A DNA stretch of 63,222 nucleotides, the filler included, from Bonamia ostreae (lineage: Eukaryota): assembly GCA_040357525.1 (NCBI GenBank). It is 26 parts of 26 records of this genome, joined end to end, with 100 filler letters (N's around TTAATTAATTAA, not from the genome) between each part and the next. Parts side by side here need not be neighbours in the genome. Positions count along the whole stretch, not along the records: positions 51,224 to 53,547 come from JBDODL010000905.1; 25 more parts are not named here. The stretch is one strand, 5' to 3'. Under the pieces are notes generated by a model, which was not told the origin of the DNA, made no database searches, and was given only the letters and a program-made list of their open reading frames with translations. Shown here piece by piece: positions 1 to 63,222 of the stretch; within the stretch, counting starts at the first letter, position 1; each line of letters begins with the position of its first letter. The position numbers and the translations under genes are program-made.

Positions 1-1409
1 AATTGGTTCTGAGCGTTTTCGTTCGCATAAGTCAGAAAACTAAAGCTGTTCCATATTTTGCAGTAATTTCTAATCGAAGTTTCTATTGAGAATGCTTAAT
101 TTTAATTTATTTTTTCGTCAATTTTTTGAAAATTTAAATTAGAAACAATGATTTTTTCGAAAAGTTTTAATTAAAGGGGGAATCAGAAAATATTCAAAAT
201 TGTGCAGATAAATGTTTTGGCTGAATTTTAACAAATCCAGTTTTTCAGAATTAGTTGAAAGCAAATTCAGTATTTTTTCCACAAATCTTGTGTTGGAATA
301 TTTTGATAACGAATTCAATGTCGATTTGATAATTCTTTCATTTGTTGTTTCATCCGCTAAATTTCCAATTAATTTTTCAAAATTCTCGTAAAATTTTGCT
401 TTTTGAGATAAAATTTTTTTGACAATTTGCTAATTTTAATCTTTCAAAATTTTGGTTGCAATGTTCAATTTTTTAAAATTTTAATTAAAATTGGCAAATA
501 AAATAAAAAACTTTGAAAATTGTTCTTAAACATAAAATCAGAAAAATTGTCAAAATATTGTTGCAAAACGACTTTTTCGCAAATTTTTTTCATAAAAATT
601 TCAAAAATTAATGTTTCCTTAAAATTACATTTTTAAATTTGCCATTTTTTTTTAAACATTCAAAATAACATTAAAATTTTTAAAGACAAATAATTAAATT
701 GATAAAAATAATTTTTGAAACATTCAAAGTTTGAGAAAGATTTGCAAAAAAGATTTTAGCGAGAAAATCATGAAAATTTGTAAACTCAAAAAATTGCGAT
801 TTTTCAGTTTTAAGACAATTAGCACATAAATCTGGAAGCGAACACAAATTGTTTATCGCTAATTTGGCTAAATTTTATTTTAAAATAACTTTTAAACAAA
901 TCTTTGTTTTCTTTTAAATTTTTTTGCAAAAACGAAAAATCGATTTCCTTTAAAAATTTTTCAAGAACAAAAATAAGATATTTGGTCAAATTTTGCACAA
1001 ATCTGTTATTTTCTAATTTTTGATTTTCGTTTTTTAGAATTAAAAAATCGTTTAAAGTATTTTCACCGTTTTGGTTATAATTGGAATAATCGTATTTTTG
1101 TTTAAATTTTGATGGATTTGATCCACACAAATTTAAAAGATTACAAATTATTGCAATCGAATCAAATGGATAAATTTTAAGAATATTTAGCTTTTTAATG
1201 ATTATATTTTTTTCTTCGATGTTCTCTAAATCGACGTTTTTTAATTTTTGACTTGCAGTCAATACAAAATCCTCAAATGCATTTTGTGAACTAGAATTTT
1301 TAGTTCGGCTAAATTCAATTTGGGCTTTTTCTAAAATTTCGTAAATTTTGTTAAGATTTTCTGTCTCGTTAAGTGATTTTAAAAGCTCTTCAACGGAAAT
1401 CACTGACAT
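1..1409 (-). CDS. Hypothetical intron-containing protein, 3' truncated
   Basis: 196-aa first exon 819-1409 from an ATG; further exon-like segments towards the contig start; no recognised motif. Confidence 0.5.
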
Positions 1410-1490
1410 TATCCTAAATTTAATTATATAGTAAAACTATAAATTTTATTAGCTCACACGATTTATAGTGATTATATATAGTTGCATATA

Positions 1491-2319
1491 ATGTCGGTTC
1501 TCTCAAAAAAGATAAAAACGGCAAAAGATTTGGAAAAATTTAAAAAATCAGATATCAACAAAGATATCAAAAATTTCATCTCGGACATTTCTAAGCACTT
1601 AATCGATAAAGCTCAAATTAAAGAGTCCGAATATTCAAATATTTTAATGAATGTTCTAAATGACCTAAACAACTGGATCGACGAAATCCCTCCGATGAAG
1701 ATGGAAATGCGCTACGGCAACAAATCTTTTAGAAATTGGCACCAAAAATTAGAAAATGTTGAATTTTGAATTAATTTTAAAACATTTTGTTCTAACATGA
1801 CATTTAGGAATTTGATAATCTCTTTTCAAATTTTGCCTCGAAAAGTCATTTTTTGGAATTGAAAGGATATTTTAATGGTTCGTTCGGCAATCCGATAAGA
1901 TTGGATTATGGAACTGGCCACGAATTTTGCTTTTTTCTATTTTTACTTTGTTGCTACAGACTTAAAATTTTTTCGGAGGACGATTTTTCTTGTTTGGCTT
2001 TATCCATTTTTCCGTTGTTTTTAATTTGTTCGAGACTAAATTTTAAAATTGGGAAATGGTAAATTTAAGATATTTGGAGTTGGCAAGAAAATTACAGAAA
2101 GTGTATTCGTTGGAACCGGCGGGATCGAAAGGTGCTTGGGGGTTGGACGATTATCAGTTTTTGCCGTTTGTTTTTGGGGCGGCTCAATTAATCTGTTTTC
2201 CAAAATCAAATTTAGCCAAAAATAATGAAATTGTTCCGAACGATATAAACGATAAAGAGAAAATTCAAAAATATAAAAAGGAATATCTCTTCTTCTCTGC
2301 TGTTGATTTTATTAATTCT
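1491..2319 (+). CDS. PTPA: PP2A phosphotyrosyl phosphatase activator (PTPA/Rrd), 3' truncated
   Basis: Motifs RYGNKSFRNW, SFGNPIRLDYGTGHE, YSLEPAGSKGAWGLDDYQFLPF; GT-AG introns 1758-1807, 2017-2069 and probably 2195-2215. Confidence 0.95.
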
Positions 2320-2355
2320 GTTTTTTTAAATTGCTTTTGAACTGCAAAATTTGTT

Positions 2356-2455
2356 NNNNNNNNNNNNNNNNNNNNNNNNNNNNNNNNNNNNNNNNNNNNT
2401 TAATTAATTAANNNNNNNNNNNNNNNNNNNNNNNNNNNNNNNNNNNNNNNNNNNN
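2356..2455. other. Artificial contig spacer (N44-TTAATTAATTAA-N44), first of 25
   Basis: Identical 100-nt linker with stops in all six frames; also starts at 4809, 7262, 9710, 12158, 14606, 17051, 19493, 21935, 24376, 26817, 29255, 31690, 34124, 36556, 38988, 41418, 43847, 46274, 48700, 51124, 53548, 55969, 58389, 60808. Confidence 0.99.
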
Positions 2456-4808
2456 CACTAGCGGGGTTTGAACTCACGTCTTCCCGGTTACGAAGTGAAA
2501 AGATGCTCCATTAGTGTCAATTCATGTCACGTCCAAATAAACAAAGGCAGCTGTTTACTCGTAGATGTTGGAAAAATGTCATAAAATCGCTTATTTAAAA
2601 CAAGATGCGGGAATTCATATTTACTAGTCTATCGTAAATTCAATTTTTGTTTGCATCGTGCTCACTTTGAAAGTATAATTTTATAAAATAAAACGGAATA
2701 ATCAAAATGTATAAAATGCACGAAAATAATCAAAATTCTCGTTGTTAGATCGATAAACAAGCATAAGACTGGGATTAAACAATCACAGCTGCACGTACCG
2801 GATAGCGATACAGAGAAATGTATTATAAGACATCCTCCAGACAAGGTTATAGTTTATCAGATTGATATTTAAACAGCCATACGTGCCCTACAGATGCCAG
2901 TATTAAAGGTTCCATTCAGACTAACGTTTGTCACCTACCTATGGTATGAAAGAGTAGGAGGAGTCATGTACATCTCAGTTCAAGGTGACTCACGTGAGCG
3001 GTGTGACCTACAGGCCGTGTTGCTGTAGTTATTAAAGAAGTCATTGTTTTCCTATACGGTGCCTTAAACTATTGGTATAATTCTAGATTACGTTAATTTG
3101 TATACCCTTATAAACAATATTGCCCGTTAATCGTGGGGTCCCAACAAACATAAATGAACAAATATTGTGTGTTTGCTGCAATTGCTTTTACTATGCACTT
3201 TCAATGGTATCAGTTGGGAACGAATAAAACACTTAAATACTGCTCTTGCAAATAATATATCCTGCTGACAGCGGAAAAGATAAATTTACCTTTAACTTTA
3301 CAGCAAGTGATTATCATACATAATATGATGTAACTTAAGTTCAAGTAGAAATGATAGAATCATTACTTTTATTGGCACGAATATGGGATTGGGAAATTCC
3401 ACCGTGGGGACAATTACAAGGCTCCAGATTGTGGAGTCCTAGACAACGAATTTTGTTCCAGAGGTGAAATTATCCTATACCGCACGAGCACATAATGAAG
3501 GATGTGTAGGGTATCCGAGTCACACAGGTGACCCATTCAAATCTGCCCCCAGTCACCGGTCGGTGTCTATCGTTTGTCGTTCGTAAACTTTGGAACATTT
3601 CTTACTTCTAAAACCACTATCAAGTTCACAGCGGCTTTGAGTAAAAGGTGGACTAACGTGGTGAAATTTGTATCTCCAGATTACATTGGCCCTAATGCCT
3701 GGGGCCCAAAAATAAAATGCCCCCCCCCCCTCCCCCAAAATGGTGTAATTTCTAATGGTTTTGTTTACTGTGAGGTGTCTACATGTACATGACATTGTAT
3801 GCATTGTTCTGAAAGGCAAGGGTACATCTATAATGTACGCTTAAATAGCGAAAACGCATTGCTTAAAATCACATACTGAGATCATAACAATAGTAAGCAG
3901 ATAACCCTCTACTGAAATTCATGACCCCCTAGATCTACAATTAGGCTAGGGATTTATATTCTTAAAGTAAAAATATTTCATTTCTTTAAAATTCTTCCTC
4001 TTCTGACATGGAACCGAACAACCGAATACATAATGATAATAAACAAGGAGGTCTCTCTTCAAATTGACACCAGAGACTCTGGGCCAGGGCTGTGTGGGTA
4101 ATATAATAAAAAGGCATCACCATATATTTAATGAGCTTTTTCTTTACTGTTATCCAGTTAACACAGACACTGAGTGATCATAAGCTTGGAGGTTTCTGCC
4201 AAACATGTGAAATACATGGCTTCTGTGTTGGGGACTTAGCTGAACACCAAGCACCTTATCATAACCGCCACTGTCAAAGTTTGGTTGGTGGGTAATAACT
4301 TTCTAATAGAGGGACATAAAAAGTACCTCAATGCCTGAGGTTATTACAGTACTATAGTACCATAACAAATAAACGAGGTCAATGATGAGATGAAAACAGA
4401 ATCAGTATTTGTAATTCATTTGCTTTGAGGTACATGACCCAAGTAGATCATCAAATTTAATCGGTCTCTCGTATTATAACGTTCAGTAATAAACTCGTAG
4501 ACAATGAATAGAAATAGTTTTTTAAAACGTTTATGTGAGAACTATTCATAAAGTAAAAATAAAATCCTGTCAATACATTTAGGTTACACCAAATATTGAT
4601 ATGTAAGCAACAACAAATATTTATTTGTTCTTCCAAAGAGTAAACTATTTGTTTTTTCCAAAATGTAAACAAGAAGAAAATAAAGAAGTAAAAAATGAAA
4701 ATTGAAGAAAAAAAATATACATGAAACCGAAATACTATGCATAAAGAAAACTATAAAAATAAGGCATGTTTTAGAAATGCATATGCCCCACGTGAGGCAA
4801 TATTAAAA
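2456..4808. other. Gene-less contig, probable host/animal DNA
   Basis: No credible ORFs or micro-intron gene structure; composition differs from the protist contigs; B-box-like GGGTTTGAACTC at the start. Confidence 0.65.
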
Positions 4809-4908
4809 NNNNNNNNNNNNNNNNNNNNNNNNNNNNNNNNNNNNNNNNNNNNTTAATTAATTAANNNNNNNNNNNNNNNNNNNNNNNNNNNNNNNNNNNN
4901 NNNNNNNN

Positions 4909-5160
4909 TTGTGTTTGCTGTAGTTTCTGCACTAATGGTGCGATCTGAATCAAAATTTATTACATTTCTTTGTTTTATTTTCAAAGTCCAAAGAGACTTT
5001 AGTTTTTGAGACAATTCGATGGCCTTATTTTGGTCGTAACCGATTTTTTCGAGGTCTTTTTGCGTTTTTTCTATAACGTCTTTTATTACAGTTTTGTACT
5101 ATTCTTTAATTTAATAACTATTCTTGTTGCTTCTTTCGAAGTGCTGTTTATTGAGCTCAT
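4909..5160 (-). CDS. GTF2A1: TFIIA large subunit (alpha/beta), N-terminal part
   Basis: Spliced MSSINSTSKEATRI|YKTVIKDVIEKTQKDLEKIGYDQNKAIELSQKLKSLWTLKIKQRN|IAPL resembles the Toa1 N-terminal helices (YxxVIxDVI...LKxLW); introns 5099-5118 (20 nt) and 4945-4963 (19 nt); absent from ORF track. Confidence 0.75.
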
Positions 5161-5288
5161 TGCGGATTGCTTTAAGCTTTAATTTATATTTTATGAATTC
5201 TCGATATAGTTTTGATATGAACATTTTTTCCGGAGATTAAAGAAAAATGGTTGAAAACTATTAAAAAAACTGTAAAAGCTCAAAATAT

Positions 5289-5563
5289 TTAATGTTTTGA
5301 GGAAATATATTCTGCTTCTGACGGCTTTTTGTAAAATATATGAAAACTTTTATCAAAGTGCGAAAGCTTAAATTAAATAATGAAACAAAAGTCCTATCGC
5401 GTCAATTAAAGTGTAAAAGCTTTTTTGAAGCTTTTCATAACAACTATCTCCGCCTCTAACGATCCGGCCTTTTATTATATTAAAAAGCTTAATATGTACC
5501 ATTCCGTAATCTCACTTCATTTGTTGTTTTTCTATTACGCAACTCGTCTGGATAATTAGACAT
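5289..5563 (-). CDS. Selenoprotein K/G-like small membrane protein (66 aa)
   Basis: GT-AG introns 5469-5499, 5367-5386 and 5325-5347 give a 201-nt CDS: MSNYPDELRNRKTTNEVRLRNGRIVRGGDSCYEKLQKSFYTLIDAIGLFFRTLIKPSEAEYISSKH; NGxIV and LFFxTLI motifs. Confidence 0.6.
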
Positions 5564-5661
5564 TATAAAAATTATCGACTTTTCTATAAAAAGAACAGAA
5601 ATTAATTATATATACAAAATATTTAACAATTTAAAGCTCTTGCTAAATTTTAGATTCCCAA

Positions 5662-5969
5662 ATGGTAATCAATTTATAAACCAATAGACCAAAAGAACGA
5701 AGAAAGTTGGAATAACAGGTAAATACGGCACTCGATACGGATCTTCCCTGAGAAAGCGCATCAAGAAAATCGAAATTTCACAACATCAAAAATACTGCTG
5801 CATTTTTTGCGGCAAGGTGGCCGTAAAGCGCTCCGCCGTTGGAATCTGGAAATGCAAACGGTGCAATAAAACAGTTGCGGGAGGCGCATATTCTTTTTCT
5901 ACTGAATCTGCGACGACCGTCAAAAACACTATTAGACGTCTTCGAGATCTAGCGAATATTAAAAACTAA
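5662..5969 (+). CDS. RPL37A: 60S ribosomal protein eL43 (L37a)
   Basis: ATG, 23-nt intron 5665-5687, then [23 protein letters not shown]...CIFCGK...GIWKCKRC...AGGAY; absent from ORF track. Confidence 0.98.
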
Positions 5970-6049
5970 TAAGTGCACTTTTGTAATATTGATTTTTGAA
6001 ATAAAATTTCGTAAACTTCAAAAATTTCGAAATGCAATTTTAAAATCAT

Positions 6050-7160
6050 TTATTGTGTTTTCTTGTTGTCTTTTTTGCGCTCTTTCTTTTCGTAATCACT
6101 ATCTTCATATTCGAGTTTAGCTGGAAATGTCATCGACTTTCTTAATCGAATTTGTGAAAATCGCAAAAATTTGTAATATCGTTTTATTTTTGGTTCTTGT
6201 AAATTTTGTAAAAAAATTAGCAAAAATAATATTTTTACAAAATTGCAAATAAAATCAGCAAAAATATGTAATAAAATTAACAAAAAAAAGCAAATTATTA
6301 TTTTAAAATGTTACCAAAAATCAGCAAAAGACAGAAAAAATAAAATAATCAAAAATATTATTTTAACAAAATTGCTAATAAAATCAGCAAAAAACAGAAA
6401 AAAAAACCAAAAATCAGCAAAAGACAGAAAAAATAAAATAATCAAAAATATTATTTTAACNNNNNNNNNNNNNNNNNNNNNNNNNNNNNNNNNNNNNNNN
6501 NNNNNNNNNNNNNNNNNNNNNNNNNNNNNNNNNNNNNNNNNNNNNNNNNNNNNNNNNNNNAAAATTGCTAATAAAATCAGCAAAAAACAGAAAAAAAAAC
6601 AACCAAAAATCAGCAAAAGATAGAAAAAAAATAAAATGGCAATAAAAAAATTGCCAAAATTGTAAAACAATAAAAATATTCAAATTGCTAAATTTAAACT
6701 TTTTTTATGCCCAAAATAATCTTTTAATTTACTATCGACAATTTTGACCAATTTTTCTTTATATTCGTTATCCAAAAACGGTTTATATTTCGCCGGAAGA
6801 TTTTTGTTGTTGTTTAATAACGCAATCAAATTAAGCATTTTTATATCGTTTAGCAATTTTCTCTTTAAAAATTTGCAATTTCGTAAAATCGGCAAAAAAT
6901 TACAAAACGTTCGTTACGACGCCATCGATAACAATTATCTCTTTTTGAGCAATGTACAAAGCCTCAATCATCTTGTTTTTCTTGATTTTGTTAACCATTT
7001 TTAATATTTGGACATAAAAAAGCAACAAATTTTTTTCGCCTAATTTTTCCAATTTTGTAATTGCGTCGTACGACTTATTGAACCTTTTCTTTCTTAAATT
7101 TTCTGTTATTTCGTTTCTTTCTTTTAACGTGTTTTTTGTTTTTTCTGGAACTTTAAAGAT
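6050..7160 (-). CDS. CTLH/CRA-domain protein (GID complex-like), partial
   Basis: LLLFYVQILKMVNKIKKNKMIEALYIAQKE...LIALL...YKPFLD...LVKIVDSKLKDYFG pattern; exon limits approximate. Confidence 0.5.
6230..6630. repeat. Intronic AT-rich tandem repeat with an internal N gap
   Basis: Recurring aaaatcagcaaaa(g/a)acagaaaaaa...ttattttaacaaaattgcta units. Confidence 0.8.
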
Positions 7161-7405
7161 TCAAAATTGGCTGTTTTGACAAAAAAAATTTCTGAACATT
7201 AAAGACAAAATGGATTTTTTTAATAAAAAAATCTGAAATATAAATCACAAAATCCGTAATTNNNNNNNNNNNNNNNNNNNNNNNNNNNNNNNNNNNNNNN
7301 NNNNNTTAATTAATTAANNNNNNNNNNNNNNNNNNNNNNNNNNNNNNNNNNNNNNNNNNNNAAAATTTTGAAACGTTTTAAATACAAAAAATTGTCGAAA
7401 ACAAA

Positions 7406-9428
7406 CAAGTTTCTCCCATTCGTAAAACGGAATGTGCAACGAGTACAGTCCATGGCGCTCAATGATGTGGTTTCTGAACATATAAGATCCCAACATCCGT
7501 CTTTTGTCGTCGAGTCGAGTGTACCAGCTCTTTGAAGCCGGTTCCACGCTGAACGGCGGATTCCTTCTATCCAAAGACCAGAGCCACCATCCGTTGATTC
7601 CCATCGTCAGCGGGTTCTGCTTTCGCATCATTGTCGTTATGTGCGCTTTCACGACGTCTCTGGCCATCGGGTCCAAAAACGGCGGAGAGTACATTTCGGC
7701 GCGACCGCTCTTGAACAGAAACAGAGCCTTTTCTCTCAAGTCGTTTGGGATCAGTCCTTTAAACCGGTCATCCTGGAAAAGTATGTTTATCGCTGTTGTG
7801 AACCGACATAATTGAAGCTTTAAATTATTTTTGCAATTTGTTGTTTTGCAGCTTTAAATTGAAGCTAAAATTATTTTTTTATAATTGTTTTTTGGGCAAA
7901 AAAAGATTTTTGTTGTTTAAAGATTAGACTTATTGCAAAATGGACCATGGACGAAAGAGGCACGAAAGGTTTCGGCTTCCACATTTTGCCGATTTCTCTG
8001 CAAAGATGCCAACACATGTCTCTCCGCTGATTTTGGATTTTGGTGCCGATGATGGCGCCGTAGGAAAGCTGGATCAATTGTGTTGGCGTAAGTTCTTTTA
8101 AAGTTCTCGGGTGGCTCTCTATTACAGATCTTTCGACGTTTTTATAAAGTTTTGGGGATTTTATTCCTAAAATTTTGATTTGTGTTAAAAACTCAATTCT
8201 TCGAAAGAATAAAAAATATCGGAAATTTGGCCCATTGAAAACTGTGAAAGTTTGCTTTCAACTTTAGCTACCAGTTTGTTTATTATTGAAGCAGGCCGAG
8301 CTCCCATTTTAGCAAAGCTCCAAAAAATGTCTGCTAATTGGGTCGAAGTCAAATATGGAATTTTCTATTTTTTCGAATATAAAAAATAAAAAATTGAGAC
8401 ATAAAAAATTGAGACATAAAAAATAAAAAATTGCGATCTAAAAAATAAAAAATTGAGAACTAAAAAATAAAAAATTGAGAACTAAAAAATTTAATGAAAA
8501 TTTTATTTTTGAAAATAATAAAATTTCGAAAGTTGATAAAAAATTAAAATTACATTTTTGATATCTTCAACGATTTCTTCTAACAAAGAATCCAATTTTT
8601 TCGAGTTAATGAACGCGAATTGTTTAATTTGCCCCAATTGCAGAAAAACTTCCAAAGTTCGCCTCATTGACTCGCATCCTTTAAAGAGAGAAATTTAGAG
8701 TTAAAGAACTGTCCGAGAGCACAGAATTGGGATTCAGCCAATCGTTTCTCAGAATTTCGACCAAATCATCGCCCGATTTTGCTTTTGACACTTTTTCAAA
8801 AGTTTTGTCTATCATCAAGTTGAAGCGATCCTGCACCGACAAAACTTGGCCGTCTTTGGGCGATTTGGACGAAACCGACTTGAACAAAAAATTTTCGTGG
8901 GCTTCTTGCAGCGGTTTCGGCGGGAAAATTATTCTTAAGTTGAAATCAACAAACGGCTTTTTTCTGAACGGAGAGACGATCTTGGTTTCTTTGAAACTCG
9001 GAATGCTCGCTGGCAGATCTTCGTTTCTTTGTTTTTCGACTAAAATAAAACTCTGGAAGGCGAAGGTGATTTTCAGGACGGACGATCGTTGGGTCCAAAA
9101 GGGATTTTTTGAATTCCAAAAAGTCTTCATTTCTTCTGTTGAAGATTATTTCTGATTTTAGTGCGGAGTCTTTCAATGCTTTTCCGCCATAAATTTTTTT
9201 GACAAAGTTTTTATCGGTGAATTCGTAGGAATGTCCGACTTCGTCGTTTTCGCGTTTTATTATTTTCGTTTTATTATTGTTTTCTTCAATCTTGTTCGGA
9301 TCGGATTTTGTGCTTTGTTTATTTTTGTTCGTACTTTCTAAAAGTTTGTTCCAGAAATGTTTTTTGGGTCTATAAATTGGGAATAATATGTTTATTGGCG
9401 ATTTTCCATTATTTTTTAGTAAAAACAT
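7406..9428 (-). CDS. RAP-domain / FASTK-like organellar RNA-binding protein
   Basis: Helical repeats (QLADIFWSFAKMG) and C-terminal RAP-like LGSYMFRNHIIERHGLYSLHIPFYEWEKL; at least 5 GT-AG introns, e.g. 9027-9051. Confidence 0.75.
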
Positions 9429-9445
9429 CGCGGATTGTTCTTAAA

Positions 9446-9647
9446 ATGCTTAAAAAATGTCTAGTTTTTGATTCTAGAGTTTTTTCGAGCAATTTGCCCA
9501 ATTTTAAGAAATTTGCCAAATTTGCGACGCGGACGATAATTTCTGTTTCCAGGTCAAAAGAACTGGTTAAGAATTCTAGGAACAAAGCTGTTTATGACGT
9601 GCTAAATTGTTCTGAGAAACCTGTCGTGAGTCTTGAAGAATTTTACG
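9446..9647 (+). CDS. First exon of a probable mitochondrial protein (weakly PDK/BCKDK-like)
   Basis: Basic presequence-like N-terminus, then KPVVSLEEFY followed by a GTTT donor. Confidence 0.4.
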
Positions 9648-9846
9648 TTTAAATTTTACTTCAATAACGATATTCCATTTTTAATAAATCCATTTTTAAT
9701 CAATAATGANNNNNNNNNNNNNNNNNNNNNNNNNNNNNNNNNNNNNNNNNNNNTTAATTAATTAANNNNNNNNNNNNNNNNNNNNNNNNNNNNNNNNNNN
9801 NNNNNNNNNAAATCATTTTAAAATTATTTGTTAAAATATAACAAAC

Positions 9847-11159
9847 TTTGTGTCCGTTCAAATCTAGAGCTTTTCTGCAATTTTCTTTTGAATCGAAAGT
9901 GATCCAAGCGAAACGATTCATATCATATTTTGCAATCGGCTCCGAAATGCAAATTTTGATAAAACCGTCTTGTTTCCCAAAGACGTCGACGAGTTGTTTC
10001 CGCGTCACTTTGAGAGGCAAAGTCGACACAAAAACAGCGTTCTCGTCGAATTCAAAACTGTTTTCGCTTTTTAGTCGTTCGTTCCGTTTTTTCGCGAGAT
10101 TTTTGCCGAGATTCGACAAATTCTTTTCGAAGCTTTTCGAAAAGAGAAATGGATTTAATGTTTTTTCTTCGCTCTCTAACAAATTTTTGCCACTTTTCTC
10201 TTTTGCTTTTTCAAGTTCGTTTTTCTTTTGTTCCAAATTTTTCTTTTGTTCCAAAGTTTCGTTTTGTTCCAAATTTTCGTTTTGATTATTATCTGTAATT
10301 TTTTCCCGTTCTTCAAAAAGTCTCTTTTTCAACTGATTGATCAAATATTCTTCATCTTTTTGTTCCTCATTTTTCGGAAAATTGAGTTCAGAAAAAATTT
10401 TTTCGTACAACAAAAATGAAGAACGATCGTTATTCAAATCAAATTTTTCTACAAATTTTTCAAAGTTTTTGTTTGAAACAGCGCCTTCCAATTCCTCGAA
10501 AAAACTTTTTGCGTTTTTCTGCGCTAATTTCAAATTTCGCTGGTAACAGAGATTTTGTCCGATCGGATTGTACTTTTCCAAAAACCATTCTTCGTCTTTG
10601 TGTCGATTGAAGAAGATTTGGTTGTTTGTCAGTTTGTATTCTTTTTTGTACTGTTGATACAGTTGCTGCGCTTCTTCTGGAGTGATGTCGTCTTTTTGTT
10701 TCGACAAAAATTCCTTTCGGAGTAAAATTGTTGAGAAACTTTGTAGCTCAAAAAATCGCTTTTTCGAGGCGAAGAGCGGTCGTCTTCAGAATCGAAAGAA
10801 TGTTTTCTGTGGGATCTGTTGTTTTGTCTAGCGGAAGGTTTTCTGAAATTGTTTTCTCCAAAATCGTTTGAGCGTGAGCGGGATCTGTTGTTTCCGGAGT
10901 CTCTTTTGACGTAAGAATGGTTGTATCGCCGTTTCTTGTTGTGGCCCTCATAACGCTTTGAAGGAATTGAATAACCGCCTCTTTTTTGAGGGGATTCGGG
11001 GAAATTTGAAGGAGAGGAGGACATTTGCAAAACGGGCGAAACAGAAAAGTCTTTTTTTATTTTTGCTGATCGACTTTTTTCGTTGTTTCTAAACGGCGAA
11101 AGGGATGAGCTGGAAGAACTGAAAGAACGTTTTCTGCCTTTTAAAAAATCTGAAGACAT
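9847..11159 (-). CDS. SRRT: SERRATE/Ars2 homolog, 3' truncated
   Basis: RS-rich N-terminus; SYK|EFL across a 26-nt intron at 10714-10739; FFNRHKDEEWFLEKYNP; RRM with RFAWITF. Confidence 0.92.
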
Positions 11160-12257
11160 TTTCCGGTGTTTTAGAAATATTGATATTAATGTAAAACGAT
11201 ATACTTATATTTATCCAGAGCTTTATAATTTATCCAAAGAAGTGTTACAGCTCAAATTCGTTTTTGATGTTATTGTAAATATTTCTTCTGAAATAATTTT
11301 TACGTTTATCATTTTTTGCATTTCTTATTTAATTCTTTCTCTCTTTTCGTTACGTTCCATTCATTTTTGCAGAAATGCAATTCCATTCATTAGTACATAT
11401 TCCATTCATTTTGTCCATATTATCTCCAACAAAGATACATGCACCATCTCTCTGAAACTGGCTTCGCATTCTGTTTTTTATTTTCTTTTTAAATTTTGTT
11501 TATTTTTCTCGGGAAACTGAATGGAACTTAAAGAGTGTCTTCTTTCAAATTTGAGAATCGATCATTGGATTTCATCTTGTTGCTTCCGCGAAAATTTGTA
11601 TTTTTCGATTTTTTTTTTGATTTTTCTCTTTGTGGCAATCTTGTTTTTCTTGTTTGTCTAATAGGTAACCACAGATTGCAAAAGTTTTTTTTGCATCGCT
11701 CCATTTTTCAATCTTTTATCTTTTTCTTCATTGTTTCAATTTTGAGAAGATCTAGTAGCTTTGTTCTTCCCGTTTGCATCGTTCCCCTTTCAGAAAACCT
11801 GTTCTAGAGCACTCTGAGGTGAAGAGAACCTTGTGAATGTCTATGCGACAGCTTGTGGGTTGAAGAAGGCGTCCCTTCTTCGTAAGAGTCTTGATATTCT
11901 TTCACGTACTCCTATTGGGGGAACACTCATTGAGAGCAATATAGTTACTGGGCATATCCCAAATGAAACAGATAACAAAATTTAGTTATCGGTTTTATGG
12001 GTTGCTTAAAATATTTTAAATATTGGATCAATGGATAACAGATCAATTTATTTTTATGAGAAAAACTTCCCAAAACGAAAGATATCAAAATTATTTATTT
12101 TGTGGGATCAAATTTTATTTGCGAAAATTGCGAAGATATTCCTTTTTCGAAGACATGNNNNNNNNNNNNNNNNNNNNNNNNNNNNNNNNNNNNNNNNNNN
12201 NTTAATTAATTAANNNNNNNNNNNNNNNNNNNNNNNNNNNNNNNNNNNNNNNNNNNN

Positions 12258-14605
12258 TTATTTTACGCCTACCGTATATTTATGAAAGACATTTTCCATC
12301 AATGCATTTACTCCTTTCTCCAAATTTGAAACTTTTATCGTTTGTCTTTCATATGATTTTAATATAAATAATATAAATTTCAAACTTGGTAGTCTAGTGG
12401 TTGTTGAAAATATAGTTTCAAATAATATTTATATATGTTCTCTAACTTTTCTGGCCCAGTAGTTCAGGATAATATTTTATGAGAATCCAACTTACTTTTT
12501 TTCTTTTCTTCATTGTTGCCCTTGATAGTGCCGCACATTCATTAAAAAACAGAATTTCCCTCACTCAATAATGCTTTGTACGTTTGTAAGTTTGATTGAA
12601 ATTGATAAAGTGTTTGTTGAGAATGATGTGAAAATGTGAAAATTTACAAACGGACAGAGAGACAACAAACTTCGACTGAGATGAGCTAGAAAGCTTATAA
12701 GAAGGAAAAAGTGTTCGAGCGCATAAGAAACCTATAAGGTGGACTGGCCTCATGACCATCAATCGAATGTATACTGAAATAAAATTTGCAAATTAATCTT
12801 ATTCATGAAACATTCATACAACGAAATTCATTTTGAGATAAAGGTTCAAACACGATTCATAATGGCCACGATATGTTAAGTGTGATTTTAAGATGGTAAG
12901 AATATATTCATAAGTATTCTTCTGTTTGACTTAAGTCTATCCTAATTTATTTTATTCATCTATCTCAAATCATGCAGGTCCGTACCAAATCACTTCGGGT
13001 ACCAATAAATCAATTAAATTCGGGAAAATCCCAAAACGAATTATTAATTGGTAGATCTCAAGTCAAATTCTGACATAATAGTGTGATATTATTGAAACGT
13101 GATTTAAAACACGCCACCTCGGGCAATGTGTACCACTTAAATGCTCGATTCTGGGATAATGAATGTATTCCTAATTGAACGAAATACAATCATACAGTAA
13201 AATTACGCAGTATTGTCTGTGAGGAATTCCACGAAAATGTTGATACATTGTGATGCAATCAATTTTAGAGGATGCATATTGTAATACCATTTACAAAAAT
13301 CACAGTGAGGCGATTTAAAAGTATGAGAACAAAAATTGAAATTAGCTTTACCGACACATTGAGAAACGACGAATATGTAATTGAAAAAAAATCATGTGAT
13401 TACTTTTTTATGTCAATGACATCCTTGGTGTAAAATGCATTTTTTTCCAACATAGGTGATATAATGAAAACATATGCATACAGGTTTATATACGACATTA
13501 ATTGCTTTTAAAAAATTTCTTACCCGTGTTTCCGGTGAACTAGACAGTTATCTCTGATCTCTGAGCAGAAATGCACTCTCTGTGCGTCACCTAAACCCAA
13601 TAAACGTTGTCCATCTGATATCATTATCTGAAATATAAATACATCAGTTGGAGGTGGATTGCAAGATTGTAAGTTGTTTCAATATTAAGCTTTCAACAAT
13701 TCTCTATACTTAGAATTTAACTGGTGTGTATTTTATATTATCTCGTTATATATTGTTTAATCATATTCAATATCTTGATATATAATTTTTTTAAAGAAAA
13801 ATCCTGGGCTATTACAAATGGATAGCAATTCCTTTTCTTACATAATCATTTTATACAAAATATGTTTAGAAACTGTAGACGAATGTGCATTCATATAATT
13901 GATATTTGAAGAATAAGTAACACTAATATAGTCATAAATGTATGCAATAAAGAAAAAAACATTTCGTTTTCTCAATATGCCCACCATCAGTGTTTAGGGT
14001 ATGCTGTTAAAGCAATTTCGGCCCATTTTACTGTACAAAAAACCAACAAAACAAACAAACAAAAAACCATCGGTCAACATATTTCTTTATATTGCGCATT
14101 ATATAAATGTATAGTATTCTAGTATGTGTCTTTCTCAGTAAGAACATTTGAAGTACAGGACCCTGTTATAGTAGGACAGAATAGAGATCACTGATTTTAT
14201 AATTTCCAAACACCTTAACAATTGTAACATTAATTTTCAGTAAAACGCAATTATTTGTACTTAATTCGTTTAAAATTATACGTTGAATTGATAATTAGTT
14301 TTCGTACATTTTCATAAAAATTTCATACAGACTTAATGCATGTACAAACGTTTAATGCAGTAAGCTCTCTTCGATAGAGGAAAAGAAATATCACTTGGCG
14401 ATAATATTCTGTGTAAAATATAGATTCCATAACTGAAGTTATAATATTTCCATATCAATGCACTGAAATATTTTTAATATTTTACTCTTCATGTCAAAAA
14501 TGATATGTTTGAAACGATGATATTTCACCAGGAACGGATAGTTACCTATTTTTGGACTCAAAATTTACACATCTGATGTATACGCTGTTTCAAAAAGTTT
14601 TATGG
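12258..14605. other. Gene-less contig, probable host/animal DNA
   Basis: No coding structure over 2.3 kb. Confidence 0.65.
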
Positions 14606-14705
14606 NNNNNNNNNNNNNNNNNNNNNNNNNNNNNNNNNNNNNNNNNNNNTTAATTAATTAANNNNNNNNNNNNNNNNNNNNNNNNNNNNNNNNNNNNNNN
14701 NNNNN

Positions 14706-14975
14706 ACTATCGATACTTGTAATCCTTCCCGACAAACACAGTCTGTTTTAAAATGAATGAGCAGAAAACTCGCTTGTTACCACCTATCCCAACACTCGTC
14801 GGCGGACACAACACCAGCACATCCGTCTCTCCCTCTTTCAAATACGCATCATCACGTGTCATTGACTTGTACGCAATTCGTCCGTCTCTCTAACTGAAGG
14901 GCAGGATAGATCGCCCAAGACGCCCAGTTCCTTCCTAAAACGGCGCATGCTGAATCACCTTGCCGACAAATTCTA
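14706..14975 (+). CDS. Possible 3' end of a hypothetical gene
   Basis: Two intron-like segments (gtaatcc...cacag; gtccgtctctctaactgaag) join an open frame ending LADKF*; no homology recognised. Confidence 0.3.
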
Positions 14976-15177
14976 ATGCTGGGATGCGTTTAAAATTTAA
15001 AAACATTAAAGTCAGAGAGAGATATTCAACCCATAAAGCACTGAGTGCATGGAGTGGCCGAAGGGAAATTATCCGAAAAGCTTGTACGAAGAATGGTTCA
15101 ATAGTCGCTAACGGTTTTATGGTCAGCAAGGAAATCTAAATTATATTTTTATTATATAAATAAAGGCTAACTTGGAA

Positions 15178-15964
15178 ATGGCGACGAGTTTACTTTTCTA
15201 AATATCTGCATAAAAGAACTATCCTTCGAGAACACGGACGACATTGGAGTCTACGCCTTATTGAGCAACGCTTACTGCCTCGTCGGACAAGGCAGCTGCG
15301 AGAACTTCTACAGTGCGTTCGACGCGGAGCTGTCTTCGCACGTTCCTGTTATCCGGTGCACAATCGCGGGCATCAGAACGGTGGGGAGCCTGGCAGTCGG
15401 CAACAAGAACGGTCTCTTGCTGCCGAACTCGATCGCCGACTCGGAGCTGGCCCATCTCCGGAATTCTCTCCCCGATTCAGTCGTCGTTCGCCGCATCCCT
15501 GAGCGCTACAACGCGCTTGGCAACGTTGTCGTGAGCAACGACCACATTGCCCTGCTCCACCCCGGGGCCTCCAAGGAGACGGAGGAGACCATATCCGACA
15601 CACTCGGGGTCGAGGTGTTCCGCCAGTCGGTAGCAGGAAGTGAGCTGGTCGGATCCTACTGCGACTTGAGCAACCTGGGCGCCCTGATGCACCCGGCGAC
15701 TACGAGCGAGGAGCAAGAAGAACTACGCGCGCGCCTGCAAGTGCCGGTGGTCGCGGGGACGATAAATAGAGGGACCACCCCTATCTCGAGCGGACTGATA
15801 GTAAACGACTGGGATTTGAGACTAACTTTCAGCGCGCCTTCTGCGGCGGAAGCACCACCGCGACCGAAATGTGCACCGTCGAAGGCATTTTCAGACTTAC
15901 GGAAGGCGAGCAGGAAGAGGTTATCAAAAGCCTGAGAGGGGCTCTGATAGATGAATTGCTATAA
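15178..15964 (+). CDS. EIF6: Eukaryotic translation initiation factor 6
   Basis: MATK|LSFENTDDIGVY...GNKNGLLLP...VAGTINRG...VNDW|RAFCG...TTATE; introns 15188-15216 (GT-AG) and 15813-15832 (GA-AG). Confidence 0.97.
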
Positions 15965-16527
15965 ATGCTTTTACTCTTTTTATTACAATTCATCGATGGG
16001 CGTAAATTTTAAAAATTATTGATTCAGAACTGCAGTGCGGTAACTAGAAGAAATGAACGCGCATCCAATGCGAGTTTAGTTCCACTTTATCTAAAATTTT
16101 GAGTTTTATTCAACATATTTTCTTTCACTCGCAACGGCATCTTTTCGACGCATTCGCGATTTAAAGTCAAGAAATTTTTTATGGGATGCTCCAGGGGGAA
16201 ACCAGTTGAATAAATTCGACTTAATGATAATTTTTTTATTGAGATCTTCTTGTCCCTCTGAATATAACTCAAGAAGTTCATGTTAAATTGCCACCCAGAT
16301 AATTTGCCACCCAGACCACGAAAAATTACGGTAAAATGATTCAAAAGAAAAATCTTGACAAATAAATTCTGAATTTTTAGAAGTGAATCTGTGAAGCGTG
16401 TGCACGCAATGATTATAATATATGTAAACTTTTTATCTATAAAAATTAAAACATATTTTTTTTATTCAAATACGAAAAATATATGATTTCCTTATAAGAA
16501 GCAAACCGCGTGCATAATTTTTGAGGG

Positions 16528-16835
16528 ATGACAGAAAATTCTGATATCGAAAAAAAGGATAGACGAAGGATACAGAACAGAATAAACGCTAAGCGATTCA
16601 GGGATCGCCATAAACACCGGATGCACAATTTGTTGGATGAAAAACAGAAGCTCCCTGGCCAAATAATGATATTGCAGTCTCAACTTGAAAATCTACGCAA
16701 AATAAAACGATCGGAAATCGAATTGTTGCGAGAAAAAAACGAAGTAGAGTCGATTAGAATCAGAGACTCGTTTTTTTATTAGATTTTAGTTTCCAAAAGC
16801 TTATTATGCTAGGAAAGAAGTATGGAATTCGATAA
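16528..16835 (+). CDS. Small bZIP transcription factor
   Basis: RRRIQNRINAKRFRDR basic region plus heptad leucines; probable 20-nt intron 16770-16789. Confidence 0.8.
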
Positions 16836-17150
16836 ATGTCTTTATTATTGTTCTTTGTTCGAAAATTTGCAACTTCTTGCAAATTTAAACGTCTTTCATT
16901 ATTTCCAAGTTGCTTTATTTTGATTATTGCAAGTCATTTATTGTTCGACATGTTGATTATCTAAAGTTCAACTTGTTTGCAGACAAAAACTTTAAAGCAA
17001 GATTTTATCTAGATTTTCGGCTTGTTAATTTGTCAAAAATTCTTTACACANNNNNNNNNNNNNNNNNNNNNNNNNNNNNNNNNNNNNNNNNNNNTTAATT
17101 AATTAANNNNNNNNNNNNNNNNNNNNNNNNNNNNNNNNNNNNNNNNNNNN

Positions 17151-19492
17151 TTGTGCTCTCAATTTGTTTTTTCCATCATAAACAATTCACAATGACAGGT
17201 AAAAGATATTGTCGAACGTACAAAGGATGAATGGGACATGGTTTTACTACCCGTGTTCCCCATTCCCACTTTTTTCTATGAATGATCTTCTTATAGGGAA
17301 AATGTAGTTTCGGTGAGGTGCCTCTTCAAAGTTCATGGAGACCGATGCCCTATACTTGCTTGGAATGTGATGATACAAAGGAAATATATAATCCGCATAG
17401 GATTTTACAGTATATTATTTAACAGGTAGGTGAACTTTAAACTTTCTTTTTGATTATGGAAATGTCAATGGCTGACTCTAAGCTTTTTTTCTTCAAAAAC
17501 CAATCTTTTATCTTTTATATATATAAACTGCGTACAACTCTGAAAACTAGTTGCATTATTGCTACTTTTGTAATTAAAACATTCTTAATACTTTAAAAAA
17601 AACCTTTATCGATGGTGTCACAAATATGTAGAATAAATATAGATATTCCCAGAATACCGCGCTATGGCATCCAACTGCATGTGTATCAGCTGCAAAACAA
17701 TTACGTATACGCTATCGCCAGAGGATGCTAGTGCTCTCTGAAGAGCCACGTATGCCAGAATGCAATAACAGTAAAGAAAGATACATCATTTTTGAAAACT
17801 TCAAGGTTTTAAACTATGTACTACGTAACAAGACACTGGTTTATGCATCATCTTTTCGTTATTTCTGGATAGTTTATCAAAAAGTAAAGTATATTTTTTA
17901 ATTAATATAACGATAATTACGAATTAAGTCTTCCCAGACTTCAACTCATACATTTGTATATGAAACAATATAATAGTAATTAAAGATACAATCAGAACTT
18001 TAGAGCAAGTGTTTCGGAATTTATTCAATTACATAATAATATTTAGAAGAACATTGTATAGATTATCACGAATGACATACCCACACTATGTTGATACGAA
18101 AACACTCTGAACCTGTATTTTTACTGGTTCTAACGTTAGACATATAAATAAAGACATAAACGCTTACGTTTCGTCAGTCCACAACGTTACTTTACTAGGT
18201 CCGCTATTGTAGTCTTTAGGGATAGCCGTTCCTTCGAATGCCTCACACTTTTTCGGAACCACCGAGTACGGTTGTGCTGTATATAAAAAAATGTCGAATA
18301 CATTTAAAAGAATCTAAATCGTGGTCGATAGCATGTTTAAGATTAATAACGAATTGATATACTGATGTTGTATTTCTGGGGAAACCGGTTGCTCCCCATA
18401 TAAAAATATTGAGGGAAGAATGCAAAGTAAATTTTCATTTCATACATGTAAAGCAAATTAGAAAAATAAATTGCAGAGTTAAATAGATGATTTAGGCGTT
18501 CGTATTCCTTATTTTTTTTACAATCAGCACAAATTTCGATAAATCTGGTTGCCAAAGGTTAAGTAACACAATATATGAGGATCTTTCTTGGTACGTGTAA
18601 AATCATGCTCTGTGAACTGAGAATGGACTTTATCAGTATTAGATTCTTTTTGGTTTGTGAAAATCACACATCTTTTTAACATTTTAAATGATGTGTAGAA
18701 TACAACCTTAGTATGATATCAATAAGTTACTGATTGGATCAACTTGAAATGTTTAGCTTAATAATGCATCTTATTCATCTAACATAATATTACAATATAC
18801 TATTTTGAGATTGGAAGTCAACCAATTGTTCCATAGCTTTTGAGAACAACCACACAAAAAGCAATAAATGTAAAGATGCATGTAATAGTATGCTAATAAC
18901 CCAAATTAATCGTATATGTTATCAATTAGCCATATCCTGTAAAAATGTCTCCATGTCAAAAAAAGTTTGGAAAGATTACATTTTGTAGTACAATAATTAT
19001 TTAATAAAAAAGCTGTAAATCTCTGGTTTTGTCGTGTATAGAGAAATGGAAGAAAACGACTTGTCAGTTCAAGAATGTGTACTGGAATACTGACTAGTTT
19101 CATAATGCTGCGAGGCTTTTGAATGTAATGTAAACAGAGATGACAAAATTTTCACTAAAGAATTGCGGGTTCATAACTGGGGATGTACGAAATTGCTATG
19201 ATGTTGAAATTATGAAAATTCCAAAATCTGTCATCCACCGTCCACTTACACTGTAGTGCACCGAAGAACTACGTGTACCTAGGCAGAACAGACGTAAATC
19301 AGAACAACTTTGGTGGGGTACTAGTTGAATAAAAAAAAACTGGAAGTACTGATGAGAGTTGATTTAAAGATGCTTCTGGGACTGAGAATTATACCAAAAT
19401 AAAACAAACAATACAAAAGTAAAATAACAAATTACGCATAAACGTATGTTGTGCCTCTGTAACAATCAACGATGTGTACATACGTATGAAAG
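17151..19492. other. Gene-less contig, probable host/animal DNA
   Basis: No coding structure. Confidence 0.65.
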
Positions 19493-19673
19493 NNNNNNNN
19501 NNNNNNNNNNNNNNNNNNNNNNNNNNNNNNNNNNNNTTAATTAATTAANNNNNNNNNNNNNNNNNNNNNNNNNNNNNNNNNNNNNNNNNNNNACATTTCA
19601 GAAAAAATTAAAAACGACCATAAAAAACTAACATTTGGCTAAACGAAAATTTAGCAATATTCCAATTTTCAAA

Positions 19674-20867
19674 ATGCACAATATAAGAAGAGACGATTAT
19701 TACAGTCGCTCCAACGACGACGTCCAAAAAACCGTCCACCAAATTGAAAAATATAACAAACTTTGTGACATCGTCCTCGCCATGAAAACGAGAAAAGCTT
19801 TTTCGGAGAAGGCGATTTTTGTGACTGAAAAGATTTTGTTGATAAATCCAGATTTTTATAACAGTTGGAATTTCCGTAAAGAGATCACCGACCATTTTTT
19901 AAATAACGCGCAAAAAGACCAAAAAATTAAAATTTGTTTGGAGGAACTAAAATTATCCAAAAAAGCACTTTACATCAATCCAAAATCGTTTTTTTGAAAT
20001 TTTGTCAAAGATATCCAAGTTGGTACCACCGCAAATGGATCTTCGACAAAAACATTTTAGACGAAAACGAACTTTCAAAAGAACTTTTGTTAACAGAAAA
20101 ATTACTTGATATTGATGAAAGAAACTGTTTTCTTGTTACCGACATTTTGTTCGAGCTTAAAATTTATAATATGAAATTTCTTTATTATTAAGATTTTGGA
20201 ATTTAGTGTTTTTGAAATGTGCATTATCAATTTAAACGCACATTATCACTTTTAGTGACAACAATCGTAAATTATATGCGATATCATTAAATTTTCTAAG
20301 CTTGAAATATTTTTAGTTCATTGTTGGTCTCACAGAAGACATATTGTAAATTTGGCCAAAACGGCGTTAAAAGATGAATTCGATTTTACGACCCGGAAAA
20401 TCGAAGACAATTTTTCAAATTATTCCGCTTGGCATTACCGCGCCATTTTGATAAAGCAAATGACTAAAAAACAGCATTTCTCGCTTAATCTAAAAGACGA
20501 GTTTGACATAGTGACTTCAGCCATTTTCACTGATCCGCAGGATTCGTCGTCTTGGCTCTATCTTTTTTGGCTATTAAAACGAGAACTCAAAATCGACAAC
20601 ATTTTGTCCATTTTCGAAAAACCCAAAATTGAAAGTTTTCCGACTTTCGGAAAAAAGAGCGTTTTGGATGAAAACATTCAAAATTTGTTTGATAATTTGC
20701 GAAACCTGGAAAAAGATGAAAACGACTGTTGTTGGTTGGAATTGGCGCTTGTGATTTTGGATCGCTCTTTCGGCGATTTTGGGGGCAAAACTGATTTGCG
20801 TTTAGAAAAATTGAGAGAAATTGATTCTTTGAGAAAGAATATGTATTCGTATTTGAAAAATAAATAA
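19674..20867 (+). CDS. RABGGTA: Rab geranylgeranyltransferase alpha subunit
   Basis: PPTA repeats NPDFYNSWNFR, NPKS|YPSWYHRKW, DERN|FHCWSHRR, NFSNYSAWHYR, FTDPQDSSSW; introns 19988-20010 and 20127-20316. Confidence 0.93.
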
Positions 20868-20945
20868 TTTTATGTTTTGAGCGATTACTTAAAAATCTAT
20901 TAACTTTTTTCAAATATTAATATATTTTTGCATTGCAATTTAAAA

Positions 20946-21902
20946 ATGAAATATAAATCGCTTTGTCCTGAATTTCAGGCTATGCTTAAAGGTTTTTAGA
21001 GAAGTAGCAAAAAAATTGATTTTTTTCGTTTTTAATTGTTAAAAATTTGCCAAAACTACACAAAACATCAATAAAATTTTAGTGGTTGAAAATAAATTAA
21101 AAGTTTTAGACGAAAAAATTAAAAATTTTAGTGGTTGAAAATAAAAAGTTTTAGACGAAAAAGTCTTATTCAAAAATAAATTAAAAATCTATTTCAACAA
21201 AAGACGCGCACATAAATTTACTAAACAATAAAACAAAAATCGCTCTAAAATTCCCAATTGTTGGGACAAACTTTTTTGGTCTACGCTATTTCACTAAAGA
21301 TAACATCAACAACGAAATGGCCCTCGCCCAAAGAATTAAAAAATTTGAAGGAAGAAGAAAATTGACAAATGAAGAAGGGACTGATGAATTCCGGTTTAAT
21401 ATTGATAAGAACAATTTGAGATTGATGTTTTTCAACCAAAATTTTGAAGAGAAATTAACTTTGCTATTTTCAAAATATGAATATCGATGTCAAGTTATGA
21501 CGAAGTATCCGATCAAAGGGAGATACAGAAAATATACATTTATTTTTTATTTGGGAGAGCCCATTCGAAATGTTTAAAAATGACAAAAATCTTAATTTAT
21601 TGAAACCGGAAAATTTTAAATTTAATTTAAAGTTCCAACCAGTTTCTCATTTGGAAATAGATTTTCTGAAACATAAAGTTGGAAATGAAGAAAGAGAAAT
21701 TTTGGCGAGCATGGACACTTGGGAAGATGTCGGCAAATTCTTTGAAAATCGTAAAGATGATTTAAAATTGGTCGATGCAGTCGAAGTCAATCAAATTTTT
21801 GTTTATTGGGTTCCTTTACATCAGATAGATGATTCGCTTTCATTAAAATTTGATGTTGAATCAAAGAAAAGAGAAGATTTGTATCCATTCGAGGATGAAT
21901 AA
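20946..21902 (+). CDS. Hypothetical protein
   Basis: Short first exon, repeat-containing intron, then two overlapping ORFs joined by an inferred intron ending at 21559. Confidence 0.55.
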
Positions 21903-22060
21903 ATTAAATGTCGTAATTTAAATTTTTTCAAAGANNNNNNNNNNNNNNNNNNNNNNNNNNNNNNNNNNNNNNNNNNNNTTAATTAATTAANNNNNNNNNN
22001 NNNNNNNNNNNNNNNNNNNNNNNNNNNNNNNNNNCAAATTGGTAAAATTTCTAAAATTTG

Positions 22061-22528
22061 CTAAAAACCACATTTAAAATTTCCAGTAGAATTGGTAAAA
22101 CTCCATTTTCGAAACGGATTGTTATCTTTGACATCTAGAACGCATTCCATTACATCATTTCCAGCTTTTTTCGAGTATCCTTTTTTGCAACCGAGTTGAC
22201 AAACTCCATTTTCGATGCATTTAAGATCCATTATCCGCATGTTCTCAAATTCTTCCGAAGGTGTCCATATTGAACATTCCTTCAATTCACAAACTAAAGG
22301 CGCTCCCGCCCATAGATTCGTCGAAGTGTCGCATTTGCGTTGATATGAGCCACCCTTCCGCTTAAAACCCGGAACACAATATTCAGTGCAAAGCAAAGAA
22401 CCCGAACAGTCATTTTCGACTTGAAAAGTGTTTCTCGATGAGCTTCCGAGGGAATTTAAGCAAAATTGCGAATTTGTTATTTTCGCATAAATCAGAATTG
22501 ATTGTATTATAAAGTTTGAAAACGCCAT
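22061..22528 (-). CDS. Secreted/surface Sushi (CCP)-domain protein, 3' truncated
   Basis: Signal-peptide-like N-terminus; CVPGF...GSYQRKC...WAGAPLVC and CKKGY...MEC...W modules. Confidence 0.75.
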   Translation of the reverse strand: MAFSNFIIQSILIYAKITNSQFCLNSLGSSSRNTFQVENDCSGSLLCTEYCVPGFKRKGGSYQRKCDTSTNLWAGAPLVCELKECSIWTPSEEFENMRIMDLKCIENGVCQLGCKKGYSKKAGNDVMECVLDVKDNNPFRKWSFTNSTGNFKCGF

Positions 22529-22866
22529 TTTTGTGTTTGTTGATTAATTTGATTTTTCGGATTTTCGCAATTTAACTTTTTTTGTCGTTTCAAAGTTGTT
22601 TTTGCAAAAAGGATAAAATTATGATAATTGCATTTTTTTGAAAAATCAAATGGTTGTTCGTTTATAGGGATAGAAGTCAATTCAATAAAAATATTACATT
22701 TTTTCAAAATTGTTAAAATTGCAATTTTTAATCTACCATTTCTAGATAAGATTTTTTGAAATTTGTTATTTACTTTCATCCAACTGACATTTTAAGCAAA
22801 ACAAGCTTCACAAATTTAATTAAGAAAAACCATAAAACAAAAATCCTAAAAGGCTCGACAGATTTA

Positions 22867-23836
22867 ATGTTGAAAAAATTTGACCAAGATTGCCCAACAG
22901 AATTCTGGGAAAGAACGCCGTCGCGTAAAGACGGAATAACAGAATTAAAAGAACTCGAAATGAGGCAAAAAGTCTGTAGATTTATGTTGACCATGCTGCG
23001 TGCCATGAAAATGTTCTTAATCGCAATTATAAAAAGCGAAGACCATTTTGCAGAGATCCACGCTTTTATGTTAATCCAAATTTTTTATAACCGATTTTCC
23101 TTCGCCAATTCTTCAATTGACAAATATGTTTTCGCAATATTTAATTAAAATGTAACATTTCTTCGTTTTTCGTATTTAAATATTTTCGTCGGATATTTGC
23201 GATTAAATTTTTGCATGGCAATTTTCGGACTAAATTTTAGGATCTTGGTTTAGCCGCTGTATTTTTGTCATTGAAGTTAAATGACAGAACGAAAACGTTG
23301 ACTGAGTTAATATTAAATCAGTGGAAATATCTTTCTCCCAATGTTCCATTGCCCACTGGAACCACAAAAGTTTAAAATCGTCTTGTCATTTACAAAATTT
23401 TGCGATCTCTAAAAATTCTTTAAAAATGTTTGAAAAGGCGTTCAAAGAAAGACTAAAATGCATTTTGTTTACCGAAATGAAATTGATTTCGACGATTAAT
23501 TTCCGTCTTGAATATCCAAACCATTTAATTTACGGCAATAAAATTGTGGACCATTTCTTTCCTGCTCTTTTTAAGGAAAATCCTAAAATCTACAAAAACT
23601 TGGTCAAACTCTATTACTTTCTTAGTTATCACAGTTTTTGGACACATTTAGGATTGTTTCACGGTCCTTTTGACGTAGCGTTTGCTTGTTTGAAACAAGC
23701 CGTCTTGGAATTGAAGCAACAACATAAAATCGTGTTAAAATTCAGCCGAAGAATTTTAGATGAAAACGGAATTGATTCGGAAAAAATTATAAAAATACAA
23801 AAAATCCTCGTTTTCGGGAATTTCCATTTACGTTAA
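22867..23836 (+). CDS. Transcription-type cyclin (K/T/L-like)
   Basis: TPSRKDGI...E...R, IFYNRFSF, DLGLAAVFLSLK, TEMKLISTINFRLEYP. Confidence 0.8.
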
Positions 23837-23930
23837 TAAAATTTTTGCGACCTGCGAATTCCTAAAATGTCATTTTTAATAAAATTTAGCGGGAGAAAGG
23901 TCAAGTCATGACATCCTAAATCCTGTTGAC

Positions 23931-24330
23931 ATGTCAAAATTTAGCTACAAAAAATTGGAAGAATCCAATTTGGTTGACAAAAACGATGACAATTTTGCGA
24001 AAAACGAAAAAAATGAAAATTTTGATGGCATTGACAATTTGATAATTTTGATTAAAAATATTCCGCAAGATTTCAAACATGAACATTCGTTGCGAATCCA
24101 TTTCTGTTATTTAATCATTTTTACAAATATTTAAATATATTTTGGCATCATTACTGATTTTGTAAATGTGGAAGCTAAATTTTAAAAATATTTAAGTAAA
24201 CGAAGAAATAGCGTGGACCAAATTTATGAATCGAGAAAATTTAGTCGATGTTTATATAGAATTCGTTCATTCAAAAAGCGTCACTTTTCTTTTCAAAGAG
24301 CGCATTTTTAGAAATCTGAAGAAAAACAAA
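23931..24330 (+). CDS. Hypothetical protein, 3' truncated
   Basis: ATG with exons that can be joined through introns; no recognised family. Confidence 0.4.
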
Positions 24331-24475
24331 TTTGTTTTTGATAAAATTTATTTAAAATTGGTCAAAACATATTTTNNNNNNNNNNNNNNNNNNNNNNNNN
24401 NNNNNNNNNNNNNNNNNNNTTAATTAATTAANNNNNNNNNNNNNNNNNNNNNNNNNNNNNNNNNNNNNNNNNNNN

Positions 24476-25004
24476 GGATCTCCCGTTTTCTCTCTTTTTG
24501 GACGTCGATATTTTTTTCTTTTGAGAGGGTTTTCTCTAAAAACAGTCGATCCGCCAAAATCTGAAAATTGCTTTTCGTCTCCGATAAATTTGGATTTTTC
24601 CATGTTCGTCGGATCAAGCGAATAACCGTAATTTTTAAAAGTGTGGAATTTTTCTTCGAAAGTAAAATCGTCCATCGCAAATTTCTTCACGTTGCTGTTT
24701 TTTTTAGTTTTTGTGATTTAATTTTTACAAAATTTTTGGTTGATTTAAAAGATTTTGTTGACAATCAGAAAAATTTTTAATGTTCGTAAATTTTTTGAAA
24801 CCCGTTTAATGTATTATCGGGAAATAAAAATTGCTCACTGTCATTTGAAATTTGATTATTTTCTTTGACGTTATCATTATTTTCAATATTTTGGGTTTTA
24901 ATATTTAAATCCGGGGCTAAATTAACAGTTGTTTCGTTTAGCTTTATTTTTGGTTTAATTGTCTCATCCTCTTCGTTATTGTAAACAGTTTGAATCTCTT
25001 CCAT
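24476..25004 (-). CDS. CDC40: Pre-mRNA splicing factor Prp17/CDC40, N-terminal part
   Basis: NLAPD...NTLNG|NV...DDFTFEEKFHTFKNYGYSLDP...FIGD...GSTVF. Confidence 0.85.
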
Positions 25005-25119
25005 GCGGATTTATAATTAAGGATTATATTGGGCTTACAAAAGAGCTAAAGTTTAAATTTGCGTTTATACAGTAAATCCGAAAACTCGATTTAACAAAAA
25101 GAATTTGCTAAATATCTAA

Positions 25120-26132
25120 ATGGACAAAAACGACTTATTGCACAGTACACTTCATTTTATAGAAAAACTGAAAGACGAAAACAACAAAGCGCAATCTGAA
25201 GCAATTCAAGTCGCACTTGAATGCCTTTCCGAAGCACTGGACTTCCCGTTGCAGGAAATATCATCGGCACCGAAATACAAAATCGACGATGTTTGTCTAC
25301 AGAAAACTGCGAAAACGAAAATCGCCAAAATTTCCGATTCGGAAAATTTGACTGAAAAAGCAGAAAACCTCAAAAATGGTGGAAAATTTAGGCAAGCTAT
25401 TCCTGTCACCGTTGAAGCATTGAAAAGAGACCCCTTTGATTTAAAAGTTATATTACCAATAAACGCTGAAAAGGCTCGCACGCTTCTCGCGGACACTTTA
25501 TTGGAACTGAATCGTCTCGAAGAAGCTAAAAGCGATTATGAAATGGCTCTAGAAATCGCATCGAAACAGAAGAAATCTCATCAAAAATCAGACGAAGCAC
25601 TAAAAGATTTGACATCAAAATTGGAAAACGTCGTTGCTATGATAAATTATCGCAAACGACGCCAAAGAGTTGATGAAGGTTTAAACCGACAAATCAAAAG
25701 AAAACAGCCGTTTCCGATCAGCTGTAGATAAGAAGGATTTGCCGCCTAAAGATATCGAGAAAAACATTGGAAAATTTTTATCCGACAAAAAGAGTCTGGA
25801 CAAAATTTTCGAAAACGAAAAATTTCAAAATTTGGCTCAAAATATGATGCAAAATCCCTTCATGCAAAATATAATGAAAGACATCTTTCCGTCGCAACAG
25901 CCGCCGAACTTTGGTGGAAATGACAATGATCTAAATAATAGTTTTAATGAAAACAAAACGAACAGTTTTTATCATTCATTTTCGTACTTTTGAAAGCTAA
26001 CTATAGATTTTTATTATATTATAATTTCTTAAAGTTGTGACTGGGCAAAATGGACAAAATATTGAAAAAGAAAATGGATCTGATCTCAATGAGATAGATA
26101 AAAGCGATGTAAAAAATGATTATAAAAAATAA
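25120..26132 (+). CDS. SGT/Sgt2-like TPR co-chaperone
   Basis: EAIQVALECLSEAL dimerisation motif, TPR, MMQNPFMQNIM STI1-like motif; introns 25447-25473 and 25679-25700. Confidence 0.75.
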
Positions 26133-26353
26133 ATATTTTCTGTTGACCATTTTAAATTTTTATAGTTCCTTGTGCACTGTCTAAAAATCTAATTTTTACG
26201 ATTCTCAAAAATAGATTTAGATAAAAATGTTCTTGTTGATTCATTAAAACGCTTTGGACAAAATTGAATAACAGATTACATGAAAAAATAGTAAATCTGC
26301 AAAGACAAAAAAGACTAATATATTTATATATAATTTTAAGAGTAAAGCTTTAA

Positions 26354-26541
26354 ATGCCGAGAAAGGGTATTTTTGCTTTGGTGCTTTTCTTTTTGCTCAA
26401 ACAAACGTGTTCGTTTCCTTCGAGGGAAGATTTCATGAACAATTGGTGCGGCGATGAAAATTGCTATGATTTGCTTGAAGTCAAAAACAGCGCCGATAAA
26501 GAAGATATTGTCAAAAAATACAAACAACTCGCCATCAAATA
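26354..26541 (+). CDS. DNAJC25: DNAJC25/ERdj7-like J-domain protein, first exon
   Basis: Signal peptide, WCGDENCYDLLEV, KKYKQLAIK followed by TA|GT donor. Confidence 0.75.
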
Positions 26542-26699
26542 GTTTAAAATTATTAATGCAATTTGTACAGACTAATTTTACTTCTTTCGATAATAATCTT
26601 TATTGTTTAATCAAATTTGTAATAGATTTTATTTAAAAACGACAACATTTCCACATTTATAAATTATGTCAAATCTTTAATCTTCACCAAAAAAAATTT

Positions 26700-26816
26700 G
26701 ATTTTTGTAAAAATTGTCTTTAAATCATTTTCTGATTTTTGTAAAATTGTCTTAAAAATCATTTTCTGATTTTTGTAAATTGTCTTAAAAAAATTTTCTG
26801 ATTTTTGTAAATTGTA
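26700..26816. repeat. Intronic tandem repeat (~30-34 bp unit)
   Basis: ttttctgatttttgtaaa(a)ttgtcttaaaa repeated to the contig end. Confidence 0.85.
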
Positions 26817-26916
26817 NNNNNNNNNNNNNNNNNNNNNNNNNNNNNNNNNNNNNNNNNNNNTTAATTAATTAANNNNNNNNNNNNNNNNNNNNNNNNNNNN
26901 NNNNNNNNNNNNNNNN

Positions 26917-29254
26917 CCTTATTTTCCCTAATTGTAGTTTTGTATTACCTGTAGGAGTTTCGGGAGTGTTTGACATCGTTACCTTTCTTTATTCTTCAAC
27001 CTGAACATTTGACAGCAGTTGGAAACTTTATGCAGCAGTCATGAGAAATACGGACATGAGGTACAGGCTGATCAAAAGTTCTACATCATTTGTTATATAT
27101 TGTCTGCCATTCCTTTTGTTTGTATTGTATTGCTTGACCCATACGTGTGAAATGTACACTAAACACATTGAAATTGATGAATTAATGTCAAGTTTATAGT
27201 CCGTAAATCTAGAGAAAAAGAAAACAAGGGAAAGGCATCTAAATGGATATAGGTGTATTTCATCCCTACATTGATGCTTCAAATTTTCATCATTGCTCAG
27301 TATTTACAAACAATGAATAATTTCGAAAGAGTATACATTACGTTTTGCTGATTTTGCGTTATTGGATTACAAGAATTGTTATATGTATGAACTATCTAAA
27401 GTCGTTTGTAAAGTACATGTTACCAGATCACTATATGTCCATTAGTATGTGTTTCATGGGTTAAGCTATTGTTCTATCTGAAAAGGGCCCATGTTCTTTA
27501 AATATTGTAAATTTGGAAACATAAAGGAGTTAATGAATAAAACATGATTTTGAATAAGAATTTCTTATATATGTATACAAAAATTCTTGACAAAATGTTC
27601 AGTCTGCTAGGTTCATACATCAAAATGGTCTGTGTGACAGAAAAACCGTCTAATATCATTTGTTTCCTTCAAAGCTTGTGTTGCGACAAATTTTCGGCTC
27701 ACTCGTAGACATGATATGTACTTTTCTCTCTTCAGTATTTTTTCAAGTTTTCAAAAAACATTTTTGGCCGGTATAAATTCCCAGTTCGAAGTACGCGTCT
27801 ATTTACGATTACGATCGCGGTATTTCAAACTATTATGGGTGTAAAATATTCTTACCCTCCCAGCGTAATTATGTCCGATTAAGGAAAAAGTAAGAGGGCA
27901 AAGAATTGAACCCCCTATGACGATCCAATTTGATCAAATTAGGATTTGGGAAATTTTGACACCCCATCCTACCAGAGAACCTTTGATAGAGCAGAAATGT
28001 TATGCCCTATCTATTTCAAGCGTCCATTTGATTTTACCATATCCAGTGGGGAACAGCTGAAAATCTTAGGGGTATTTGAACACCGAATTTAATATCATTT
28101 TACAGAATGCTAGCTTTTTGTACTGGGGATTATTTTCAGTTTTTTGTTGAAATTTTTCTAGACAAATTTTGGAAAAATGTTTTGCTTTTAAGTTTGGATC
28201 CAAACTGACCCTGCTTTCAAATATATTCGTCGTGTAGTACTACGTATATACTTGAAAATAGGGTCAATTTAGACTCAACGAAACAGTGTCTTTAAAAAAA
28301 AAATTAAACGAATAACTAAAATAAGTGCTTTTTACCCCTGGTACTAAAGAAATGAAGCCGTTCTTGCATTATTTTCCATTCCGTGCCCCATATTTTACAA
28401 TCGGCTTTAAATTTTGATAATCGATTATTCAAAATATGAATAGAAAGTAGTATATATTATCATGAAATTATTGAATGTTTGTAAATACCGAATAATCATG
28501 AAAATAAGATATGTGACTTCAATGAAGAAAATGCAACCACTTTCATTCATATATATTTCCCTTTAGCCGTGGATTTGACATTACCCTATCAATTTACATG
28601 CATCTTTTCCGCATTTCAACCAAATGGGTGAATCAATACAATATCAAATAAAGTGACAATAACATATAACAAATGATGTTTAGCTTTTGACCAATATGAA
28701 CCTTATTCTAATATTTCTGATACCTGTTTTATAACGATCTCAACTGTTGAGAAACGTCCAGGATGAACATAAAAAATAAATCATTGATATTTTACAGAGT
28801 GGCTGACTTTTGAAAAAAACTGGATGTTTAATCTTCAAATTTAGAAACTAGATGCTTTCAAGACAGCCCCTGCAATTGCAACTTGCTATTGAGAGATGTT
28901 TAGTGAACGTTCCGATGACTGAGCAATGTAAAACACTTTCTAAAGCAATGGGTGTAACCTACTAGTAGTTGTTTGTTCATCGACAGATGTGATTTTGTTT
29001 TCATCTACAACAGAAAGTTTAGCACCTATTTGATATTGATTGCATATTGTATTGTGCACGTGAAATTATGTGGTATATTATGGCCTGTTAAACTTCCAGT
29101 TTTATCTCAAACAACACACATAAATTGGAAATCCATATCGATCGTGAATTGCCATGTTTTCAGGTCAACACTTGGATGAATATATGTTTATGCTATGTAA
29201 AAACTGTGGGTAGAATTTGAAATTAAGATATAAAGACATAAATACTTAACCGAC
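26917..29254. other. Gene-less contig, probable host/animal DNA
   Basis: No coding structure. Confidence 0.65.
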
Positions 29255-29354
29255 NNNNNNNNNNNNNNNNNNNNNNNNNNNNNNNNNNNNNNNNNNNNTT
29301 AATTAATTAANNNNNNNNNNNNNNNNNNNNNNNNNNNNNNNNNNNNNNNNNNNN

Positions 29355-30785
29355 AAAATTGTGCGTTGTTTGTTTGGAAAATTTTGAAAATAGCGACGAT
29401 CAAAGAAACGCTGCCATTTCTTGTTTGTTTAAAAGTTTCAAACACTGTTTTTGGGAATTGAGGTTGAAAAATTCTAACATATTCAACAACATTTAAAGAA
29501 AAGAATGTGCGGAAAATTTTGTGTCGATTTTTAAGACGATGAAAAAAGATAAAAAGGGGAAATTAACGGAATGTTTCTTGAAGTTATTGGAAGACGAAGA
29601 GGAACAAGTTTCGATTTCTGCGATTAAACAAATTGTCGATTTGTTTTCAATAACCGGAGACGATTTTTTCGAATTTAAAGAAAATATTTGTTTCATTTTT
29701 AGCCGAAAATATTTGTTCATTTTTAGTCAAAAATATTTTTGGCTAATTTTAAAAAATTAGATAATCGTTTGAAATTAGCGGCAGAAAATCAACAATTTTC
29801 AGTGATGAATAATGTGATTTCAGAACAATTGGGAGATTTGGTTAAAGTCGAAACTAAATTTAGCCAAGAAATATTAGACTTGATTAAAATTTATCTTAAT
29901 TCCGATCAAGAAATATTAGTCGTTAATATACTTTCGAAAAGTAATTTACTTTTAAACGTTTTTAAAATTTTTTTTGTCAACCATTTTATGCGAATATTAA
30001 CGATTTGCATATAAAATTTTTAATATAATTAGCATATTCGGATTTTTAAAATGGTCGATTCCAAAATATAAAAATCTTAAATTTTCATAATTAAAAATTT
30101 TGTAATAAAATTTTAAAAATCGATTTCAAATTTTAAAAAATTTGCAATAGAAAATGGGCTACCAAAACTTTGTTGCTCATTTTAACGAGCCGTTGTTGAA
30201 AATTTCCGATAGTTCAAACTGGAGATTTCGCCTTTCCGCTTTAAAGACGATCTCTCTTCTTTCCGAAAAACTGGTTTTCGGAAACAAAAATTTAAAAATC
30301 ACAACAAAAAAGACTGAAACGGAATTCGAACAATTTATTAAAACTCTAGAAAAGCTTTTAGAAGACGAAACTCAAAAAATTCGCGAAGAAAGTTGTTTAA
30401 TGTCTTGGAAATTGTTGAAAAAATTTGGTTTTGAGTGGTCTTCGAAAAACGTTTTGCCGTTTATTAGAGATCTTTCCGATGTTCAAAGATATTTGCATCG
30501 GATGACCCCACTTTTCTTTCTATTTGTTTTTACTTTAAACGCGGCAAAAAAGCGCTTAAAAAATGCATTAACAAATTTTAAAAAATGACAACAAAAAAGC
30601 AAATCGAAGAAAAAGTGGATGACCGAATGAACGATTTTGTAATAAAAATATTTAAAAAATTGCTGAACGACCGAATTTCAAACGTGAAAGATTTTGCACT
30701 CCGCGTTGTCGACAAGATTTCACCTTTTTTAAACACGGAAATTGCAGCTCTAGTTTTTGAAGAAAGCAAAAGCGCTCGACAATAA
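29355..30785 (+). CDS. PP2A scaffold subunit A (PR65)-like HEAT protein, C-terminal part, divergent
   Basis: SNWRFRLS, KKFGFEW, YLHRMTPLF, DRISNVK motifs; several GT-AG introns. Confidence 0.8.
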
Positions 30786-30899
30786 ATTTTGTAATTTTTG
30801 TGAAAATTATTGTGAAAATTATTGTAAAATTGAAATTTATTTGTGATTTCTTTTAAGGCATTTATCCAAATTATCGAAAATGACAATTTTGTCAGATTT

Positions 30900-31498
30900 C
30901 AAATAACCAATTTTCTTTTCAAAATTTATTCTCACTTTCTCTTCGTCTTCAAAACTTCTCAATTTTGATAATTTTCTATTATTTTAAAACCGATTTTTGA
31001 TGCAATAATTTTTATATAAAAAATATTTTAAAAATAATTTTAAGAAACAATAATTTTTTATTGTCAGATTTTCGAACTACGCAACTATGTTTCTTACAAA
31101 AAGCCAACAAAACATTTTTTCTCTCTATTTTAATCACCTTTTCGATTTTAAAGTTTAGCCAAAATTTGACTAATTAAAAAATTTAGCCGAACCTTCATAA
31201 AGAAGCCCTGGAAAAGTCCGCAGATCGGATGAAACATTGTTGAGCATTTCGAACTGCATTGGATGGAAGCGCCGCCCGTTCGGATGCAATATCGACACGG
31301 GAAAACTCTTCGAAAATTGGTTTTCTCGACGTTTTTGGCGATTGCTAAATTTTGGTCGAATTCAATTTCCGGAATCCAAATGGCGCAAGCGATATGGACA
31401 AATCGCGGCGTTTCCGATTGGATTTGGATGAAAGCGCCGCCGAAGCGATTGCAAAGGTCACATTTTTTGGGAGTTTTTTGAACTTTGCAGCTTTTCAA
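30900..31498 (-). CDS. Extended PHD (zf-HC5HC2H) protein, BRPF/Jade/Nto1-like, partial
   Basis: CDLCNRFGGAF...HIACAIWIPE...CRYC...GASIQC...C...FHPICG. Confidence 0.85.
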
Positions 31499-31689
31499 GT
31501 TTCGATTTTTATAAAATTTTATTGTTCGATTTTTATAAAATTTTTATTGTTCGATTTTTATAAAATTTCATTGTTCGATTTTTATAATTTTATTGTTCGA
31601 TTTTTATAAAATTTTTATTGTTCGATTTTTATAATTTTATTGTTCGATTTTTATAAAATTTTATTGTTCGATTTTTATAAAATTTTTAT
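31499..31689. repeat. Minisatellite (~22-24 bp unit)
   Basis: About 8 copies of ttattgttcgatttttataa(aa)tt running to the contig end. Confidence 0.95.
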
Positions 31690-31918
31690 NNNNNNNNNNN
31701 NNNNNNNNNNNNNNNNNNNNNNNNNNNNNNNNNTTAATTAATTAANNNNNNNNNNNNNNNNNNNNNNNNNNNNNNNNNNNNNNNNNNNNTTTTAGCCATT
31801 TCTAGATAAGATTTAAAGGAATTTAAAAACAATTTTTTAACATGTTTGTATAAAATACACAGAATCGCACTTTATCCTGACGTAATAAAATAACAATAAA
31901 GAACAAACCATAATTGAA

Positions 31919-32788
31919 ATGTACAAAATAGTTCCTTTTATTGAATCTTTATGGAAACTAGTAAACGACGAGAGAACTGAAAACATCATTAAATGGGTCA
32001 ATCCGTCCGCCTTTGAAATCACGGACATCAATTTGTTGGAGTTGTTGTTGCCGTCGTTCTTCAAACACAATAAATATTCTAGTTTCGCAAGACAGTTAAA
32101 TTTGTACGGATTTGAAAGATCCAAAACGTCTCAAAACCGAATGATATGGTCGCATCCGATCTTCTTACAAGGAAGACATGACTTACTAAAGAAAATAAGA
32201 AGAAAAAGTAAAAATTCGCAGTCGGTACAGATTCTGCCTTTAAACAACGAATTTTCACATACAAAAACGATTTTTGGTGAAATGGATCAAGGTCAAAAAG
32301 ATAAAGAGCTCATCATAAAAAAAATGAGAAAAGAACTGGAAGTTTCTAACAACAAAGCAAAATTGCTTGAAATCCTTGTGTACCGCATATACAAATTCTT
32401 TTCAGAAGACAAAAACGGCAAAATGCTTGAACCAAACCAACATTTCAAAAATTTTCTAAACAGAAATAACGACATTGATGTAAAATCTTTATTAGATTAC
32501 AACAAAGAAAAAACGATTGACGAGAAATTTGGTGAACTGTTGCCCAAGAACACTCCCTCGAAAAATTCACAAAGATCGATCATATCTGAATACTTTAATA
32601 ATGAAATTTTGCCCGCGCCAACGCCAAACATTGTACAATATCCAAAAAACTGGCCAAAATTGGATATCTTTGACATGTCCAAAAATAATTTGGATGCAGC
32701 TGATAGCGAAATGAAAAGCATCCAGAATTTTGAGAATGTTCATTTTCGGAATTTTAATTTTTTAAAAGCATTTTATATGTCAATTTGA
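31919..32788 (+). CDS. Heat shock factor family transcription factor
   Basis: FIESLWKLVND...LPSFFKHNKYSSFARQLNLYGF...HPIFLQGRHDLLKKIRRK; 3' end may be spliced. Confidence 0.95.
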   Translation: MYKIVPFIESLWKLVNDERTENIIKWVNPSAFEITDINLLELLLPSFFKHNKYSSFARQLNLYGFERSKTSQNRMIWSHPIFLQGRHDLLKKIRRKSKNSQSVQILPLNNEFSHTKTIFGEMDQGQKDKELIIKKMRKELEVSNNKAKLLEILVYRIYKFFSEDKNGKMLEPNQHFKNFLNRNNDIDVKSLLDYNKEKTIDEKFGELLPKNTPSKNSQRSIISEYFNNEILPAPTPNIVQYPKNWPKLDIFDMSKNNLDAADSEMKSIQNFENVHFRNFNFLKAFYMSI

Positions 32789-32875
32789 AACAGCTTCAAA
32801 ATTTTTGCAAATCACATATTTTGCGTTAGTTAATTTCAATATATTTGTAAACTTGCAAAATAGCTTTAAAATGAA

Positions 32876-33199
32876 ATGTTTGATGTAAATTATTTGATAA
32901 TAAAGAATCATGGTGATTTCTTGAACGAAGTCGAAAATTCAAATAATATGAATTTGAGGGGGAAAATTGATTTGATAAGAATAAATAACAAAGAGATTGA
33001 TTTCCAAAAATCAAAAATAACTGCAGAATTGCTCCAATATTTGCGCTATCTTTTGAGAATGTATGCAAAATCGAATGATAAAATAAATTTGAATGACTTT
33101 AACGGATTCGGTTGTTGGTTCAAAAACGATTTGACTGGAAACAGAATCGGTTTTGGAGCAGACGAACAAGGAATTTTCCTTTATAATTATAATAAATAA
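32876..33199 (+). CDS. Orphan 107-aa protein
   Basis: Clean ATG-to-TAA ORF. Confidence 0.5.
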   Translation: MFDVNYLIIKNHGDFLNEVENSNNMNLRGKIDLIRINNKEIDFQKSKITAELLQYLRYLLRMYAKSNDKINLNDFNGFGCWFKNDLTGNRIGFGADEQGIFLYNYNK

Positions 33200-33543
33200 T
33201 ACATTTTTTAATTTTTTTGTTTACATCTTTTTCGCTTTATTTGATCCGTAAGAAAATTTTGTTCATTGCATTGCGTTTATAAGAAAATTCTGTTCCATAA
33301 GAATCTGCGAGAAAATAATTTTCACAACCTAAAAAAATCTTTTGATTATGTCAAAGTGACGAAATAATAAAATTTGAAATCCGATTAAATAATTATTTTT
33401 AAAAAAATAATTTTGTTTTTCTGGAAATAATGGTTGGGCAAATTTTAAAGTTGCACGTTATTTAAAGGCGCTAAAAACGTTATAATCTGTAATGATTCAA
33501 TTGTGCATGGCAGCGATTTTAGAATATTGATAAAATCGAAAAA

Positions 33544-34106
33544 ATGAAAGGCAAGATAAATGCAAAATCAAAAGGGAGTTTTGATGATAATATTGAATTG
33601 ATTCAAAATTCGAAAAAAGGAGATGAAAATCAATTTTATGTAAACAAAATTGGTCATTGTAAAATTATCAAAAGACAAGTTAAAAATAATTATGAAAAAC
33701 GCAGAAGAAAACTGATCAAAATGAAATTTGAGAATTTGAAATCCATTTTAAACTGTTTTTCCGTAGCAAAGATTATTTAAGCATTCAATTATTTAAAAAT
33801 TAAAGCAATTTGGTCTAGATTTGAAAAAGCATTCAATCATTTTGTAACATGGAACATTAAAAAATTTACAAAATTGAATAAAGTGTAAAATTAGATAAGA
33901 AAAATGGCAGAACAATGATATTAAAAAAGTGCATTGAAATGATTAAAACATTACAGGCAGAAAACGATTCTTCTGCAAAAGAATGTAGTGATTTGGAATA
34001 TATTAATGGCTTTGTGAGATCTGAACTTTTAAGAACTAAAAATTCTTTAAAAAATATAAATTTAGATTTTTTAGAGAATATTTCGAGTCCCTTGCAAAAT
34101 GAGTAA
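33544..34106 (+). CDS. bHLH(-ZIP) transcription factor
   Basis: NNYEKRRRKLIKMKFENLKSIL, intron, RTMILKKCIEMIKTLQ. Confidence 0.8.
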
Positions 34107-34223
34107 ATTTATCTTTTTCTCGTNNNNNNNNNNNNNNNNNNNNNNNNNNNNNNNNNNNNNNNNNNNNTTAATTAATTAANNNNNNNNNNNNNNNNNNNNN
34201 NNNNNNNNNNNNNNNNNNNNNNN

Positions 34224-36555
34224 CTTTTTAAGTAATATTAACAAAATTTAGAATATTTTTAAAAAATGGAACAACTTGTCTCAATACGCTTCTTTAAACG
34301 TATTTTCTCCAGAATACTTTTGCCAAAACTTTGAAATGTCGCTCAAAAATTGCAAAGAAGTTCGATTATATAACAAAATCAACGAATGGATAATTTTCGG
34401 ACTATTAATGTCCTTGAAAGAATTAGCAAATCAAGAAGTGTACGAAATGTTTAAAAGTGCGTTTGCAAATTCAACTTATCAAATTATCGGTTATGGAATA
34501 GTTTTATTATTTCAAGCAAATTTTAATAAAAAAGAAAGTAAAAACTGCTGATATTTATGCGAAAATGGCAGATTACGCGAATGCATTGAAAATTTCGCAT
34601 TTTAAATCAAGCCTAAAGTTAATTATAAAATTTTGCCCAATTTTATTAAAAAGTGGTGAAAATATTTGGGAAAATTTTAATTTTTGAAATCCGATAAATT
34701 TTGTTATAAATCCAAAAATTATGAAAAGAGAAGAAATTGCAAGACCAATTACATTAAATCGTCTTATTGCAAAAATGACATTGATCGTCGACAATATCAA
34801 CAAAATGACAAATTTTTTGAACGAAGCGCCATTTAATCACGCTCGCTATTTCGAGATAACGTTGACAGCTTTGGAGACGTTGGGAATAGAGATAAAGATT
34901 TTAGCGGCGAATATTGACGCTGAAAACATGAAGGATGCTTTAAATTCTCTCGCGGCAAAAAAATTGTTCAAAGCGATTCATTGTCTTTATGTTTTGGCCA
35001 AATCTGCAAAAAAGTATTCAAAATGTTTCTTTTCATTTGATTATTTTTGCCATTTTGGCAAATTTTAATTGCTTTTGCCATTTTATTGTTTTGGCAAATT
35101 TTAGTTGTTTTGCCATTTTATTGTTTTGGCAAATTTCAATTGTTTTCGACATTTTTTGTTTTGGCAAATTTTAATTGTTTTCGACATTTTTTGTTTTGGC
35201 AAATTTTAATTGTTTTCGACATTTTATTGTTTTGGCAAATTTTAATTGTTTTTGCCATTTTAGTTGTTTTATCTGTTAAATTTTTAAAAACTGCGAAAAT
35301 NNNNNNNNNNNNNNNNNNNNNNNNNNNNNNNNNNNNNNNNNNNNNNNNNNNNNNNNNNNNNNNNNNNNNNNNNNNNNNNNNNNNNNNNNNNNNNNNNNNN
35401 TTGTTTTTGCCATTTTAGTTGTTTTATCTGTTAAATTTTTAAAAACTGCGAAAATTTGTTTAAAATTAATTAAAATATTACAAAATTAAAAAAAATGAAA
35501 TCCAAAAGTGATAAAAGAGCACTTTAAGCGAAAAATAAAAACTGAAAATGTCGCAAAAATAAGCGAACTGTTGCAATCTTTGAAAGAATTCAACTTTTAT
35601 AAAGAGAATCCAGAAAAATTGGACTGTGTCGATTCATTAATTTCATTACTGTCAAAAGGAAATATTTCATCAAACTTAAAAGTTCACAAAATTTTTATAA
35701 TTAGCAAATTAAAATTTGTCTGGAAAAATCTTCAACGATAAACAGTTTTGTGGTTAACCAAGAAATGCAAAACGAAGCGCTAAAATCCGGCTCATTTTCA
35801 ACAGAAATAAAACAAGGACATAAAACAATCCGAAATGTCTCGGCTCTTCTATTGACATCTATTCACGATGTACAGGAATATCTAAGTTACACAAAAAACG
35901 TTGAAAAAGTTGTCGACAGATTTTCGTCTATCGAAGACATCTGTTTTGATAGCGAGACCAAAAATGTTTTTAGCTAAATTTTAATTAGACGTTTATCAAG
36001 CTCTACAAAAGCAATCCTTATCTTTTCGAAGACGGCTTCGATTTTTTGGGTTGTTTTTCACATTCCATTCCAATTCCCAGAGAAGTGATGGTGAATTTTT
36101 AGCTTTTTGTCTAAATTTTACTAAATTTTGCAATAATTAATTTTTCGCAAATTTTGTCAATTTAAAAATTATCTTAAAATTTCGAAAAATTAAATTACAA
36201 AATTAACTAAAATTTAGGAATATAAAACTAAAACGCATTTGGAAATGTTAATCCAAATTATCGATAGAACAAAACAAGAATTCAGTTTGCACATTGAAGA
36301 CCAACTCAAATTCCAAAAAGAAAAAGATAAAACTGAATTAATAAAATTTGACAAAATGTAAATTTTTTATTTCTAATTTTAAGACAATTAAAATTTTTGC
36401 AAAAAATAATGTTAAAAAGATTGAAAAGCAGAGCAAACGTGGCGATAAATGCAATGAAGAACTTTGACAAAATCGAAAAAGTTAAAATAAACAGTCTCGA
36501 AATTTATCCAATAAACGTTTTTTTAAATTTAGCCAGAAGATCTTAAAAGATTACT
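34224..36555 (+). CDS. Internal fragment of a large helical hypothetical protein
   Basis: Successive + strand exons joined by GT-AG introns across the contig. Confidence 0.55.
35040..35280. repeat. Intronic minisatellite (~36-37 bp unit)
   Basis: catttt(a)ttgttttggcaaattttaattgtttt units; adjacent N gap with duplicated flank. Confidence 0.9.
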
Positions 36556-36655
36556 NNNNNNNNNNNNNNNNNNNNNNNNNNNNNNNNNNNNNNNNNNNNT
36601 TAATTAATTAANNNNNNNNNNNNNNNNNNNNNNNNNNNNNNNNNNNNNNNNNNNN

Positions 36656-37145
36656 GAAAATTTTCTCTCGACATTCACTCATTTTATTAACGATGACATT
36701 CAGTCGTCTTCGCATCCATTTATAAGCTAAAATTTAGTAAACTCTACTTCAACTGTTTTCCTTTTCAAGACAATCGCAAAAATAGAAAATAGAAAATTTG
36801 CACATCCTTCAAATAGTTTCAGTAAGAGACATATGAAATCCTCTACATGGCGACCACGAAAAAAGATCAAGCCAATGTCTGTCCCACAATCTTACGGATG
36901 GACAACAATTCTTAACAGCTTTTGAGTTTAAAAGCTGTTTCGATCCAAAAGACGGCGAGAAAAAGATAAATGTCGGTGCTAAAATGGCGGTCAAGAACAT
37001 AATTTGTAGACGAGGCGTTTTATTTATGCGCCCCAAAAACTATTTTTTGCTTGGAGGAGATATTACAAAAACGAAAAATGGGATTGACAGTCGAATAAGT
37101 TTAGATTTCGACGATGTTGAGGATTTGTTTGATTTTTGTAAATGA
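36656..37145 (+). pseudogene. RMI1: RMI1/TDRD3 OB-fold gene with in-frame stops
   Basis: ILQIVSVRDI*NP...LTDGQQFLTAFEF...GAKMAV...RRGVLFMRPKNYFLLGG; TGA at 36834-36836 and TAA at 36728-36730. Confidence 0.65.
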
Positions 37146-37377
37146 TTTTAAAAATCGATTCTATTTTTCAAAACTCCTTTTAAAATACTTTTTGGTCAAA
37201 GAATTTAATTGCAAAATTATTGTAATTTTAGACAAAATATAAAAAAAAGAATTTTTGCGTTTTATAGACAAAATTACAAAAATTATTGAAAATTTAACTT
37301 TTTACTAAATTACCAAATTTGCAAATTAAATTTGTAAAGACAGTTTTTACAAAATTTGCAAATAAAAAATAGCCGAA

Positions 37378-38987
37378 ATGGCCCGTAAAACTAAAAATGT
37401 CTATATTCATGTTGGCAACTCAAAATCTCGATATGCGAATCATGAAATATGTCATTTCTGCAATCCGCCCAAACAAAGTTGGCTAAAAAGAAATTTAGCC
37501 AAAATCGGTTGTGTAAAATCTTCAAGTAAAAATAAAATCGTTTCGACAAGATATTCGGCGATTACATTTTTTCCAATGTCGTTTTTGAACCAATTTCGCA
37601 AATTTGCGAATATTTATTTCACTTTGTTATTCGTCATTTCTTTGACTAATTACTCTTCCAGAAATTCGTTTTTCTCTTTCATTCCGATTTCTTTTGTTTT
37701 TGCTAGTTCCATTTTAAAAGATTTGTACGAATTTTTGGTTTATTTAACTTTTCAAAACAAATTTGCTGAAACCAATTTTATAAAATTTTTGTTGCGATAT
37801 AAAGATGTTACGAAGAGAAGACAAAAAGGAAAATGAGCAAATTTCAAAATGTTTCAATTTTGAAAACGACAATTGGGAAAATATTAAACGAAAAGATATC
37901 AAACCAGGCGATATTTTATGGCTCGGTAACAATCAAGATTTTCCAGCTGACGTTTTATTGTTGCAATCTGAACTTTCTTCTGGTTTATGTAGCATCAATA
38001 CTAGAAGTCTTGACGGGTTTTTAATATTTTTGGCGTTCAAGATTTTTTGAATTTTAAATTTAATTGATCGCTTTTTAACCAATTTCGCCGATTTTTTAGT
38101 TAATTTTTCATTTTTGTGATTTTTTGATCGATTTTTATTGCTTTATTCAATTTTAGTGCTTTATTATCTTTTCTCTCATTTAATGTTTCATTTTTATTTT
38201 CACTTAATTGGAATTCGAATAAAAGGGAAAACAATTTAAAAATAAAAAAATCTATCGCATCAGAAAATCTTTTTACGAATGACGGCAAAAAAGCCATTTT
38301 TCGTGACGGCGTAAAAGGGTATATAGAAAGTCAACCTCCCAGCGCCAGACTTGATTTCAATGGCTGGAAGGGAACGCTTTGTCTCACTGAAAATGAAAGT
38401 ATTGTAAAGACGCCATTAGACATGTCCCATTTTATCATCCAAGTAACAATTCTTGCTAATTCTATATTAATTTTTAGGCTTAATTTAACTACTAAATTTT
38501 TGTTTTAATTTTGTTGTTTTTCTTGACTTTGATAAAAAAGGGAAGTGTTCTTAAAAACACGGAATGGGTAATTTGTTTGGCATTGTTTACTGGCAACAAT
38601 ACCAAAATGCAACAGCAAAACAGAATTAAAAAACCAGTTGTAAAGAGCAAAGTTGATTTTTTGATCAATAATGAATTTTAAATATTTGATCACAAATAAA
38701 TTTTATAAATAGTCTGAAAAAATAGTTGAAAAATTTATTTTGTTTCTTATTTTGACACAAATTTTGTTGATTGCTTTGGGGTGTTTTCTTAACTACATAT
38801 TCTACAAATTAGAGAATATTTGGTACTTTGAAAATTTTACTCCTTCAAAAACAGAATATTTTGCGTACAGTTTTTCAATGATATCTTTATTGGAATCTAA
38901 TAGTTTTTAAATTCTCTTTTTTAATATATTTTTACTGAAAAATCGTTTTAATAAATTATTTGCAAAAAATTGCAAATTGAACAAAGA
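37378..38987 (+). CDS. P4-type ATPase (phospholipid flippase), N-terminal part
   Basis: NKIVSTRYSAITFFP...QFRKFANIYF, FPADVLLL, TRSLDG|ENNLKIK, GSVLKNTEW...FTGNNTK. Confidence 0.95.
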
Positions 38988-39127
38988 NNNNNNNNNNNNN
39001 NNNNNNNNNNNNNNNNNNNNNNNNNNNNNNNTTAATTAATTAANNNNNNNNNNNNNNNNNNNNNNNNNNNNNNNNNNNNNNNNNNNNAAACCGTTTAAAC
39101 CTCAAATTGAAAGTAGTTAAAAACTTT

Positions 39128-39440
39128 ATGTCTGATAATACAGTTACAGAACTTAATGCCAAAATGAAAAATCTTTCGATCAAACGCATTAAAAGAAAAA
39201 GTGAAGACGATGAACTTAAATTGTTGTACAAAAAAATTATGCCGGAAATCGGAACTTGTTTTAATTTGACCTTTTTTAATTGAAGACAATAAAAATTATG
39301 TTGGATACGACCCCGATGACATGAGCAAACTCGCATATTTGGATCAAGATAATTTTGAGGTTGACAACATTCTTGAGATCACGGCACTTTTGAAGAATAC
39401 ACATCTTGACGATAAAGACCATCTTTCATACTTTTGTTAA
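39128..39440 (+). CDS. Small hypothetical protein
   Basis: Two exons joined by a 28-nt GT-AG intron give an open frame ending SYFC*. Confidence 0.5.
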
Positions 39441-39678
39441 ATTGTAAATGTTGAGATTTTTCTTATTTTATTTTTCAAACCAATTTATTTTTAATAATGT
39501 CGGTTTGCGGTTACATTATAAGCAAAAATATCGCTAAAATCGTCACTAAAAGAAAATTCTAACAAATGACTTTATTTGCAGCGAAACCGAACATCAGAAA
39601 AATGATTTTTATTTAAAGAAAAAATGCAAAATATCTTTAAACAAAGAGATGAAAAATCCAATAAGAAAAAATTTATTA

Positions 39679-40809
39679 TCATGATGAATACAGCTGGACA
39701 GCGAATAAAACGGCTACAACTCCAGTCACAAAGAACAAACTTGGCGTGAAAAGATCGCGATAGTAATCAATTATAGCACAAACAACGATCGAAATCGAAA
39801 CAGCGAATGCTTTTAAAATGTTATCAGCGTACTTTATCACCAGCGAAACAACTAAACCGTTCATTACGTTGCAGGCGATGCTCAGCACAGTGAACAAATT
39901 AAAGTTCCGCAGCATGTTTTCGCCACTAGAAAAAACATGAAATGCCAAAAGAAATATTACAGCGAAAAGGCTCATATCGACATTTCTCTCCCAAAGCAAG
40001 ATATTTGAAGACTTTAAAGTTTTCTCGAAGAAGACTCCGGCAAATCCAGATGTCGTCGACGCTGCCAAACCAGTCCATAATCCTATCGCAAAGTTTTTTT
40101 CCCGCCCTTTTTATGCAATTTTAAATATTTGAAAAATCATTGTATTAAAAAGATTTTACCATTTTGGGAACTGACGCCACTTTTGCTTAAACTGTAGTCG
40201 ATTTGGACGATGGAAATTCCAAAGACCAATATAAAAATGGCCAGCCATCTTTTTCTGCCGAGGAAAGATTTGAGAATGAGAACAGAGAAAACAGCTGCGG
40301 ACAGAATTTTCATCTGGTTTAAAACTTGGAAAATGGCTGATTCGAGATTTTTGACGGAAATGTAGACCAGAATGTTTTGAACAGCGTAAATGAATGCGAT
40401 CAACATAATTTTTAATTTTTCGCGGGGATTTTGAGTAAATGAAAATATTGTTTCTATTTTTTAACAACGATAAAATTTGAAAATTTTTGCTGGTTTTTGG
40501 AAAACCTTTAAAAGACTGTTTTCTGTTAAGAATAACAAAAGAAATAACAAATTTCGATAATTCTGTGATCAAAACGGCCGAATTTACGTTGTAATTCGTT
40601 TTGAAACTTTCTCTTACGACTAAAACTGTAATTGTATTGAATGCAAAAAGAAGAAAAAGTAAAGTTAGTTTAAAGCGAAGCGATATTTCATTTTTCTCCT
40701 TTAATATTAATTCATTTTCTTCGTTATTTTCTATATTTTGTTGTTTTTGTCGGCTTTTCAAGAATAACTTTTTAATTGCTATGTAATATTGTTTCGAACC
40801 GTTTGCCAT
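39679..40809 (-). CDS. Nucleotide-sugar transporter, SLC35A family
   Basis: IYAVQN, FQVLNQMKILSAAVFS, SGFAGVFFEK, VIKYADNILKAFA; two introns. Confidence 0.93.
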
Positions 40810-41517
40810 TTTTTAAACAAGTTAATAACTTTTGATATTTTTGAATTCGAAAATTTGCGTTTTTTATTTTATTTTTGGCACAGATTTGTCAATTTTTAGT
40901 TCAATAATATCGCCTTCGTTTAAGATCTTTTCGAAGTTGATCCATTTTCGTTCACTCTCAAATCATCAGCAAATTGCGAGAAATTGAAGAAGCCGCATAA
41001 TTGTTGATCCCATTATTGAAATCAAAATACTAATCTCTATCTAGAATGTGTCAGATGTTGTCGTTTCCAAACATACATTTCAAGGAGGGATTTAATAACT
41101 GGCTCGAAATAGAACCAATAACCACAAAAGCAGAATTCACAAAAAATGTTACATTGCTCGAAAGAAACTGGCTAAAACAATATTCAAAGATTTCATTTTT
41201 CAAAAAATGAAATCGCTCTGCCTTGTTGTTTGGGGGCAGCTCCCGATAAACCCATCTGCTCTCTGTTGAACATTTGGCATAAAAGCCAAGCCAACTATGA
41301 GTTTTTAAGATATCGGTTCGAACAAAAAACTTAATAAAAAATAAATCAAAAATGAGTGGACTTTACAAAATAGAAAAATCAATGTTTGAAAAGTTGTGGA
41401 ATACTGCATATAGACCANNNNNNNNNNNNNNNNNNNNNNNNNNNNNNNNNNNNNNNNNNNNTTAATTAATTAANNNNNNNNNNNNNNNNNNNNNNNNNNN
41501 NNNNNNNNNNNNNNNNN

Positions 41518-43846
41518 GATCCCAACTCTAGTATGTCCAGTGCCGTGTTTGTCCACCTTCTTATTTTATATTTCTGCAAACCTTAGTATTTCAGTATCAA
41601 TGAATCTATAATATATCTCTTTACTACTCTCACTACCTCCTGATGGAAAGGAGAAGTGATCAATCTCATAATTCCTACACTAGCTAGTGAAAGAGTGTAG
41701 GTAGAAATTTTCAAGACACCTTATTAACAAGAGTATCATAGTATATAATGTGTCCAGGGATCTTTGCCTGTTACACGCTTAATTGTGTATTCCCTAAAGG
41801 AAATATGAAAATACTCACTATTCGATATTTTTACCTTTTCATTAAGAATGTGATAACTTTCCCCATTGACAATTCTAAGATACTCTTGTAAATGATTACC
41901 TAGAAGGAGCAAGTATCGCCTATCGAACGGTCAAACTTGCCGTGAACCCTCTATCCCGATAAGTAAAAGGAGCAATGCATAGTAAAATTCAGTAGGTAAA
42001 GCGCGGCCTAACAATTGATATAAAACACTTTATACTTTAGACAGTACTCGGCTTAACGACAAGTTGTATTTTCAAGTAAGATCATTATAACGACCGTACA
42101 ATCTGCAATATATGAAATCAAACGATTGATCGATTGATTGTACTCGCAGAACATGTTCTCGTGCATATAATCAGTTGAGACATAAATACCAAATTTAGGT
42201 GATTATATAATATTATGGAATATTGATGTAAGAAATATATGTAACGTCTACTTGAGAGAGCTTGTACGTATACGCAAAAAGATGTTTTGGATGACGGATC
42301 ACAAGATATGAAGTCTTCCGTATTCCATTTGTTTTAACACAACAGCTATATGTGAAGTCAAAATTCAATACAGTTAAGCTTCCAGTAAGGAGCATGGCTT
42401 AACCTATGCAAGAATGTGTATTATGACATGACGCAAAAACAACAACAGAAATTAGCAACCCTTTAAAATGCAATGAAATAAAATAATTAATGTTTCTAAA
42501 CTGGCCGGAGGTATAACACTATACGAAAACTTAATATTAATTTTTTTTATCGTTAATGTAATCCGACACCTTAAGAAAATTGATGGCGATGTACTTATTA
42601 TCATGACGTCATTATGTTGACTCATTTCATTTGCAGTAAGTGGCGGGTCTACTGTTTTTTGTTCTTAATGAAACTATATTTTACCAATAAATAGAAAACT
42701 GTTTGCAGATATTCAAAACACTATTTATTTGAGAAAGATGTCTACCTTATTAGTTAACCAAAATATTTCTATTTACCCCGTAGGTACGCATTAATCTTGT
42801 ATTTATAGATAACGGGACATACCATGAATACATGATAATGAGTTTGAAAAGTACTGCAGACCTGACGAAATCTTAGAAATAAATTCTTTATCTCAAATAA
42901 AATACACTTGACCAGTAAGAAATTGTAAACCTTAAAAATGGAAAGATAAAACTGGAAAATTTCAGCTCAAATCGTGTTAATGCTCCTTAAACAATTACAA
43001 ACGGAAAACTGTTGAACTCCGCGGCATTTTTCATGCTTTACAGATGTTATTTAAAACATTTATGAATAAAAGTTTTGTTTTGAATTTCAATCTTGTCATG
43101 CCTTTACAATATCGCAGGTATATTTTAAAAAAAAATTACACTTAATCACGCGACCAGTCTAGATATAAAATATAATCTCCTGAATATGTATGTTTAGTCC
43201 ATCATAGTTTGGTCCATTATGAGGAAAGTTCCAAGATGTCCATTTGTTCTGATAAATGATGTTTTTCAATTGCATCTAGGTGAAATTTGTATTAGCAATC
43301 TTACCTGTACAACCAATTCCTATTGTTATCAATCATTGTGAGAAAGGTCGTACAAAGTGTTGAAAAATGAGGCAGTTCGATATTGATTTTGGAGATGCTT
43401 TGTAATTTGAAATTGATAAAGGTTCTCGTAATTTTGATATACCTCATATACTATTTATCCATTCGGACATGGTGTCAAGTTTTTTTTTCTTTTTCATAGT
43501 TTGCTCACCAACAGATAATCTTCCACATAATTCATAATACATGTAGAACGGAAGTTTTATTGGAAATTGAAAAATCGGAGCACTCTGAATTTAGGACCTA
43601 TTTAGAATAATCGACTTTAGGTCGTCATTTTCAATTCTATCGACATCAACAGCAATGACATTTCCAGCTGTGTTATAGTTGGGAAAAAAAAAAGAGCATG
43701 TAGTGCATTGATAAACGATATTCTACATCTAGGCATTGTAAAGTATGTTGAAAATTAAAATATATTGATGCTATAGCAGACGTATATTCTTAGCAAATAC
43801 AGAGTGCATACTTTAACACAAAATATGATGTCATGCAGGACTAAAC
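41518..43846. other. Gene-less contig, probable host/animal DNA
   Basis: No coding structure; degenerate repeat fragments. Confidence 0.65.
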
Positions 43847-43946
43847 NNNNNNNNNNNNNNNNNNNNNNNNNNNNNNNNNNNNNNNNNNNNTTAATTAATT
43901 AANNNNNNNNNNNNNNNNNNNNNNNNNNNNNNNNNNNNNNNNNNNN

Positions 43947-46273
43947 TTCTTTATAAATAGGAACCCGTACAGAGGAGGTAAACAAGTAATATAGTTACCA
44001 TCTTCCTAGTGAACTCTGACAAGCATCGCTCTAACAATTGAACGTTTATTTTCAAACTGTCAATCAAATACAAATGTATTAAAAGTCGCACAGAGGTTGC
44101 AAGGAAAAGAAGAAACGACCAGATTAACGTCTCTGTAGACGCTCTGTAGGAGGATCGCTGGCCAAATGTAAACTATCCTTTATGAATAAACTACCCTTAA
44201 ATTGGTCCATGATCCTTACCAAGAAATTCACAGTCTTCGAAAACAACAGATGATGAAACTTTTTATAAATTTTATTTAATCTTGAATACAGGAATAAAAT
44301 AACAAAAATACATGGGTGATAATTTTACGGAACACTTCTAGTATACCGGTTAACAAAAGCGGTTTAATATATACTGGCATATACACGATCGGTAAAATCG
44401 TTAAAAAGGTAAAAATAAAACAAGAAGAAAAAAAATCTCAAATGTGAGCCCAAATACGAATTCTTAGTGTAAAATGAAGTTAAAAAATTGCAGTTTTTGA
44501 TAAATCGAAATAGAAACAGAATGAAAAAAAACCCATACAGTTTATGTTCCAAAATCGATAGAATTTATTGTATAGGAATTTGTTTATGTGTGCGATAAAA
44601 ACAAAAACAAAAATCCCCCAAACTTTGGCTATTGATCTAAATTATAGTTTTTATTTTATTTTGATAATTTTTAAGGTATTAGATTTTATGTCATACTGTC
44701 ATTTANNNNNNNNNNTGCACTCATCTTCTTACCGAGGCAAGAGGAACATAACTGCTTATGCATAGTCGCGTGTTATAGAGGACCAGTATACTAGGAATTT
44801 TCCGAATTTACATAAAGTGAAACATTAATCAAGTCAATACATTCCATGATGTATGCAACTACATGTAGTCTGATTTTTGTGTCAATATCAATATTATAAG
44901 TTATTATCAATATACTATTTGGAATTTTTATGTTTATTTGTTTTACGTCCTTAGATAATGATTAACTTACACTGATATTGAAAATTCACCAGCTGTAATT
45001 GAAATACCATAAACTTAGGATCGTTGCAGTGAGAGTTCTTAATTGTGCCATGGGCGTCCTTTTTCAAGGCCTATCGGAAAATCGTGACTCTAACTTCCAA
45101 ATACAAAGCGTTTGGCGTTGACATCATCACTACTTATGCTTATATTTAAGGTTTTTCGCAACCGGTGTCGAAGTTAACACTCTAAGCACTAAGTTGCAAC
45201 AACCAGAGAGAAATGAAAATAATAACACCTCAAAATTTTATTCTTACGAAGAGAACATCCATGATATTCTTTGGTACATGTATACATCCAAGGGTAAATC
45301 AAGCGTATTCCATTTTTCTTTTGGTGATCGTTTCGTAACCGGAAAGTCGTCAGTTCGAACCCAGTTTATATCATGGCGATGCCAAATCTAAGACATAAAA
45401 TTTGAGAAGGTAGTGATTGTTCCATCGCCAAGTGTTCGTCATTTGGAAGTGAGAATCGTGACCTTTAAAACGGAGGTCAAATGTCGTAGCTGATTCGCTA
45501 AAGAACCCCACTGAAGTATGATAACATCTCAGTACGAGTAAAACATTGTTGACTGGACGTAAAACAAACAACATTATTTTCTTTAATACCTTTTCACTTC
45601 ATTCTTGTCCAATTTTGGATTTGAAAAATAGATATCTCACCTTTTTATATTTAGTTAAGAAAAAATGAAAATACATATATAAATCATGTATGGATGTGGA
45701 TAAATTATGAGTGATGTGTCAAAAATGAGACAAACATTCTACATCTAAATAAATTTAAATCATATCATATTCAAATAGCATAAACAACCGTTTAACTGCC
45801 CACGGAATAACTTTGTTCCAAATGACATATGGTAAAATTTTATTGTCCCATATTATGCAATGACCAAATATTACATTCTTACGAATCGTGTGCTTAATAC
45901 CGACATAAAAGGGCAAAGACAATGAGGATTAATCAAATTCATAATACAGTAAGATCAGAGTAATCACCCCCTATCATTTTGTCGACTGAAACTTTGACTT
46001 TACTTGTTTTACTTCTATGAAAATCAACCCCATATTGACCTTAATATAGCCCTGAGGTGAATCGCATAAGGAACATGACATCCCAACTTCAGAGATATGT
46101 CCAACATCATTTGGTAAATCATTGTCTTGTTCTATATTCTGCTATGATATATCCACCCCAGTATTGTAATTTTTACTTGGAGCAATGGATTGATTTGACA
46201 TATATCTCAGTAAACTCGAAATAAAGGACAAAACAGACTCTACCATACCTGTTTCATATTTAGTTATTTTATT
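43947..46273. other. Gene-less contig, probable host/animal DNA
   Basis: No coding structure. Confidence 0.65.
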
Positions 46274-46373
46274 NNNNNNNNNNNNNNNNNNNNNNNNNNN
46301 NNNNNNNNNNNNNNNNNTTAATTAATTAANNNNNNNNNNNNNNNNNNNNNNNNNNNNNNNNNNNNNNNNNNNN

Positions 46374-48107
46374 GCCCTCTTTCACCAAACTTTGTAGTTT
46401 CTGCTTTTCCTTTTCAACTGACGGAATTCCGATTTTGCCAAATTTCGACAAATCACTTTTTCCACAAAAATATTTTTTCGATCTTTTAAACTTTTCTTCA
46501 AAGTTCTCCGAATTTATTCTTTTTGTTTCGATTTTTAACCAAATAATTGAAATTATTTACAAATCAAAATTAGCCAAAAAGCTAAATTTAACATTGTCGG
46601 ATTTGAAGAAGTGACATTTGTTTTCCAAATATTTTCAAGAACCAAATTCCCCATTAAAATCGGTTCTTCAATTGACTGCGACGGCCAAACTTTGAAAAGA
46701 TAATCGTTCGGATCTTTCTTTAAGATCGTCTTTAATTTTGGTTTTTGTCTAATTTTTTTAAATTTAGCTTTTTTAAATTTTACTTTTCAGAAAGATTTTC
46801 TTTTTTGTTTCCGAAAGACGGAATTTTGACGGTTTTGAAATTTAGCCAATTTTTATTTCGGTCGATAATCATTTTTATCATTATAATTTTATCTTTTTAA
46901 ACAGAAAATTAACATTCGTCAAAATTATTTTTTTAAACAAAAAATTAAATTTTCTCAAAATTTCTAACTTGGAAATTTTTGTTCCAATAATTTTATCAAT
47001 CTCAGATTCAAATTTTTTATTTTATCTTTCGAACTTTTTCCAAATCTCAATTTAAATTTTTCCTTTAAAATTTGCAAAAATTAAATTTTGCAAAAATCAA
47101 AATTTGCAAATTTGCAAAAAAAAACATTTAAAAATTGCAGAAAAATCAGAATTTGCGTCAAAAAGATGCAACTTTGTCTAGAATCCTCAAAAACGGTTTC
47201 GAAGACGTCGTACGAATTCAAAAGTTGCGAAAAAGAAAGTTCGGATGAAATTTGCGACTAAAACTTAATTTCAACAAAACGTTCAAAAAGTCGTTTTTGT
47301 CTTTTCCAAACAATAAATTTTTGTTCAAAAGAAAATATTCGACATTTTGGCTAAAGTTGTCGATCGATTTGCTATTTAACAAATCATAAGGATTTTCCAT
47401 GTAATTTTGCAAATTATTAAAATTTTTGGCAAAATCGCTTTTCTTTTGTTTACGAAAAATTTGTTTAAAAACATTTTTCAAATTTATTTTGAAATTTTTT
47501 TTTGTGATATTTTGGCTAAATTTGTTTTTAGTAAAAATATTTTGGCTAAATATTGAAATTCGATTTTTTAGATCAGCTTCAAAAGATGGCAAAAGTCGTT
47601 GATTTATCAATTTGCAGATTTTTTGTAATTTTAAATTACTTTTTTCGTTTTTTCCAATCAACTTTTTTTATAAAAAGCTAAATTTTAGCAAAATTAAATT
47701 TACAGAATTTTTTAAAATCGAAAATTTGTAATTTTAAATATTTTTTTAGTTTTTATTTGGAACTGATTTTATCAAGCTTTTATGTTTTTCCAATATTTTG
47801 AAAAGTTCTTCGATCAAATTGCAATTTATTTCTGTGAACAAATCTTCGAAAAGACAGAAAGTTGTGAAAACGGGATAAAATCTCTTTAAAATTGACTTTT
47901 TTAAAGATAACTTTTTGGTTAAATTTTAAAGATTTTTCAAGAAAATTTGCTGTTTTTTCGATTCTGTTTTCGTTTTTATTCAATTTATCGATAAATTCTT
48001 TTTCAAAGTAATTTCTGATTTTTCTGTTAAATTTTGTCTCTTCGTTTGGTTTTACTGCTTCTTTTAAGCTTTTCTTTATTTTTTAATTAAAAAACGAAAA
48101 AGCCCAT
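46374..48107 (-). CDS. Hypothetical multi-exon protein, 3' truncated
   Basis: MGFF, 22-nt intron 48074-48095, then KSLKEAVKP... and further exons. Confidence 0.55.
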
Positions 48108-48306
48108 TTATTAAAAAAGCTAAAAGTTAACGGATTTATTTAAAAGGTTTTCTTATGTTTTATAAATTTTTTAAGTTTAGTTACCATATTCCAAATTTTG
48201 ACATCGAACTTAATCACAAAATCAAATTTTTAAAGCTTCGAAATTTTGCTAAGTTTACAAAATTAGATTTGCTAAATTAATTATATTCCAAATTTATAAT
48301 AATACA

Positions 48307-48618
48307 ATGTCGAATTTTTATCCAAACAGAATGGTGCCGAACTATCCAAATCAGTATCCGCAAAATTCTTTCAGCGGAAACAATAATTTTCCGAATCAGT
48401 TCGGAGCGCGATATCCGCCGCAAATGCCTTTTATGCCCAGCGAACCTTTTTCGAGTGCTAAAAATCCTTTGAGCGCAGTATTAACGAAATTTATCGCGAC
48501 ACATAAAGACGTTTGTCGGGTCGGAGTGTTCAGTAAAGATGGCACATTAGCTGCGACGGGATCTTCTGACACATCGATCAAATTGCTGGATGTTTCAAAG
48601 ATGCATTTTCATAATCAG
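48307..48618 (+). CDS. CSTF1: Cleavage stimulation factor 50 kDa subunit, first exon
   Basis: FIATHKDVCRVGVFSKDGTLAATGSSDTSIKLLDVSKM matches the first WD40 repeat of CstF-50. Confidence 0.8.
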
Positions 48619-48803
48619 GTTATTTCTTGAATTGTTGATTTCCATATTTAACTCGACAAAAACAACAATTTTTCGAAAACAACAAATTTCCTTTCATAGN
48701 NNNNNNNNNNNNNNNNNNNNNNNNNNNNNNNNNNNNNNNNNNNTTAATTAATTAANNNNNNNNNNNNNNNNNNNNNNNNNNNNNNNNNNNNNNNNNNNNT
48801 ACT

Positions 48804-49907
48804 TCACTTCCGATACTTAATAGCTTCGTTCGCTATCCACATGAAAAAGCTGATTTTCTTCACCGACTGCGTCGAAATCTCGCGATGGCGCAGCCCCATC
48901 TGCCAAAGCATCTCCAACAAGTTCACCGCGAAAACCGCCTTCCTGCTAAGCCGCAGCCCTTTCTCTTTCTCCAAAATCCGCTCGGCCGCCAACAGCGTCC
49001 GCCGGAAATACAAATTTCGGAAGCGAGTTTCCAAAAACGCTTCGTGCGGCATTTTCTCGCGCTGCTCTGCGCTCAGAACGTGCGCTTTGTTGAGACAAAA
49101 CATCGAATAGATCTTCTCTGCCCACCTTCTCTCCATCAGATCGGCGACATCGCCGTCCATCTGCAACTCGATTTCTAAGAAGACGCGCGCGGCCGTTTCG
49201 ACGGAGAACCTTTTCTCCGAGCGCGAGCAAACAGAGCGGAGACGCTTTGTCCCGGCCGCGTCCGCGCTGAAGTCGACGACTCTGCAGGGTTGGATGGCTT
49301 CCCAGCGCAGATCCTTCATGAACTTGCAAAAGAAGTGCTTTGCGTCCGGCGTCAATGGCCGGCGAAGCAGTGATTTGGAAACGAAGATTTCAAATTTGTC
49401 GCTCGAAGTCGATTTTTGCAGATTTTGGCTCGCTTTCAGCAGATTTTGGCTGTTTCCGACAAAATTTTTCAAACTTTTGGCTTTTTTGTCGATTTCCCGG
49501 TTGTTTTGAACAAAAATTTTGCTTTTCGCTGATTTTCTTAAAAAGGAACTTTGCCCTTTTTTCGAAGCGGTTTTGGTTGAAGTTTGACTGTTTTTGATTG
49601 TTTTTTTGGTTTTGTTTTGGCTTTTTGGTTTTACATGAATTTTTGATTTCTGTTCAAAAATTTTCTTATTCTGGAGTTGGCGACAAAAAGGATTTTCTAT
49701 TTTCTTGTGCGGACGGCCATTTTCACTCGAAAAAGCAGATTTTGTTTTTCTGTGAATATTTCCTTCTTTACTCGACAAATCCGCAGAACCGCCATTTAAA
49801 GTTTTTCGGCCGTTGTCGCGGTCTTTTCCGACCTTTTCTTCTGCCATTTTGAGTCTCATCACAGGATTTTGCATTTCGTAGAAGCTTCCAATCGAATGTC
49901 GCCACAA
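48804..49907 (-). CDS. Hypothetical protein (basic disordered N-terminus, helical C-terminus)
   Basis: 367-codon ORF; start probably ATG 49847 or an ATG just upstream. Confidence 0.65.
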   Translation of the reverse strand: MWRHSIGSFYEMQNPVMRLKMAEEKVGKDRDNGRKTLNGGSADLSSKEGNIHRKTKSAFSSENGRPHKKIENPFCRQLQNKKIFEQKSKIHVKPKSQNKTKKTIKNSQTSTKTASKKGQSSFLRKSAKSKIFVQNNREIDKKAKSLKNFVGNSQNLLKASQNLQKSTSSDKFEIFVSKSLLRRPLTPDAKHFFCKFMKDLRWEAIQPCRVVDFSADAAGTKRLRSVCSRSEKRFSVETAARVFLEIELQMDGDVADLMERRWAEKIYSMFCLNKAHVLSAEQREKMPHEAFLETRFRNLYFRRTLLAAERILEKEKGLRLSRKAVFAVNLLEMLWQMGLRHREISTQSVKKISFFMWIANEAIKYRK

Positions 49908-49964
49908 TTTTTACGTTTAGCAATTTACGTTTTGCTCAAATTTACAAAATATTTGGACAGTCGT

Positions 49965-50723
49965 TTATTCCCCGTTCTCGTTGGCTTTGTCGAGAGTTCT
50001 GCTTTCGGCCTCCGCCGAGCGCTCCTCGGCGGAGGACTGCTCGGCTGCCTCCTGCTGTTCAGCCACCTCCGTCGGCCGTTCTCCGTCTTCACCAAAGTCC
50101 TGCTGGCTCTCCGTCTGAGGATCCTTCTGCTCCTCCTCCGCGCCGGACCCGCTCATCGCCCTTTCTAGTTTCCCGACGCGTTTCTGGACTTCCTCGAGGA
50201 CGAAGTTGAGGCTGTCCACCTTCTTGTTGAGGTTCCCGACGAACTCCTGGAGGTTGAGGTCGGGCATCAGATAGTGGTGCGGGTAGTCCATTTTGATCAT
50301 CACGTGCTTGTTCTCGACAGGTGGTGGCGGCGGCGGAGGCGTTTCGATGGCCCCCTTCGCGTCGGCGAGGGAGAAGTTGTAGGGGTCGAAGTTCTGCTGC
50401 AACTTGTAGCGCGCGGCGGCTGCGGCCTTCTGCTCCTGGTCGACCGAGGCGCTCATCCGGGGACGCAGCACCTCCGACATTCTGCTGCTCTTGGGCTCGA
50501 AGGAGTCCGGCCGCAGGACGGAGGGGCTCTTGTCGTAGTTGGGCGGAGGAGGCGGCGTTTCGTGTACTTGGCTCTCCGCCTTTTGGTTTTCCGAGTCGTC
50601 GGGTTGGCCCATTTTTACAATCTTGTCTCCCGCCGGGTCTTCCGCCGAGATCCCGTGCAGCACTCGCATGCGTTTTCTCTTCCTTTCTGCAACTTTTAGT
50701 TACGTTGTGTTATTATTACCCAT
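49965..50723 (-). CDS. Proline-rich / coiled-coil hypothetical protein
   Basis: ATGG, 27-nt intron 50693-50719, then a long GC-rich exon. Confidence 0.7.
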
Positions 50724-50833
50724 GAAGCCCTGATTATTATTTAGTTGAAAGCTAATTTGCGAATTTTATATAATGATTTGTTAAGCTGAACGGAAGTTTA
50801 TTATATGAATCGCTATAAGCAGATTTTTGTTGT

Positions 50834-51054
50834 TTAAGATTTTAAGTCGATTAAATTTTGGAACAAACTTCTAATCGCGTCTGGAATGGCCTTGCAATGT
50901 TTTTTGTGCGATATTAGTTGGAACTCTGAAAAGGCTCTAAATGCGCAGAACTCGCATCGGAAGTAGTCCTTGTTGTGTGTCAAACAATGTCTGTCTCTGC
51001 CTTGTTTCGAGCAGAACGTCTTTGGACAGTGAGTACAAAAGAACGGCCTTTCTC
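50834..51054 (-). CDS. C2H2 zinc-finger protein, last exon
   Basis: GERPFFCTHCPKTFCSKQGRDRHCLTH...FRCEFC...LISHKKHC; absent from ORF track. Confidence 0.85.
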
Positions 51055-51223
51055 CTTTATTTTATTGTTTTGTTGCTTTGCCAAAACGGAGATTTTTTGT
51101 TTTAGAATATTTTAACAATTTTTNNNNNNNNNNNNNNNNNNNNNNNNNNNNNNNNNNNNNNNNNNNNTTAATTAATTAANNNNNNNNNNNNNNNNNNNNN
51201 NNNNNNNNNNNNNNNNNNNNNNN

Positions 51224-52035
51224 GACGCGGAGAACTTTGTGCGCCAGCTCTTAGTCACACCAAGCGATAGCTGCTATGTTTGCGTAGCCAAAGGCGGTTT
51301 GAACAAGTACCACCTTTTGATTTGTCCCAATAAACATCTAAATTCGGTGCAATGCTCTAAAAACGAGACCGTCAAAGAAGAAATCGAAAGGTTCTGATTT
51401 AAAATTTAGCTTTAAAAACTTGTTGAGAAAATCAGCGAAAAACATGAAAAAAGAAGTTTTGTTTTGGGGGAGAGTAAGTGACCCGGCGACTATAATAAAA
51501 AACCGTTTGCCGTTCAACAGCCATCATTCGTTCGTCGAAGCCATTTTTGTCGACAAAACGGAAAAGGACAAAATTTGTGAAAATTTTCTACAAAAGTGCA
51601 AAACCGCGAACTTGAAAATTTTGGTCGATGTTGAAATGACTAATTACCAAAATTTGCAAGTTTTTAGGGCCAAAAATCAATCTGTCAAATTTTCAAATTT
51701 TTATTTTCAAACTTTATTAATGTCCAAAAAAGCTTTATTTTTACGAAATAAAATTTGAGTAAATTTTATATTTCCATTTTTCGAATAATAGGAAAATATG
51801 AGCGCGCACATGTACATAGAAACCGAGAAGAGTAGATTGCATGTGAGCGAAATGCCGCGCGACTTCTCAAGAGGGGTGATTTTCATAAGGTTTGATGGCT
51901 AACTTTAGGGAGGTTGTTGTCGATTCGCTGGGACTGGGTCAAAGATTAGTTAATTGGAGATCTTGTGTTAGATCGGAACAAGAAGAATCTGAATATGTTG
52001 ATATGTGGAGGAGAATAGTTAGTTCTGTTGTTTAG
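51224..52035 (+). CDS. CWF19L1: CWF19L1/Drn1 (CwfJ domains), C-terminal part
   Basis: CYVCVAKGGLNKYHLLICPNKH...FIR|EVVVDSLG...NWRSC...EE; 19-nt intron 51890-51908. Confidence 0.85.
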
Positions 52036-52353
52036 GGACTTCATAAAATTTTTAAAATGGATTTAAAAATGAACAAAATATTATCAAAAATCAATATAAA
52101 AAACGATATTAATTTTACGTCAAAAATAATTGAAATGGTCATCAAAACATTGATAAAATAATTGGTAACTCAGATTTTACAAATATTCTTAAAGTTTAAT
52201 AAAATCTTTTTTATTATAGTTTTCAGGTTTGTGTTGAGAATACATCTTAATAAGTTTATTTTTTTCAATTTTTCTTATATCGGCAGTAGCTTAACAATCC
52301 AAATTTATCCAAATATCTCTGAATTCAACAAACTGAAAAACTTAAGCTTAAAA

Positions 52354-53387
52354 ATGTCGGATTCGTTAAAAAAGGAGTTTACCTGTGACATGTGCAAAAA
52401 GCCCTCTACTTCTGCGAAGATTTGCCGTTGCAAAATGGCGATCTATTGCGATGAAGAATGCCAAGCGAAGCATTGGGACAAACATAAAAAAGAGTGCGAA
52501 AAATTCAGACATCTTTTCAACAAAAATTCAGACATCTCTTCCGATTCGTCCGATTTTGCAGATTTTGAAATACCGCGCGACACAAAAACTGATTTTGACG
52601 AATTGGACATTTTCGAATATTTTGAAAATTCGCAAATCGACGATTTTTGCGATTTCGAGACAGCGCAAACCCCGAAAATCTCCAACAACGAAAAAGATAT
52701 CGAAAAGCCGAAAACCCAAAAAAGTCCAGAAAACAACAATTTGTCTGTGATCGACGAATTCGAAGATTACGAAAAAAAATCAAATTTGGACGCCGAAAAC
52801 AGATTCGTTCTCAACTTAAGCGATTTCAACGAATACAATTTCACGGAAGGAATCAAGAAACTGCTCCTCAAATTCAAATTCGACGAAAGCAAGTTAATTC
52901 CGTTCCCAAAAATGCGCGACAGTTGGGAAATCAAAAATCTCGACGTCATGCCACCAGACGGGACGTTCATGTTATTTGAAAGGAGTTCGCTCAAGATCGA
53001 TAACTTTTTGTCTGTGACTTTTTACGCCGATTTTCTGCCTGCAAAATGTGCCGTGCGAGAAGCGCATTTCCAAACTTTGAGGGCCAAGAAAAGCGATCGG
53101 AGCGCGTACGAACATTTTTACAGACGAGAAGAAAAATTGAGAAGAAGAGAAAGAAAAATGAGCCGATTTTACAGCGAAGCGATATCGCAATTTTTGCGTA
53201 ACGGGATCAAAGTAATCAATTCGTTCAGATCGGACGTTAATGGCATCTACAGATTCGCTGGTCACAGCAACTCTCAAATCAAGAACAACTCTTGTTACCT
53301 CGTCAAAGCTCCTTCTGCCGAAATTCATCAAACGCTGCACAGCATCGGCAATTTTGACGAGATCGATGATTTGGTCAAATTGGTCAA
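52354..53387 (+). CDS. MYND zinc finger fused to a cellular (RNAi-type) RNA-dependent RNA polymerase, 3' truncated
   Basis: CDMC...CRCKMAIYCDEECQAKHWDKHKKEC, then in the same frame FLSVTF...LRNGI...YRFAGHSNSQIKNNSCYL...IGNFDEIDDLVKLVK and a GT donor at 53388. Confidence 0.8.
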
Positions 53388-53759
53388 GTTTTTGCGTTTT
53401 CGTAAAAAATTTGCTCTGTTACATATGTCGATTAGAAATGTTCACGTCATTTGTAATTTCGTTTATCAATGCAAAAAATCCGAACAAGCTAAATAATTTG
53501 AAATGGTTCTGAAACATTAGCAGCTTCCAATAAATCTTATCTAGAAANNNNNNNNNNNNNNNNNNNNNNNNNNNNNNNNNNNNNNNNNNNNTTAATTAAT
53601 TAANNNNNNNNNNNNNNNNNNNNNNNNNNNNNNNNNNNNNNNNNNNNGAATTTATATTAAATATTAATTATACAAAGTAATAAATGAAAAATATTAAAAA
53701 ACATTTATGAGAGATTCTATTATTATTAAATTCATTATAAAATTTGTATTAAAAGGCTT

Positions 53760-55968
53760 TTATTTATCATTTACAAAAATTTTCTTGTTGATTAAAATCG
53801 TTTTCTTATGTAATTCTATCTGTAACTTTTAAAACCATATAAATGTTCATATAGAGCTTCGTAGCCAAGAATATTTTTTTTGAGAAGCGATAATCCTTCT
53901 ACAAGTACATTCTTAAAATTATGTTAAAACTTGTTGATCATAAATGCATTGAATAAACATCTGTGTGTTGTTAACTTCTTCGGGATACAAATCTAAGTAT
54001 ATAGGCTTTTTAACGAAAAATTCGTCAATATATAGTTTAGTTCCCCCACTAACTGCTGCATCAATTATACCTAAATTTAATGAATAATAAACCCTGAAGA
54101 TTTAGAACCAATATTTTTAAATCCGATTTAATATCTGAACTTTTTATTACTTTAAACATTATATTCTTTATTTTTTTCGTTTTTGAATTTATAGCTTCAA
54201 TAGCTGCTGATATCGGAGAAACCATTTCTGTCCATTTCTTTATTATTTTTGATTTTCTATGAACACATGGACATTTGTGATTAGATTGTAAATATATTTT
54301 TTTTGTCCATAAAGTTTTTAATGATTTTTTTTCTCCTTTTTGACAAGGAACAGTATAATAAAATATGTCAATGTTATTATTTTGCTCATATTCTTTTTTG
54401 TTATTCGTTAAATCCAAATTGCTTTTTTTCTCCGGCAAAGTGAGTGTCGTTATATTTATATGTGTGGTGTTAAGGATATTCCAAATTTATAAATATAATA
54501 ATAAACTGATAATATAAGGATATATTTTTTTTCTGGGTTTTCCCCATCTTTAATTGTCCCAAATATTGAACCGGTATAATGACCTAATAACCTATTTATG
54601 AACGAATTTAATTGTTCCAAATGTCTTGATCGATATACCCACTCATTTAACTAAAATTTTAAACTTAATTACCTTCAATTCATCATCAAAATTTCCGGTA
54701 AAAACAACACGATAATAGTATGGATAAAATCTTGTTTCCGAATTTGACATGTTCACATAAAAGCCTGCTTTAATATTTAATATTTTAGCCACTTTTTCAA
54801 AATTATGAGCTTCGTTTAGATATAATTTTTCTAATTGCGAGCAAACATATACACATCTTTCCCCTATAAAAATTATTTAATGAACAATCTTTTGCGTTTG
54901 TAAAATACTGAATGCATTTTTTATAAAGCTTTGTTTTCTATTTATATTTTATATATTACTTTTTTGTTCAAATCATTTTTTATCGACATTTGGTCATCAA
55001 TCATTTTTATGTAGTTTAGCTGAGCAATTCCTGCTTCTGACCAATTATTATATTTCAAATGCAAAGATATAAAATTACTATAGTATGTGAAGTATACTTT
55101 TTTATCCAAATCTTTTTTATCCTCCAGTATTTTCTTTTTATTCATAAATGAAAACCAATAAATTTAAAAATGTTTCAATTTGTGAGTATTCGTTTCCTTC
55201 GTTATTTATATTTTCGGTGTTCTTAAGTTTATTAACATATCTTTTTATCTGAAAATATTTAAATTAACTAATTTTGTTCTTTTGATTAGATTTTTGGCTG
55301 CTAATTTAAATTCGCCATCATCTTCATTCCTAAGCTTTTCTTGCACTCTTAACGTTGTTTAATTAAACATTTCGATGATTCGACCAATGACATCATAATC
55401 ATTATAATTTGTTTGTATTTGCAAACAATTAAAAGTTTCATTTTCAATTTTAGTCATTTTTCCATACAAATTATCTTAAATTAAAATTTGAAACATTCTG
55501 ATTTCATAATTTTATAGTATAATTTCGATCCAAATTTTTCTGTAAACGAGTCCTCGAACTGTGTTGACAGAATTTTAGATAGAAAAAATTCCATAAAATC
55601 CAATATCTTGTCGTCCAACAATTCGAATACTAAAAATATGGATTCAACGAATTTAGTTTTATCCATATCAACACTACAAAATTATTATTTTAAACTTATT
55701 TTGAATGTATTCCATTTTGGTTTTGGATTCTGATTCTTCAAAGATCTGATCAGAAACCAGTAGAGTATATAATTCTAGATATTTTCTAACAGAATTTTGT
55801 ATGTACATAGGCTATAATTAATTAAAATTAAACTTTGATTAATTGTTTTAAAATTTCTATTGAATTAGTTAGAAGTTTAGAGAGACAATTTACTCTAACA
55901 ACCTTTATAGATATCCAGCTCTATCAATCAATTTAAAAACTTTATCAAAAATTTCTTTTTTGCAATTA
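53760..55968 (-). CDS. DOCK-family GEF, C-terminal part (DHR-2)
   Basis: RFYPYYYRVVFTG, EWVYR, SPISAAIEAI, LQG|IIDAAVSGGTKLY; about 10 introns of 19-22 nt plus one U12 intron. Confidence 0.92.
54462..54523 (-). other. U12-type AT-AC intron (62 nt)
   Basis: 5' ATATCCTT, branch site TCCTTAAC, 3' CAC; removal gives ...NPEKK-Y-INITTL. Confidence 0.9.
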
Positions 55969-56068
55969 NNNNNNNNNNNNNNNNNNNNNNNNNNNNNNNN
56001 NNNNNNNNNNNNTTAATTAATTAANNNNNNNNNNNNNNNNNNNNNNNNNNNNNNNNNNNNNNNNNNNN

Positions 56069-58252
56069 AGAAAAACTGACATTTAGATCGCAAAAAAGTT
56101 TATCTGCCAAAAGTTTTGCTTTTGTGAAGAAAATTGTCTCAAAACTGAAAGAAAAGCTATTAGTGCCACAAATAGACAATATTGTGATGTGTTGCCTAAA
56201 AACAGTCCAAACTTTTGAAAATGTTTTGGAACATTCCGACGCTTTCTCTATTTTGTCAAGTTGTGTTCGCCAAATCGAAATTTTGTTTTTGCTTGAAAAT
56301 AATAAACAAAAACCTTTTTTGTTGTCAATGTTGTTCTCTATTACTACTGCTATCAATCAATATGTTTTATGGATAATTTTTATTTTCGACTTAATTTTTC
56401 AAAATAATTTTTATTTTTTCGAATTAATTTTAATTTTTTCGACTTAAATTTTAATTTTTCAAAATAATTAAAATTTTTTCGACTTAATTTATATTTTTTC
56501 GAATTAATTTTTAATTTAAATAAAATTAAAGTTAGAAGCAATAAAAATCGTCACAACGACAGACAAGATAAAATTTTACGGGAAAGAAAAATTTACAGAA
56601 ATGACAATAAAATCTTTGTTACAAGAAAGTGATTTTAGTACTTCAAAGCTCGTTTCCAAAAATTCCGATTTTATTGCTTTCAGCCAAAACAACTCTTTAT
56701 TCCGTCCACTGAATTTCAAATATGACATTCGACGTCAATTTATTTGGTACCTTTCCACGTTGGAGAACTCTTTGAACATGATAATTCATTTCAATTCCGT
56801 CATTTTGCGTTCTCTGCTCAAAATGTCGTTGGATTCCGTTTATTTTTAAAATTTGCTTTTCCGCTCAATTTTTATTTTCGACTGAATATTAAAAAGAAAT
56901 CGGCATCGACGAAAAAAGAAAATTACAAATCGACGTCAAAAACAATTTTGACATATTTTGAGTTCTTCAGACGTTCTCTAGATTGTTTTACTGTTTGCAG
57001 AAAACTGAACAACGAAGACATTGAACTTGTTTTGAACGGAAAATTGCACAATTCGTTAACGTTGGGAAATTTGAATTTGTTCTGTGATATTTTTAAATCT
57101 CTTTCCAACGACAATTTTCGCTCTTTCTCGAATATTCACATGCCCTTTATTTTCAAAGCGGTTAATTTTTTTTTCGAATTTTCCAAATTTATTTTAGTAA
57201 ATTTTTATTTTTTCAAAAATTTTTTGTCCAAATTAATTTAACTTTTTCGTCCAAATTTTAATTTGAGATATTTTTGTTAAATTTTTTCACCGAAAATAAA
57301 AGGTCGTGGAAAGCACAGAACACGATTTTCTGATTAATATAATAAAACAATTTTTGGCGCACACGACCAGTTCCGCCTATTTCTGCGATTCTCTGCTCGG
57401 ATTCCTCAAATTCAAATTCCCGTCAATGTTTTATAAAACAAAATAAGTGGCAAAGAAAACGAGAAGACGACCAACACCTTTTTTTCCGCATTTGACTGCG
57501 TCCTCGACGCCCAAAAATTCAATACAGAGATCTTTCTGTGTCTGCAAAGATACCTCCCGTACATTCTCTCTGTCTGTTCAAAGAAGATCTATCTCGTTTT
57601 TATATTCCAATTTTTCAAAATTCAGGAGAACAATTCTTACATTTACATAAAAATCTTCAGTCGAATGCTCGAAAAAGTCGATTTCGATTTTTGCAAATTA
57701 CTGTTCAAAATGAACATTGTTTTGATGCCGGGCTATATCAGGACTTTGGGCGAAATACAAAAATTTTCTGACCACAGAACGAAAATGGCTGCGCTGGAAT
57801 TGAGTTTGAGGATTCCGTACAAATTCAGCTGCAACCAACATTTTGTCCTGCGATTCATCGAGACGATAATCGAAGCATTTCAAACCAAAAACGATCTCTT
57901 GATAAAATTGTCTCTAGACGCGTTAGAAGCCAAAGATGCGAAGAGCAATATTGAAATTTTGTTGGATTATATGGAAGTCAATCAAAAACACGGTCTTGCG
58001 GGGATTTTTATGAGAGAGATTTGTTCTTCGATACGTTCTAAAAATATGGCGATTTGCAAGAGAATGATCAGAATTCTAGGAAAAATTGGCGGAAAAAATC
58101 GAAAATTTTTGGACGGTTTTTTGAATCTCGAAGGAGAAGAAAATTTGTTCGTTACGAACGGATGGGTTTCCGCCGTTACGACAACTTCCACAATTTCGAA
58201 CAGCATCAAATTTTCGACCGATCAAATTTATTTAATGGCGTGCGGTTTTTGA
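56069..58252 (+). CDS. TRRAP: TRRAP/Tra1, internal HEAT fragment
   Basis: ELSLRIP...LSLDALE...RILGKIGGKNRKFL. Confidence 0.8.
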
Positions 58253-58553
58253 TCAGTTTTAAGACAATTTATTTTGTTTTCTTAACAACTTTTGGCACTT
58301 TTTTAATTGAATGCGACATAAAATTGCGATTTTGTTATTGAACACGAAATTGCAAAATTGTAAAAATTGTAATTGCAAAATTGCGATTNNNNNNNNNNNN
58401 NNNNNNNNNNNNNNNNNNNNNNNNNNNNNNNNTTAATTAATTAANNNNNNNNNNNNNNNNNNNNNNNNNNNNNNNNNNNNNNNNNNNNAAAAAATTAAAA
58501 TAACAAAAATTGAATTAGAAAATTTTTCTTTTTGAATATTTGCCACTAAAAAC

Positions 58554-59235
58554 TTTATTATTTCTATCAAAATACTTAGCCACCTTTCTGATCGATTGAA
58601 TCGACGTACATATAAAATATCCAGTGATATAAACAAAATCTGCATTTTTATAAAGATCTAAAATTCCTTTGTTATCGAGATGTTCTTCTTTGAAACTGTT
58701 GCCAGCTCCAAGCAATGTCACCAATGTCCTTTCTTTTTGGTATATAGATACGCCGCAGACACCAGTAGGTTTGTCTGGATCTACGACACATTCTACTCTC
58801 ACACCATCTTTTTCAGAATAGCTTTGAAAAATTGAGCCGGTTTCGTCTTTTCCTTTGCAGCCGATGTAACCAGTACATTTCGGATGGGAACTTTTGAGGA
58901 TCCATTGACAAACTCTGATTGTGTTTAAAGCCGCCCCTCCGGGAAACATTTTTACTGTTTTTTGTGTTTTTAGTTCTTCGTAGCTGCAATTTGGAAATTA
59001 AATTTTACAAATGAAAAATTAAATTTTGAAATTCAAATTTTGAATATTTTAATGTTAAAATATTTGCGTTCGTTGAGATTGCAAACATTGGCAAATGTCT
59101 TTTTTCAGCAAGTTGAACAGAACCCGGCTTCAAACCATATTTTTCGAGGAATTGTTTTGGAACTGGGGCGATAATGTCAACAATTGGTTGACCAATTCCA
59201 ACGATCGAAACATGATTTTTGCGCATAACGGCCAT
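58554..59235 (-). CDS. ADK: Adenosine kinase, 3' truncated
   Basis: GIGQPIVDI, FLEKYGL, PGGAALNTIRVCQW, PTGVC, RTLVTLLGA, YITGYF; intron 58984-59086. Confidence 0.93.
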
Positions 59236-59389
59236 TTTATCTCAAAATATTTGTTATTTTTAAAGTTTGAAATTAACGTTTTTTTTTGAGCCGAAAACAA
59301 ATTAATGTTTTAAAAATTTTTGAAAAACAAATTCTAAGAAACAAATAAAATAATATTAAAATCTTGAAACAAATAAAATAATATTAAAA

Positions 59390-60384
59390 ATGTCGTCACG
59401 AGAAAATTCAAAAAGCATCTTAGATTCATTTCAGACTGAAGACAGTGATGAATTTCCATTGTTGCCATCTTCAGATAAAAATACCAAAACAGTAAAATCG
59501 GAACAAAAATTTGAAAACTTGGACGATGAAATGCTAGAAAAGCAACAAAAAATTGCAAATAATCCAAAATCGGAAAAAATAGAGGACGACGTGAAAATTG
59601 AACGACCGAATGATAAACAAGAAAAAAATTTAGGAACTGCAACAAATTTAGTTTTAACGGAAACTTTGACCCATTTGATTTTAGAAGAACGCGAATCTCG
59701 ATTGACGATACCAATTACAAGTATTTTATTATGCAATCCAGAAGAAAGAGATTATGTTCAACAAAGCAAAAAAATGCAGACATTTTATGGTTTCCTAATC
59801 AAAAATTATTTAAAAATTAAGTAACAGAAAAAAAGTCAAAACACGCATTGACAGCATCAAAATCGAAACAGCCATATTTAGAAAAAGAAGTAAAGGGATA
59901 TCCGTTCTTAAAATTGATTTCAAATAATTCTGTTTTCGACAAAATCGTTTTAGACGGCATTTTAAAGAACTTGTGGGAGCACCTTTTCTACATTTTTGGA
60001 ACAAAGAACAAAATAAAGATCATTAACGTAAATCTTTTCGAAAACGCTGTTCTTGTGATTTACAAAAAATTGGGTTTAAAAATAGTTTTTCTTGATTGCG
60101 AAATAGTCGACACAGAAAAAACTGATTATAAAAGTATGTTGAGACTATTTTTTATTTTATTGACGATGATCGAAGATTGCAACTATGATTTTGCTTATTT
60201 GAAGCAAAACGTTTTTGCTTATTTGATGAAAGAAGCGGAAGTCGGTTATGAAGATTTAATCGATTTGACGCAAAATTTTCGTTGTCAAACATCTTTTGAG
60301 CGAAACTCGCACAGTTTTGTGGCGCTGACAAATCCTTATCATTATTTCTATCTTTTGCTCAACTTTTATTTGTTCTTCTATTAA
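59390..60384 (+). CDS. Hypothetical protein
   Basis: Two ORFs joined in frame by a GT-AG intron near 59790-59827; 3' end uncertain. Confidence 0.55.
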
Positions 60385-60563
60385 ATGTGTTGTCCGTTTT
60401 CTTTTGACGATCGAATAAGTAGAAAAATATTTTTAAAAACAATTAATTTTTTTTGACGATCAAATTTCCGATTTTTAATTTGGATTATTTTGAAGCGTAA
60501 ATTATTAATCAAAAAAAATTGTTTTTGTCATTTATAAGCCCAACTCCTTCATTCCCAAAAAAT

Positions 60564-60807
60564 TCAGAGAGCAATTTCAAATTTGTCTTCAATGGCACTA
60601 TCGCAGATGGGACAAGATTTTATCGGAACAGCACATTCTTTACAACAACTTACATGTTTGCAAGGCAGAAAAACTACACTTTTCTTTTCTTCTCGGCAAA
60701 TCAAACATTCATTTTCCATTTTTTCGCCATTTTGGCTTTTTTTTCGTTCTTCGTTATTTTGACCATTTTTTCGTTCTTCGTTATTTTGAACATTTTTTCG
60801 TTCTTCG
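60564..60807 (-). CDS. C-terminal C3HC4 RING E3 ligase (IAP/MGRN-type RING), 5' truncated
   Basis: CLICREEKKSVVFLPCKHVSCCKECAVPIKSCPICDSAIEDKFEIAL*; absent from ORF track. Confidence 0.9.
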
Positions 60808-60907
60808 NNNNNNNNNNNNNNNNNNNNNNNNNNNNNNNNNNNNNNNNNNNNTTAATTAATTAANNNNNNNNNNNNNNNNNNNNNNNNNNNNNNNNNNNNN
60901 NNNNNNN

Positions 60908-63222
60908 TTATGTTTATCAAATCCTCTACTTTGCGATCTGCACATTAAAAATTTAAAAATTGTACTTGGCGGTTTAAATTTAGCCACAGATTAACCAAAA
61001 ATATTTAAGCTCTTTTCAAAACTTTTACAAAAAGGAACAAATTTTAAATCAGTGGAAGAAATGCCATTTAATATGAAAAGCGGGGAATTTTCAAAAAAAG
61101 TTCTAATCGTTAAACCTCTCCAAAACAAAAATTTTGATGTCGACAAAATTTCGTTCGAGTTTTTAGACAATAGCAAATTAAAAAAAAAACTGAGATAACC
61201 AAAAATAATTCAAAAAAATTTAAAATTTGCAAAAATTTAACATTAAAAAAATGTCCAAAAACAATTTAATAAAATTTAAAATTTGCAAAAATTTAACATT
61301 AAAAAATGTCCAAAAAAAATTTAATTAAATTTAAGAAACAAAAAATTTAAAATTTGCAAAAAATCAAAATGTATTAGAATGTTTGGATTGAAGGGATACC
61401 ACTCAATAAGCGACCAAAAACCAACAAAAATAAAATTAAAGCAATCGTTTCAATTCAAAACAGACCAAATCGAAAACGTAAAAAACTTTTTTGGCTACAA
61501 AAAAGAAATTAACGTTAATTTGAAGAAGAACGAATCACAATATTTTGATAAAATGATCATTTCCGAAAAAAATCTTAAAGACGATAATAGAATTAGCAAC
61601 AAAAATGAATATTTGAAAGTCGTCGAAGTTATTTTGCTTTTCATTGATATTTTTCAATTTTTATTTTTTTATGTTAATTAAAAAATATTTTTTAATTAAC
61701 ATTTTTGCAAATTTAAAAATTAAGAAAATTCCGATGAAAATTCCAAAAATAACGTCGATTCCAAATATTCAATTCGAATATAAAAATCACTTTTTTCACA
61801 TTAACGAAGTTTCAACATCAAATATTTAGTCAAAAATGGCATCATTGTTGAAAGGGATTAAAGCAACATTGCGGATAGTTTTGGAAAACGTGGCGGAAAA
61901 AGATATTGGTTACTTAAAAGTTCAACTATTTCCGTCCGAAAAAACAAAGTTTCTATTTTACAAAATTTATTTTTGCTTTATCGAAAAATTGCAAAGAAAA
62001 TTTTCAATGATTGCGGAAAAAGTCTTAATTATTAAAAATGGAGACCAAAAAATTACGAATGCCGATATTGATTTTCCAGTTTCTCTCAAAACGTTTTCGA
62101 TAACAGATTTAAATTTTTGTAAATTAGAATTGTCAAAATCGCAATTTTAATAGAATGTTTTACAAAATTTTTTATTCGAAAACTAACGGAGATCGTTACG
62201 GAAAAACCTTGAATGGCGGATTAAGTGTTCCAATTTTGACGTTGCCTGAATTAAAATCTGTTTTCTGCTTAAATCAAAATGGGCCAAATTTTAACATTGT
62301 TATTGATGTTTATAACAATAATAAAAAATCGTTTTATTTCGAATATGGAGGTAAAATTGATTAAAAACGAAATTACAATTAAAAAATTGTTTAAAAAATT
62401 GATTAAAAACGAAATTACAATTAAAAAAATAGTTTTAAAATTGATTAAAAACGAAATTACAATTAAAAAAAATAGTTTTAAAATTGATTAAAAACGAAAT
62501 TACAATTAAAAAAAATAGTTTTAAAATTGATTAAAAACGAAATTACAATTAAAAAAAAATAGTTTTAAAATTGATTAAAAACGAAATTACAATTAAAAAA
62601 TTGATTAAAATTGATTAAAAACGAAATTTTAAAAGAACAAAAATTGAAAATTGAAAAATTGAGTCGAAAAAAATATTGTTTTTCAATAGCAAAAAGATTT
62701 AAAACTGAATTGAATTTTAAAATCAAAGATCTTTTTCCGCAAATTTTTAAAAGTCGTTTTTTGCTTTCAGTTGATGACAAAATTGATTTTGAACAGTTTA
62801 TTATAAAAACAAAATTTAATCACAAAAATTGTTATAAAATGCTAAATTTTATGATAAAAGAGCGAAGCTAAATATTACAGAAAAAATAATAACAAAATTG
62901 ACGAACAAAATTGAAAAATTTGCTTTTAAAAAAACTTTAGACATAAAAATTCTAAAACTGAAATTTAACCAATCTTCAAAATATTTGGAGTTCGCAATTT
63001 CCAATCCTTCCAGTGTGACATTATTTAATGTCTACTTGGAATTTTATAATGATTCCCTCGATTTTCCGAAATGGTCAGAAATTGAACAAATCGAATCTAA
63101 AAAAACCAAAAAATTAAAATTTAGAAAAGCTTTTTTTGTGTCGACTGACAAAAAAATTTATTCAAACGCTATTTTTCGTAATGAACGTTTAATCAAATTT
63201 TATTTAAAGATGATGAGATTTT
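60908..63222 (+). CDS. Internal fragment of a beta-rich multi-exon protein, possibly TRAPPC9/Trs120-like
   Basis: Successive + strand exons; LRIVLENVAEKDI segment; family assignment weak. Confidence 0.4.
62357..62628. repeat. Intronic minisatellite (~42-45 bp unit)
   Basis: About 6 copies of ttgattaaaaacgaaattacaattaaaaaaatagttttaaaa. Confidence 0.95.

Follow-up and report, generated by a model that had tools for sequence, protein, structure and literature searches.

Two genes lie on the plus strand of a short contig: the 3' part of a CwfJ/CWF19-like gene and, downstream of it, a gene in which a MYND zinc finger is followed by a linker and by the N-terminal region of a cellular RNA-dependent RNA polymerase (RdRP). 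The contig occupies positions 51224-53547 (2324 bp, 35.7% G+C) of the window, by which we mean the whole stretch of 63,222 bases that was analysed. The window consists of 26 unrelated contigs, sorted by length from 2355 down to 2315 bp, with N44-TTAATTAATTAA-N44 linkers between them (for example at 2356-2455, 51124-51223 and 53548-53647). Adjacency of contigs across these linkers is biologically meaningless. The contig in question has a linker on either side, and it is covered in its entirety by a DNA contig of 2633 nt from an independent listing (X1 record 1).

The long ORFs on the other contigs are, by Pfam, ordinary eukaryotic genes. They include genes for eIF-6, an HSF DNA-binding domain, a prenyltransferase alpha repeat, a nucleotide-sugar transporter, a P4-ATPase N-terminus and a PfkB kinase. 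Two contigs are outliers in composition. One of them, 48800-51123, has 48% G+C and minus-strand ORFs of 368 and 244 aa without a Pfam match; the other is 14706-17050, and the eIF-6 ORF (15171-15932) has 58% G+C versus ~30% elsewhere. Given these outliers, the draft may be a mixture of organisms. Part of the contig 51224-53547 is present in 6 of the 24 public runs listed. The 12 runs that share the species label of the best holder contain next to none of the contig's sampled words (three further runs with this label are raw reads and lie outside the index), and the upstream gene's polyadenylated end is in a run labelled as a mollusc metagenome. We take this only as a hint that the contig might belong to some organism associated with the labelled species. 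None of the raw reads of run X10 fell on the contig, a count that comes from ~6% of the run and amounts to no test.

The upstream gene (51224-52035, +) was assigned from a Pfam match to CwfJ_C_1 (36.5 bits on 51224-51397) and from the RNA contig X3 record 7, which gives the exons as 51224-51390, 51410-51659, 51792-51889 and 51909-52035. No Pfam match to CwfJ_C_2 was found in the last exons. X3 record 7 skips 19, 132 (GT..AG) and 19 bases of the gene, and since these introns are missing from it we conclude that X3 holds RNA. The two 19-base introns, at 51391-51409 and 51890-51908 (+), are themselves of the GT..AG type (GTT...TTTAG) and are removed in the RNA contig. Introns as short as 19 bases are found in few eukaryotic lineages only, and they may be of use in placing the organism. 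After splicing the frame stays open through 213 codons and ends with a TAG at 52033-52035, from which it follows that TAG serves as a stop. The 3'UTR, from the TAG to the poly(A) site, measures 24 bases: X6 record 9 ends at 52059 and continues as a run of A. The first transcript base seen for the MYND-RdRP gene is 52242, ~180 nt from the poly(A) site. A poly(A) site so close behind the stop, together with the next transcript beginning at 52242, means that genes are spaced very compactly.

The MYND-RdRP gene begins, as far as its transcript is seen, with a 5'UTR exon piece at 52242-52253 (+), represented by the 12 loose starting letters of the RNA contig X3 record 8. It is followed by a 33-nt GT..AG intron in the 5'UTR (52254-52286, +), which is missing from X3 record 8, where 52253 is joined directly to 52287. 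No other in-frame ATG stands between the upstream stop at 52162 and the start codon (52354-52356, +), whose M1 aligns with M1 of P0154, a full-length homologue described below. A single stop-free frame of 345 codons runs from 52354 to 53387/8; if followed further, the frame from this ATG meets no stop before 53494-53496 (381 codons including the stop). Measured from stop to stop it comprises 444 codons, and no open frame of the 63-kb window is longer. By chance 345 codons would stay free of stops with a probability of ~3e-12 under the composition of the contig and 1e-10 under that of the ORF itself, and over the same stretch the other five frames contain 6 to 22 stops each. The original prediction of one frame leading from a MYND finger into the start of a cellular RdRP is thus borne out, with both Pfam domains above their cut-offs, and the motifs quoted in it (MYND, the acidic stretch, FLSVTF, LRNGI, YRFAGHSNSQIKNNSCYL and IGNF) are all in the translation. 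The end that it gave, 53387, is right as the last base before a donor-like GTTTTTG; as the end of codon 345 (K) it falls one base short, since that codon finishes at 53388. Both positions are defensible.

The finger comprises aa 11-48 (52384-52497, +). It scores 34 bits against the cut-off of 22.7 with the Pfam profile zf-MYND (PF01753) and covers the full profile (1-39 of 39). A regular expression finds the pattern C-x2-C-x9-C-x-C-x5-C-x3-C-x7-H-x3-C, in which all eight zinc ligands (C11, C14, C24, C26, C32, C36, H44 and C48) are present in C4-C2HC order. The second pair is C-x-C and not C-x2-C, a variant seen in 62 of the 391 fingers of the collected proteins. MYND fingers are protein-interaction modules that bind peptides with proline-type motifs, and the conserved Q and W that follow the sixth cysteine have a role in peptide binding. 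Both residues are present here. In an AF2 model of the window fragment the finger has pLDDT values of ~60-75. The top matches among PDB sequences cover nothing but the finger; SMYD2 fingers are the best (E 1e-4), and ZMYND10 and SMYD1 are also among the top ones. The best finger-only matches among the collected proteins, P0002, P0005 and P0007, have 5 to 10 tandem MYND fingers; two of the three also have a DUF4470 domain, and they come from eukaryotic contigs.

Between the finger and the polymerase part lies an acidic linker with many D, E and F residues (aa 49-140; 52498-52773, +), which AF2 predicts to be disordered, with pLDDT below 50 over aa 48-145. Its GC3 of 0.44 is as in the coding parts, and from aa 88 onwards it aligns weakly to P0003, a relative introduced below.

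The N-terminal region of the polymerase (aa 141-345; 52774-53387, +) is identified by Pfam, by relatives found with HMMER and by AF2. The check with the Pfam RdRP profile, which had been proposed with the original prediction, gives a match: PF05183 reaches 27.3 bits (cut-off 23.8) on aa 215-343 (52996-53382), corresponding to positions 27-123 of the 582 in the profile. The window carries only about one sixth of the RdRP domain. AF2 models a long helical hairpin at aa 228-283 with pLDDT of 80-94, and the strand region that precedes it is also confident.

HMMER was run exhaustively against 1.84 billion representatives, and 277 proteins came out at E <= 0.001. The best 150 of the 277 comprise the protein itself, 146 proteins that match best on the finger end, and three that match on the polymerase part. 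The polymerase-part matches among those listed are P0003 (E 1.3e-31), P0004 (E 1.2e-21) and P0006 (E 1.3e-19). P0003 (696 aa), a protein of the EukProt set for the foraminifer Nonionella stella, is the nearest named relative, with 33-36% identity. Its Pfam score for RdRP is 331.8 bits, it has the GGDLDGD motif, and it aligns to aa 88-345 of the window protein with 33% identity (E 5e-40). P0003 has no MYND finger; it begins inside the region equivalent to the linker and may be 5'-partial.

P0154 is more informative. It is a protein of 1091 aa from a 3438-bp contig of a public run assembly. Pfam places zf-MYND on aa 10-49 with 26 bits and RdRP on aa 190-725 with 330.6 bits, and the RdRP is complete, including GGDLDGD. 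Its residues 4 to 310 align to aa 5-345 of the window protein with 135 of 343 positions identical (39%, E 7e-67), and the alignment is collinear across finger, linker and polymerase. Compared by sequence with PDB entries, P0154 matches Arabidopsis RDR2 over aa 264-729 (E 3.3e-51) and QDE-1 with E values of 6e-16 to 4.5e-15. An AF2 model built from a 16-row alignment (mean pLDDT 62.6) has a folded finger (~72-80), disorder at aa 47-113 (<50) and a confident core at aa 114-750. In a Foldseek search of known structures this model is closest to maize RDR2 (7w82, E 8.5e-32), then to Arabidopsis RDR2 and then to QDE-1 (~1e-25). The window fragment, modelled alone, has the same plan: finger, low confidence over the linker, strands, and a hairpin at 85-94. 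The two proteins therefore share the order of MYND finger, disordered linker and RdRP. P0154 differs in being full length, in having a shorter linker and in possessing an extra C-terminal region.

This last region of P0154 (aa 726-1091), which includes ~340 residues with pLDDT below 50, deserves brief mention. No Pfam family scores above threshold in the C-terminal 366 aa, zf-CCHC reaching 12.9 bits against a cut-off of 20.8. Near the end there is a knuckle-like motif, C-x2-C-x4-H-x4-C.

A tree of the shared region places the window protein next to P0154 as its sister (87/91), and together with P0003, P0004 and P0006 they form a group of five rows (91/96). The alignment had 16 rows, of which the tree keeps 14, without P0157 and P0164, which were too short.

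Transcript evidence for the gene comes from X3 record 8, which is 3997 nt long with a word depth of 99.5. It matches 52287-53540 without gaps and with 3 mismatches. As the 33 bases that it skips in the 5'UTR begin with GT and end with AG, it derives from spliced RNA. Far from being split between transcripts, the two domains are spanned together, and one RNA-derived contig covers 5'UTR, finger, linker and polymerase part. X3 record 8 extends 2731 nt past the DNA contig, leaving 2883 nt after K345, compared with ~2343 nt for a remainder like that of P0154. It diverges from the DNA at 53540, 7 bases short of the contig end, and several X1 DNA contigs share only the last 20-30 bases of the contig (53518-53547). 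From these overlaps and the departure of the RNA, the contig probably stops at 53547 because of a fork in the assembly graph.

What happens at the 3' end of the open frame is central to the interpretation. Family homology ends exactly at K345, where four relatives go on with IGLLF(S/T)TVK; no segment resembling it was found in any frame from K345 to the contig end. The continuation of the frame beyond 53388 contains two in-frame stops, TAA at 53494-53496 and TAG at 53518-53520. When the in-frame tail was compared with the four relatives, 704, 933, 885 and 376 of 1000 shuffles scored as well. An attempt to read the tail segment FALLHMSIRN as the continuation of IGLLFTTVKS was dropped, the shuffles showing no significance. 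GC3 falls from 0.44-0.57 in the coding parts to 0.26 after 53388. The GTTTTTG that begins there after AA resembles the verified donor CAA/GTTTTTAGG at 51660, which belongs to the 132-base intron on the same contig. It is at the K345 point, too, that P0004 ends and P0164 begins. Because of the loss of homology, the drop in GC3, the likeness of the donor and these borders in P0004 and P0164, we regard 53388-53547 (+; donor AA/GTTTTTG, phase 2) as the beginning of a probable intron that runs off the contig end. Against this, X3 record 8 is unspliced at 53388 and so keeps the TAA at 53494 in frame; the copy may either retain an intron or be truncated.

The original prediction also placed the catalytic part beyond the contig end. 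This agrees with what we find: the contig ends at 53547, and a tblastn search with P0154 located the catalytic DxDGD neither on this contig nor on the other 25, the only match in all 63 kb being 52366-53439. The motif would be absent from the contig because the gene runs off it, and with a window made of 26 unrelated contigs the catalytic part would lie off the contig.

Our preferred reading, to which we give a probability of about 70%, is that 51224-53547 contains the 5' end of an expressed RdRP gene of the RDR2/QDE-1 type with a MYND docking finger, and that the remainder of the gene, DxDGD centre included, would be found past the probable intron starting at 53388. An unlikely alternative, and the strongest competitor, is that the copy is truncated: either a transcribed pseudogene or a gene for a 380-aa protein made of MYND finger, linker and RdRP N-terminus and lacking the catalytic centre. 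Such a protein could be at most a decoy or a regulator, and the remainder of the RNA would be UTR or a merged neighbouring gene. X3 record 8 is collinear with the DNA to 53540, so that both TAA 53494 and TAG 53518 are in the RNA; no frame after K345 looks family-like, as the shuffles indicate; the remainder is on no other contig of the window; and with spacers as short as ~180 nt an assembler could merge genes. Against truncation, all 345 codons are intact with a coding-like GC3, the donor-like GTTTTTG stands exactly where homology ends and matches a donor verified on the same contig, and two relatives (P0004 and P0164) have exon borders at the same point. The remaining length of the RNA contig fits a full-length protein, or a retained intron plus the missing exons, and retention of introns is common in assembled RNA contigs.

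If we return to the gene as the 5' part of a complete polymerase, several suggestions can be made regarding the finger. It is placed at the extreme N-terminus and would be tethered by ~90 predicted disordered, acidic residues to the polymerase's own region of beta-strands and helical hairpin. It may act as a flexible docking arm that grips a short proline-type motif of a partner protein. We favour such a docking arm because MYND fingers are peptide-binding modules and because RdRPs need partners to select their templates. Candidate partners are a scaffold, a granule component or a protein of the small-RNA pathway. Docking would take the polymerase to those RNAs that are to be copied into double-stranded RNA for the production of small RNAs, the core being presumably an RDR2-like enzyme that converts single-stranded RNA into double strands. 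Recruitment seems the likeliest role of the finger.

A more ambitious version can be entertained, tentatively and with considerable doubt. One lineage of eukaryotes with ultra-compact genes might have hard-wired the recruitment of its silencing polymerase, so that a single MYND adaptor, fused in cis on a long flexible tether, docks on a partner with a proline motif and sets the choice of template for small-RNA amplification. Argonautes, granule scaffolds and chromatin proteins would then be candidate partners, whereas plants, fungi and nematodes use separate cofactors.

The original prediction went in another direction, that MYND binds co-repressor or chromatin proteins and could couple small-RNA amplification to chromatin silencing. 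This is speculation and we think it improbable. Several animal MYND proteins (ETO, BS69/ZMYND11, DEAF1 and the SMYDs) do act on chromatin, the finger has its best PDB sequence matches in SMYD2 and ZMYND10, and RDR2, the nearest solved polymerase, works on chromatin-derived transcripts. However, the likeness to SMYD2 is confined to the finger, and for the window protein neither a nuclear signal nor a partner nor any chromatin-related domain was found. MYND is moreover a generic peptide binder, and in small-RNA proteins it is associated with cytoplasmic granules, going by the portions of PMC6411831 and PMC7641849 available to us.

That the fusion is an artefact, two genes standing in frame by chance or a chimeric assembly, is hardly credible: the contig is tiny, the draft fragmented and the linker of low complexity, but X1 record 1 (DNA) and X3 record 8 (RNA) both traverse finger, linker and polymerase part, a single ORF of P0154 shows this order too, and an open frame of this kind has a chance probability of ~1e-10 or less. 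MYND and RdRP are truly fused, in one expressed gene.

How unusual is this architecture? Of the 166 proteins collected, the RdRP core is matched by 17 and the finger by 149, and the window protein and P0154 are the only two on both lists. A MYND finger thus occurs in 2 of the 17 collected proteins with an RdRP core, and in 1 of 13 (P0154) in the profile search. The architecture is therefore unusual, as had been proposed, and within the searches made it is far from common in databases. It is neither unique nor unrecorded: P0154, in another organism, has a MYND-RdRP, and the public record of the window protein already lists both Pfam accessions in its precomputed annotation. We call the architecture rare on the strength of the searches described here. 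In a full-text literature search, judged by titles and the starts of abstracts, no published description of a cellular MYND-RdRP fusion was found, and the part of PMC6396948 at our disposal contains nothing on RdRP accessory domains. With both accessions in the public record, the fusion is recorded, yet as far as searched it is not described.

Other searches for relatives gave little. A word-index search returned none of 2085 candidates as a longer relative and one of 1409, the protein itself, as a near one; these blanks mean little because P0003 was missed too. In two scans of metagenome contigs there were 114 pattern matches, and none was confirmed by tblastn. In the ESM Atlas the window fragment retrieved MYND-only clusters with scores of at most 0.79, and P0154 retrieved nothing usable.

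That the fusion has been kept between two proteins of only 39% identity argues that it is functional. How cellular RdRPs reach the right RNAs is only partly understood, and in each of the lineages studied it depends on separate partners, Pol IV in the case of RDR2 and GTSF-1 in that of RRF-3. For a polymerase that carries its own peptide-binding finger, the ligand of the finger should name the recruiting factor. The window protein also adds a subgroup of RdRPs from poorly studied eukaryotes, the nearest named relative coming from the transcriptome set of a foraminifer.

We know other examples with which the predicted protein can be compared. Plant RDR2 (Arabidopsis 7eu0/7roz, maize 7w82) is like P0154 in sequence and in fold, and aa 215-343 of the window protein match the start of the same Pfam domain. 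RDR2 has an RRM-like fold at its N-terminus, then a beta-barrel and a helical bundle (PMC13650160, in the part accessible to us), whereas the window protein has a MYND finger on a predicted disordered linker before its barrel/helix region. Judging from the titles of PDB entries, RDR2 is recruited through direct coupling to Pol IV. QDE-1 of Neurospora and Thielavia belongs to the same family of double-psi beta-barrel polymerases as P0154; it is a far remoter relative than RDR2, and its PDB entries report no MYND finger.

Another comparison is with the nematode RRF-3, whose N-terminal domain binds GTSF-1, a zinc-finger cofactor; similar cofactors are proposed by the authors for other RdRPs (both points from the available portion of PMC13650160). 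In RRF-3, as possibly in the window protein, the N-terminal region of an RdRP serves for partner binding and a zinc finger is involved. The CHHC zinc-finger protein of RRF-3 is separate, while the MYND finger of the window protein is fused in cis and is predicted to have a different ligand. The other parallel is with animal Tudor proteins. Removal of the MYND finger from Veneno, a Tudor protein of Aedes, abolishes its placement in piRNA granules, which are cytoplasmic (PMC6411831, as excerpted), and eTudor proteins bearing MYND are widespread in animals according to the excerpt of PMC7641849. Veneno and the TDRD1 orthologues, in the same partial sources, resemble the window protein in having a MYND finger near the N-terminus of a protein of the small-RNA pathway. 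They are non-catalytic scaffolds, in contrast to the window protein, whose finger sits on the polymerase itself.

Follow-up and report, generated by a model that had tools for sequence, protein, structure and literature searches.

A candidate U12-type AT-AC intron among the micro-introns of a DOCK-family gene in Bonamia ostreae

A 62 nt element within a DOCK-family gene of Bonamia ostreae is quite probably a U12-type AT-AC intron, of the kind removed by the minor spliceosome, as judged from its splice signals and from the coding frame on either side of it. It starts with a donor that agrees exactly with the U12-type consensus and carries an exact branch-site 8-mer close to its 3' end. Its removal joins two frames of the gene, in which the 12 other introns recognised in the contig are all GT-AG introns with a mean length of 21.2 nt.

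The window, that is the whole 63,222-base stretch of DNA that was analysed, is made up of 26 unlinked pieces of 2315–2355 bases, placed in descending order of length and divided by spacers of the form N44-TTAATTAATTAA-N44. The host contig of the candidate intron is the piece at 53648–55968, which has 2321 bases and a G+C content of 24%. As the window consists of 26 unlinked contigs, the "neighbouring" introns can therefore mean only those of this one piece.

The DOCK gene and its introns

In a three-frame translation of the minus strand of this piece, successive short open frames resemble the DOCK DHR-2 region. When the 12 GT-AG introns and the 62 nt element are excised (Table 1), 611 codons are left without a stop, despite the low G+C content of the DNA. 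The spliced protein aligns with its best homologue, a DOCK protein of 1801 aa, at E 1e-57 over query residues 7–605, and the alignment is unbroken across the junction. An exhaustive search of representative proteins with the downstream exon gave a homologue set of 38, none of which scored below E 1e-10 and the best of which had 39% identity; 37 of these are matched by the spliced protein at E ≤ 1e-3.

Pfam places DHR-2_Lobe_B in the downstream exon (E 1.6e-7), with a weak match to Lobe_A (E 0.0099). Among solved structures, the downstream exon matches DOCK10 best (E 0.002); DOCK5, DOCK9 and DOCK2 fall with it in the range E 0.002–0.05, and DOCK8 and DOCK7 are also matched. From this homology the gene is predicted to encode a DOCK-family Rho-GEF, represented here by its DHR-2 region, that falls into no clear DOCK subfamily, with no clear assignment to DOCK-A/B either. 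A search for longer homologous proteins of the gene found none, and there were no related loci in the metagenome and prokaryote-genome contig collections.

Table 1. Positions in the window of the DOCK coding region, the candidate U12-type intron with its signals and flanking exons, and the GT-AG introns, in order along the minus strand
Feature	Position	Strand	Basis or remark
Partial DOCK coding region	53816..55967	-	611 codons once spliced; stop TAG 53818–53816; 5' end cut by contig end
GT-AG micro-intron, 20 nt	55921..55940	-	frame joining
GT-AG micro-intron, 22 nt	55812..55833	-	frame joining
GT-AG micro-intron, 22 nt	55674..55695	-	frame joining
GT-AG micro-intron, 20 nt	55475..55494	-	frame joining
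GT-AG micro-intron, 21 nt	55348..55368	-	frame joining
GT-AG micro-intron, 20 nt	55249..55268	-	frame joining
GT-AG micro-intron, 22 nt	55134..55155	-	frame joining
GT-AG micro-intron, 22 nt	54938..54959	-	frame joining
GT-AG micro-intron, 22 nt	54864..54885	-	frame joining
GT-AG micro-intron, 22 nt, nearest upstream of the AT-AC element	54651..54672	-	frame joining
Upstream exon, 127 nt, between DHR-2 lobes A and B	54524..54650	-	last base is the T of a split Tyr codon
Candidate U12-type AT-AC intron, 62 nt, phase 1	54462..54523	-	two frames of the DOCK gene become continuous on removal
5' splice site ATATCCTT	54516..54523	-	exact U12-type consensus ([AG]TATCCTT at first intron base)
Rival GT-AG intron, 77 nt, acceptor GGAG	54430..54506	-	only frame-keeping GT-AG alternative
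Second ATATCCTT copy within the intron, overlapping the branch motif	54472..54479	-	use as donor (18 nt intron) leads to a stop
Branch-site motif TCCTTAAC, exact 8-mer	54469..54476	-	adenosines at 54471 (-10) and 54470 (-9) relative to the 3' splice site
CAC acceptor	54462..54464	-	last AC of the run CACCACAC, the sole one of these keeping frame
Downstream exon, 369 nt, DHR-2 lobe B from I-N-I-T-T-L-T-L-P	54093..54461	-	Pfam, DOCK10 match
GT-AG micro-intron, 22 nt, nearest downstream of the AT-AC element	54071..54092	-	frame joining
GT-AG micro-intron, 19 nt	53912..53930	-	three-frame translation

Seven of the GT-AG introns are 22 nt long and three are 20 nt, with one each of 21 nt and 19 nt, and their donors read GTT in ten cases and GTA in two. 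The initial annotation had given the AT-AC element as about three times longer than its neighbours, which is borne out by the 12 introns of this one contig (62 nt against 19–22 nt). An automatic histogram of ORF-joining GT-AG candidates was mostly noise and was set aside.

It had also been proposed from this difference that U12 introns resist miniaturisation. The size difference stands for this gene, at 62 nt against about 21 nt, but it is that of a single U12-type intron, and other GT-AG introns in the assembly are less reduced. A 254-aa ORF at 15171–15932, in the piece at 14706–17050, is 100% identical to the 242-aa eIF6 of B. ostreae over 94% of the ORF length, and needs a 29 nt GT-AG intron at 15188–15216 (GTTTAC...AAAAG). 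A PTPA gene of the same assembly has a candidate GT-AG intron of 53–56 nt, which was located through the continuity of the Pfam profile. These two introns, one of them a candidate, indicate that longer U2-type introns exist in the B. ostreae assembly.

The AT-AC element and the choice of junction

As first described, a donor, a branch motif 7 nt before the intron end and a CAC acceptor are present on the minus strand at 54523..54462, and the donor and branch 8-mers are exact matches to the minor-spliceosome consensus, as had been stated there. The features by which a U12-type intron would be recognised are found together in this element: a U12 donor, TCCTTAAC near the 3' splice site, AT...AC termini with no polypyrimidine tract, and a removal that restores the frame. 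The 7 nt between the branch motif and the intron end are ACCACAC, which puts the branch adenosine 9–10 nt from the 3' splice site; the branch-to-acceptor optimum reported for U12 introns is longer, at 11–13 nt (PMC3584512). The intron is in phase 1, in that the T at 54524 and the AT at 54461–54460 together make the Tyr codon. Phase 0 is under-represented among minor introns (PMC10639083), and the phase of this one is counted as support.

The unspliced sequence across the intron is identical in two DNA sequencing runs, with zero differences within the intron, and therefore the element is not an assembly slip. Two further runs, one labelled "RNA?" (share 0.58) and the other an RNA library labelled mollusc metagenome (share 0.06), yielded no contig. 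If it is read through, a stop is met after 22 further codons. This stop would fit a broken or unspliced copy of the gene, in which the 62 nt were a pseudogene insertion or a retained segment and the protein ended at that point. Some 200 further codons are open downstream, however, at 24% G+C, encoding the conserved lobes B and C of DHR-2, and all 12 of the other introns have clean GT-AG ends. A dead gene would not be expected to keep an open and conserved frame beyond the element, and a broken copy is regarded as highly improbable.

The sequence I-N-I-T-T-L-T-L-P that follows the restored codon falls, in an alignment of 21 homologue regions, on the conserved DOCK motif Y-I-x-I-T-x-[VL]-x-P. 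The earlier claim that excision brings back both the frame and a DOCK motif of this type agrees with the open frame of 611 codons and the E 1e-57 alignment, and also with a profile built from the 21 homologue regions only. On this profile the AT-AC product scores 295.3 bits, against 279.6 bits for the product of a 77 nt GT-AG intron and 149.3 bits for the retained form, which is truncated. There are, however, 1533 pairs of junctions nearby that keep the frame and leave no stop, with scores of 276.0–303.5 bits, among which the 62 nt AT-AC pair ranks 367. By their ends, 36 of the pairs are AT-AC, one is GT-AG and none is GC-AG. Homology does not fix the junction, and therefore the exact ends rest on the presence of the U12 donor and branch motifs at a pair that restores the frame.

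The single GT-AG pair among the 1533 is the 77 nt intron (phase 0), and it might be this U2-type intron that is removed, the U12-like motifs being coincidental. Its donor, GTTTAT, resembles those of the local micro-introns, most of which begin with GTT, and its removal likewise leaves the frame open. On the other side, the product loses the conserved I-T-x-L-x-P, falls 15.7 bits short of the AT-AC product on the profile of homologues alone and ranks 1068 of 1533. The GGAG acceptor has a G at -3, which is seen in 0 of the 12 local introns, and at 77 nt the intron is as atypical in length as one of 62 nt. Its use would also leave two perfect 8 nt U12 motifs unexplained, a coincidence with a chance of about 1e-7. 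We consider the 77 nt form distinctly unlikely, and the 62 nt AT-AC intron the probable one.

Neither the donor motif nor the branch motif is enriched in the window when taken alone. For RTATCCTT, the 5 matches compare with an expectation of 3.48 ± 1.63, and 28 of 100 shuffles give at least 5, while TCCTTAAC has one match, that of the element, against 1.66 expected. A donor with the branch motif and an AC at the right distance is found once in the whole window. Of the four other RTATCCTT matches, one is inside the intron itself, while those at 1863, 16566 and 22175 have no branch motif and are antisense to coding ORFs, as chance matches would be.

When 20,000 contigs of equal length were simulated with a first-order Markov model, the donor turned up in 881 and the branch motif in 309, but the two in that order within 10–200 nt in only 2. 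The simulation implies about one chance pair somewhere in a genome of 12 Mb, whereas at a site that calls for an intron the two motifs would coincide with a probability of about 1.4e-7. It is through its coding context that the match becomes significant. Across the 26 contigs there is one U12-type candidate only; a U12-like ATATCCTG...CCTTTAAC...CAG arrangement at 3257–3303 on the plus strand has no coding frame around it and was rejected.

Possible minor splicing in Bonamia ostreae

In the general scheme of U12-dependent splicing, on which the following steps are modelled, the two ends of the intron are recognised together. The U11/U12 di-snRNP would bind the donor ATATCCTT through U11 and the branch site TCCTTAAC through U12. 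The U4atac/U6atac.U5 particle would then join, with U6atac replacing U11 at the donor, which would be attacked by the adenosine 9–10 nt from the 3' end of the intron. Ligation of the exons at the CAC acceptor would create the codon T|AT (Tyr) and restore the frame of DHR-2 lobe B. The sequence shows the splice signals, a place where an intron is required and a product that agrees with homology, and we infer that these exact sites are used and that B. ostreae has a working minor spliceosome. The retention of a minor spliceosome in B. ostreae is hinted at by this one intron.

With the Rfam models, the 63 kb window yielded no snRNA, U11, U12, U4atac and U6atac included, whether the gathering threshold was applied or matches up to E 5 were admitted. 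Nor were any minor-spliceosome-specific families found by Pfam in 101 of the 172 ORFs of at least 70 aa in the window, a result that says little at 60 kb.

It might alternatively be the case that the minor spliceosome has been lost and that the major spliceosome, or some other route, removes the intron at these or equivalent sites, the motifs being relics. Introns with AT-AC ends and the U12 consensus are not known to be substrates of the major spliceosome, and the donor ATATCC is unlike the GTT and GTA donors of the local U2-type introns. Both 8 nt motifs are perfect although the genome is fast-evolving and AT-rich, which argues for ongoing selection on them. In favour of relics are the findings of a survey that no minor snRNAs were detected in Rhizaria and that other lineages have minor-like introns but no detectable snRNAs (PMC11347168), together with the highly reduced spliceosomes of the related mikrocytids (PMC10245619). 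Set against the intact motifs, relic status seems very unlikely.

Bonamia ostreae, a parasite of the flat oyster, is a haplosporidian (Ascetosporea, Rhizaria). The host of the intron had been taken at the outset to be a compact protist, and B. ostreae is indeed such an organism. Were the contig from another eukaryote in the sample, the intron would have no bearing on the Rhizaria. Introns of 19–22 nt are not known as a feature of oysters, and the introns of the contig are similar in style to that of the B. ostreae eIF6 gene, with its GTTTA donor, AAG-type acceptor and length of 29 nt. That eIF6 gene, identical to the B. ostreae protein, is however on a different contig of the window, and the DOCK gene has no match among annotated proteins, the best identity being 39%. 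The assembly was derived from infected oyster tissue and required decontamination (PMC11069148). Composition does not settle the origin, given that the contig has a lower G+C content, at 24%, than most of the pieces, which range from 22.6 to 48.1% over all 26, and than the assembly as a whole, at 33.3%. A foreign contig appears highly improbable, and the gene is treated here as one of B. ostreae.

Already present in the last common ancestor of eukaryotes, the minor spliceosome has since disappeared repeatedly, so that its known distribution is still patchy. It would, on balance, seem the likelier reading that B. ostreae keeps a working minor spliceosome, the first to be documented in the Rhizaria and in a parasite group with relatives whose splicing machinery has been stripped, that its U12-type introns have escaped the shrinkage to about 21 nt, and that the position of this intron is perhaps inherited from an ancestral eukaryotic DOCK gene. 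According to a 2024 survey, minor-like introns are present in Rhizaria, but components of the minor spliceosome were not found (PMC11347168). U12 does not appear in the text and four supplementary files of the B. ostreae genome paper (PMC11069148), and neither U12 nor "minor splic" appears in the text of the mikrocytid paper (PMC10245619). In the literature pairing U6atac or U4atac with rhizarian taxa, neither snRNA is named among the matches listed.

If confirmed, the intron would extend a known type to a new lineage, rather than represent a new kind of element. Confirmation would place minor splicing in the Rhizaria by means of a consensus AT-AC intron, and would provide a natural case for studying the minimal size of a U12-type intron beside U2-type introns of about 21 nt.

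There is also a practical warning here, in that B. ostreae is an oyster pathogen of economic importance and its annotation misses genes that are rich in micro-introns and in introns other than GT-AG. The B. ostreae assembly, of 12.2 Mb, has 9705 scaffolds with an N50 of 1417 bp and a G+C content of 33.3%. It was annotated by funannotate, its mRNAs have 2 introns on average, and "canonical introns" are stated (PMC11069148). In another piece of the window there is an RPL37a ORF whose best protein match is at no more than 77% identity; as nothing matches it above this level, the annotation of B. ostreae in the protein collection is therefore incomplete.

Comparison with other lineages

Short introns are known from several other groups. 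The mikrocytids, which are also ascetosporean parasites, have introns of 16–17 nt, as compared with 19–22 nt in the B. ostreae DOCK gene, and a highly reduced spliceosome (PMC10245619), whereas B. ostreae was reported to have "canonical introns" (PMC11069148). Among animals, introns of 22–27 nt are found in dicyemids and myxobolid myxozoans (PMC13644364, PMC6543705), and the Myxozoa are listed among the animal lineages that are without the minor system through loss (PMC10639083). Dicyemids and myxobolids were both considered as sources of the window, and were set aside on the 100% eIF6 match to B. ostreae. Minor snRNAs are also absent from ciliates (PMC13685798).

One of the nearest parallels is Blastocystis sp. 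ST1, like B. ostreae a compact protist of the SAR group that lives as a parasite and has short introns (Gentekaki et al. 2017, PMC5608401; PMC10639083). AT-AC introns make up 196 of its 253 minor introns, which are very short, with a median of 39 bp, and exceed its major introns in length (Larue and Roy 2023, PMC10639083). With such a median in Blastocystis, the 62 nt of the B. ostreae element is short but not a record. The two differ in lineage, Blastocystis belonging to the Stramenopila and B. ostreae to the Rhizaria, and in the extent of what has been found: Blastocystis has hundreds of minor introns, and its full set of four minor snRNAs has been identified along with seven proteins specific to the system, while for B. 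ostreae there is one candidate intron.

The animal DOCK genes were said in the initial annotation to carry U12 introns, and this is indeed so for DOCK1–5 of mouse and human, which have one minor intron per gene (MIDB, Olthof et al. 2019, PMC6717393). These belong to the same gene family as the B. ostreae gene, and their minor introns have a TATCCTT donor and a branch site of the CCTT[AGC]AC type. They are however of the GT-AG subtype, with the exon boundary AGT | GTATCC, where the B. ostreae element is AT-AC, and they are longer, at 121 nt in mouse Dock1 and 1250 nt in mouse Dock3, as compared with 62 nt.

In Physarum polycephalum, U12-type introns have ATATCCTT donors, and the branch adenosine lies 9–12 nt from the 3' splice site, a range that covers the 9–10 nt of the B. 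ostreae element (bioRxiv 10.1101/2020.10.12.336362). The thousands of U12-type introns in Physarum have a divergent TTTGA branch motif, whereas the B. ostreae element keeps the classic TCCTTAAC.

Homology mimicry and variation at the DOCK locus

When the 62-nt candidate U12-type AT-AC intron of the DOCK gene is left in the product, its first 21 nt (54503–54524, minus strand), read in the upstream frame, give Y-I-L-I-L-S-V, which resembles the Y-I-x-I-T-x-[VL] stretch that is truly encoded by the next exon. In this retained form, the profile alignment falls on the intron-encoded residues. The likeness is probably a coincidence of AT-rich DNA, and it blurs junction calls that are made by homology.

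Compared with the window, contigs from two other DNA runs have only one difference within the coding part of the DOCK gene, at 54272, and 7 differences within about 80 bases (53681–53800) just 3' of its stop codon. Isolate-level variation seems to be concentrated in the 3' flank of this gene.

Micro-introns, longer introns and annotation

The DOCK gene (53648–55968) has 13 introns within 2.3 kb, and the published annotation of Bonamia ostreae averages 2 introns per mRNA (PMC11069148). In protein collections nothing exceeds 39% identity to the DOCK gene, and nothing exceeds 77% identity to the RPL37a ORF at 5688–5966 (piece 4909–7261). There may be under-annotation of micro-intron-rich genes in this assembly.

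The eIF6 ORF at 15171–15932 (piece 14706–17050) has 100% identity to an annotated Bonamia ostreae protein, the first four residues of which need a 29-nt GT-AG intron at 15188–15216. The G+C content of this ORF is 57.6%, against 32–42% in its flanks.

The PTPA gene (1482–2337, plus strand) has at least three exons, covering Pfam profile positions 2–89, 105–165 and 160–239. A GT-AG intron of 53 or 56 nt, running from 2017 or 2014 to 2069, accounts best for the second junction of this gene, and U2-type introns of more than 50 nt therefore seem to coexist with those of 19–29 nt.

A second site, at 3257–3303 on the plus strand (ATATCCTG...CCTTTAAC...TTTACAG), is loosely U12-like, with no long open frame around it, and was judged a chance match.

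Composition of the window and other pieces

The whole window is made up of 26 contigs of 2315–2355 bases each, ordered by falling length and separated by spacers of the form N44-TTAATTAATTAA-N44 (e.g. 53548–53647). There is no physical linkage between features of separate pieces.

Runs of N inside pieces, and ORFs of piece 48800–51123
Feature	Position	Strand	Length
N run	6461–6560		100 N
N run	35301–35400		100 N
N run	44706–44715		10 N
Proline-rich ORF	49968–50699	minus	244 aa
C2H2-like ORF	50837–51061	minus	

The ORFs of the piece at 48800–51123 are without a Pfam match at E≤0.001, and the piece may come from the host or another foreign source. The G+C content of this piece is very uneven (45.9%, 56.9% and 34.5% across three parts), and long ORFs overlap on both strands.

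A 444-aa ORF at 52162–53493 (plus strand) carries a MYND zinc finger (E 3.7e-8) together with the beginning of an RNA-dependent RNA polymerase domain of eukaryotic type (E 2.5e-6), which hints at an RNAi-type RdRP in Bonamia ostreae.
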